Shown piece after piece: positions 1 to 64,000 of a stretch of DNA of 64,000 nt. The DNA is taken from contig OZ037772.1 in the NCBI GenBank assembly GCA_964035545.1, forward strand, positions 8,363,150-8,427,149, in the 5' to 3' direction. Made by a program: the position numbers and the translations under genes. The notes under the pieces are model-generated. The model was not told the DNA's origin, did not search any database, and was given only the letters and a program-made list of their open reading frames with translations. The stretch comes from Bugula neritina. Lineage: Eukaryota > Animalia > Bryozoa. Position 1 is the first letter of the stretch; every line of letters starts with the position of its first letter.

Positions 1-63
1 GCTAGCTCTAACTGCCTCAATAAGATTAGCACTAGTAAAGGAACAGCACTGTTTATGACATAC

Positions 64-3000
64 GCACCCAGCCCTCTGAATACTGAAGTACTGCCGATGC
101 CCAAAAGCTAAATCAGACACTTTGTGTAGGTGGCTAAAATACTTCACGTTAAAACCAAAGAAATTGTTTAAAGTATTATTTCAGCCCTCAAAATGGTAGC
201 TTCCAATTAAATTAAATCATCAACATGATAGTTATGATACTTTAATGATATACCTTGAGCCTATTTATAATCCCACTTTTACTCAAGAGTGATAAGAATA
301 TTGGTGTCAAAATGTTATCAGTTTCAGCATACAATATTGTGCCCTCAAAATGGCCGCTTCAAATTTACTTTTTCATCATTTAACTACGCACCCAAAAACA
401 TTTACATTATCAGTACAATTGTTGATATTCAAAATGATAGGAAGTTTACATCGGAATTGAAAACTTTCCTAAGAGGTACCGTATCATGCTTCATAATATA
501 ATTTCTCTAGTGTTTATACTGCACTGTGCTTTTGAGATAAATTATTTTAATTTAGTAAAACATTCTCCCACAAACATAGGAACTGAAATTAACTAACCTT
601 GATGTTAGACTCAGCGCCAGTTTGACTAGAAACATGAGATGGACTCTGATTGGCCGAGCTCTCTGCAGCAGACGTCTTGTTGTCTTTATCATTATTAGCA
701 ACAGCTTCAGCCTGAGGTTTTACATTCCCTGCAACCAAACCACAGGAAGTGGAGCACATGCTACCTTTTACAACATCTACTACAGTCAAACGGCAAAGCG
801 ATTGAAGTCACATGTTGCTAAGAACGCAGCAAATGCTGGTTTAGAACTAAATTGGATAGGAAATGCTGCACTAAAGGGTTACCACACAACACAAATACTG
901 GCTTTTCATACAGCAAATCTAAGAATTTCAACATCTACAGTGGCTTTAAATCCTACTATGATTTACTGCACATAATTTTCTCTACAAAGAGATTACAACC
1001 TTAGAAATGGCTGAAACACCAACCGACCTGTAGAAACCTCAGCTTCTGCCCCAGAACTGGTCTGCGGGCTATCAGAATCGGGCGCCTTAGCTCTCACAGC
1101 ATCAGCAGCAGCCTGGGCACCGTCTGGCAACAGTTCATACGACTCGGGTAAACAATATGATGGAACTGAGGCTAGGTCGTCATAGCAACGATAGCAAACA
1201 TCCAGCTGAGGAGGGAAAGTGAAGCCTGTAAAAGAAACAATCAAAAGGAGGCCAAGAAAAGCAGACGTCATAATGTTCTATCCACAAGATTGAAATATAT
1301 TGGAAGGGCCGGTTTGTTAAATAAATGAAAAGTACCAATAGGGAAAAAATCTAACAGGTAAATCGTCTACCTGTATCTTTTTCTTCAGGTAGAACAGTGG
1401 TTGGGGAGGCAGTGCTAGTTGTCAGCACCTCTGCAGTGGTGTTGGCAGCAGGAGCGGATGTAGTCGCTTGAGGTGGGGGGTTGTGAGGTTCCTCATCTCC
1501 GTCATCGTCATCCACGCTGTACCCGTGAATCCGTATGATGGTAATGGGGCAGTAGTGCTCTGTGCCGTGGTAACTGCTTATTTCCAGCTATCAAGGGAAA
1601 GACAACTTCAGTTTAAAACCACAGGTCCGATAGAAATCCTGAGTGTAAGGGTTGTTACGAGAGCCAGCCTTACAGATGGCAACTCAAAGCAAACTGAACA
1701 GTTTTTAGGATAGAAAAGCTATGAAGTCGAAATGTTCTTTCCTGACATCATCGATAACCGACACCGAAAAAAGAAAATGAAAAATCTCAAGTATAGATTT
1801 CCATATTCTAGGCAACGGTTGGAGCCAATGAAATTCGTATTTGATGTCTGGGATAGGAAAGAAACGTCAATAAAAGTTATTTAATGCTGTAGACTGGTTA
1901 CCTAAATAAATTATAACATAAATATAGATGAATATTTTTCACTTTTTATACTAATAAGATAAACTAAAAAAATAATTAAATACGTTTTACATAAAATGAT
2001 GTAAAAAAGGGAACGTACATTCCCATGTGTGAAATTTAATGCAGGAAAACATAAAATTTAATAAAAAAAGGCTAAACAACCGGTGCATGAAACCCCACTC
2101 TGAATTCATCTCAACACTAGAATATGAGTTGATTAGGAAGCTGTGAAATATATATAGATTAGAGAACTAACCTTCACAAAGAGAGTGTATATATTAACAT
2201 AGTCAACATCAAATGACTGCACAGTTCTCTCATCTTTAGCCCAGAAAGAACCAATCACCTGCCAGTCTTCGTCTGCAGAATGTTACAATAAATACTATTG
2301 GTCAGTCATGGTTATAACAAATAAGAAAGCGATAATCACTGCCACAAGAGGAACATAAACTTAGTAATAAACAATTATTACATAACAATAAAATTACAAA
2401 ACTACTGATATAAATTAGAAAAAGCAAAGCACCATTCAGTTTTCAACTGCTGAAATTTTGGGGCACTAATAATGCTACAAATAAATCATCATACAATATA
2501 TGATGTCAATGTGTAAGGTGTCAACACATTATGTAAGGTATCAACACATTATGTAAGGTATCAACACATTATGCAAGGTATCAACACATTATGCAAGGTA
2601 TCAACACATTATGTAAGGTATCAACACATTATGTAAGGTATCAACACATTATGCAAGGTATCAACACATTATGCAAGGTATCAACACATTATGTAAGGTA
2701 TCAACACATTATGTAAGGTATCAATACATTATGTAAGGTGTCAACACATTATGTAAGGTATCAACATATAATGCAAGGTATCAACACATTATGCAAGGTA
2801 TCAACACATTATGCAAGGCATCAACGTATCATTTTACATATATAATATAACACACTACACTCACTGTCCTGATCCTTGTTATTGTGTCGGCTGATAGAGA
2901 GAGTAAAGTTCTGAATGGTGGATGAAAAATACTCCAGATTTCCAATTTCAATTTTCTTGACGGCAATGGCCTCGCACAACTCAATGACTAGAAACTTTTT

Positions 3001-6000
3001 TCTAAAAACAAAGTAAATTTAATAAGCAAGTCTGTCACATCTATCTAGTAGTACTACTACTGCTACTACTGCTACTACTATCACTACTATCGCTACTACT
3101 ACTACCACTACTACTACCACCACTACCACTACTACTAATACTACTACAACTTATTGTAACTCACGCTGCACTGCAGGGCTGAACAAGATAGTCATCAATA
3201 TCTTCATTCAACACGGCCTGTGCATTGGAAACTTCACTGTTAGTACTTTTGACCTTGGCATTGCACTTCACTGAAGCGTAGTTCCTCAGGCTACCAGATC
3301 GCGAGATTGAGGATGGTTTGGCACGATCAGATGACGCCCCGTCGTAAGCTTTGGGTGTCCCTCCTGCACACATATTCCACCAGTTACTTGATATCTCAAA
3401 CCCCAAACATCTCACCAAAACAGATTACATCAGTGAAGCAAAGTTAAAAGCTGGGATCCAGCATTGCAATGTCAACCAGACAAATTTACTTATGACATCG
3501 CGTCACCATGACGGCCCAATAGTCCTCCAATAATTCTCATTTCTCAATTCTCAGCTTTATTTTAAAACCGTTCGCTGTCTCGATAATTATAATTACTTAA
3601 GTATTCCAAACTGATTGACGAATATGCACATGATTTTGGTATTTTATAATATTATCATGATTTACTATTTAACAATAATATACTTTGGCAATATGAGATG
3701 AAGACATGGTAAACAATGTAAATCAATATAATGTCAGAAATTACATGCATGTGTTGGCTTGAAAATAGAGGTAAACTCAATTGTTGGCTTTAGAAATATG
3801 CAAATTTTAACTGGTATAAAATTTAAATAAAAATTGGAAATATTTCAAAATTAAAACATGCTATACATCGGCATAGTGCTCATACCGTTTGTTTTTATAT
3901 GATTTTCATGCTCTTTTCTCCAATCAGCAAAGGCAGGCATGTCATGCTCTGATAGGTCAACACCAACTGCAATAGCCAATGAGAAACATTGTGAGAATAT
4001 AAAACCTTGCTTTGATAACGCAATACCAACTGTCATAGGGAATCATACACAAAACAATTAGCATAAATATTCTATTATAAAAGAACACCTAATAACATTT
4101 GTATAATCAATCAATCAATCAATACATTTTATTCAAACAACTGAACAGTTTCACAAGCTTAATATAATAATTCAGTTTGTAGTTCAGTTTCCACAAAATA
4201 ATACCAGAGTAATAATGAAAATGCGAATAAAACTTCCATGCATGTTAACAGTTGAGTTTTTTTAAAAAGGAGATCGAAAACTATCAAGAACAAAAAGAAA
4301 GACAGAAATATAACTTGAAATATACACTGTTAGCAGGTGTTAATCATTATTTAGTCATCGTACTGTGTGATAGTGGATAGAAACAGACATGTACGAATAT
4401 AATACTGTCTACCTTCCAACCACACAAAATCTATATATACGAGAAATAAACACAATGCAAATAGTATCTAATGGATCACGTGAATTATACATGAGTTTGA
4501 TATCAAAGATTACGCAATGCAATAGTAATATATGCATGTATACATGTATATATTATATTCGCAAAAAATTGCCGGTGCCATTTCATAGTTGCAGAGACTT
4601 GAAATGTGATAAATAATTATATCTCCATTGTATTCTACAAATCAGACTAGTAACCAGAAAAACTACCCAACAGGTTCTTATATGACATAATTCCAGTATG
4701 AGTTTTAGCTAAAGTGAGCCCTAGTTTCATACCGGGAGGAGTCTCAGTGGAGGGGGAGGGGGTAGACGTTGCACCGATAAGAGTGGAATCAGTTTGGGAC
4801 GGATCCGCAGGAGGCTCACCGATAGAACCAGCTGTAGCAGTCTCTGAAGGAGGAACATCCTCTGGAGGCATGTCTGTGTAGAGACAAAGACTGAGATCTA
4901 GTAAAACTCAGTTTGGAGAATAAAACTGCATTGTTAGAGTTATTTCCCAAAGGCTAAACTTGGGCAATACAAACAGATGTAGGTGCAGTAGTGGAGGTAT
5001 AAAGAAAAGCCTGTGTTCTAAATGTAGCATAAGTAGTTACCATGTATCGAGAATCTCAATCCATGCCCCAAACCAAAATTTAAGAAAGCTAAAGAACTTA
5101 GGTGGCTCTATCACTGCATCTAAATGTACAAACTATGAATTCAGGAGCAAATGTACAGGCAAAAAATGCCAGGGTATCAATAAAAGTTAGAATTATTCAA
5201 TACAGTTTTATCACCAAAATAAGAATGGCACTTGCAAAAAAGAACATATCTGGTGACAAACATAAAAGAAGTATTATCAGCTAACTTCATACATTCAAAG
5301 ATGATGTATATATCTAACCCACTTGGCAATTCTAAAATGGTTCGTTTTTTATACAGTTTGCAAAAAATGGAACAATTTGAATCACTCTAAATTATTGAAT
5401 ATTTAATTATTTAAATCTACATTGTAAATCAATATTTAAATTATTCTACAGTATATTTCATGTAAACAAAATAGGAATGAAAGGGAGGCACCTGTAAAAC
5501 ATCTACTTTTCATTTTTGAACCAAGCAATATCTACAACTTCACGTTTATTCAGAAACAACAATATCAACTACAGTGGTCACGTCAGGAAGTAATAAAGCT
5601 GGACGTCTGCAAACACAGAGACTAGGTGAAAACGTACCAGGTGTGTCTTTGGACTCTGGAGTAGCATTTATAGACTTAGTACCATCTGCCCCAGTAGTAC
5701 TATTTTCCGTAGGGTTGAGATCACCCGTTTCACCTAAAACAGCTGAGGGAGTAAAGAAACTTTGCCACACAGCAGATATATTTGAGGTAACATTCCAAAT
5801 ACATTTATAGCACCACACATATAGTTACTAACCAGTAACCACTTCATACATATTATTTGTCAAAGTAAATAAGGCCAGCATATTCAAGCATATGTTCAAA
5901 TAGTCTAGAAGTAACCTCCAAAAAAGTGCTCAAAAAAGTGGCTTATTACACTTTACTAGGTGGCCACTCAAAAAAAGTTGTTTCTAGATCAGAATTTTGT

Positions 6001-9000
6001 GCTGATTCTGAATCTACAAACTCTAGAATTCTATCTCTACCCAAACTCAAGTTATTGCAAAAACCAAATCGACATCTTGAATGGGTGATGAAAAGAAATG
6101 TGGATTGTGCAAAATAGTATCCAATTTTAACAAGCTATCTTGAAGAAAAAATATTTGCTTAAATACCAAAAATAATTGCCTCTTACTTAGAATTCTATGT
6201 TGATACTGAATTTAAAGACTGCAAGACGCTATCTCAAATTAAAACCAAGTTGTTTATATAAACGTATATGTTTGTTATGAAATCGCCATATTGCATGCAG
6301 AATAATTGTATGACCAAGCTATTTATACAAAAATAAAAACAAAGTCATGCTGATGTGTGAAAAAACTATATTTATAAAATTATAGCACAAAATAAATCTT
6401 GAAATGAATAAATATTGAAATCTTTTGAGCACAGCCCAAGTGAATCATTTGCTAGTCTGTCAGTAGCCGTTAGACATCTGCAAAAATCAACAAGATTCTG
6501 TAAAACTATTTAGAGAATCAGAAGCATGAGAGATGATCAAAATCAAATTGGTTGGAGCAAAATATATAACAAATGTCTAAAAATAGTGCTTTATTATGAA
6601 AAAGTATTCTCGCCATCATTGTCACTGCCGTCAGTTTCATCAGCTTCTTTTTCCCCAATATAGCCCTTCTTTTCAGACAATCCTTACATTGACAAACATC
6701 AGTGCATGCACTGCATTTGAGACTTCTGACATCCACATCTTCATATGTTGCAGCTGGTCTTACAGGAGCAGTTTAAATTTTGCAATATACATGTTCAGGT
6801 GCGGAAGCTTGAATCATCCACTTAATATTTATGCTGCCATGATTCTCAACAGTGCTTTCATAATGTTCTGGGGGTGGTGCATCAATATATAGGCTGTTGT
6901 CACCTTTCTCCAAATGGCGGCCTGATAATCTGCTTTTTTTACGAAAAAATTTAATTCATCTTTTGTTGGAGGCAAACTGTATTGAGTTATTTTAGACGGT
7001 GAACAAAATACAGCGTATCAGACATCATCTATATTTGAATTTCCTGCTCCATAAAGTTTATAGACAAATTGTTCTACTTCAGCCACTGTAATGGCTGACA
7101 GCTTGAAATACTTCCCGAGGTGTTCAAAGTTTCCCATACATTCGGGATATTTTCCCAAAAGAGAGTAGGCTGTGCGCTATCCTTTTCCATAAAATGCACT
7201 ATAGTCGAATCACAACATGTTAAAGCATGAAATCTAGTAAGTGCTGCACACAACTGCAGTCCGGATTTATTTGCTGCAATGTTAATTAATATTCAAATAC
7301 CTAATATGATTATGGTTTCCTCCCAGATAGACGCTATTTTTATTTTGTTACCATATATATTGATATTACCTATATAACTGTTGCTAAATAGCTAATATGC
7401 TAATAGCTATAGTAGCCAACATGAATTATCTAGAATAATATTCTATTATTTTTAGGAATTTGTGTGGGACAAAAAGTAGTAATACGTTAATAATAGACAC
7501 TATCTTTAAGTGATACTTTTTAACAAAATATCTTTTTAAACAACAAGCAAGATGTATAAAATATACATAGTTAATAAGTTAATGCGGATTAAAGGAATTT
7601 ATTTATGTTCTAAATAACAAGCAATTGATCCAAGTTTATTTAATTATACATATATTTCAATAATATTAAAATAAGTTGCACATGAAAATACATTTTACCA
7701 AAATAAATAACTAGCGTCTAAGTAGAAAATTTAGCCTAGCCTCTATTTGGCATGACACCATGATTACTACACCCATGAAAAGATATAATTGGTAAGAAGG
7801 TAATGTTTTGCAAATAGCGAGACATCAGTGTCTTGAGATTTGATTATTACACGTGGGCTTATGATGTTCATAAGATATTTTGCATGTAACAAAGTTTGTG
7901 TATCTGCTTCCTCATGATTTAATTGTAAGCATTTGAGTTCTGCTTTCTTAAAAATTCCACCATGTTCAAAAAATTCTAGCTGAATGCAATTTTTTTTGGT
8001 ATGCAACAACTATAATAATAATAATAATATTGTTCTCTAAAATATGTTTACTCCATGTTTCACACAAAAATGCACCAGTCTCAAACTCAGCTTGTTTTAT
8101 TTGCTGATAAGAAATTATTATTTTTGTGACAAATGGCACACATGAAAAAAGTACATGCCTATGATCTTTGAATAAAGCAGCTCAAGGTCATTTTTCTAAT
8201 GGGTGGCCTAAATATAATCACATATATTTTAAATTATAGGGAAGCTTTAGGGTATTTCTTCTGTAACTATAAGTGAGCTAAATTGACTCTAGAGTCATTA
8301 TATCAAGATAGTATAAAAATATGCATTTTAACCAATAGCATTGTTTTAAAAACCAAATTGCTTATTTATATATAGTTCAGCTTAAATTTATTGGCAAAGC
8401 TCAATCATACACATTTAAAATATAATTTTCCGGAGTCCAGACCAACCTACCCATGCTTCTCATTACTTTTTTGTAAAAATAGTTATTATAATAAAAATCG
8501 TGAAGAAAATCATTATCAGACACATATTTACTTATAATTCGGCTTTTTTATATCTCATCAATAATAATGTTTGCCTTATAACTAGAAAACCCATTCCTTT
8601 GCTTGTTTTCGTCCATATAGTCCACTTTTTTCAGATGTTTTCACAAGGAAATCACTAGAATTAAACTCCGAGAAGTGAAAAATACATCTATGATTATCTG
8701 CAAAAGTTTTTGCTTGTATATATAATAAACTAGCTTCAATAATTCCAAGATAATATTTAATAAATTTGGACAAAGTTGTGGGGAAACAACTCCTGTAAAA
8801 TTTTAAAGAGCTTTTGTGACTAACTGGGTACACAGAAAAAATTAGAGTTTTTATAACAGAAAAGTGAAAGAGTATCTATAATTATCAGCAAAATTATTTT
8901 GCTTATATAAAATAAATTAGCTTGAATAATACCAAGATATTTAGCCGATTCACAAAACCGTTAAGAGAAGACAACTCCTGATTTGATTTAAAAGTTTGAA

Positions 9001-12000
9001 GCGCTTTTGTGGCTAACTGGGTGCACAGAACAGTCTAGAGTTTTCACAGATTAATTAGAACCCTTCAAACTCTCCATTTCTAAAAAAATTGTGTGGCCAC
9101 CCCTCGGAGTGTAATGAGTGAAAGATAATTGGAGGTTACTTCTAGACTAAAAAGCATTATGTAATACTGAAAGAGTAAATCTTGAATTATAACTTTGTCC
9201 ATTATCATAGGCCAAATAAAATTACATAATATGAATATAAAGACTAATCAAGCCATGATTTTACAAAGTCCTTATAGTGTCAACATAGATTGGCTTATTT
9301 GTTTTGTAGTTGGAAGATGCAAAATAAAATCTGAGTTAACTACTACCATAAGGTTTAGGGATGTCCAGCATTTTCAGACTGAGGGCGCTGAAAGGAAATA
9401 TTTCATGGCAAGGCCGCATTGAAAGCTTTAGCTTACCCTGGGGGGCACAGCATGGGTATTGCTCAAATTACTTTATTCCAATTTTTTATGAATCGTTACA
9501 CAATAAATACTACATGCTGTATGTTTTGTAGCATGTGTATAAATAAGACATTTAAAATGTGATTTTTCACTCTAATTCCTGTATAGGTAACTAAAATAGT
9601 TGTAGTTTTATGTTTTTGAGGGTCACATAAATGTAGGTTGAGGGGGGGAGGCACATCTGGCCCTGGGGCCCTCTGTTGGGCAGCTCTGGTTTAGGTGATC
9701 AAATCACTCTGAAATACACACTGAACCGAAATATATATTCAGTTCTAGCCCATATCACTTAGACATTGTACCTATGATAAACTGATATGAATCTATAGGA
9801 AATAAAAATATGTGATGCAATCTTTACTTGGGGTCCAAAACCGATATGAGCCGAGAATACCCTAAAAATTCAGATTAAGAAACTGTATAAACTTTGTGTT
9901 TCACTGAATCAACGTCTGATCACACCTGCAATGTTCCTCTCTTCCTTCTTTATAGCCCCGCCTTCAACCTCCGCGGCCGTGATAGGCTGAGTACCACTTG
10001 CATCTTTATTTGATTGGTCAACTTCTCCTAAAAGAATACAGTATAGAGATGTTACACACTATAACCTTTATGAGAACCCAAAATAATACTGTCAAGACTC
10101 AAGACTCATCTCTGAATAATCTGCCAACATGGCTGAGAAAGAAGTGCAGAGCGCTGCCATTAACATTACCCACTGTCAGCCAAATGCTATGTTACTACCT
10201 ATTCCTGTCACAGATGCTTCTCAATTTTATAAATTTTACAAACCCCTCAATACTCTGGTACACACACTACACTCTGGTATATACACACACTACACTCTGG
10301 TATATACACACTACACTCTGGTATACACACTACACTCTGGTATATACACACACTACACTCTGGTATATACACACACTACACTCTGGTACACACACTACAC
10401 TCTGGTATATACACACTACATACTCTAAAGCTACTGTATTACTCCTTTACCTTTGACTGATTCTGTGTTGGTCAGTTCAGCTGCTGCTGGTTCACCGGAA
10501 ACCAAACCATCCACTGCGCCTTTCCTGTAAACAAACCCGGATGTTGACGTTGACATAAAAATACCCCTATCATATTTAGGCCACAAAAATCAGACTAAAA
10601 CAGAAAACAGAGGTTACTAACAGAAGAATGGTTCTAAAAGCAGCTCCGGGTTGGGGGTGAAGGACGATTTTAGTTGGGGGGGGCTCAAGTTTGAAGTTAT
10701 GTTCCCAACTTCAAACTAAAATCATCTTTCACCCTAAACTCAGAGCTGCTTATAGAACAATTCACTGCAGAACACACCATTCTGTTGGTTGCTATGGAAA
10801 CCACTACACAACATGGCTACCTGAACAACCAATTTAATTGCTTACTTTTGATCGACTCCTCCATGCTGATTGAGCAACTCTTCAGGATTTTTGAACTCTG
10901 CAACCTGGAAAACAAAGCCAAGGAGAGTTTTCCAACTACCATTTTAACTGGGAGTTATGGTCTCAAGACAGTTGATGACAAACCATCTGGCAGAACTAAC
11001 CAACCTTACACATGGCTGTCAAAGGAGGAGAATAAATACACTGGCCAAAATATTACACGTATATGAATCAAAGTAAAGAACAGCCCTGAGCTAATCAGGC
11101 CCATTTTATCACACACATTCAATTGATTCAGCAAATTAACGGCCACCCAGCACTTTTATACTTTAGAAAGTCAGGTTTCACTGATTCTAGTTAACACAAA
11201 GATTAAAATAATGTTTTGTCGAAATATTCTTCACACAAGTGAAACCCAAGTTTCGAAAGATACAAGAAAGTGCTGAGGGAAGGAGACCTTTAGTAGATTA
11301 TATGGTGCTATGTAGACCACTGGATAACAGAAACTACCAGAAGGGACCTGAAACATGTAACAATGAGCAGCAAACATAAATCAATCAGCCATAAAACAAA
11401 TTGCTTTATATTTCTCTTTGCCTTTCCTGCTTATAAGCTGTGACTCCCACGTGAGAGATGCGAGCATTCTGACAAGCTGCATATAATGGAGTCGTCTGCC
11501 ATTATTTGTAGTTCAACAAGCTTACCACTTGCAATAGGTGTTCAATTTTTCCAATAGAAAGCTTTTATACATTGCAAATCAAATCTGCACTATCAAGCAA
11601 GGCATGGCAAAGGCAAAACTTCAAATAAATCAACAAAACTACGTGAAGCTACAATAAGTAGGCCTAGTTTAGTATCATCTAATGAGACTAGAAGCAGAAG
11701 CTTCTAGAATAATGTTCAGAGCGAGTGTTGATCAGAGGAATAGACTGGGAACTGTGCAGTACATGTAGTGGGATGGGGGAGCATCTGTGAGGACAGACTA
11801 TCTACAGCCAACACATAGTTACCTGGCAACATCCCTGTCAGAGTATACAGAATACAGTAACACTCAGTAAAAGAGAAGCAGATTTAACCTACTACCGAGT
11901 TGTTATTTACATTTCAACAAAACACAAACATTTAGAGTCTAGAAACGGAAGCTGAAGTGTAAATACAGACACCATGTAGCAAAGTTCCACATGACAATCT

Positions 12001-13393
12001 GAGTTTATAAGTGGGTGCTGAACTTTGCCCCTCAACCATGCAGATAACATGACTGAGAGCTTTTACCAAATGTACTTCATGACATTATTAAAAAAACTCG
12101 CGCAAGTTTATAGTCACTATCTCTGTGAGAAACCCCTGATGGAAAGACTTTTTTAAAGCGGCTAAAGACTTATTCAGATGAGGCACAGGAGCAATTATGA
12201 CTGGATGCTTTTCCTAACATCACAAATGGCCTTTTGTTAGGGTTCGAACCCATGACTTGGTGCTTACTAGGCAAACGCTTTAACCCATAGACCATGGCTG
12301 CTCTCTTTATGACATCATTAATGACCTTCAGCTGCTTGTCCAAAACTGCTTCTTTTTATGAGAGTAAATATTTTTTTGAATTTTATTAGAAAAATAATTG
12401 AGAGTAGGTGTCACCTTGTCATTAGCATCTACAGCCCCTTTCGGAGCCTCTGTGTCAGAAACAGAAGGTGGGGTTTGTGATTCATATTCCACCGTTTCTC
12501 CTCCACTAATAATGCAAAGGACGACCACTGCCCTTCCTCCAAACCTAACGACAAGATCAGCAAAATATTACTAAAATTTTCCTAAATTGTCTTGGAGAAA
12601 ATAACATCGATCACATGAAAAAATTAGAAACTGTCAAACTACAAACATAAATAAAACTGAAAATGTTATTCTTTAATTCAACTTCAAAATAGAATTCATA
12701 CAGTCTAAACTTCCTATCAGATTGGGTAAAGTTATTTACAGCAAAATTAGTGATCTGCAATTGAATGATCTTCTAGTCTAATACCTACTGCTTGCTACAA
12801 TATAATTATACATGCTATATCCGCATTCAGCATCATGATTGAATGAGAATGAATTAAACTTGACCATAATTAGCACATAGAAATTACAATTACATATAAA
12901 ATAAGATTTCAGCAAGTTTGAAACTTGTAATAAAATTTCAATTATCATCACAAGCAGTATGAGCACAACTACCTACATAGATTAAGATAGATAGAACTTA
13001 TCCCAGTATGAGGAGTAGTAGAAATACAAATAAAAGAAAAAAAAGGCAAAATTAATGTCAGATCAGCTAATTAATTAATCAAACTCAAATGGTGAAACGC
13101 ATATGTTGTGTGGGTTTTACGTATTCACATTGACAATCATTATCACATTCACTGTATCAGTGAATCACGCACTCACTCTTGCTCTCAGAACTGGAACAAT
13201 AACAATTTGGGTGATCATATTTAGCCCTACTGCTTAGAGATAGTCCAACATTAAGGACACTACTAGTACTATAAAGTAGAAAATGAAAATTTAATTTTAC
13301 TTACAAGCTAGAAGTGGGAGTGAGAATGGTGACCGCAACGAATGCGGTGAATACAAGCCAATTTAGAGCCCAAACAGTCAGTCTTAGTAACAT
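64..13393 (-). CDS. SUCO: SUN domain-containing ossification factor (mid-SUN, SUCO/Slp1 family); 3' end lies beyond the window start
   Basis: Phase-consistent GT-AG exons: 13393-13305 (signal peptide MLLRLTVWALNWLVFTAFVAV), 12544-12415, 10904-10846, 10524-10451, 10027-9926, 5742-5638, 4873-4733, 3966-3886 (DMPAFADWRK, the SUCO 'DIPTFDEWK'-like motif), 3363-3165 (NYASVKCNAKVKSTN..AVLNEDIDDYLVQPCS), 3001-2865 (FLVIELCEAIAVKKIEIGNLEYFSS), 2272-2172 (WQVIGSFWAKDERTVQSF), 1587-1371 (SYHGTEHYCPITIIRIHG), 1225-1028, 728-598, 107-64. These motifs match the mid-SUN domain of SUCO/Slp1. The low-complexity N-terminal exon set is less certain. Confidence 0.9.
2510..2826. repeat. Minisatellite, 20-bp unit ATG(T/C)AAGGTATCAACACATT, ~16 copies
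   Basis: Direct tandem repeat in a SUCO intron. Confidence 0.95.
3050..3150. repeat. Imperfect (CTA/CCA)n trinucleotide microsatellite
   Basis: Direct observation. Confidence 0.9.
5901..9149 (-). mobile_element. Decayed DNA transposon, probably Academ (XPG-nuclease type), in a SUCO intron
   Basis: Perfect 21-bp TIRs TAGTCTAGAAGTAACCTCCAA (5901-5921 / 9129-9149), flanked by AAA on both sides. Minus-strand fragments with stops and frameshifts: HEEADT...SQDTDV (~7830-7920), FHALTCCDST/AFYGKG (~7180-7240), FVYKLYG, LPPTKDE..ADYQAAIWR (~6900-7070) and a Cys-rich end CSACTDVCQCKDC. This XPG-like nuclease plus Cys-finger layout is typical of Academ. Confidence 0.7.
10250..10425. repeat. Minisatellite, ~19-23-bp unit TACACTCTGGTA(TA)n(CA)n
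   Basis: Direct tandem repeat; it generates the spurious ORFs at 9998 and 10129. Confidence 0.9.
10626..10763. mobile_element. ~135-bp hairpin MITE (family A)
   Basis: Inverted ends GAATGGTTCTAAAAGCAGCTC ... GAGCTGCTTATAGAACAATTC with a largely self-complementary interior; related copy at 27111-27243. Confidence 0.65.
12091..12304 (-). mobile_element. tRNA-derived SINE family 1
   Basis: tRNA-like head with A box and GGTTCGAACCC B box, core GATGTTAGGAA.AGCATCCAGTCATAATTGCTCC, oligo-T 3' end, imperfect target-site duplication ATGACATYATTAA. Confidence 0.9.
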
Positions 13394-14851
13394 TGCTTGT
13401 CTTCGGAAGCTTCTGCTTTCACTTTACTATTCATTCTCTCTAACATGACTGGGTTTATATCGAATATCTTGCAAGCTTTGTACACTTGTTATAAACTAAA
13501 GCCAATTAGCTGCATTATTCAATAGTCATTGGCGAGCTTTCAAAGGCGACCAACTCAACTAGAACACATCAGCTTTAGCAAGCGTAAAAGTGGTTAGAAG
13601 ATTAAAATCCGATCAATCGCGTTTTAGTATGCAAAATAATATACTGTCAAAATGTTACTCGCTGTATTAGTATTTTCCTTGCTCTTTTTAATTGGCTAAT
13701 TCACCCGATCCACAGAGTGTGTTCTTTCAAAACGAAGGGTACCACGCTACATTGGAAGACTTCGTAAATTCAAATGGAAATTCCAATTCTTTAATTCTTC
13801 AGTGTCTCAGTTTTGTGAAGAGTAGACAAATCTGGTAAATTGAGCGTTGCAATAACCCAAGCATTTTGTTCTAATTTAGTTTCATATAATACTATACAAT
13901 ATATGTCTGTATTTAAACGTACTAATAAAAAATTATTTATCAATTATCAACTTCAGTTATTAGTCATGTATTTTAAATGCATTTATTGTATTAATAAGCT
14001 GTGTGAGAAGTTTGGTGTTGGGTGCAATTTCAGGTGTCTAAGTATACTATGCTATGAAGTCACAATGACAAACAGGGAACTGTATCAGATTATTTGATGA
14101 ATGAAAACACTGGTAGAAAAAAAACTATTTATTGAAATAAAGATAGATTAATAAATAGCATGAACTGGTTTATACAGCTGATGTAAAATATATATACAAA
14201 TACTATGATACAAACGTTATCAGGAAGTCATAATTTGCTGCACAAAAAGTAGCGGACTATCAACAACAATAAAAAAGAAAATTAAATTTAAAATAATAAA
14301 TATCTGTAGAATGTGATTCAAAATGCTATAATAAATGATAGTAACAAATACAAATAAATAGTAGAGAGAATAAGATATTAGATAAAATGAGAAGAGGGAG
14401 GGTGGTATACCCTCCCTTACATCTCCATACTATCTCCTAGCTCTAGGAACTTCTCATAAGCCTCAGCCTTGCAAGAAGCAGGGTCTAAAGAAAAACGATA
14501 CATGTGGTAGGATCCGTCTACACAGAGCGCCACAACTGTAGACCTGTAAGAGAACTTAGGCTATGAACTAAGAATTACACCAGCAGCAAGGCGAGGCTGA
14601 TTATGATTAATTGGGTGGAGCTAACTCCAAAAATAAAGCGGATAACTAAGAGTTGGACTTAAATATCTCAAGCTAACACAAAGTAGAGTCCTTGACTCCT
14701 GTATATACACACAGAGAAATTGCGCACTATGACATCATTTCTCGAGCACAAGCCGCCAATTTTTCAATTATTTACACTAAAACTGCTCTATGCCTTCATA
14801 ATATATTGAGGTAGCAATTTTAATTAAACCTTATTAACAAATCACATTTAT

Positions 14852-17800
14852 TTACAAAAAAACAAAAATTAAAAAAATCAATTTGCGCAGATTAAAATTA
14901 AGCTCCAGACTGTGTGAACAGCAATAGAGATAGTAAGAGTGTCTATTGCACAGGGAATCCAGATGGCTAGACATTGGGGTAGACATACAGCTATACGAGG
15001 CCAACCACTGCAACCTGATATAAAGTGACAGAAAGTATTAATGTACTATTAGCCTAGGGCCACACTGTGCGTATTTTCGCATGCGAAAATTGAAATCACG
15101 AGTAGCAAAGGTGTCCACTGTAGAGTCAGTGATGCGTGATAAATAAAGCTTTCATTTTTAAATCGCACTCGCTTTTAATAAAACGCAATTTACTAGAACA
15201 TAGCACTAAACTAAAAAAATTGGGCTCGCTAAATAACTACCAGCCAATTAGGTGACGACGACAGAGACGATTCGCACTTGCGTTGAGAATGCTGAGCGAC
15301 AAGTGCGAATGTTTTCTCAACGCATACAGTGGACACCTTTGCTACTCGTGGTTTAAATGTTCGCATGCGAAAATACGCACAGTGTGGCCCTAGGCTTAGA
15401 CTCGCCTTTTGTTCTTGAGGAAAGTGCAGACACATGCCAGCTCCGCAGGAACTGTAAACTTGACGGGTGACCATTGGGCATCGGTGTGACTGCTGACGAT
15501 CCCACCCACATTCGGCAGCGCTGAGCGCTGATTAAGAGAACTTTTTAGAATTGCAAATATGTGAACAGTACCCTGCAAATACAGGGGAAAGATATGTTCT
15601 AGCGCTACAGAAAATAATCTAACCTCAATTTGAAAATACTCTGCCCATTAAATCATCAGAAAGGTAGTAATTAAAATCAATGGAGTTTTGTTAATGCTTC
15701 AAGTCGTCTAGACAATGCTTCAAGACATTTAGGCAATGCTTCAAGTTATTTTAATAAAGTTCAAGTCATGTAAACGAAGGGGTTCCGAATATTTTTTACA
15801 TCAATCGGCATTTCAATTGTCAAAACTGATCCACTTATTACGAATTATCATCTCCGTTACATTTTTATTTCAGGAACTTTTTAGAATCGCTAATATGTGA
15901 ACAGTACCCTGCAAATACATAGATAACATTCATAAGAGCAATTGCTTCTAGCATTACAGAAAACAAAACATTTTTCACTTGGTTGGAAATATAGCAACAT
16001 TACATTAGTGTTATTACAAAATATTATTCTACTTATGTTTACACAAAGAATACATGTGGAGATAAACCTTGTCGCTAGTGACACAGAGGGCGCTAGAGTC
16101 GGGACTGAAGCTAATGGAGAAGACACGGGCTGGATCCTGACCTCGTCTCAGCTCCAACAACTTCTCCTTAGTTGTTGTGTTGAAGAGTCTAATTATAGTA
16201 CCTGAGGAATTTACAACTTAGTAATGTGAAACTTAGTTGCTTAAAAAATCCTCGACACACTTCCCTTATGCAGGGTTAAAATATTCTTATATATATTATT
16301 TTTCATCTATATACTTGTATGCCTAAAAAATTTGTTTCTATAATGAATTTTGTGCGAGTATGCACTGAATTGATGTAGGATTTCTGATCGTTTGCAGATG
16401 ACATTTCCAGTCGACTTTAAATTTATAAAACTTATACTAATTATAGCTAACTTTCATCGAATGCTATTTTTAGCTGCTGCACTGCACAGTCTAATCACTG
16501 AAATAGCTTTAAAGTTCAAACTTTGAATTGGTATATATGAATATCTCAATACTGCATAAGTGAAGTGTGTCGGGGATTGTTTAAGTGAAGTTACAACATT
16601 AACAATAGATGATTACAAACTTTATAAAAATATTTAATGAGTAGAATTTTCTCCTTCATGCCCTACTGATTGTTAGCTATTGATGACTGACTAGATGCCA
16701 ACTAATGGAAGAAAAGGGACAACTTCTAAATCATTCTAATAATAATTTAATTTGTATTTATACAAAAATATCAAGTTTATCTCCAATTCATCCAGTTGCT
16801 CAAAAATTAGAAGAAAACTTATCAATAAGATGAGACCAAATTGAAACTGAAAAATAAAATCAATTTTCAGCAGCAAAAAAAGCTCAAAACATTTAGAGTT
16901 GATCAAATTTTCTCTTTACCATATTGACAAGATTTTTCCTACCATTTCAAACTGTTTCGCACAATACTATAACACAGTAAAGATTAAATCGACAATGACT
17001 CATTCAATTAGTCATTGAAACCAGCTAGTCGTAGCTTGTAAAACTAACCATGTTCAGATGCTGTCGCGACCTTTGACCCATCAGAGTTCAAGGCTATACA
17101 TGTGACTTCATGCTTATGGGCTGGTATAATGTTAGGAGACACTTGAGTATGCTCACTATGGCCAAGGTCAACTATCTACAGCACGTCATATGGTATACGT
17201 AATCATATACATTCATATGGGGTGTCATTTCTTGTATATAAATGAATGCTTTATTATCAACAAAAACAAACATCAACGAGAGCTCATATAAGTTGTCTTT
17301 AGCAATATATATAATAAGTCATTGACCTATATAGTAAAGGCCATTGACCTATATAATAAAGGTCATTGACCTATATAATGAAGGCAATTGGCCTATATAA
17401 TGAAGACCATTGACCTATATAAATAAGTCATTGACCTATATAATAAAGGCCATTGACCTATATAAATAAAGGTCATTGACACAATGTCCCTGGAAATTAA
17501 GCTTTATCCTGTTTATTATTCAATTTCGCTGTTTATAGCATCTTTAATTTGATTAAAATTGAGTTTTCAGACATACCTGTACAGACCCTACTTTCCCTAG
17601 ACCGAGAAAAGCCATCTTCTGAGCACTAAGACTAGAGTTCACGGCAATCACCCCCTTGTCACCACTCCGAGCTTCATACTCGTAGACGGATTCTAATTCG
17701 GGAATAAACGACCATATATGTATCTTAGTCTTCCTCACAACAATCAACTTATCACCTAAAAATCTAAAAACAGACAATTGGATAATTAAAAATGAACAAA

Positions 17801-18892
17801 TTAAGATAAAAGCTCCTTTGTAAATCTATTATAATGGTGGTGGGTGACGCGAATGACTCACTGAACTTACTATGGATTTTGTTGACTATTAAATATGAAA
17901 ACTGCCATTCTTGACTACCAACAAACTATCTAGAAAAACATTTGAACTCACATATAACGAGTTGAAACTTTTCCTAAAGCAAATGTTAAAATGCTTAACA
18001 TTTCTACAGGAAATGCGGTGGGTCTAAGGGTTAAAGCGTCTGCTTAGTAAACGCAAAGTCATGGGTTCGAGCCTCAGTAAAGGCCATTGCAAATGTTAAG
18101 AAGAGCATCCAGTCATAATTGCTCCTGTGCCACATATGAAAAAGTCCCAGCCCGCTTAAAAAATCTTTTACGATCAGGGGTTTCTCACGGAGATGATGAT
18201 TTTAAACTTGTGTGAGTTTATAACAGAAAATGCAAATAAAGAATAGTGACATAGCTTACTTCAGGTTAGTAATGACATCTCCGTTATAACAAACAACTCT
18301 CCGGACCTTCTGGGACTCGGCATCCCATAGCATAAAGCTGTCTGCGGAATTCTCACACACTATAACAATTAAGTTGCTGTTCTTGGATATTTCCGCCAAC
18401 AGCACATTACCAGCACCTGCGGAGGAAACAATACTCTTATTAAAAAACTGAAATAAACTATTCCAGTAAGTAGAATTTACATTCTTTTAACTGCAGAAAT
18501 CCTGTTCTTAATTAAAAGCATCTTCACACGCTCAAAAAGCTTTAAACGACATAAGTATGTTGTAGTTTGATGACTACATTTGCAAAAAAAATGTCAAAAT
18601 TAAAACGAGAATAATTGAATACAATAATACCTTATGTGATTTTAAGGCGGCATTTCAAACTAGAAAAATTTCATATTTATAAACTTAGAACTCAACACAA
18701 ATGCTTGTTGTGGCTCAATTTGTAAATAAACAAAAAACTTGTCCGATTAGTTTATAACATACCAATGTGCTGAGTGGTCACATGACACATCTGCATAAGA
18801 GGATCTATATAGAACACTCGGAATCCATCACTCCCTGATGTCATGAAAATAGTAGACTCACGGTTGAATCTCACTTCATTTAATCTACTCAT
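14852..18892 (-). CDS. WDR45: WD-repeat PROPPIN, WIPI4/WDR45-like (Atg18 family), ~354 aa
   Basis: Exons 18892-18763 (MSRLNEVRFN..GFRVFYIDPLM), 18416-18260, 17763-17577, 17175-17049 (IPAHKHEVTCIALNSDGSKVATASEH), 16201-16068 (GTIIRLF..ELRRGQDPA..SDK), 15572-15406 (GTVHIF..LNQRSAL..QWSPVKFTVPAELACVCTF), then a probable GC-AG intron to last exon 15014-14852. LRRG marks WIPI3/4; the C-terminal LN.RSAL/FTVPAE.AC.C.F favours WIPI4. The last exon is less certain. Confidence 0.88.
15052..15395. mobile_element. MITE, PIF/Harbinger-like (TTA target duplication)
   Basis: ~71-bp TIRs GCCTAGGGCCACACTGTGCGTATTTTCGCATGCGAA.. with about 3 mismatches; TTA at 15049-15051 and 15396-15398. Confidence 0.85.
17315..17480. 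repeat. Minisatellite, ~22-bp unit GTCATTGACCTATATAATAAAG
   Basis: Direct tandem repeat in a WDR45 intron. Confidence 0.9.
18009..18220 (+). mobile_element. tRNA-derived SINE family 1
   Basis: Homologous head, core and tail to the other family-1 copies. Confidence 0.85.
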
Positions 18893-20390
18893 CCTAACAA
18901 TTGAAGCCAAAATGCAAAGATATAGCTCATGGCATACAGTAGTTCCTAGTATTTCTTGTTTCATTATTGAATGATATATGCTGAAGTCCAGTAGATTTCT
19001 TTTATCATAGTTATATTCTTAATTGAAGATGTAAAAAATGTATGCCATTAATGCATTAACCTAGTTGATTCAAACCTAGCTGGAATCAAATCCTTGAAGT
19101 TAAGATTAACCATGCTTTTTATTCTTATTAAAAAAATTAAATATAATCTTACAGTAAAATGGTTACTTTGTTTTACTTTTAAAAATAGTTGTAAAAATTA
19201 AAATTAAACTTGGGTAATTCTATTGTTTGTTGATTGCTATTCTTATTTATCAAGCAACTTCAACTTAATGAACAAATCTGGTTGTAATTAAACATGTCAA
19301 AAGTAACTACCTAATTAATATAAAATGTAGGTTTTGTATCTGTAATAACTATGATCTATACCACAATTCCTATTTATTATGCTTTTAAATAACCTAAACA
19401 AATACTAGTGATAACTAATTAAGTTATCTGACAAGTGCATTAAATGCTTAGAGAATTATACAAGCTGCTAGCTTTTCCCCTGCAGTCAGTCCTACATACA
19501 AATTTATATACAAAATAGTATATCACTTTTATATTTGAATAATCATAATCAAAATGATAATATTTACAGCACCCATTTAAATTACCACTCAACAACTGGT
19601 AGCTCAAATATTACATTTTCTTAAAGTAATAAAATAAAATAGATCAAAACATGATTATCAAATCTAAAAGTAATATGGTTTTACAAATTATTAAAATGCT
19701 TATTTATAGTGTGGGGGTTTTTATTTACAACCAGTAACCAATTTGATGAACTTAAAGCTATTTATTATACATCAATCATCATGAAAATTATCTATAATTT
19801 ACATTTGACTTTGAACTTGAAAAAAAAGGACAAGGTGCAGGTGTATCAATAGAAACAAGACACTATTACAAGGTTTCAGAAGAGGTAAACTATTTACATA
19901 GCTTGATCCCATCAGATTGATCTTAAAATTAGCATTCACTTGACTTGTTTTAATTTTGCAATTTTAACTGCAGCTTGCACCTTGTTTTTGATTGAACTTT
20001 TGAACCTTTTAGTTGAACTTGAAGACCAAGATGAACAGTGAACTCAATCAACCAATGATGACCACTGTAAATATAATTAGTACTGAGAAAATTTAAACAA
20101 TTATTTCCATTTTATCAATATTACATATAATTCATTAATTATTTCCAATTTGAAATATTTTTATCAAATTCAATTTAATGACTTACCACGATTCAACTAG
20201 AGTATATACATAACAAAACTGCAAAAACTAATACTGAATACACACAATTACTTAGTGATAGTGATACTCATACTGACACCCATAGCCGCATCAATACAGT
20301 GACAGCATAACTTAGGTTGAATGTATCATTTTTAGTATGAATTAACAGTTACTATTTAATTCTATACTTATACTTATAGTTTAGTAATAG

Positions 20391-20920
20391 TGTGGTGAAT
20401 ATTAAGAGTTATCCCCCTTGACACATTACTTATGGCTATTTTTCTAAATACTGTAGTTATAGCTAAGTCTGTGGCGTAACTTTCTAATACCTTAAATACC
20501 ATGGCTATTGTTAAGCTTTTAGCATAGTAAATAGTTAATCCCTTTTCCCCAATTACAAGTTACAATACCCATACACTTGGTTGGGTTCATTTTTGTTGAT
20601 TCATGTAAACCGACAGTTGGACCCAGTTCGGCAGGTAGATGCCGACATTGGGTGTGTCGGTTACCAACATGACGAATGTCGCCCGCTGTCGGTGGAAGGT
20701 TCTAGAAGTCCTTTGTTCGACTAGTATAAAAGAACACGAATTTTCGAGCTTCAGTCACTTGAGGACTGGAGCTCACACTGGATGTATCTATGCCACAATA
20801 AAGTACTGCACACACGCACGCGCGCACACACACACGGATTCTACTCTCTCTCTTGTCTCTTCTATAACAAGGAGTTATGTTCTCTGCCTGATTTCATTCT
20901 ATAACCCACAAACTACTACA
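20391..20920 (+). mobile_element. Probable solo LTR (530 bp)
   Basis: Begins TGTGG, ends CTACA, flanked by a 4-bp direct repeat ATAG (20387-20390 / 20921-20924). Internal TATAAAA (20725) is followed by AATAAA (20797). Higher GC than its flanks; unrelated to the Gypsy LTRs below. Confidence 0.6.
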
Positions 20921-22343
20921 ATAGTGATAGTATTACTATTGTCTATTAGTATTAGTATAACTAAGTTATCCTAATACTAATAGTAATAGACAATTGTGAT
21001 ACTAATACTATTAATAAACTAAAACTATAAGTAGTATAAGTAAAAAATCAAATAGCTTGTAACTGCAAGTTGTGAGCAATCCCCAACCAGCAAAGCCGAA
21101 GAATAACATCAGGCATCAGCGATTACAATAACAATATGAATCACTATAAAAAAAGAGTATATACGTATTATCATTATGTATATGCATATATCGAGCTCCC
21201 ATGCATTCACCCTCCAGGGGTTCTTAGTGGGAAACTCCCCCAAACTGAACTGAACTATAAGCAAAATATAACTATTTATATAAGTATAAATATAAGATTA
21301 AGTGTAACACTAACAGTAACACTAATTGTAAGCATAATCATATTGAATATTGAATTTGATATTCATTTTCATATCAATATCGATATGCAATACATTATCA
21401 TTATCATTATGATTATACAAAGAGTAAAAGTAAAACCAATACTGCAATAGCATTAAATAGATTAACTAATAGTAATACTAATACTATTAGTATTACTATT
21501 AGTATTAGCATTACTATACGTATAGTTGTGGGCTTGTAGTTATAAAACTAAACAGTACTACAAACTTTTAACCTTAGGTATTACTTTAAATATTCACTTT
21601 AACTTTAACGTCAACACTATCAGTATCACTATGAACTTGAAGTTGAACATGATCATGATGATGATTGAAAAATACGGTAATCTAAATGAACTTAAATCTG
21701 AAATGGAAAGCATTCTGATGTGTATTACAGAAATAAATTTGCTAGGTAATTATATATCCAAATAAGACTACATAATTTTATCCTAGTTATGACTAAACTT
21801 TAGCTTATTCATTCTGATTTGAAATATGGCAATCGTAAACTCTGAAACTAGAATGCAACTAGAATTTAGTAGGTAAACGTGAACGAAAGTTGCTGAAAGC
21901 AGCACCGTCTTGGTAGTCGCTGAGTGCATTGGTTAGCATCTATTATTAAGCGTGAGGGTTTGGCATTTGGACATGATTGTCTAAACAAATTTTGCACCCG
22001 GTCACCTCTACCTTGGAGCTGCTTCTAGTAACATTTGTAAAATGTAGCCAAGTTTCTCTAACTAATGCCAGTAAGCTATCGTTAAATCTGTTTGACATGA
22101 TTCTGGAGCATTTGAGTTACTAGGCTACACTTTATTTTCTTTTCATTTCTAAATCTATAATTATGTTGGATTTTGGATTTATAATATTTATAAAAATAAC
22201 TGTTGTACAGAAAGCAATTATACTCTAGATTGTATTCTTTTTATACATTCGAAAATAATAACCTTTCATCTCCGCCTGCAAATAGAGGTATTTTCTTTTT
22301 TTTCGTGTATTATATTTTTATCAAATAAAGAGTTCATCATCAT

Positions 22344-22575
22344 TGTTTTATGTTGATTTGTGATATTATTTCAGCTATCGTGAAAAGACAGAACGTGCTC
22401 GAGTTAGTTGATAAACGTAAGAGGCCGAAGCCGTGATTTATTACCACAATATATATACACGAAAATACTAAAACTATTACAATAAGTGATACAATTAATT
22501 ATTAAGATTATGACAAAAAATAGTAAAATAATAAAATAACAAATTAGAAATAAATGTTTACATGAACACCGAACA
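22344..22575 (-). repeat. 3' LTR of the Gypsy element
   Basis: Identical to 26612-26843. Confidence 0.97.
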
Positions 22576-22616
22576 TCTCCCACAGAATAGAAAAAAGCTA
22601 TTTAGATATGATTGTT

Positions 22617-25600
22617 TTAAGAGGGCACATAGTCTGCCATCCAACTAGGTGGCTTCCGTTCTCTGGTTGAACGTCTTAGATTGTCGCTATGATTGGCGCT
22701 CTCGGTGGTGTCAACCTGGGTACTACTAGCGTTTTGTTTAGGATCCTTTGGTGTCTCAGGACTCGCTGGCTCCGTGACGAGTGGTCTGATGTCTCGCCGG
22801 TTTCTCCGAAAGAGGTTGTTGTTAAGTTGTATGGCATAGGCTCTGCTACTCAATTGTTTGTTAATTTGCGCCTCCTGCCATTTTCTCCGGTGCTGACTCC
22901 AGTCTCGAACCAAAACTGGTTGCCCTTCTTTCAGCACTGCCAAATCTCTTGCACCGTCATTGCATCTCTGCTGCAGTTTTTCATTGCGGCCCTGCTTTTC
23001 CCACCAACCTTGGTTGTTCTCTGTTTCTGGCCGAACTTGTGGGAGTACTGACCTGGTGGGTCTTCCGATAAGTTGCTGAATTGGGCTGGCCGTCAGGCCT
23101 TCTTTGGTGGTGTTGAGATGTTCCAGTAACGCAAGTTCGGGCTCTTCACATCTGCGGAGTATACGTTTGGCTATCTTCACAGCAGACTCTGCCTTCCCAT
23201 TGGACTGAGGATGATATGGAGAGCTGGTGGTGTGTGTGAAATTCCATGATTGGCTGAAAGTGGAAAACTGGTGCGAGGTAAACTGTGGTCCGTTGTCAGT
23301 GTGAACCTGTCTGGGTATTCCCAGGCGTCCAAAACAGCGCTTTATGGAGTTGATAACAGCCTCTGCTGTTTGGTTGTCCAGTCGGTCATATTCAAGGTAG
23401 TCAGTCGTATAGTCAACAATAGTAATGTAGTGAGTGTGATTGTATTCAAACAAGTCAATTCCTACTTTGGTCCAGGGTTGTTGGGGAACTGTGTGGAGTA
23501 AAAGTGTTTCCTTCTGTTGCCGGGGAGCATCCAGTTGACATTGTCGACAGTTAGCAATATTGTTTTTGATGTCATTGGTGATGCCAAGCCAAAACACTGT
23601 GTGGCGGGCACGTCTTAGTGTGGAGTTAATCCCATTATGGCCGGTGTGAAGTAGTTGGAGAAACTTTCTCTGGAGTGTCTTTGGAATAATGGCTCGTAGT
23701 CCTTTGTAAACAATGCCATTGTCAATAGATAGTTCGTCCTGAAAGTGTTTGTACTTGTCGTGAGTTGTGCAGTTGGCAATGTTCCAGTCATGTTTAATAA
23801 GGTTTGTCAGTGTCATAAGTTCATTGTCCTGTGCAGTAGCAGTCCTAATGTTGTCAATTAAGTCGTCACAAACAGGAGCATCATTATTTTGAGAGTCAAT
23901 GTGAAAAATGTGTTCTGGTAGTTGTTGATAGTTGGGGGAGTCAAAGTATGAGTCTCTTGAGAGTAAGTCAGCCGTGATCTGTTCAGCACCCTTTTGCCAA
24001 GTTACCTTAATGTTGGGGTATCTTTGTAAGTGAAGAAGCATAGCCTGCAACCTCCGAGATGCCTTATGAATGGATTTCCTGAAAATAGATACAAGGGGTT
24101 TGTGGTCAGTTTGGATAGTGACAGCATGGTGACCAAAGATATACTGGTCAAAGCGTTCAGTGCCAAACACTATGGCAAGGCACTCAAGCTCTAGTGGCAC
24201 ATAGTTCTGTTCCGATTTTGTTAAACTGCGAGATGCATATGCTACAGGCTTGCCTCCTTGCATGAGTGTTGCACCCACACCAGCATTTGAAGCGTCAGTT
24301 TGTATAGTTACTGGCTTGTTGCAGTCAAAGTATTGTAGAGTTTCTGAGTCAGTTAGTAAGGTCTTCAGTCTATTAAAAGCGTTCATTTGGTCGTCAGTCC
24401 AGTGAAAGTCTTGAGCATTGTCTTGTGTCAGTAAACGTCGTAATGGTTCAGATTCCGATGCTAGGTTGCTAATAAATTTTGACATGTATGTGATGTGACC
24501 AAGGAATCGTTTTACTCCCTGTGGAGATGAGGGAGGTTTCATCTTAAGAATGGCTTTTACTTTGTTAGGATCTGGTTTAAGTCCATTAGTTGTCAGTATG
24601 TGTCCAATGTAAGGTAGTTCGTCCTGAAGGAAGCGGGATTTTTCCTTGTTCAGTCTCAGTCCTGTCTGTCGAGCACGTTTGAAGAGCGCTTCAAGGTTTC
24701 TATCATGCTCTTTCCTTGTGCTTCCAAAAATTAGGATGTCATCTGCAACTATGGTGATGCCATCAAGACCAGCAAGATTTTCCGTGAGCCTTCTCTGAAA
24801 CTCCTCCGGCGCTGATGCAATTCCAAAGGGTAGCCTTAGGTACTTGTACTTTCCTATGGGAGTCCAGAAAGTTGTCAAGTCTGTAGATTCCTCAGCTAGG
24901 GGAATTTGATAGAAACCTTCTTTGGCGTCACACAAGGAGAAAAACTTGGCACCGTTGAGTTGTGGCAAAACATCTTCCAATGTTGGCATGACAGCGTGGT
25001 TTCGTTTAATTGCTTGATTGAGATTTTGCGGATCTATGCAGATGCGTATCTTTCCATTAGGCTTGCGCACTGGTTGTAGATGGCTTATCCAGTCTGTAGG
25101 TGCTTCTACCTTAGCGATAATTTGACGTTGTTCTAGTTCAAGAATAGTCTTGATGAGATCTGATTTCATCGACAAGGGCACCTTCCGCGGTCGGACTTGC
25201 ACTGGTACCGCTTCAGGTCTTAGCTCTATCCTATATTCCTGTTCAAACTTTCCAAGTCCGGTAAATATGTCATCAAAGTTAGTCAGTAAAGTCTGAAGGT
25301 CTGGGTCAGTAGTGGCAAAGTTTACATTCTCGCTTTTGGTGCTGGGCATTTGTAATAAATCCAGGTGCAAACATGATTTCCATGACAGCAAGCTATGTTG
25401 GGTGGTTTCCACAACTAGGAATTTTAATGTAGTGTAACATCCTTGCTTGTTTAGTATCTGTATCCGTGTCCACCCTAGTGGTGCACACTTGCTCTGGTCA
25501 TATAAAGTTAGTACAGTATCAGTCGGTGTAAGTTTCGGTCTACCTAGCTTGTCGTAGTCGATCGTATTCAAAGTATTGCATGATGCACCAGTGTCAAGTT

Positions 25601-26567
25601 GGAATTCAATGTCATAAATAGTATCTGCTTGCTTAGCAGTGAGCATCGCTAATAATTTACGATCTCGTACAGTAGTGGAGATAGTACTTACATGTTGAGA
25701 GTCACTGTCTGAAGAGTAATTCCAGGTGACTTGATTGGCTGTTTCGGTTGAGTCGCGATAATGATGCATGCGTGACCTGCAGTATGCAGCAAAGTGGTTA
25801 AATTTCTTGCAATGATTGCACTGTTTCCCATATGCTGGGCATGCTCGAGGTGGGTGATTGCCTCCACAGTTTCCACACCTAGAAGCACCAACTGATTTTC
25901 TGACGTTGGGCTGAGAGTGAGTGTGTGAAAGTTGTCCTCTGTGTTTATCAGTGTTACGAGTGTCATTAGAGTGATATTGATGAGTCGGAGGTCTATGTTT
26001 TACCAAGTTCACTTGTTCGAGTCCATATGTGTTATCCTTAGTCATAGTCTTGTAGTCAATAGCCGATGCTTCTTCTCGTCTGCAGAGTTCAATTGCTTTG
26101 TCAAAGTCAGTCAAGTCAAACAGTTTCTTTCTAATCTTGTCACTTTCAATTCCCAGTATCAGTGCCTGTAGTATCAGTCGGTTGTACATGTCTTTTAAGT
26201 CACATAGTCCTGCAATGGTATGTAGTTCAGTCAAAAATTCGTCAATAGTTCTATTTCCTTGCTTACAAGTCAGTAGTGAGTGAGTCTTAGCCACTAAGTT
26301 TATTCTTGGTTTGCAGTAGTCATCAAACTGCGTCACAACTTTGTCATAGTCAGTTTTGTCATTGTTGTCAGTCCAGTTGAAAGAGTCGTATATTTGGTTG
26401 CCTCGGCGACCGATAGTTCTAAGTAGGTATGCAGTTTTCACTTTGCCTTCGGCTGTATCTTTCGATGTGGCCGTTAAAAAAAGTTCGAAGTCACGTTTAA
26501 AAATCTTCCATTCCTCAGGTAAATTCGGTCCATCTGCTAATGGTTTTGGCGCTAGTAATTGCTCCAT
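22617..26567 (-). CDS. Gag-Pol polyprotein (1316 aa): gag with 2 CCHC knuckles, aspartic protease, RT, RNase H, integrase
   Basis: CGNCGGNHPPRAC and CNHCKKFNHFAAYC knuckles; LDTGA protease; RLPFG and VADD RT motifs; TDAS..ELE..TDH RNase H; H-H-C-C zinc finger and D,D(35)E integrase (IDLF, TDNG, KAES); domain order PR-RT-RH-IN is Gypsy type. Confidence 0.98.
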   Translation of the reverse strand: MEQLLAPKPLADGPNLPEEWKIFKRDFELFLTATSKDTAEGKVKTAYLLRTIGRRGNQIYDSFNWTDNNDKTDYDKVVTQFDDYCKPRINLVAKTHSLLTCKQGNRTIDEFLTELHTIAGLCDLKDMYNRLILQALILGIESDKIRKKLFDLTDFDKAIELCRREEASAIDYKTMTKDNTYGLEQVNLVKHRPPTHQYHSNDTRNTDKHRGQLSHTHSQPNVRKSVGASRCGNCGGNHPPRACPAYGKQCNHCKKFNHFAAYCRSRMHHYRDSTETANQVTWNYSSDSDSQHVSTISTTVRDRKLLAMLTAKQADTIYDIEFQLDTGASCNTLNTIDYDKLGRPKLTPTDTVLTLYDQSKCAPLGWTRIQILNKQGCYTTLKFLVVETTQHSLLSWKSCLHLDLLQMPSTKSENVNFATTDPDLQTLLTNFDDIFTGLGKFEQEYRIELRPEAVPVQVRPRKVPLSMKSDLIKTILELEQRQIIAKVEAPTDWISHLQPVRKPNGKIRICIDPQNLNQAIKRNHAVMPTLEDVLPQLNGAKFFSLCDAKEGFYQIPLAEESTDLTTFWTPIGKYKYLRLPFGIASAPEEFQRRLTENLAGLDGITIVADDILIFGSTRKEHDRNLEALFKRARQTGLRLNKEKSRFLQDELPYIGHILTTNGLKPDPNKVKAILKMKPPSSPQGVKRFLGHITYMSKFISNLASESEPLRRLLTQDNAQDFHWTDDQMNAFNRLKTLLTDSETLQYFDCNKPVTIQTDASNAGVGATLMQGGKPVAYASRSLTKSEQNYVPLELECLAIVFGTERFDQYIFGHHAVTIQTDHKPLVSIFRKSIHKASRRLQAMLLHLQRYPNIKVTWQKGAEQITADLLSRDSYFDSPNYQQLPEHIFHIDSQNNDAPVCDDLIDNIRTATAQDNELMTLTNLIKHDWNIANCTTHDKYKHFQDELSIDNGIVYKGLRAIIPKTLQRKFLQLLHTGHNGINSTLRRARHTVFWLGITNDIKNNIANCRQCQLDAPRQQKETLLLHTVPQQPWTKVGIDLFEYNHTHYITIVDYTTDYLEYDRLDNQTAEAVINSIKRCFGRLGIPRQVHTDNGPQFTSHQFSTFSQSWNFTHTTSSPYHPQSNGKAESAVKIAKRILRRCEEPELALLEHLNTTKEGLTASPIQQLIGRPTRSVLPQVRPETENNQGWWEKQGRNEKLQQRCNDGARDLAVLKEGQPVLVRDWSQHRRKWQEAQINKQLSSRAYAIQLNNNLFRRNRRDIRPLVTEPASPETPKDPKQNASSTQVDTTESANHSDNLRRSTRERKPPSWMADYVPS

Positions 26568-26601
26568 GTTATTTCAGTGTAATATTAATAATAATTAGAC
26601 T

Positions 26602-26611
26602 CGGGGCACCA
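26602..26611 (-). promoter_or_regulatory. Primer-binding site TGGTGCCCCG
   Basis: Abuts the 5' LTR and is complementary to a tRNA 3' end ...CGGGGCACCA (resembles elongator tRNA-Met; identity inferred). Confidence 0.75.
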
Positions 26612-26843
26612 TGTTTTATGTTGATTTGTGATATTATTTCAGCTATCGTGAAAAGACAGAACGTGCTCGAGTTAGTTGATAAACGTAAGAGGCCGAAGCC
26701 GTGATTTATTACCACAATATATATACACGAAAATACTAAAACTATTACAATAAGTGATACAATTAATTATTAAGATTATGACAAAAAATAGTAAAATAAT
26801 AAAATAACAAATTAGAAATAAATGTTTACATGAACACCGAACA
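26612..26843 (-). repeat. 5' LTR of the Gypsy element
   Basis: Identical to 22344-22575. Confidence 0.97.
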
Positions 26844-27110
26844 ATCATCATCATCAAAGAGAAGATAACTTTGTTTGACGTTTTTGCGTGCAAGTAATAA
26901 TAATGGCAATGATCACTCAAATGATGTAACATAATATTATTATATAGTTACGTCATTAATAAAATTATTTCTTGGGCAAGTTGTCCTCCTTTTGTTGTAG
27001 TACATAATATTATTTCGTCGTGGTGGTGCAAGATCATAATAACTATCCCTAACATTTACAAGTTTTTGCGTTTTAGTTTCCCCCCCCCCCCCCCCCCCGA
27101 TGACAAAATT

Positions 27111-27243
27111 GAATAGTTCTATGAGCAGCTTCGAGTTGGTGGTTAATGAGTGCAGTAGTTTGGTGGTTTCGGGTTTGGGACGTCAAACCCCTGAACTACT
27201 GCATTAATTCACTACCAACCCGGAGCTGCTTATAGAATTATTC
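27111..27243. mobile_element. ~133-bp hairpin MITE (family A)
   Basis: Inverted ends GAATAGTTCTATGAGCAGCT ... AGCTGCTTATAGAATTATTC and a self-complementary interior; same ends as 10626-10763. Confidence 0.7.
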
Positions 27244-27419
27244 CACAAGTTGGTTCAGTTGGTCACTTTGATTAAATTTCATACTAACAGTAACACTATT
27301 GCTGCAATCTCTTCAAGTATAAATATGACTGTTAGTAATGATTAGACTATTACTATAATTATTGGTGTAACTATCATTATGATTATGTAATTAAATTTAT
27401 ATTCAATTTCATAATCAAG

Positions 27420-27720
27420 TGATAATTTATTAATCATAATCATAATGATAATCATAATGATAATCATAATGATAATTAATGATATTGATATTGATAATCA
27501 TAATCATAATGAATAATGATGTAATGATAATTAATGATGTAATGATAATTATATTCATATTGATAATCAATATCATAATCAATTACTATTAGTAAATGAC
27601 TAAATCATTACATCATGATCATTATCATTATGATAATGATTATCTTTGTGATTATCATTATCATTAATTTGATTACCATTATTATTATGATTATGACAAC
27701 CCTGAATCATGTTGATATAA
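27420..27720. repeat. AT-rich low-complexity (ATC/ATG/AAT)n tract
   Basis: Direct observation. Confidence 0.75.
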
Positions 27721-29192
27721 TTATAAAGAATAAACTAATACTATTAATTATTGTCACTAATACTAATGGTAATTGAAAATATTTTTACTTATACTTATAC
27801 TCATACTGTTATAGTTATTTATGGTAATAAGATAATTATTCCAATTGAAATTGTCATGAATAATCATAATGATAATGTCAATGATAATTATTAAATTTAT
27901 TTAATCAGTATAAATATAGTAATTGACTAGATCACTACCAGATAGAATATAAAGATTGTGACAATCATAATTATAATGATCATCATAATGGCATTCAATT
28001 TTGTATTAAGCTTTTTGGTTTTACAATTTTCATTTTTTTCAATTGCATGGCTTGACTTCTAGTTCTAAGGTATTGCAGCCTAGTACTGTGGGTGCAATTC
28101 CTGCTGGGTGCATGGTAAAAATGCTCCTTGATTAGTCAATACTAGTTGACCAAAGATACTGCTACCTGAAGGCTTGGGGTGTGTTCAGAATAAATTTAAA
28201 ATTACAACAAAATTTCATTAGTTCTTAAGAGCTTTTCTTATTTATATGCATTTACCACAAAACTAAAATTGAGAATAGCGGAATTATTGTGTTCCATGTG
28301 ATTGAGAATTTGAATTCTTTTAGACAATCATGAAAATAGATGATACATTTTGAATGACTATAAGTATAAGTATATGTAGCTTTAACAATGATCACTTCTG
28401 CGAATTTTGGAAACATAGTGATTTTAGTAAATCTTTCCAATCATATATGATTATTTATACAGCACAATAATTTCAGATGTAAAATATCTTATTTGTTTTA
28501 CTATGTGTTTCATTATTATTACACTAAATATATTTTTTTACTTATGATTTTATTTAGTTTTCGTTATAATATTATCAAGTCTTGTTTTGAAAATTGACTT
28601 TTTCTCTAATCCCAAACCAAATGTAAAACTGAATTAAAATAAAACCTGTTAGATCTAAAATAGTAATTATAAATGGAGGTTCTTTTACTACCAAATAAGC
28701 AATGTTTTAGATTTTAAAATGCATCCAGGTACAGTAAAATTGTTGGATAGTTCATATCATTTGTGTGTTTGATATTCACAATGTTGCCCTCCTGAGAACT
28801 TTATTTATAATTGTGTTGCATTTCTTCTATTATTATTTGCACGACTGTGTTTACATTACCTACCTTGCAAACTAAAAGAAAGATTGCAGTGAAAGCTTTG
28901 CTTTGCTTTGTCAGAAATAGGCCGGGAAATGTTCTGTCACTGAATCTTAAGTTTAAATATTTTACTATCAAGTCAAAAGACTGTTTAAAATGCATCTATG
29001 TCTGTAATGAAATAAATTTCTTGACTAAACATTTTTTTAAAAGCAGCTACTTTAAAAAAAGATTCTAAAATGTATTTAATTTGTACCAAGTCTTCTTCCA
29101 ACCTGTTTTTTTACAAAATTTATACAACATATTATAGCTTACAGTTTTTTTAAATTTTTAATTTTCCAACCTGGCATATTGATTCATTATTA

Positions 29193-29398
29193 GGGCGCAG
29201 CCGTGGTGTATAGCGCCTGCTCAGTAAACACGAAGTCATGGGTTCGAACCCCAACAAAGGCTATTGGTGGTGTTAGTAAGAGCATCCAGTTATAATTGCT
29301 CCTGTGCCACATCTGACTAAGTCTTTAGCCTGATTTAACAAAAACCCTTTCTATCAGGGGTTTCTCACAGGGATAGTGACTATAAGCTTCCGAGAGTT
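29193..29398 (+). mobile_element. tRNA-derived SINE family 1
   Basis: GGGCGCAGCCGTGG head, GGTTCGAACCC B box, shared core and tail. Confidence 0.9.
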
Positions 29399-29558
29399 GC
29401 CTGAGTTTACACTGATTCATTATCGACCTTGGTCTCTTACTTTCATTGTTGTAGAGCAGACTCTGTGAGTTTAACTGTGGGCAATAGTGCAAGTCAATGC
29501 CTGCGGGGAAACACTTCACTCTTGTAAGAAGTGTGTTAAAACAATTGAGCATTCGGAG

Positions 29559-35425
<5,867 letters not shown>

Positions 35426-36416
35426 TGGTGGTCCATTTTCAGGGCCTCCGTATATCTTTTGAAATATATAGTTGGCTTCTTTCAACTACTACCTCTTAAA
35501 AAATTAAATCTTTCAACTCTAAAGCAATAGTTCAGCAACTTACTTCAAATATTAATCTTTTCTTTCTAAAACTCTTTGGTAATTTTCAGTTTTAATCTTC
35601 AAAAATAAGTTTTCTCTCACATTTGTTTAAATTATCTACTCTTGTAAAACTTTCTAATAGTTCTTTAAGTATGCTAAGGGCAAAGTAGGCTGTGACATGA
35701 AGCAATTACAATTAGAAGATATTTATGACATCACCAATTATGGTCAAATTCTTACTAGACCAGCACTCTAACCACTAGACATGATGCATAATGACAAACC
35801 TATTTTCTCATGGTTATATGTTATTTAGTACAATAACATATGACTATGTTAGCCCATGTCATTGCATTGCACTAAAATGACGTAAATAGCGCTGATGCTG
35901 TTCTTAGTCAGTGTGAGATTGTGTGAACAAGTTATAACATGCTAAGCGGCTATCTATCAAGACTATACAGGAAACAGCTGATTGCTCTTTAGTGATCCTC
36001 GTAAACTGGCCATTTTTAAACTGATAGATGCAATGCAATGCATGATCTTACTCTGTGGTCTTGTATTTAAACTTTACTCATATTTTTCTTGACAATACTA
36101 TTTTTGAAATATTTAAACTTGTATCAATATTACTGTCTTTCTTTGTAGTATGTTTTAACAAATTTTGTAATGGTCTTGCCACATTTCTGCACTTTTCAAA
36201 GGCCTGTTCCGGGTTTTATTCTGCCACTGATACATGTGGACTGTATTTCTCAGCCTACATGTAGTCTTATCAGACATTCTAAAAGTGAAGCGAATTAAAC
36301 TTGTAAAAGTTGTCTTCAAATCAATGAGGTGACAACTTCCCTCAAAATGGCGACAATGTTATGTAATACCTTGCAATAGATTACTTGTAGGTGTACAGAA
36401 GTGTGACAAGACCAAC

Positions 36417-36714
36417 CCCTTGATTCACGCTTTGCCAATTCGTATGCCGTAACGTAAAGTATCAGCCATTTTTAATGTGTCCGGGCTGAAGTTTTTAAAA
36501 TCTGCTATTAGGTACGATCTACGGCACTTCATTGGACAATTATATCCAATGAGTTGACGCAATAGTTTTTCTGTCCAATAGGAGCCCGCTGCAACTTGTT
36601 TGAATCAAGCAGTTCTTTATCCTAATGTGCCATAGCATTGCACAGGGAGCTCAGACATTTGTAAAAATGGCTGATATTTTATGGCGTACGATACGGCAAA
36701 GTGTGAATGAAGAG
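36417..36714. mobile_element. Degenerate MITE
   Basis: Inverted ends CTTGATTCACGCTTTGCC / GGCAAAGTGTGAATGAAG, plus inner inverted TATCAGCCATTTT / AAAATGGCTGATA. Confidence 0.5.
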
Positions 36715-36809
36715 TAAAGGGTAAAATCGAAATAGCTTCAAAATAGTTCAGTCAAGTGTCATGTTGAGCGCAGGCGGCTAATTTTTGTGGCGTATGACAA
36801 TGTTTGTGT

Positions 36810-36898
36810 AAAACTTTTGCCCCCACTGGGATTCAAACCACAGACCTTCGGCTTACAAGCAGGTGTGCTAACCAATTTTACACCACAGGGGCCACTGG
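36810..36898 (-). mobile_element. Short tRNA-like SINE family 2
   Basis: CCAGTGGCCCCTGTGGTGTAA..GGTTAGCAC..GGTTTGAATCCCAGTGGGGG plus T-rich tail; homologous to 47204, 55453, 55645, 55750 and 55975. Confidence 0.75.
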
Positions 36899-37319
36899 AT
36901 AAACTCAACACTACAGCTTGCGACTTTATTAAGTGTTTCACATCAAACACATTTGATATTTCAATGATAATTGGCTTATATACAATTGACACTAGCGTAT
37001 CAACTGTTTAACTGTTTTTAAATCTGGTTTTCTTATCTGAATAAAAAGTATGTACAGAGGTGACCACCCTGTTATGCTTACTGTGGGTAAGATTAGCTAC
37101 AAGTCATCACTAAACACAACGCTAACATTATTTAGCCGGCTGCGCATTGAATGTTTATTGAATATTTTCAAGACCCTGGCTGTTATTGAAGCTCAAGTAG
37201 TAGAATTTGGGCCAAAAACGTGTTTGTATGGAAACCTTCTTGTACAGGTTTTTGAGATGAACATATCAAAAAGTTTTAATTTTGAAACTCAAAGTTATGG
37301 GTTTGAGTCAGTCATACTT

Positions 37320-37491
37320 TTTGTGACTTGTTTTGACTTGTTATAACTTTTTGTGACGTTTTATGACCTGTTGTGACCTGTCATGACCTGTTGTGACCTG
37401 TGTTGGCTTGCTATGACCTATGTTAACCTGTCATGACCTGTTGTGACTTGTCATGACCTGTGTTGACCTGTCATGACTTTTTGTGACCTGC
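37320..37491. repeat. 10-bp-unit tandem repeat (TGTGACCTGT-like)
   Basis: Direct observation. Confidence 0.85.
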
Positions 37492-38262
37492 TACATTTGG
37501 AGCAGTACATTGGATACTATTTTATAATTTTATACTTATGCAGTATTGAATCTCTTGAGACAATCTATGCCTTAATTATGACTTGTGTATGATACTTTGA
37601 TTAATAAAATATATTATTCTAAATGTTGTACTTTTCCTCATTTATTTATAATATATTGTACTATATATATTATTTTGTATTAAAATAAAGCAACAAAAAC
37701 TCTAGCAGAAGAGATCAATTTAATTTTATTTAAAACTGTAAATTTGAAAAGTCAGCTATTTTTATTGAACACTTGCCTAGTTTGGATTTAGACCCAAAAG
37801 TTGTATACTAGTAGACAAGTAAAAGTTTGAAGATTTGTGCTCATTTTTATGCCTACGGGTCACAAGATTGACAATAAATATTCAGAAATATTTATCCAGC
37901 TAATATAATTGCATGCAATTAATAGCATATTAGCCTACAGTATAATTTGATACAATGTTTATGTGATATAATTCAGTCTGATTATATAATATATTAGGTG
38001 GGTACTGTAGTTGTGTACTGTAGTATAAGGCTATGTGGTATTATCATGCAATATATTAGATTGCATTACAAAATACTGTAATAGTATTGTAATGTAAGAG
38101 AATAATATATTATATTATTATGATGCAGCTTGATGATATATTGTACTGTAGTTGTGCTCTCATGCATGAGTATTATAACTAATAATAAAGAGTTGCATGG
38201 ATGAATAGATGCCTCAAAGTCACTCAAGCGTATAAAGTGCCTTGTAGATATCAAATCATAAT

Positions 38263-39052
38263 CACCGGCTTTCCATGTACCGATCTCAGATCGATCTCGC
38301 TGAGATCGATCTGAGAAATGTGCTGATCAGATCGATCGTTTTTCCATGAGAGTGTCAGATCGATCTAGCGGAGTTGCCTCCTCTTAAGTGAAGAGTACTT
38401 TAATATTATATTTTTTAACCCACCTGGGTGATTCAAGCTAATGCTTTTGAAAAAACAAAATTTCCATAGTCTAAAATTCAGTGCCAGCTATAAACTCTAC
38501 GCAGTAAAGCTTTTAGTAAGAAGCAATTTAGCCAACTTAAGATAATTCATTTTAATATTTTAGTTTGACAGCTTATATAAAATTAATAGCTGTTGTGCAG
38601 ATTATTCATAAACTTACAGGACTATTGGGCTTAAAAATAAGCAGCAAATAACTAATGAAAGTAAGTTTTACTAGCCATTTAAATTCAATTTAAATGCTCC
38701 TACTTTTTCCACCTTCTACCGTCTATAATTTTATATAATTGAGTTTGTTTAATCATAGTACTGAAAGTCAAAGTTTTGGCATCTGAAAATGTGGCTATAG
38801 TAATTATTAAGTAATTTGCTTAGTAATTACCAATAAATTATCATTTTTATTAGCGGCGACATTTTAGCGAACAGTCTTTTTCTATTTCTCAGATCGAACT
38901 TTCGTCTTTCCATGACCTTATTGCCTTGAGATCGATCTGAGTTCGAGCTCTACAGACCGACCAGCTCAGAACGACTGAGATCGATCTTTAGCGTCTTTCC
39001 ATGAATCGATCTCAGCGAGATCGATCTGAGATCGGTACATGGAAAGCCGGTG
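38263..39052. mobile_element. Non-autonomous DNA transposon/MITE, 790 bp, with GATC-rich TIRs
   Basis: Perfect 48-bp TIRs CACCGGCTTTCCATGTACCGATCTCAGATCGATCTCGCTGAGATCGAT; 3-bp TSD AAT; subterminal AGATCGATC and TTTCCATG repeats. Confidence 0.9.
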
Positions 39053-40185
39053 AATATAAAACATGATTGATGACTCACAGCCAATGAAGAAGTAGCCTTT
39101 AGTAGGCCACTTGTATTAGCGTGTCACTAATAGTTGAACTAGTGACCGAAGCATATGCTTGACAATGATGAACTTAGTGACAAGGTTCAGGATAAACAGC
39201 ATCATTACTATATTAGACACGTGTGTTTCGAAAAGACTGAAAGCTATAATACCCGACCCTTGGATTCGACACAGTTTATAAGGTGCTATAGGCTATGAGT
39301 GCAGTTGAACCCACGGCCACTGTGTTTGCACTATCGAAGAAATTTTTAATGGAAAATGCATGCTCTTTCAACACAGATGGTTGCACATGACTGAAAGTAG
39401 TTGTTTACAAGCCTGCAGCCGAAGGATTAACGGCTCTCTTTTATTGGAGGTAGGTGCAAGTCTTGGTCACACATGGAGTAGAGCTCTGTTTTTTTTTCAC
39501 CACTTTTTGTCAACATAGTTACAGGTTTAAGAAGTTGGGATCAGGTAGATTCTTTAATGGATTGTGGTAGACTTAATCTTTCTGTTCTAGCTGTTTCTAC
39601 TGCTAAGTACTGCTTCTGTTATGCGCCTCTGCTGTAAAGTACTTCAAGTATTAGGTGTCAAGTACTTGTTAAGTACTTCAGTTTCTAAGTACTTCTACTT
39701 TTAGTGCCACGATGTAGATTTTTCTTCAACTTGGGTTTATAGCTTTTGTTCAAGAACATGAACGCTTTATTTCATGGTTATTTGAAGAGTTTCGTTAAAA
39801 CCTGAGCTTTAACTGCAATGTTATACTGATCTCAATGAAACAGAGTGGAAACACCAAATTACGGCTCCTCCAAGTTATGTAGTGTAGCTATACTTAATAA
39901 CCTCTTTCTGGTTACTATTCTTTGCTGAAATCAGAATGGGTAGTAAATAGCAAACTGTTTTAACTGAAAGCTACTTTTAGTTTGGCTTCTTATTAAGTTT
40001 AACCCAGTAGCTGTTGTTGACAAAACATATCTTAATTAAAAAAGCTAATGTAAGTATATAAATCTCTGTTTCTAATGGTTTTTTCGCAGCATAAATTTGT
40101 AGTCAATGTGATTTCTACTGCAAGTATTGATATTTTACCTGCTTTAGGTTGATCCATTTACATTTTAGACCAACCACCAAGCATC

Positions 40186-43100
40186 ATGACTGAGTCTGAG
40201 GTGGAAACGCTCGATGAGCCCTCCAATTATAGTGAGGAATCCCAGCTACTATCTCCTAAAGTTAGGCAAAGATCGCCATATCCAATCTACATGGTGTCTT
40301 TACTGTTCTATTTGGGAGATGCTATAGGAACAAACATAGTTCTGGAGGCAGTTGTGTATAACAAGGTGTGCTACAGTCACTTTGCCAATGTCAGTCTCTG
40401 TACTAATTCCACGTTCTCAAAGAACCACCCGGATCTTCAGGTAGAGTTTCTCTGTTACCAACCTTAGCTTGATTCTCTACAACGTAACTCTTTGTGTAAT
40501 GGGCTCTTCATCACTGTAGCATAAAAAGTTTGGATAACCCTGGAACTTTTAGAAATTAAAAAATACAAGGAATCAGTTTCTAAAATCAGCATGTTTATTT
40601 TCAAATTGTTTTCTTAAAAGTGAGAATGACATGTTCAAATAGGGAAGGGAGAGGGAAAGCTTGCAGTCTTATTGACTAGCAAGAAAAACAAAGCTAGCAG
40701 CTAATTCATTGGGCATCATAATGTAGAGTTCCATGATAAAATAAAAAACTTAGACTTCAGTTAGTGAGCCATTAACAAATATTTCTAAAACAAAATCTCA
40801 TAAGTTTGAAGCTGCTAAATTAGGCTATTTGACATGATCATTTAAAATCTTTCTGTACTTCATGTGGAACTTTTCTCTACAGGTTCTTATAACTTTCTAT
40901 GCAACTTTTATTCTCTTCATTTTAGCAATTTACAAGTGAGATGCAAGTGTTTAGGCATGCAAATTATGATAATAGTAGATCAAATATTTGCTATCTTATT
41001 TTACTGATGAAAAATCGAGAGTACTTGAAGTCAAAGGGTTAAAGCGTTGGCTTAGTAAACGCCAGCGAGGTCATGGGTTTGATCCCCCAGTAAAGGTTTG
41101 TGGTGATGTTAGGAAAAGTCTATTCAGTCATAATTGCTCCTGTACTACAAATGAATAAGTTCTTAGCCCACTTAAAAGAACAACCCTTTTTATAGGAGGT
41201 TCTCACAGGGATAATGACTATAAACTTGCAATAGTGTTTAAGATTTTTTTACTAAAGAAAGTTGTATATTGCTGAGGGTATGTTATTCTACACTAGCAGG
41301 AACAAAGTTCCAGTTCTACCATTTCCTGGTTTGTTACTATTCTAGTAATTCACAGCTTATCAGGACCGCAACATTGATAAGACTGTCATTTACTTACTTA
41401 CTTCAAATATGTCATCTGATAATAATAGGCCTATGTTATACACAGCTGTAATTGTCCACTTTCATGTATTAAACTCAATAGTTCAGTGATAAGAGTAATG
41501 AAATGGAAAAGTTTGTTCACACAATCAGTCAAACTAAATGACACAATGGCAAAATGAACTGAAAAAAGAAAACATTACAAATATATCTTTTCACTTGACT
41601 TTTCAAATTATACTCACATATTTGTGAGATATTAGAATAAGGATCAGCAGCTACGGTCTAGTAGTTAGGGTAGTGGCTTAGTAAACACAAGATCAGTGGT
41701 TCGAATCCCAGACCACTGATGATGATAGAAAGGATATTCAGTCATAATTGTTCCTTTGCCATGATAGAGAACAGATCTGAAGCCTGCCTAAACAATCCTT
41801 TACTATAGGGTTCTCACAGAAATGGAGAATGTAAACATACTAGAGTTTTTATTTCTAAGATACAGATGTATGATTACTAGAAAAGAACTTTCTGTTAATC
41901 CAGGAAGATGCTGCACGGTGGGGAAACTATATAGCTGCCATACAGATTGTACCAGCCGTGTTGACCAACCTACTACTCAGCTCCTACTCTGACAGAATTG
42001 GACACCGTCTTCCAATATGTCTGCCGGCTATCAGCTTTGCTCTGGCAGCCGGTGCCTTGGCTGTGCTGGCAACTGATTCTCTGATCTCACTTCCTATTGA
42101 GTTGTTACTCGTGTATGGTTTCCTCTACAGTTTCTTGGGTGGAAGTCCTTTAGTAAGTCTACCAGATCTGAGTTCCAAATAAACTGACTTGAGGTAACTT
42201 AAGAGTTGACTTGATGTTTTTTTTGAGTGACTACTAGGCTTGATTGTAATGAAATAAATCATAAAATAATAATTGAATACAGTGATATTGTAGTTACTAA
42301 ATTACTTCTAGCTTCCTGTTTTTTGGTTAGTTGATAGGAATTAGGTCAACAGTTTATTGAATATTTTTCAATTAATTATTGGGTCAAATTACAAACATTA
42401 AATCATAACCAAAGTGATTAAATAACCCCATGTAGACATTAGTTAGTTATTAATTAGCAGGTTAAATAGGTATTTTATAAAATCTAAATTTAGTCACCAA
42501 TGTGCTACTGTTATAGGATATTTCTGTGTGCAACTATAGAATGTTTGTTTTGAAAAGTAACTACTTTTTAATTATAACAAAAATGTTGATTAACTTTATT
42601 TTTAGTAAACCATTCTTGTTTTATTTTACTTTTAGTTGATCATGTCCTGCTATAGTTACATCACACTGATCTCTAGCAACGAAAAGATGTCTTTCAATAT
42701 GGTTGTACTTGAAGCGTCAACTGAAATGGGGTTCCTAATTGGTGTCCTTGCAAGCGGGCCTCTGGCTGATCACTTTGGTTTAGATACACTATCGTATATC
42801 AATGTGGGCGTTTCCATAACCCCCATAATAGTCTTGTTTCTCACTGTTAAAGAAATACATGATTCACAGGCTATAAAGTGGAGAGATGCTATAGGAGTAA
42901 AATATATGTTGGACTCGGCTAAATGTGTTTTTAAGAAGCGGCCATCTTACAACCGACTTCTAATTCATCTCTGTTATCTAACAAACTTCATCGGCTGCTT
43001 TTCTGTGATTGGATATGGGGCCAATTCTTTTCTGTATTTCACCAAACAACTTGGAATGTCCCTGACTCAGTTTTCGCTCTTCTCAGCGGTGATAGAAGTG

Positions 43101-43571
43101 GCTATCGGGTTCGGTGGACCAGCCATCATCTTTCTCAACAATAAAGTCTTCAAATTAGACAACATATCATTTGGTGTGCTGTCGTGTGCCGTTTTAGCCT
43201 TTGCTTACATCATAATGTCGATTCATTCTATCCCAGGGGGTATATGGATAGGGGCCGCACTCCTATCTTTTCAAATTACCATATATGGTATAATTAGATC
43301 TTTTCAAGTTAAGTTTGTTGATGAAAATGAGATTGGAAAGTTATTCGCTTATGATGGTATGCTTAAAGTTTTATTTAACTTAGTCTCTAAGATGGTATTT
43401 AAAGAAATGTACTCGTTCTCTGTAGTAGTTTACCCATCTTTGTTTCTGGTGGTTTGTGGGGGTTTATACATATTTGCCATGCTGACGCTGATTATGATTG
43501 GTCGATTATCACGTACCACTTCTGCTGACACTGCAAATAGAGTATTAAGCAATGACACAGTGACATCTTAG
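40186..43571 (+). CDS. MFS transporter, SLC46/proton-coupled folate transporter-like (copy A), 479 aa
   Basis: Exons 40186-40440, 41904-42152, 42636-43571, all phase 0. N-terminal acidic dileucine EESQLL, luminal C..C loop, MFS motif A-like SSYSDRIGHR, SCYSYIT, GPLADHFG, late GKLFA; about 12 hydrophobic segments. Confidence 0.85.
41031..41230 (+). mobile_element. tRNA-derived SINE family 1 (diverged)
   Basis: Shared B box, core and tail. Confidence 0.8.
41641..41850 (+). mobile_element. tRNA-derived SINE family 1 (diverged)
   Basis: GGTTCGAATCCC B box, shared core and tail. Confidence 0.8.
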
Positions 43572-45850
43572 CTTCACTTCCGGAATGATCTAAACTCATG
43601 CTACTTTATTTTTCTACTAATAATGTTTATGCATTTATTTTTTTAGCAATTTAAAAGTTTGTATTTTCTGACTATTTTGGAGTTATTACTTTCATATATG
43701 GAATTTTTATACTGTATGTTTATGTTCAGATCTGTAATAATAAATTATTGTTCAATCTATGACATTCAACCTTTTATTTACAATACATTTTTTTCAGGAA
43801 CTCAATAATATAGATTTCTCCATAAAGCAAAAATTTTTAAGTAATATAACGCAATACATTTACATAAACCCTGGAACTCTCATATTTTCTTTATGAATTA
43901 ATGTTGTGAAGGCTAATGCGATATTATTGCTTACCGTAATGTAATATAAGATAATACATTATACTAGATTGTAGTATAAATTAACATATATTATTATAAT
44001 TTGGAATAATATAAAGTAATACCTAAGATATTGTAATTTAATGCAATATAATATGTTATAATGTAAATTAACATATATTATAAGGCAAAATTGTAAGCAA
44101 TATATCATAATAGAATATTTGTAATAACGTAATATATATAAGAAATCATCATGTAATGCTATACCATATATTATACATCATAATGAAGTAGAATATAAAA
44201 TGATAATAATTAAAATAATGCAATATAAAGTTATATATAGTATGTTTCTTAATATAATATACGACAAAAAAATATTTATTGTAGTTTTATATAATATAAA
44301 GACATTATATTGTGATATAGCATAAAGTAATATCATAACTTATTATTTGATAGGGCATAGAGTATAAAGTATTGCACATAATAATGTAATCTAATGTAAA
44401 GTGATATCTTTTATAATGCAGCATGCACAATTTTTGTTTATATAGTAATAAAACAAGAGCATACATATTGCAGCACTATAAGAGTTGCCATGTACGTATC
44501 AGTGTATACTGTATGTGTTTAAGTTGTTATAGATTTTAGTTTAACATATAATAATATGACAAAATACACCATTGCTGATGGCATGGTAAAAGAGACAGTG
44601 CTCATAAAACCCACCATGCACAGAATGAAAACTCCATAGAGCTTATATAAGCTTATAAACTGCAATGGTGGACAACAACTGCCATAGCGTTAGATTACAC
44701 TTGGTATTCAAATTTGGTGCTTTAAAAAAGTTGTTGTTGAATGTTCTGCTTTTATTGAAACGACAACTCTCAAATTTAACTACGTATTATCAGTTAGAAA
44801 ACAAGCGCTACGTAGACGCGACGTTTGTTTACCATTGCTATAATATAACCACTTGCTTGAATACCTAGCCGAATAACACGAATTACGGAACTAAGATTAT
44901 TGCAAAATTCATATATAATGTTATGTACAGGTAATAAAATATGATTAATAATAAAGTATACTGCTTGCCCTTTCACCTTTGAGGGTATCACATTGCTGAC
45001 AGCATTTTTTCTTGAATACGGACATTATAAGAGTACATCATAAACTTTTGTTATGTCAATAACAAAGTTTTCAACCATTTCAGGATGATTGCAAATGCCA
45101 TGTAGCTGAAAACGTACCCAAATAATTTTTTTTTGCAAATATTTCTCTCAAAATTATTTATGCATAAATAGTGTTCAATAATAATGGTAACAAATACCTC
45201 CTGACATAATTAATGTTCACTCTTAAATATTTACGATGACAGTTTAGAAAAATGACATGTGCATAAAGCTTGCAATAATCAATAATATCAGACAGTTAGA
45301 TAATTGATGTCTAAGCTAAAGGTTTAGCATATAACCAGTGTTTATAGTCCTAGAGCTATGGGGAGTTTGGAAGCTGCTACTCCTCACCCTTGCATTTCAG
45401 GTAGGTTTTACAGGCTATAACTGCAGTTGAATAAATAGATTATGAACCAAGTAGCTGTATATTTCTGCACATGACTGCAGGGCTGAGTAAACTGAGTAAA
45501 CATATTGAAGATCAATCGGAGATTAAAACTAAACTTATTTACTTGTAAGTCCTGTTTACGTTTGCATGTTTGGCTATCACGCTAGTATTATGTATCAACT
45601 GTTGCTGTGAAAATTTGGCTTCTATTTATAAACTGCAAAAACAAATTTGTTGCTTTGAATTTTCCACTTTGCTGTATATTTTTCTGAGAGTGTGATTTTA
45701 TGCAAAGTCATAATTTTAAAAAAAATGTTGTAATAAATCACGAAATTCTTACATAAGTATTTCATTTTGAATTTGCCTTACTTATTTTAAAAAGTGTTGA
45801 GTAGGCAGCTTTGGTGTACTCGTTCTCGTAGAAACTATTTACTAAGCATC

Positions 45851-48520
45851 ATGGAAGAGTATGAGCTAGAAACGGCTAAGGAGTCGGCTTCTAGTGAGGA
45901 ATCCGAGCTACTGTCTCCCAAAGTTAGACAAAGATCACCATATCCAATCTACATGGTGTCTTTACTGTTCTATTTGGGAGATGCTATAGGAACAAACATA
46001 GTTTTGGAGGCAGTTGTGTATAACAAGGTGTGCTACAGTCACTTTGCTAATGTCAGTCTCTGTACTAACGCCACGTTCTCAAAGAACCACCCGGATCTTC
46101 AGGTAAGGCTTCTCTGTTACGAACCTTATCTTGATTTTCTTTCACATAACTCTTTGTGTAATGGGCTCTTCCTCATCGTGCCACTAAAATCATAATAACC
46201 TTGAATACTTTTCTATTATAGTATGTAGACAATACAGCAGTTTGTAACTTTGGCCCCCTGCAAAGTAGTAATTGATATAATATAATGTGGCCAGTTGGCA
46301 TGCAAGTCAGGGTCTTTAAGACTCAAGAAAATCTTTGAGTAATACTGATTTATTGAACTCTTATTGCTTGTTATAACCTAACATAGTTGTTAGTAAAGCA
46401 AACTACAACAGAGTTCCAGCACACACTCCAACTTATATAAATGTTTCTAATTATTATTTGAAATTCGAATGAAATTGGTGGACAATTTGCAGGAATATGC
46501 GTAATCACTTTACCTGGTTTGCATGATTGTTTAACATATTCTACTCTATCTGAACTTTATTACTTTTTAAGTTAGAAAATAACAATATTATATGAGTTCT
46601 TGAAAGACACTAACACTATATTCAACAGCACTTTTTAGTGTAATTTCAGTTTTCACGTGTTGATAGAATGTTGTTTTTTGAGTATTTCGAGAGATTTCGT
46701 ATCATATGATACTGAACATAGATGTATGATTACTAGAGAATACAGATATATATATGGTCACTAAAGAAGAGTTTTCTGTTAATCCAGGAAGATGCTGCAC
46801 GGTGGGGGAACTATATAGCTGCCATACAGATTGTACCAGCCGTGTTGACCAACCTACTTCTCAGCTCCTACTCTGACAGAATCGGACACCGTCTTCCAAT
46901 ATGTCTGCCGGCTATCAGCTTTGCTCTGGCAGCCGGTGCCTTGGCTGTCTTGGCAACTGATTCTCTGATTTCACTTCCTATTGAGTTGTTACTAGTGTAT
47001 GGTTTCCTCTACAGTTTCCTGGGTGGAGGTCCTTTGGTAAGTTCACCAGATTTAAATTTTGAACATTAACCCGTTGAGAAAACTTAAGTAAATGGTTAGA
47101 GTTTCATGTATGTTTTCTTTAAAAAATCCCAATATGGCGTCGACTTATTGTTCAAGTTGACTTTACTTATATGTTTATATCTGGTTTTGTAATGCTGTGA
47201 TTGCCCAGTAGTCCCGTGGCGCAATGAATATCACGTCTACTCGGAAGCCGAAGGTCTTGGGTTCAAATCTCAGTGACGGAAATTATTTTTCAGGTGTCAT
47301 CTAGTCTCTATCTATATTTACTATATTACTATAAGCAGGCAATTTTATTCTGTTTCTAAGTACGCGGTTATACATGTATATAATATTACTAACTGTAAAT
47401 GGCTACATGGTATCACTAGAGATGGGCAGTTATACACCTCAATCAAAGATATGTACGGTATTTAATCTACTAATATCAAACTTATGAAAGTTTAAAACCA
47501 TCAAGAGCATCCAGACATAATTTCTCCTGTGCCCCATCTGAATGAGTCAAAGGTTTGCTGACAGGGATGGTGACTATAAACTTGCGCAAGCTTTATATGA
47601 AATAATAATTTCATACATTATTTGACTTTTAGTTGATGATGTCCTGCTACAGTTACATCACATTGATCTCTAGCAACGAGAAGATGTCTTTCAATATGGT
47701 CGTACTGGAGGCAGCCACTGATGTAGGATATCTAATTGGCCTTCTAGCAAGTGGACCTTTATTTGACCACTTTGGTTTAAATACACTATCTTATATTAAT
47801 GTGGGCGTTTCTATCACCCCAGTAATAGTTTTGTGTTTTACTGTAAAAGAAATACATGATTCACAGGCTATAGCGTGGAGAGATGCTATAGGAGTAAAGT
47901 ATATGCTCGACTCGGCTAAATGCGTCTTTAAGAAGCGGCCATCATACAACCGACTTCTAATCCATCTCTGTTATCTAACAAACTTTATATGCTGCTTTTC
48001 TGTAATTGGCTTTTGGGCCAACTCCTTTCTGTACTTCACCAAACAACTTGGAATGTCATTGACACAGTTTTCACTTTTCTCAGCAGCGATAGAAGTAGCT
48101 ATAGCCTTTGGTGGACCAGCCATCATCTTTCTCAACAACAAAGTCTTCAAGTTAGATGACATAACGTTTGGTGTGCTGTCATGTGCCATTTTAGCTCTAG
48201 CCGACATTATAATGTCTATTCATGCTATCCCAGGTGAAATTTGGATAGGGGCCATACTTTTTTCTTTCGAAATTACCATATATGGTATAATTAGGTCATT
48301 TCAAGTTAAGTTTGTTGATGAGAATGAGATTGGAAAGCTATTCGCCTATGACAGTTTATTTAAAGTGATGATTAATTTAGTATCTAAGATGGCGTTCAAA
48401 GAACTGTATTCATTCTCCGTGGCTGTTTATCCATCTTTGTTTCTAGTTGTCTGCGGATTTCTGTACTTATGTGCCATGTTGACCCTAATTCTGATTGGTC
48501 GATTATCTAATTTCAAATAA
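45851..48520 (+). CDS. MFS transporter, SLC46-like (copy B, tandem paralog), 462 aa
   Basis: Exons 45851-46102, 46788-47036, 47633-48520; same structure and motifs as copy A. Confidence 0.85.
47204..47290 (+). mobile_element. Short tRNA-like SINE family 2
   Basis: CCCAGTAGTCCCGTGGCGCAA..GGGTTCAAATCTCAGTG plus T tail. Confidence 0.65.
47503..47595 (+). mobile_element. 5'-truncated SINE family 1
   Basis: Core AAGAGCATCCAG.CATAATT.CTCCTGTGCC and tail CAGGGATGGTGACTATAAACTTGCG. Confidence 0.7.
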
Positions 48521-48732
48521 ACTTAAAGTTTTTTTCAACGTCATAGTTCTGGTTTTACATAATTTCAAATTTGTATTTCATAATTGTAATAATTTCTAAC
48601 ATTATTTATATTAAGAAACAATTTACTTTTCAGTAATAAATATATATATCTTTCATTTTTTGCATATCAAGCAGTTATATTTCTAGATAAACTGTAAATT
48701 GAACTGTAATATTGTACTTTTCTACTGTCTGC

Positions 48733-48818
<86 letters not shown>

Positions 48819-48950
48819 GTATGCTGATTGTCAATCTAGTTGGAGTTCCAGCAAAGTAAAGTGCTCGATATCACGGGTGACAGAGCTAATATAATGTAGT
48901 GTGTCCAGATTGTTAATGATACATATATATTTTTTTATTTAAAAAATCTC

Positions 48951-48995
48951 ACACGACTATATAGTTTCGTACAGTAAACTGCACTCGTCAGGTGT
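48951..48995 (-). ncRNA. Minimal type-I hammerhead ribozyme motif (Penelope-like-element type)
   Basis: Exact reverse complement of 49004-49048. Confidence 0.8.
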
Positions 48996-49003
48996 TAGAC
49001 TAA

Positions 49004-49048
49004 ACACCTGACGAGTGCAGTTTACTGTACGAAACTATATAGTCGTGT
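49004..49048 (+). ncRNA. Minimal type-I hammerhead ribozyme motif (Penelope-like-element type)
   Basis: ACAC (stem I), CUGACGA core, GUGCAG-uuua-CUGUAC (stem II), GAAA, palindromic stem III ACUAUAUAGU, GUC cleavage triplet, GUGU (stem I'). Confidence 0.8.
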
Positions 49049-49103
49049 GAGATTTTTTAAATAAAAAAATATATATGTATCATTAACAATCTGAACACAC
49101 TAC

Positions 49104-49184
<81 letters not shown>

Positions 49185-49496
49185 ATATATATATATATGT
49201 ATATATATATGTATATATATACATGACAAAGCTATATTCCCTTACTTGGATAGCAAAGAACCGATATTGAGAAAATGCTATTGTCATCAGGATTGTAGAC
49301 AGCCAATAGCCACATAACTTGTCTGCTTGATTTTCCCTCCTATTACAAAGTTCACTAGTATACCAACAGATATTTAGCATCCTCTGCAAGTGAACAAAAG
49401 TAATAGAGTTAGCCTATTATACTAATTGATAAGGTTAAACTGATGCAGGCAGCTTACCTGTTAGGAGCACAGTCTATATTCTACAGGCTATAAATA

Positions 49497-49711
49497 AAAA
49501 AACTCACGCAAGTTTATAGTCACTATCCCTCTGAGAAACCCCTGATGGAAGGGTTTTTTAAAGCGGGCTAAGGACTTATTTAAATGAGGCACGGGAGCAA
49601 TCATGACTGGATACTCTTCCTAACATCACCAATGGCCTTTGTCAGGGCTCGAACCCATGACCTTTGTGTTTACTAGGCAAACGTTCTAACCCCTAGACCA
49701 CGGCTGCTCCC
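49497..49711 (-). mobile_element. tRNA-derived SINE family 1 (near-consensus copy)
   Basis: Full length; TSD TATAAATA (49489-49496 / 49712-49719). Confidence 0.92.
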
Positions 49712-51363
49712 TATAAATACCCCCATATATAATATACATGTATATAATATAGATGAATATGACACATAATATATAAATAGAATATATAATACACAATCAG
49801 AACACATATATCATAGTGATTAGTATATAGTTTATGAATATAATATTATATATAAATATATGCCAATATATAACTATATTACATAGCATAGTACATTGCT
49901 ATTATTGTACTACATGTATTACATATATTACATGGGCATAATTGTATAATACATTAGTAGAACATATAAAATGAAGATAACATATTATAATGCAATACTA
50001 TAATATATTATATATACATAGTTATGATGTACAATACTTTATTGTAGGATTATGATAAACAGCCTTTTCCCTAAAAGATTGTCCAACACCAATGCTATAA
50101 AACAAAGCAGATCGCATAAATTTACAGAATATATCTATTGACTTAGCTCAACCACAAACATTCTATGTAGCAATATTTTACTGCAATACTTGAGTATATA
50201 ATATGATCATAGTTAAAATAATATATTATATATTACAGGTATGATAATTATTATAATAATTATTGTCTTTCTAGCCTGACCGCCCATAAAGTCTGCATGC
50301 ACTTGCAGAGCTGAAATGCGTTTGTCAGGTAGCTCTGAGTGTAAATGAAGTCACATGACCTTCACCTAGTAACTTACAGTATTCCGGACTCAGTTTTCTA
50401 GCTGATATGATTAAAGTCCCCATTTGTAACTTCATCACCGAAGCATTGCTATCACTGAACTAATCTATACCTAATATAATACAAATAAACTAAACCAATA
50501 TTTGAGTTAATTATGTAATGAATGATATACAAGCAAACACAAGTATGGCTATATATTATATTTTGCAATGCTATGTTAATATGCATTTGTATATAATACA
50601 ATAACTTTAACCTGCATTAATAATGACTTTGACATTGACCCGTATACTGTTCACTGTTCTATAATGTTACATTTAAGCAAAGTTTTGAACATACTGTATA
50701 GTGTATAGTAATTATCTGGTGTAGTTTAAATAAAATGAAGTAATGTGCTGTAAGCATTATATAGTCACTAAATAATTGATTAAATTACTGGCTAACATGA
50801 CATTGCTATATGTGTATCTGAGGATTTTCTCTAGTGTACGAGTACAAACAAGCTTAGGGTATAATATTGAGTTTGAATATTTCTTCACAGTAGTGCTATT
50901 GTTTATTGTTACGTTTCAAAAAGTACTCTCAATTTTGCATGTTCATGTACTTACTATTCACACACTTTGAAAGTCAAACTAGCTTGAATATTTTTTAGTA
51001 CATAACAAAATTCAGTCAGTATATAAACCATGTTGTCTATGTCTTAATTCGGCTCAAACTGGTTTACTAGAAATATATGTACATTGAAAATGTGTTCTTA
51101 CTTTCACAACAATTGTAACAGCTGTACTAGTTTTAGAGTAGAGAATATTATGCATACAGAATTAAAGCTTGATGTATTTGGAAATCTTATGTAGAATTCA
51201 CATAAAAATTGAGAAAATATAGTATAATTGTTTGACACTATAGAGTAATTTGTTGTTTGGAATTAAGCATTTCTGATGAAGCGGTTTGATAACAAAGAGT
51301 ATGTATAGCACTATGGTTTGATGACTCAAGCAAAGTAGATAATCCTGAAAAGGTAGACAACTC

Positions 51364-54300
51364 CTATGCACATCCTTCATAGTATGGAGGAACTGGGTTC
51401 TGGGGTGTTGGGTCCCAATCGGCACTCAGACGGTAGTACAATGTGTCTTCCAATCTGAATGGTGCAAGCGGTTTCACAGGAGTTGTATCTGGAGTGGCGG
51501 GGCAAATTTGCTGTTGGGGTTGTCTACTGGGTAGATGGGGACTAGCACCTTGTCCATAGGAGCTGGAAGGCTGCTGTCTAACCGTGGCTTGATGAATGGG
51601 ACCGGAGTATGGTGGTGTATAACTTTGGTGCAATTTAGGTGTTGAAGAACCGATACCTTGTAGAGGTGATGAAAGGCCCTGTTGCTGAGGGTATGCATAT
51701 TGCCCAGATATCTGTTGTTGTTGAGGGTATCTAGTCTGAGGTACCGCTATTGCCTGAGATTGGGGATAGAATGTAGGCGCGGCCTTCTGGAGATCTGGCT
51801 TGTCAAATCTGTATCCATCTTTTTTCATTTCACGCCGGTTACCTGGTTGGTGTGGTACCGGAGGGTCGTAAGAATACTGCTGCTGTTGAACAGATCCACT
51901 TGGTTCCTGACTATAGCTTGGACCCGGAGCGCCACCAGCTGCTCCCTCAACACTACCAGACCATTGCTGTGTCCAGTCAGGAGTACCACAAACTGATGCT
52001 CCTCCAGAACCAGTTCCAGCTGCTGCTGCTACAGGCTGGCTCGCAGGATCAACTACATCATCATCCCTACAAATTTTGCTGGAGCCCAATGCTGCCTTTG
52101 ATTGGCCAAACCCACTGGGTCCTGCAGGTACGGGGAATGTAGAAGCGTCAAAAACTTGGTCTGATATGATTTGTTGGACATTACCGGCACAAGCTCTTTG
52201 AGATTCAAGGGTTTTATCAGCTTTTCCTTGTTGTTTTTTAATGGCTTTTGCCTCACTAATTTTTTGTTCTTTGTGACATTCAATCAACTGCTTTAGCTCA
52301 GAACAATCGGAATTCAATAATTTGGCTTTTTCTAGAATATTCTTGCCAATATCGTTCTTTTTGCTGTCAAAAGCAGAAATAGCTTTTTTCAGTTCACTAA
52401 TTTGAAAATCGGTAAAATCTTTGACCTCAGCCACTCTGTAAGAGTCGGGAATCGTGTTGGCGTAGCTCTCCTTGTTTCTTTCAAGATAAGCTACGTCTCT
52501 TTTCTTACAGTACAATGGGGAATAAGCATCTTTAAGCTCCGCCTCTACTGGGCGTGTCTCTCTGTTCAAGTCCTTCAGTTCAATTGGATGTGCCACCAAA
52601 GAAAGGGCTGTTACATCTTCAGAGGTTGCGTCTATTTCATCTATCTCTTCCAGCTTTAAATCCTCTTCCAATTTAGTTATTGTCATTATGTCAAGCTGCA
52701 AAATTGTTTGAAAACAACTTCATAATTTATTATCTAAAGCTATATATAGCGCAAATTCAACAAATGTTGGAGCACACCTATGGTAACATTGATATTTATC
52801 TTTAAAAGGCTAATAAAAAAAACGGTTTTGTGTTTCCCATTGCTGTGTACATGACTCATTTTATGATAGTGTAATGTTTTTTAACGTTCTTTAGCTATAA
52901 ATTAGGCACAAAATGTTTAATAAAATCCTATCAAGAAACAAGCTATATATTTCAAAACAATTTCTGCAACAGCTTTTAAAATAGTGAGATTTATTAGTTT
53001 AACCTGTCAATTTTGGGAAAAATGATACAAGATGTTCACTATTAGATTTATGAAAAATAGAAAATGTTATCAAATTAGCCCAGATTTATGAAAACAGTAT
53101 CTCTTAGCAGCACCAGCTACAATAATATGCAACTCACAAATTACAAGTAAGTCAGTGCAAAAGAGTAAGCAACACTAACAGAGTTTGAGATTCTTGAGTT
53201 TATGGTTAGGAGTAGGGGTTGGTGCTTTTAATCCCCATCTTTAAACTCAATAATCCCTAACTACTGCACTCGGCTAACCCCAGCTGAGAGCTGCATATAC
53301 ACAACTATGAGTAAAGAGGAACCGACCAATTTTAAAGAACAAAGGAGTCATTCACTTACTGCGAGGACTTTCACATTTGTCGTATCTTGCTTGCCATTAG
53401 CTTGGAATTCATTAACAAACTCTGAAGTTATGGACTCCTGTAAAACAATTGTACTCAATAAAGTTTGCATATAATTTTATGTATAGCCTATATAATTAGA
53501 AGACATAATTTACTATAAAATAACATATGATTTAATACAATATTTTATGTAATACCATAATAGAACACAATATAATATATCTTGACTTTTCTACTGTCCT
53601 AATGTATGCTTCAGTTTTAACTATTAACATTAACATTATATTATCTAATATTCAAAGAAAAGAATATAAGGATAAACTCTCAGATAAACAAAAATTCTAC
53701 CTATATTTTTCTGCTTAAAAATATTTTTGTTTGAGATAAGCATAATACAAGTTTGATTCATTTTTTTGTTTATTTTGTAAATTTATTAAATAAAAATACT
53801 GTAAAAGCACTTTAAAGAATAATTGCAACTAAAAAAGATAATAGCGCATTGGTTGAATGTTTTGTCTAAACACCAAAGGTTGGGGCACTGTGCCAACCAC
53901 CACACTATAAAAGAAAACAGGGACCACAGTCTTTGTACCGGGAACTATAGCGTTATTAGAGAAACTTGATGGATGAGCTGCCAGATTTGTAGAAAAACAA
54001 GGACTTGATTGCATAACCGGCAAATATTGCTGAAAAGTTGTGCCTATTGACATGTTAAATTTCTCAGCAGATTGTACAGATGCAAAATCTTTATCTAGTT
54101 GAAAATTGTCTGATGCCAGAAGCTTTCTTTCGCTGCCAATAGGTAACTGAGTGCAAGTAGTCACTGGTGGAGCTGGAAGAAAAGGAATCGGTTCTACATC
54201 TGCAACCAATGGTGAATGAACTATTTTCTCTAATCTTGAAAAGAATCCATCACAATTGCTGGAAATACTTTTGTCGTCATTGCTTTCAATTTCTGATTGA

Positions 54301-57166
54301 GTTAACTCTGTAGATTGAGCATTATTGGTATTAAAATTGTAGAATATTGCATTCTGTGCTTCTTTTGGTGATTTTTTATTTTCAAGCTTTAGCTTACACG
54401 TAAATGTATCATCTTTGAGATAGTCTTTAGAACCTTTCCAATGTTTATTAGTCTTTGTTTGTTGCTTGTAACCAGCTTCTAATTTTAGTTTTTTATCTTT
54501 ATTTTTATTTTTTTTTAAGTTTTTTAATATTCTTCTTGTCGAAGGCACCAGGCCCTTACGTTTAGATGTCAAACTCCCAAGTTGCTGGTGAGATTTGGCT
54601 GGGCTAATCGGGGAGAAGCGTTCCGTTAGATTCTCCAAGTAACCATGCAGCCGCATCTAGGAGAAGATAAATCTTGGTATAGTTTGCTGCTCATCTTATA
54701 ATAAGTACTCTTGAGTGTCAGAGTATAGAAAGTGATGTAGCTTGAGGAAGATTTGAACAAACTCTGCTTTCATTACTTTTGAGTCGTTCACCAGTGTTTT
54801 CAAACCCAAAGTCATGACAGATAGTAACATTTACACAAAATAGAACCTCTGTAATTTAATATATGTAGCCTTATTGCAAACAAGATTACTTTTACAAAAA
54901 CATAAACCATTGGGTAATCTAATATAAATATGGCCACATATTTAAAATTTTTGGCATTTTAATTTTATTAGAGTAAAAATATTTTTGGCATAAAACATAA
55001 ATTATATTTTATCAAAATTTATTTAATAAATGCTCATTGGCAAAATAAGAGCTTTACTAAAAACACTTAGTCCTAACTACAGTACTTTGTTGAAAATGCT
55101 TTCAGAAACCAGGCTTTAGTGTTCATGATTTAATCGAACACTTACCAAAGGCTTGCTGTCCAGCAGGTCAGACATTTTGTCATCAATCAACTCCACACAC
55201 CAATAAACTAGACTGAAGGCTTTGTGGTGTCCAAGAGCTGTGTTAGCCTTTAACAGCTCATCACACTCTGCCAGCAAATTCTCAGTGAATGCCAAACACT
55301 AAATAGTAAACACAACAGGTCATATTTTGCAAAGATAGCATGATGGCTTTTGTCATAAAAGCTACTAAAGTTTAGCTTGACACTTAGAAAAAAACCACTT
55401 GATTTGTGTTGACTAATTTTTGCATTAAAAATCTATGCTTGTAGTGAGTCTACCCAGAAGTTCCTGCATGTGGTGTAAGAATTAGCAGACCTGTTTGCTA
55501 GCAGGGTGTCCAGGGTTTGAATCTCAGTGGGACAAAAGCTTTATATGTTTAAATTTTAGAGAAAAAGCTTTTGCAAGAAGCAAAGTAGTTAACTAGGTAG
55601 AACATTTAGCAATCTGTATAGCTGGTAAATGTACTGATGAGTTTACCTAGTGGCGTGTGGTGCAATGGTTAGCATATTCGCTTGCAAGCCAGAGGTCTTG
55701 GGCTTGAATCCCAGTAAGAACAAACTTTTTTTTAGAGTAAAATAATGAAAAATGATTTTGCCTCTCACTGGGAATCGAAACCGAGTCCTCTGGTTTGCAA
55801 GCAAGTGTGCTACTATTACACCCGAGGGCCACTGGGTAAACTTATAACTACATTCCACCCACTTGTTTAAGCTCCACTGGCCTGCCTACAACTCCACCAG
55901 TCTTCAGGCTTCCCTAGCCACTCAACTTTTTCGGAGTACTATTACACTTTACTAAAAGCTGAAATAACTTGAAAAAGAATTTTTCTCCCACTGGGAATTG
56001 AACCCTAGTCCTCTGGATTGCAAGCAAGTGTGCTACCATTACACCACGGGAGCTACTGGGTAAACACATTATTACAATTAAGTATATTTCAAAACTAACC
56101 AAAAGGAAATGCTTATACTCTACATCCGGGCCAGTTAGAAGCCAGCTCCCTATAAACTGGTTGTAATACTTTTGACCTACGGAGCTCATAACCAAACGGT
56201 CGGCAAGCATATCGCTAATTGTCTCCCGGAATCTAGATCTCATCTCGTTTATCTCCTTTAAGTTCTTCTCCGCAGAAAATAATACTGAAATAAGGTTTAA
56301 GACCAATTTTAAAGCGAAATAAAGTTTCAAGTTGATCTCAATATTGAGATTTTGATACATTGTCGTAATTTATTAAGCAATTTGAGGAAATAATAATGTA
56401 TTGGCAACTATCGAAAAGCATTTTATTCATATTTTTGTACTTCTTGATTTAATTCATACTATTTTTATTTCTTGAGATCATTTAAATCTAAAAACTAAGA
56501 GAGCAGCTGTGGTTAGGGTTAAAGCATTTGCCTAGTAAACACGAAGTCATGGGTTCAAGCCCATACAAAATCCATTGGTGATGTTAGGAAGAGCATCCAG
56601 TCATAATTGCTCCTGTACCTCATCTGATTAATTGTCCTTAGCTCGATTAAACAGAAACCCTTTTCATCAGGGGTTTCTCACAGGGATGGTGACTATAATA
56701 AACTTGCGTGAGTTATTTTAATGTGAAACCTAAGTTTACTATATATAGTATACAATTTTCTACCTATAAAATTTAGTGTATAAATTATTGCTCATCAAGA
56801 TGTTGGCAATTGATAAAATACAGTGCGAATAGCATTAAACAGTTGGCATATAATTTATCTTGACAAGTTGAAAATTTAAATACGTTATTTTTAGAGTGCT
56901 TGAAATTCTTACCCAGTCTTTCTAGATACGTGTCTTCTGTGCTCCAAGTAGCCAGAGCCGAAGGGTTACTGGAGAAGAGCTGGGAGGACTGACTCCTCAC
57001 TTTTGTTTGGTCATCATTCAAAATGGCTGATATTCTACAGAAGAATTTTGCAATAACAAGTTTGCTTTTAAGTTTTGTTAAAATTTTTTTTTGCAAAGTT
57101 AGCCAATAAAAAATACTTAATAATTTGGCTGCATGTATTAAATATTGCATGTTGTACATTGCGTGC

Positions 57167-57232
<66 letters not shown>

Positions 57233-57628
57233 GTGTGCGTGTGTGTGTGTGTGTGTGTGTAGTCCTATATAAGACTGCACAACATTATAAACATTTCATT
57301 CTTTCATGTCCGAAAAATCTAATAACGTATTATTTAGTTATATTTTTACAGACTTTTAAACACCTAAACTAGGTTTCTATAATTTTTTTAACTACCCATA
57401 ACACTACCAATTCTGTGTAGCAAATTTGATTGGTTTAGTTTTTTAAAATCTATTTTAATACTTAATTATTATAGCTGAGAAACAATCACTGCGTTGTATT
57501 TGTTTAATTTAATTTTTTACTCACCGTTTCCTGAAAAACCTGACAAGCCGTAACCGTCTGTCGGATGTGGTTGGAGCTTCAGAAACGGAGAGATTGCTTA
57601 TGTCAGAGTGTTGGTCTGCTTCCGCCAT
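51364..57628 (-). CDS. Uncharacterised 657-aa protein: helical N-terminal domain (possible divergent Bcl-2 fold), charged coiled coil, Q/P/S-rich tail
   Basis: Phase-consistent exons 57628-57525 (AAACATGG start), 57034-56913, 56284-56100, 55298-55146, 53437-53360, 52695-51364; open throughout. The fold assignment is inference. Confidence 0.75.
53829..54656 (-). CDS. Probable alternative terminal exon (275 codons, Lys-rich then S/P-rich) of the gene above, or a nested ORF
   Basis: Starts directly after a strong acceptor (TTTATCTTCTCCTAG|ATG) in phase 0, compatible with the donor at 55145; an 828-nt ORF in very AT-rich DNA. Confidence 0.55.
   Translation of the reverse strand: MRLHGYLENLTERFSPISPAKSHQQLGSLTSKRKGLVPSTRRILKNLKKNKNKDKKLKLEAGYKQQTKTNKHWKGSKDYLKDDTFTCKLKLENKKSPKEAQNAIFYNFNTNNAQSTELTQSEIESNDDKSISSNCDGFFSRLEKIVHSPLVADVEPIPFLPAPPVTTCTQLPIGSERKLLASDNFQLDKDFASVQSAEKFNMSIGTTFQQYLPVMQSSPCFSTNLAAHPSSFSNNAIVPGTKTVVPVFFYSVVVGTVPQPLVFRQNIQPMRYYLF
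55453..56061. mobile_element. Cluster of four family-2 tRNA-like SINEs (55453-55545 +, 55645-55735 +, 55750-55837 -, 55975-56061 -)
   Basis: Each begins CC(C/T)AG.(A/G)G.., has A/B-box-like motifs and a CTTGCAA-like loop, and ends T-rich. Confidence 0.75.
56499..56719 (+). mobile_element. tRNA-derived SINE family 1
   Basis: Shared head, core and tail. Confidence 0.88.
57168..57260. repeat. (GT)n microsatellite
   Basis: Direct observation. Confidence 0.97.
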
Positions 57629-57770
57629 GTTTAGGGCAAGTCCGGCTTGCTGAAAGTCAGTTTAACAATGCACCACTTGTAGGTGAAGCAGCAAGTCTTA
57701 TTGTGCGGGATTTAGCATTTCAGAAATGCATCAACTATTTGCGATTACATCACTGGATTGTGAAACAAGT
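57629..57770. promoter_or_regulatory. Probable compact bidirectional promoter / first-exon region of the head-to-head gene pair
   Basis: Locally GC-richer island. The minus-strand ATG is at 57628 and a plus-strand donor (CAA|GTAACA) at 57769 could end a 5' UTR exon of the plus gene. Confidence 0.4.
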
Positions 57771-58477
57771 AACAATCAATTTTTGTTATTTTATATAATG
57801 TAAAATTGTTTTTCTAGAATGCATGCATGCATGGCTGAAAACAATTTCATAAATAAGAAATAATATTCTGATTTAAGCAATATTTATTTCTTGCCTACTA
57901 TAATATTATATATAGAGTTGAAACTAAACATAAAAATTTAAATACATGAAATAGTTTTTAACTTTAATTGACAGTCCCTTACTGTAATAGGTTAATTAAT
58001 CATGTTTTTAAGACTATACATATATGTTGCATCAACAATTATACCCATTTATGCATGGTAAAATATTTTATTTCTGAAATTTTTATTTTCAAATGATCAA
58101 ACCAATAATTTTGGAGTTGACCAAAATCTAATGACTGAACAAGCAAATAGTTTTCTTTATGGAAACAAGTATATTTGAATTGAAATTTAGAATTTATTAC
58201 TTATTATAAATTAGAAAATAATTATATTATAAGTGCTTTCGCACTGATCTAAATGATATATATAACAGCTGGACAATATAAAGTATAAAAACTTATATGA
58301 CATAATAAGATGTTAAAATAGTATTATACTGATTAGGTTGGAAAAAAAATTGAGAAATAGACAACTGCATTGAGATATATATATATATTATATTGCTTAA
58401 GTTGATAATTATGGAAAATTAATAGGCAAATTCATATATCATGGTGTATTTTAAAATATAGTAAGGTAGTGTATTGA

Positions 58478-58691
58478 AAGCTCCTGTAGTCTAGGGATTA
58501 GAGTGCCATGGCTCTGTAAACACAAGATAAGTGGTTTGAATCCTGTATAGGCCATTGAAGATGCGAAGAAAAGCATTCAGTGATGATTGCCTTCTGCTGC
58601 TATAGAATATAGTATTTTGTCTGCTGAAAAAAAATCATTTATTTCATCAGGGGTTCTCACAAAGATGGCGACCATAAACCCATGTGGGTTT
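58478..58691 (+). mobile_element. tRNA-derived SINE family 1 (old)
   Basis: Diverged but colinear head, core and tail. Confidence 0.7.
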
Positions 58692-59806
58692 ACAGTGATA
58701 TAGTATATTATGTAACGTTTAATTAATTCATTTTGTTATATCATATACTAAAATGTTGAATAATGATATATATGCTTGTATCCACTTGGCCAATTCCAAA
58801 CAAAGCTGGTCATATACTCAAGTTAGAAAGCAGTTCAAATAGAGTATAATATAGTAAAACACTCAACCTGTTCAACAAAAGCCTAATATTTTGCCTACTT
58901 GCTAAAGTGCTGTAAAAGGCTAACACTAAACAGGGGCTTGTGTAGAGCTATATTTTGAAAAGCTTTACAGCTTTTGCTGTTTTCATTTGCAACAAACAGT
59001 ACTAACTAATAAGGAGAGAGAAGCCTAATCAACTGTACAACAGGTAAAGTGTTTTCAACAGGTAGTTGTATAACTATACAGCATATAGGCTTTACTAATT
59101 TTAACCAATATATTAAATGGCAAACTAAAAAATATGCAATGTTTTTGTCTATTAAAAACTAAAAAGTTATGATTGCAGTTTCAAAAAGTTCAAATATTTC
59201 AAAGAGTAAAACGTTAAGCTACAGAATTATATAATGTTTCGAAACTTAGTTACTTAATTCAAATTAAAAGTGGAAGGAAAAGCAACTCCTTGATTAGCTG
59301 GTTGTTAGCCTATATAGACTGAGATAGACAAGTGACATGTTTAAAACTTGCTTATACCAGGTTGTCTTTAATTGTGTGAAGTACATGTAGAAACTCCATT
59401 GAGAAAACTTTTTTGAACTTAAAAAGTTATACCATATTTTTTCCTCATATATCACAATGTCTAATAATTATTATATAGTATATATTATATAACTATGCAT
59501 ATTACTTATAAGTATTTAAACTAGTATTAATATACTTCACTAATGAGTATGTATAGTGAGCTGAATATGGTTCATGATTGGACAACTCCAATAATTTTTA
59601 AATCATTAGGATAATTTAGTATAAGAGAACAGTATTTATAAGTATATTTAAATTTAAATGAATTTTTGTTATATTACAATGCTAACTTGAGCTCTGAATT
59701 TTTGAAATAAATGTTTGAAATAATTTAAGAAATTTACTGAAAATATTTTCAAGTCTAAACTTTTTATTGCAGTTTACACAGAAATCTGCTGTTTGCTGAT
59801 GAAAGC

Positions 59807-62800
59807 ATGGCTAATTGTAAAGGCTCAGTATCCCTGAATCATATGATGTGTATGCCATATTACAATATCCTGGCAGCTCACTTGCAAAAGAGGTAGGAAA
59901 ATCTGCTACTCAACAAGAAATATCTGATTGCCTAAAGTTTTATATACTGAAAGTTAGGCATATAAAGTTAAAGAAAATCCAATTTTAATTCATAAAACAG
60001 ATTTAATGTACATATTTTGCTTAATTGAAGATTATATAGTCATTTTATTTTATTAAGAAAACCCTGATTGTTTTATTAAATAATTTATTATACTTTTAGT
60101 GGTATAAATTGATTTAATTAACTATAATAAATTATTATTTTTATGGCATGCCAATAACTGATCATTATGAAAATTATTTTCTAATATTAACTGAATAAGC
60201 TACTATATGAATTTTTACTTCCACCAAGGGCAAATAAATTCAAATTGCCTTAAATTAATAAATAAATCATATATATTGTTATGCACATCTTAGCGTGCTA
60301 TGGTATATGTCATATTATATAATGTATAGTATATTATCTTCTATGATATATCATGCTATTCAAATGTATAAATTTTATGACTTTAAAAAAGCTTATTAAC
60401 AAAATGTTTATGACAAAATAGATTCTCATCAACAATTAGATTGAGACAATAAAATTTTATAGCCATACCTCTCAACTTCTCAGTTTAAGTTTTCAGTTCT
60501 CACGCAGGTAATATTTATTAATATAGATGCTAACACTAAACTACTTAAAAACCTAAATAATTCATAGATAAGAATTATATACAATAGATTTCTTGCTATA
60601 GTTTCAGGGAGAAGAACAACAGAGATGTGGAAAGAATATTGCTCCAAGCTTTACCTACTGACTATATAAACACTGCAGCTTTGTTTGACCTTCATCTGTC
60701 AGGTATGTACTGCTACACCAAATTTGTATTTATCTCCTAGGATTTGAACTCTTAGGGGCAGCCATGACCTAGGGGTTATAACACCGGCTTAGGTCAGTAG
60801 TTTAAATCTTAGTACATGCCATTGATGATGTTGGAAGGAGCATCTAATCACATAATTGCTCCTGTGTCCCTTATGAATAAGTCCTTCTTAGCCTGCTTTG
60901 AAGAAAACCCTTTCTATCCGAGGTTTTTCACAAAGATGTAAACTTGAGTAAGATTTTGGTTTGGACTGTTAGGAGGTAGCTGTGAAGTGTGGAGTTATGT
61001 TTCCATGTAATATAAATAGCCATTGAGGAACGCTGCAGACAAGATTATGATATCTTTTATAAATAAATAACATATTTTAGTTCACTATAACAAAGCTAGC
61101 TTTATCTTTTATCTCATGACATATTTTAATTCATTTTAATAATATGTAAAGTAACTATTCTAATAACTATTTATTAGTGTAATACCTTTTCCAGCTACCC
61201 GTGCACTAGAGAAAAACTCTAACAAGCGAAAGAAGATTTGCCAGCACCAACAGAAAGCTATCGTGGCAATCACAGACTTGAATGCCGAGCCAACTGATGC
61301 CAAGGCAGCGTTCAAACACATACTCACACTCTTAGTTTCTCCGGCAGAATGCCAGAGCTGGGGCTCCGTTGGACTGGTAGGCATTTTATATCTAGAAAAA
61401 AAAAGCCTAAAAAGTTTGAAAGTTTATACTGCGTGCGTCATTCTTTTTAAGATGGACTGTAGGAAAGATTCATGTTAAGTGGAGATGCGTTTTTAAACTT
61501 TAAATGAGTTCTGTTCATTTATTTTGGGTAGTTTTACTAAAATATGTTCATGATATATATGCAGAAAAAAAAATAAGAGTCTGAAGTAGCTTTAGAATTT
61601 TTTTTCATTACTATGGCTATATATAAAAGATTTGATAAGTCTTAAAGCTAATTCATAAAAGTAGAGAAGAATTTGAAATTAAACTGTGGTTTAAGAAATT
61701 ATTAATTAAAAATTTTTTTGTCAAAATAAGTTTATCCTAAATTAACATAAGCATGTCTTATACTTAATTAATATATAAAGCCATATATGTTCGATTATAA
61801 AAAAATCTCCTTTAGAGATTGCCAAGTCTTGTTTTCTTACTGAAACACATTTGTTATAACACGTGTAAATTTCAAGCATTTTAGCTAGGAGTTCAGAATT
61901 TGTGTATTCAAATTGCAAGAAATGAAACAATACTTTGAAAGCTTTTATTGAAATTAGATCAAATTATTAATTATTGTTAGTTGCTATGGTAACTATAACA
62001 TATTCAAAGTGATCTCTATTGTACAGGTCGTAGGGTTGTTAACAGACCAAGTGCACAGACTAGCAGAGCTCTATGTTCAGTACGAACCTACTGTGTTCAT
62101 GCATAGGATACTGGAGGTGGTTTCATACACACTAGAGTTCCTTGATGAGCACCTCTCCTGCTTTATTGAGCAGTCTGGTGGATTTGAGGTATCAACTTAG
62201 GGAATTCCCTTCATGTAACCTTGGAGATTCCCTTAATGTGACTTTGGGGATTCCCTTTATGTGAATTTGGGGATTCCCTTCATGTAACTCCGTGGCCTAA
62301 GGATTAATAGAGCGTTTGTTTAGTAAACGCAAAGTTGTGGGCTTGAATTTTGGCAAAGGCCATTGGTGATTTTAGGAAGAGCATCCAGTCATAATTACTC
62401 CTGTTCTCTATATGAATGAATCTTTAGCCTGATTTAACAAAAAACCCTTTCTATTTAGGGGTTTTTCACAGGGATAGTGATTATAAACTTGTATGAGTTT
62501 CTGTTTAAAAGAAAACGTATCTCTAGCTATTATGAATATATTTTTTTTCAAGTATGTTTGAATCAGAATAAATTTAGAAACTATTAAAATTATTGTACTG
62601 TTATATACCTGTTTATAATAATAACCTACAAATCACACACACTTAGTTATTCTAGCCATGAATAGCATTTTAGTGATCTATTTATATGTATTGCTATTTT
62701 GGTATGACGTATTTTATAGCGCATCATTATACTATGTCATAGCATTTCATATATCGAAACGCAGTCATATATTTAGGGCATAATATAGTAGGCTTGCAAT

Positions 62801-62869
62801 TTGTAATTCTTAAATGTTTTTTTTTTGTAGAGCCGTTCAAATCAAGCCTGCAACAATCAAGAGACTTGA
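59807..62869 (+). CDS. Divergent Bcl-2 family protein (~189 aa, no C-terminal TM seen)
   Basis: Exons 59807(ATG; acceptor 59773)-59892, 60602-60702, 61195-61376, 62027-62188, 62831-62869, phase-consistent. BH1-like AAFKHILTLLVSPAECQSWGSVGLVVGLL and BH2-like LEFLDEHLSCFIEQSGGFE (compare Bcl-xL VNWGRIV and YLNDHLEPWIQENGGWD). Confidence 0.75.
60755..60950 (+). mobile_element. tRNA-derived SINE family 1 (diverged)
   Basis: GGGGCAGCCATG head, shared core and tail. Confidence 0.75.
62199..62289. repeat. Short minisatellite, ~22-23-bp unit GGGGATTCCCTTYATGTRAYT
   Basis: About four tandem copies. Confidence 0.8.
62290..62500 (+). mobile_element. tRNA-derived SINE family 1
   Basis: Shared head, core and tail. 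Confidence 0.82.
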
Positions 62870-63149
62870 GAAAAGAGCAATTTTCAATTAATTGATTTGT
62901 TGAATTGTAATTATATTACTTATAGTTATTGTTATGAAATGCAACTCCCTGTATTGATAAATATATTCAAGTATATGAAACTGTTTTCTTATAAACTACA
63001 TTAAATGGCTTCCATGTGTGTAGCTATGGAAACCAATACACAAAAAAAAGGAAATTAAAATACTGGTTTATAAGCATGCAGTAGTTGAAAGAATTTTCAG
63101 TACATTGAGTAGCTTAGAGTATAGGGCAAGACAGAATAGATAAATATCG

Positions 63150-63345
63150 AGTAGTGCAATACAGTATAGAATGTTGCAATACAATATAAAATAGTACAAT
63201 ACCATATAAAATAGTACAATACCATATAGAGTAGTGCAATACAATACAGAGTGGTGCAATACAATACAGAGTGGTGCAATACAATATAAAATAGTGCAAT
63301 ACAGTATAAAGTAGTGCAATACAATATAGAGTAGTGCAATACAAT
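63150..63345. repeat. Minisatellite, 20-bp unit GTAGTGCAATACAATATAGA
   Basis: Direct tandem repeat; it generates the spurious YCT-rich ORFs. Confidence 0.9.
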
Positions 63346-64000
63346 AATATATAGGACTAGTTTAGAATAGGATAAATGCTTGGATGAGACATTGAAGAAC
63401 CAAATATATATCGGAAATTCTCAATAAGAAAACTGCATCCTTATAAAAGGGTATTTAAAAATTAATTATCATAGTTATAAGTTGAACATGAAAGCATGTC
63501 ACAATGTTTGGTATTTGCGGTAACTCTAAAACACTTTGTTGAAAATATATAAAATCATTGATAACTAATTGTGCAGTAAATAATATACATTCTAATTAAA
63601 GTTTCTGACTATAGACATTTATTTATTATGGTAAAGTCATTGAATATGTAGTTGCTGCTTATTATAACATTACAAAAAATTGAGTGTAAAAACAACAATT
63701 TATTTGATAATGCAAATAAAATTTTATGTTAGTGACAGAATATAAATAAAACTTTTAGTGAAAATATTTTATTAAAATTACAATTTCAAACTTTTTTTAG
63801 TATATAGTGTTATATTTATAATGCAAAATTAAATGCAGCAAGTAATAGAAATTGCAAAACAAATCAAATTTAAAAGAAAATCAAAATTTTTATTAATTCT
63901 ATTCACTAAAGTGCTGCAGCCAAACAGTATTTATATATTTCTGTTTTGTAACTTTAAGCAAAGAAGCCCCACATGAAGAAACCAAACCCTACAACTATAA

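Follow-up and report, generated by a model that had tools for sequence, protein, structure and literature searches.

The right-hand part of the window (the whole 64,000-nucleotide stretch of DNA analysed here) carries two genes transcribed away from each other, one on the plus and one on the minus strand, and the locus raises the question of whether both encode proteins of the Bcl-2 family and how they came to lie head to head. In the original prediction they were taken for a pair of cryptic Bcl-2-fold genes left by an old inverted duplication and starting from a common region near 57.6 kb. Canonical Bcl-2/Bax/Bak/Bok proteins (Pfam PF00452; PDB 2o2f, 5w63) served as the reference, and paralogues were drawn from the same genome. 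No description of bryozoan apoptosis machinery was found in the literature searched.

Exon structure of the two genes

The plus gene was modelled with five coding exons encoding a protein of 189 aa. Coding exon 1 (59807..59892, plus strand; 86 nt) opens with the ATG at 59807 and ends at a GT donor in phase 2; an acceptor at 59771-59772 implies a non-coding exon further upstream. Exon 2 (60602..60702, plus strand; 101 nt), recovered as the sole strong candidate, is bounded by AG and GT, entered in phase 2 and left in phase 1. Exon 3 (61195..61376, plus strand; 182 nt) ends 5 codons past the Trp of a BH1-like Ser-Trp-Gly-Ser, exon 4 (62027..62188, plus strand; 162 nt) runs from the central helix to a BH2-like Gly-Gly-Phe, and the last exon (62831..62869, plus strand; 39 nt) adds 12 codons that are not hydrophobic, followed by TGA. 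No membrane anchor was found in the protein and no convincing anchor exon within the next 7 kb, in agreement with the short, anchorless product that had been proposed. A counterpart from a relative was looked for and not found, and the plus model is without comparative support.

Minus exons 1-4 encode 188 aa. Coding exon 1 (57525..57628, minus strand; 104 nt) opens with the ATG at 57628 and falls outside the contigs of the related species. It is followed by exon 2 (56913..57034, minus strand; 122 nt), by exon 3 (56100..56284, minus strand; 185 nt), which ends 5 codons past the Tyr of Glu-Tyr-Lys-His, and by exon 4 (55146..55298, minus strand; 153 nt), which runs from the central helix to a degenerate BH2 position. 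Junctions in both models were 100% GT..AG, and the single sequencing run located was of DNA. The predicted sizes of the first four exons of each gene match these models exactly, and the coding intron phases are 2,1,0,0 in plus and minus alike, as claimed.

The divergent, head-to-head arrangement stands, and the common start is not established: the two start codons are separated by a spacer of 2.18 kb (57629..59806, unstranded), defined from sequence only. Given this distance, a common start near 57.6 kb would require a putative non-coding plus exon. A leader exon of the plus gene at ~57.64-57.77 kb is a possible candidate, and a shared promoter is likewise putative.

Elsewhere in the genome, introns of the family lie in phase 1 before exon 3, in phase 0 five codons past the BH1 aromatic and in phase 0 at the end of BH2; both window genes conform. 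The core of the multi-exon Bax/Bak/Bok type is also split by introns after BH1 and after BH2, resembling the window genes.

The plus gene and its paralogues

Profile comparisons clearly assign the plus gene to the Bcl-2 family as a divergent member. Exon 4 was matched by the Pfam Bcl-2 profile at the BH2 positions (E 0.1, 13.6 bits), a score to be read against a PF00452 gathering cut-off of 31.4 bits that is not fairly reachable when exons are scored singly. Its best PDB match was Bax, to the helix and BH2 of which it aligns. With an HMM of 18 BH2 exons from the same genome, exon 4 came top among the 1020 window frames (E 1e-5); it matched exon 4 of the paralogous cassettes G1-G4 (hhalign, 92%, E 6e-7) and was the first non-self match genome-wide. 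Exon models built from G1-G4 placed both exon 3 and exon 4 first among the 1020 frames of the window, and exon 3 aligned in register (hhalign, P 0.006). The joined exons 3 and 4 reached 33.9 bits with the G1-G4 model and 15.8 bits with a model of eight canonical members. The BH1- and BH2-like segments that had been noticed in this gene are present: Ser-Trp-Gly-Ser fits the Asn-Trp-Gly-Arg signature in part, and Gly-Gly-Phe, followed by one further residue, is found in place of a Gly-Gly-Trp at the exon end.

The window pair shares its chromosome with G1 and G2 (C8, 10.79 Mb); the other two cassettes, G3 and G4, are on a different one (C5, 17.54 Mb). The four cassettes scored 18-29 bits against the canonical model. 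Among the 60 best PDB matches listed for their exon-4 profile (best E 1e-4) there were no proteins other than Bcl-2, Bcl-xL and Bcl-w, and human Bcl-2 was found by this profile. On these matches, G1-G4 are bona fide Bcl-2 family members. The tree split that sets plus, minus and G1-G4 apart from the canonical genes was supported at 95/93. This clustering is one marker of the subfamily, the others being an insert after the central helix and an exon 3 of 185 nt, a length found in 4/4 cassettes and in the minus gene, as against 182 nt in the plus gene. Exon 4 is 147-156 nt in the cassettes, 153 nt in minus and 162 nt in plus. The cassettes and the window genes have in common their intron phases, a Trp-Leu before BH1 and a longer loop after the central helix than canonical members have. 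In contrast, the cassettes keep Trp-x-Arg and Gly-Gly/Asp-Trp, neither of which is found in the minus gene, and they are arranged in tandem on one strand, whereas the window pair is head to head. It is likely that both window genes, as members of the G1-G4 subfamily, are part of a strongly expanded, highly divergent and lineage-specific branch of the Bcl-2 family in this bryozoan.

Relative to the canonical proteins, both window genes were without a recognisable BH3 or BH4 and without a clear anchor, and the minus gene also without BH1 and BH2; no similarity to anything was detectable in exons 1-2, or at the start of exon 3. A C-terminal membrane anchor is typical of the Bcl-2 family, not universal. 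BCL2L15 (Bfk) and BCL2L14 (Bcl-G) are short soluble proteins that end few residues past BH2 and have no anchor. The plus gene is like them in architecture only, its nearest relatives being the bryozoan paralogues. Its product would be a short, anchorless Bcl-2-like protein that retains the Trp-Gly of BH1 and a Gly-Gly-aromatic BH2, and it may act as a soluble regulator in whose groove BH3-like helices could still be accommodated.

The first four exons of the minus gene

As anticipated, the minus gene is invisible to standard annotation, and exon-wise Pfam, PDB and Atlas searches returned no match. Glu-Tyr-Lys-His occupies the aligned BH1 place of Asn-Trp-Gly-Arg, and Ser-Lys-Pro-Leu stands at BH2 instead of Gly-Gly-Trp; the loss of both signatures accounts for the blank Pfam and PDB searches. 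Against subfamily models, exon 4 ranked 2nd of the 1020 open frames of the window and matched exon 4 of G1-G4 over 46 columns (hhalign, 71%, E 3.7e-5), and exon 3 ranked 6th and aligned in register (hhalign, P 0.003). Exons 3 and 4 joined scored 22.3 bits against the G1-G4 HMM (E 5e-9, profile positions 6-102), in an alignment that runs end to end with coinciding exon borders. This score was reached by 0/2000 exon-wise shuffles (maximum 9.2 bits), and the reversed sequence scored -0.9. The likeness to G1-G4 was first spotted by eye and modelled afterwards; the concern raised by this choice was answered with a family model of all 12 genes, assembled without picking, against which the same two exons scored 15.3 bits (E 1e-6, 0/2000 shuffles). 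Leave-one-out family models scored the minus gene at 12.8-24.4 bits, and the canonical members alone at only 5.9 bits. HMMER and hhalign independently arrived at the register between plus and minus that had been drawn by eye, in which the intron lies 5 residues past the BH1 aromatic in both genes and the helix before BH2 is also aligned.

An unrelated helical domain at the N-terminus of the minus gene, matching the family by chance or through common helix periodicity, would be consistent with the identity of only 12-21% to family members and with the missing BH1/BH2 signatures and blank searches. It is very improbable in view of the E-values under the two models, the shuffled and reversed controls, and the one-to-one match of two successive exons, with coinciding borders and an exon 3 of identical length. 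The comparisons support the first ~190 aa of the minus gene as a cryptic, strongly diverged Bcl-2 family homologue. Of the original claim, homology at the profile level (via G1-G4 and the all-12 model) was upheld, and the Bcl-2 fold itself is putative. Motif-less Bcl-2 folds that are unrecognisable by sequence search are known from crystal structures of poxvirus proteins such as N1 and A52. Those are viral proteins with a crystal-known fold, whereas homology of the minus gene was traced through intermediate paralogues, from sequence alone. Both window domains may adopt the Bcl-2 helical bundle.

The minus domain is under strong purifying selection. Comparison with the related species, the sequence of which supports minus exons 2-4 and exons downstream of them, gave a dN/dS of 0.09 for exons 2-4 (exon 3, 0.11; exon 4, 0.02) and 0.28 for a 275-codon exon that follows. 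Exon 2 is 96% identical between the two species, as against 85% for introns, with one 3-nt indel and its splice sites kept. Throughout the minus exons compared, frames are open, splice sites are kept and indels are multiples of three, and the introns carry other indels. That the minus gene is a decaying, functionless copy, a reading to which the loss of its signature motifs would lend itself, is scarcely credible against this conservation of frames and splice sites, the distribution of indels and the dN/dS of the domain. The gene would instead be a new member of the Bcl-2 family in which BH1 and BH2 were both lost and tight selection was retained. A gene that is "hypothetical" by every standard search could in this way be placed in the family through paralogues of its own genome and exon architecture.

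Downstream exons and origin of the pair

Downstream of minus exon 4, and in phase with it, lies a 275-codon open frame (53832..54656, minus strand) with its own stop and AATAAA 44 and 57 nt past that stop. Frame and stop are retained in the related species. The product of this exon is predicted to be disordered (low-confidence AlphaFold model without a fold) and has a conserved hydrophobic end (mean Kyte-Doolittle ~1.6). No usable phase-0 donor was found within the frame, the only good internal donor being in phase 1 and incompatible with the next exon. The minus gene probably ends with this 275-codon exon and would then encode a Bcl-2-like domain without both signatures continuing, most likely, into a long disordered arm. 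In BCL2L13 (Bcl-rambo), a Bcl-2-type domain precedes a long extension of poor structure, which is encoded by the last exon and has a hydrophobic end. The minus gene is similar to it in architecture only: the bryozoan hydrophobic end is short, contains proline and is not helical in the low-confidence model. The minus protein may be a non-canonical adaptor or regulator on a disordered arm and not a pore former.

Further downstream are a candidate 78-nt exon (53360..53437, minus strand; open in phase 0 only, splice sites kept and 92% identity in the related species) and a 443-codon exon (51364..52695, minus strand) with a phase-0 start at 52695 and an in-frame ATG at codon 4. The latter encodes two long predicted helices (~residues 40-180, near-invariant in the related species) and then a disordered tail rich in Pro, Gln and Tyr. 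It may belong to the minus gene as an alternative 3' end, or else form a gene of its own. A splice leading from exon 4 through the 78-nt exon to the 443-codon exon would stay in frame, phase 0 being common to the three. Without an in-frame ATG, the 78-nt exon could be coding only if a phase-0 donor further upstream, for instance the one of exon 4, were joined to it. The fusion of the minus domain to a coiled coil was nonetheless not established, as this splice must skip the conserved 275-codon exon with its conserved stop and AATAAA signals, and that exon has no usable in-phase donor. The original prediction in full, with one inverted duplication, a bidirectional promoter at 57.6 kb and a fusion of Bcl-2-like domain, coiled coil and Pro/Gln-rich tail, is unlikely: the in-frame splice, the order of helices and disorder in the last exon and the adjacency of two head-to-head genes of one subclade speak for it, and the skipped exon, the separate ATG of the 443-codon exon, the spacing of the two start codons and the tree speak against it.

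That tree gave no support to a sister pair of plus and minus and did not reject one either (AU p 0.43), the ~105 aligned columns being too divergent to settle it. Direct similarity between the two was weak, with z<1 for the whole proteins and p ~0.002-0.03 for exon 4 alone. Neither the pattern of intron phases nor an exon 3 of 185 nt marks this pair, both being traits of the family or subfamily. Of the proposed inverted duplication, membership of one subclade with G1-G4 is supported, and a direct plus/minus duplication is not established. An origin through local duplication and inversion is favoured by a small measure: with two members of a small subclade 2.2 kb apart it is the simplest account, and the tree does not reject sisterhood. 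Separate descent of plus and minus from G-type ancestors, brought head to head by rearrangement, is the more doubtful course. It would fit the exon 3 length that minus shares with G1-G4 and plus does not, the fall in the minus score against G1-G4 to 19.6 bits once plus joins the model, and an identity of minus of 21% to G2 versus 13% to plus. It would also fit the many further family members on the same chromosome, one of them ~11 kb beyond the window end.

A wider scheme would make the locus a two-gene unit under one bidirectional promoter, encoding a soluble Bcl-2-like protein and a motif-less Bcl-2-like adaptor. Depending on its 3' exon, the adaptor would carry a coiled coil and a tail rich in Pro, Gln and Tyr or, alternatively, the long disordered arm and its hydrophobic end, and by pairing with each other the two products would regulate cell death in a colonial animal whose zooids are broken down and rebuilt in cycles. 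This is a decidedly speculative and improbable reading. Co-regulation of the two genes and the proposed role in apoptosis or immune signalling are putative, and the locus is of moderate, specialist interest. The genome scan recovered at least ~25 BH2-type exons, which, taken with the window pair, suggest that the cell-death family of this bryozoan is exceptionally large and divergent.

Gene models and comparison with a related species

The coding exons of both genes were rebuilt from the AT-rich sequence of the window. The plus gene (59807-59892, 60602-60702, 61195-61376, 62027-62188 and 62831-62869, plus strand) has exons of 86, 101, 182, 162 and 39 nt encoding 189 aa, and the first four coding exons of its head-to-head neighbour, the minus gene (57628-57525, 57034-56913, 56284-56100 and 55298-55146, minus strand), measure 104, 122, 185 and 153 nt and encode 188 aa. 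All junctions of both models carry AG..GT, and the first four introns have phases 2,1,0,0 in each gene, in exact agreement with the exon sizes and phases of the original prediction. The start codons lie 2.18 kb apart. An acceptor just upstream of the plus start codon points to a leader exon without coding sequence, possibly but not necessarily near 57.6 kb.

The sole sequencing run found was of DNA from the same species, and its contigs spanned introns without splice joints. Comparative support for the minus gene was obtained from genomic contigs of a related species (L030, L031, L045 and L013). Minus exons 2, 3 and 4 were 96, 89 and 94-96% identical to this relative (introns, 85-91%), indels were multiples of three in exons and of other lengths in introns, all splice sites examined were conserved, and dN/dS over exons 2-4 was 0.09. 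Minus exon 3, searched exhaustively with HMMER, matched its counterpart in the relative and nothing else, and word searches with the last exon of the minus side and with a 275-codon exon downstream of exon 4 matched the relative's genomic contigs only. For the plus gene, the relative's sequence was not found; a word search with plus exon 4 gave zero matches, and plus exons 3 and 4 matched zero metagenome loci. Because this counterpart was not found, the basis of the plus model is splice sites, open frames and homology only. A paralogue search within the genome recovered one copy each of plus exon 4, of minus exon 4, of the 275-codon exon and of the last exon's helical part.

Bcl-2-like genes elsewhere in the genome

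In a whole-genome scan, the Pfam model matched at least 29 exons. Three exceeded the cut-off, and 18 of the matched exons were used to build a BH2 exon model. The genome-wide expansion is large (e.g., C8 at 4.78, 5.10, 9.87-9.94 and 10.79 Mb, C3 at 19.93 Mb and C5 at 17.54 Mb), and local models added further exons to the Pfam-model set. Most of the genes were recognisable solely at the BH2 exon, some with stops (L006, L010, L019). One such gene lies ~11 kb beyond the window end on the minus strand, convergent with the plus gene (L029:566-760, G000:C8:8437715-8437909), and the local family model scored its BH2 exon at 26 bits. At L004 (G000:C6:15567576-15567713 and onwards), the reading frame of a Bcl-2-like exon continues through a long array of tandem Tyr/Ile-rich 10-residue units, after which the BH2 part resumes; this array is probably an intronic repeat that is open by chance.

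Three introns are common to the multi-exon genes of the family: the first in phase 1, upstream of the exon ending with BH1; the second in phase 0, exactly five codons past the BH1 Trp; and the third in phase 0, directly past Gly-Gly-Trp. All three are present in the plus gene, and also in the minus gene if Tyr in its Glu-Tyr-Lys-His counts as the BH1 aromatic. The phases of the pair, identical as had been claimed, thus mark the family rather than these two genes.

Four cassettes were conspicuous: G1 and G2 (C8, 10.79 Mb) and G3 and G4 (C5, 17.54 Mb), which make up the loci L035 and L036. Both loci are same-strand tandems with cassettes only 1.5-2.5 kb apart. Exon 3 is 185 nt long in all four cassettes and in the minus gene, 182 nt in the plus gene and 155-167 nt in other members. 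A profile built from eight further members (two of which pass Pfam) gave G1-G4 scores of 18-29 bits, and the exon-4 profile of G1-G4 retrieved structures of human Bcl-2, Bcl-xL and Bcl-w (E 1e-4 at best); judged by these profiles, they are true Bcl-2 family members. An exon-3-like model from all family members picked out neither window gene. Upstream exons of G1-G4 and of the plus and minus genes were searched by similarity, and repeats only were matched; a scan of G1-G4 for exon 2, based on splice sites, found nothing and was uninformative, since it missed even the minus exon 2.

Homology of the two domains and origin of the pair

Plus exon 4 was the sole Pfam match in the plus gene when searched exon by exon (Bcl-2, BH2 positions, E 0.1), and against the PDB it matched Bax only, with a convincing alignment. 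It ranked first of 1020 open frames of the window with the BH2 exon model (E 1e-5), and was the first genome-wide match of the G1-G4 exon-4 profile beyond G1-G4 themselves. The BH2-like segment noted earlier in this gene was thereby borne out. The protein ends 12 residues past Gly-Gly-Phe; an anchor exon was sought downstream of the plus gene and of G1-G4, and low-complexity frames only were found. We take this architecture to recall Bfk. The plus protein would act as a soluble Bcl-2-like regulator, and may have retained binding of BH3-type helices.

Searching the minus exons one by one against Pfam, PDB and Atlas brought no informative match; a match to a designed protein was disregarded. By hhalign against G1-G4, minus exon 4 aligned with 71% probability (E 3.7e-5, 46 of 51 columns) and minus exon 3 with P 0.003, both in the register that the exon borders predict. 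When the 1020 frames were scored with subfamily exon models, the plus exons came first; minus exon 4 took second place and minus exon 3 sixth place. Exons 3 and 4 were then joined from coordinates and scored with a local HMM of G1-G4; the score was 22.3 bits (single-test E 5e-9, profile positions 6-102), and the exon borders coincided. Of 2000 exon-wise shuffles none exceeded 9.2 bits, and the reversed sequence scored -0.9. As the likeness to G1-G4 had first been spotted by eye, the test was repeated with all 12 family genes (15.3 bits, E 1e-6, a score that none of 2000 shuffles reached), and leave-one-out models gave 12.8-24.4 bits. The score against the eight canonical members alone was 5.9 bits, so the link of the minus gene to the family is transitive, via intermediates. 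We conclude from these alignments that minus exons 3-4 share ancestry with the segment of Bcl-2-like proteins running from BH1 to BH2, and that neither signature motif has survived (Glu-Tyr-Lys-His and Ser-Lys-Pro-Leu at the places of Ser-Trp-Gly-Ser and Gly-Gly-Phe in the plus protein), in line with the cryptic domain originally proposed. By homology, both domains would be expected to adopt a Bcl-2 fold.

Direct similarity between the two genes was weak: whole-protein pairwise alignment was not significant (z<1), and exon 4 against exon 4 gave p 0.002 by shuffling and P 0.028 by hhalign. In a tree of roughly 105 alignable columns, the plus gene, the minus gene and G1-G4 were split from the canonical genes with support of 95/93; sisterhood of plus and minus was neither favoured nor disfavoured (log-likelihood difference 0.05, AU p 0.43). 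The closest relatives of both genes are the G1-G4 cassettes of their own genome. Given a spacing of 2.2 kb, local inverted duplication would be the simplest origin of the pair. Nothing on Bcl-2 genes of bryozoans was found in the literature searched.

Minus gene 3' end and intronic repeats

Minus exon 4 ends in phase 0, and the next acceptor (54657/54656, minus strand) opens a 275-codon frame that ends at 53832. The frame begins with an ATG directly past an in-frame TAG, is followed by AATAAA 44 and 57 nt beyond its end, and has no usable phase-0 donor. In the relative it is kept (one 12-nt indel) together with its stop, and its hydrophobic last 40 residues are almost identical. The chances that the minus gene terminates with this exon, modelled by AlphaFold as disordered at low confidence, are about even. 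Further downstream on the minus strand lie a 78-nt exon, open solely in phase 0, and the last, 443-codon exon (52695-51364), which starts in phase 0; the splice sites of both are conserved. Alternative 3' ends, one of which skips the 275-codon exon, are conceivable if less probable. A single long fusion to a coiled coil and tail, as originally predicted, would be possible only by skipping that exon, and we consider it unlikely since a frame with a conserved stop and no usable phase-0 donor intervenes. A short fifth exon, ending at the single good donor of the 275-codon frame (after 97 nt, phase 1), was rejected: its phase misfits the next exon, and the remaining open frame is conserved as coding.

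AlphaFold modelled the last exon, at low confidence, as a pair of long helices with a disordered stretch after them. Its helical part (~residues 48-190; 52120-52560, minus strand) is almost invariant between both species with variable flanks, has zero Pfam matches and is single copy in the genome. The architecture of the minus gene presumably recalls Bcl-rambo. In its protein, a long disordered arm would bear a domain derived from Bcl-2 whose groove-lining motifs are altered, and an adaptor or modulator would be likelier than a pore former.

Introns of both genes are filled with copies of one short interspersed repeat (55500-56080, 56500-56700, 58450-58700, 60740-60950, 62290-62480 and elsewhere), in which ARAGORN found zero tRNA. 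These copies had very high depth in the DNA run, and the relative's contigs match many window positions. Minus intron 1 also holds a long (CA)n/(TG)n microsatellite (57165-57262).
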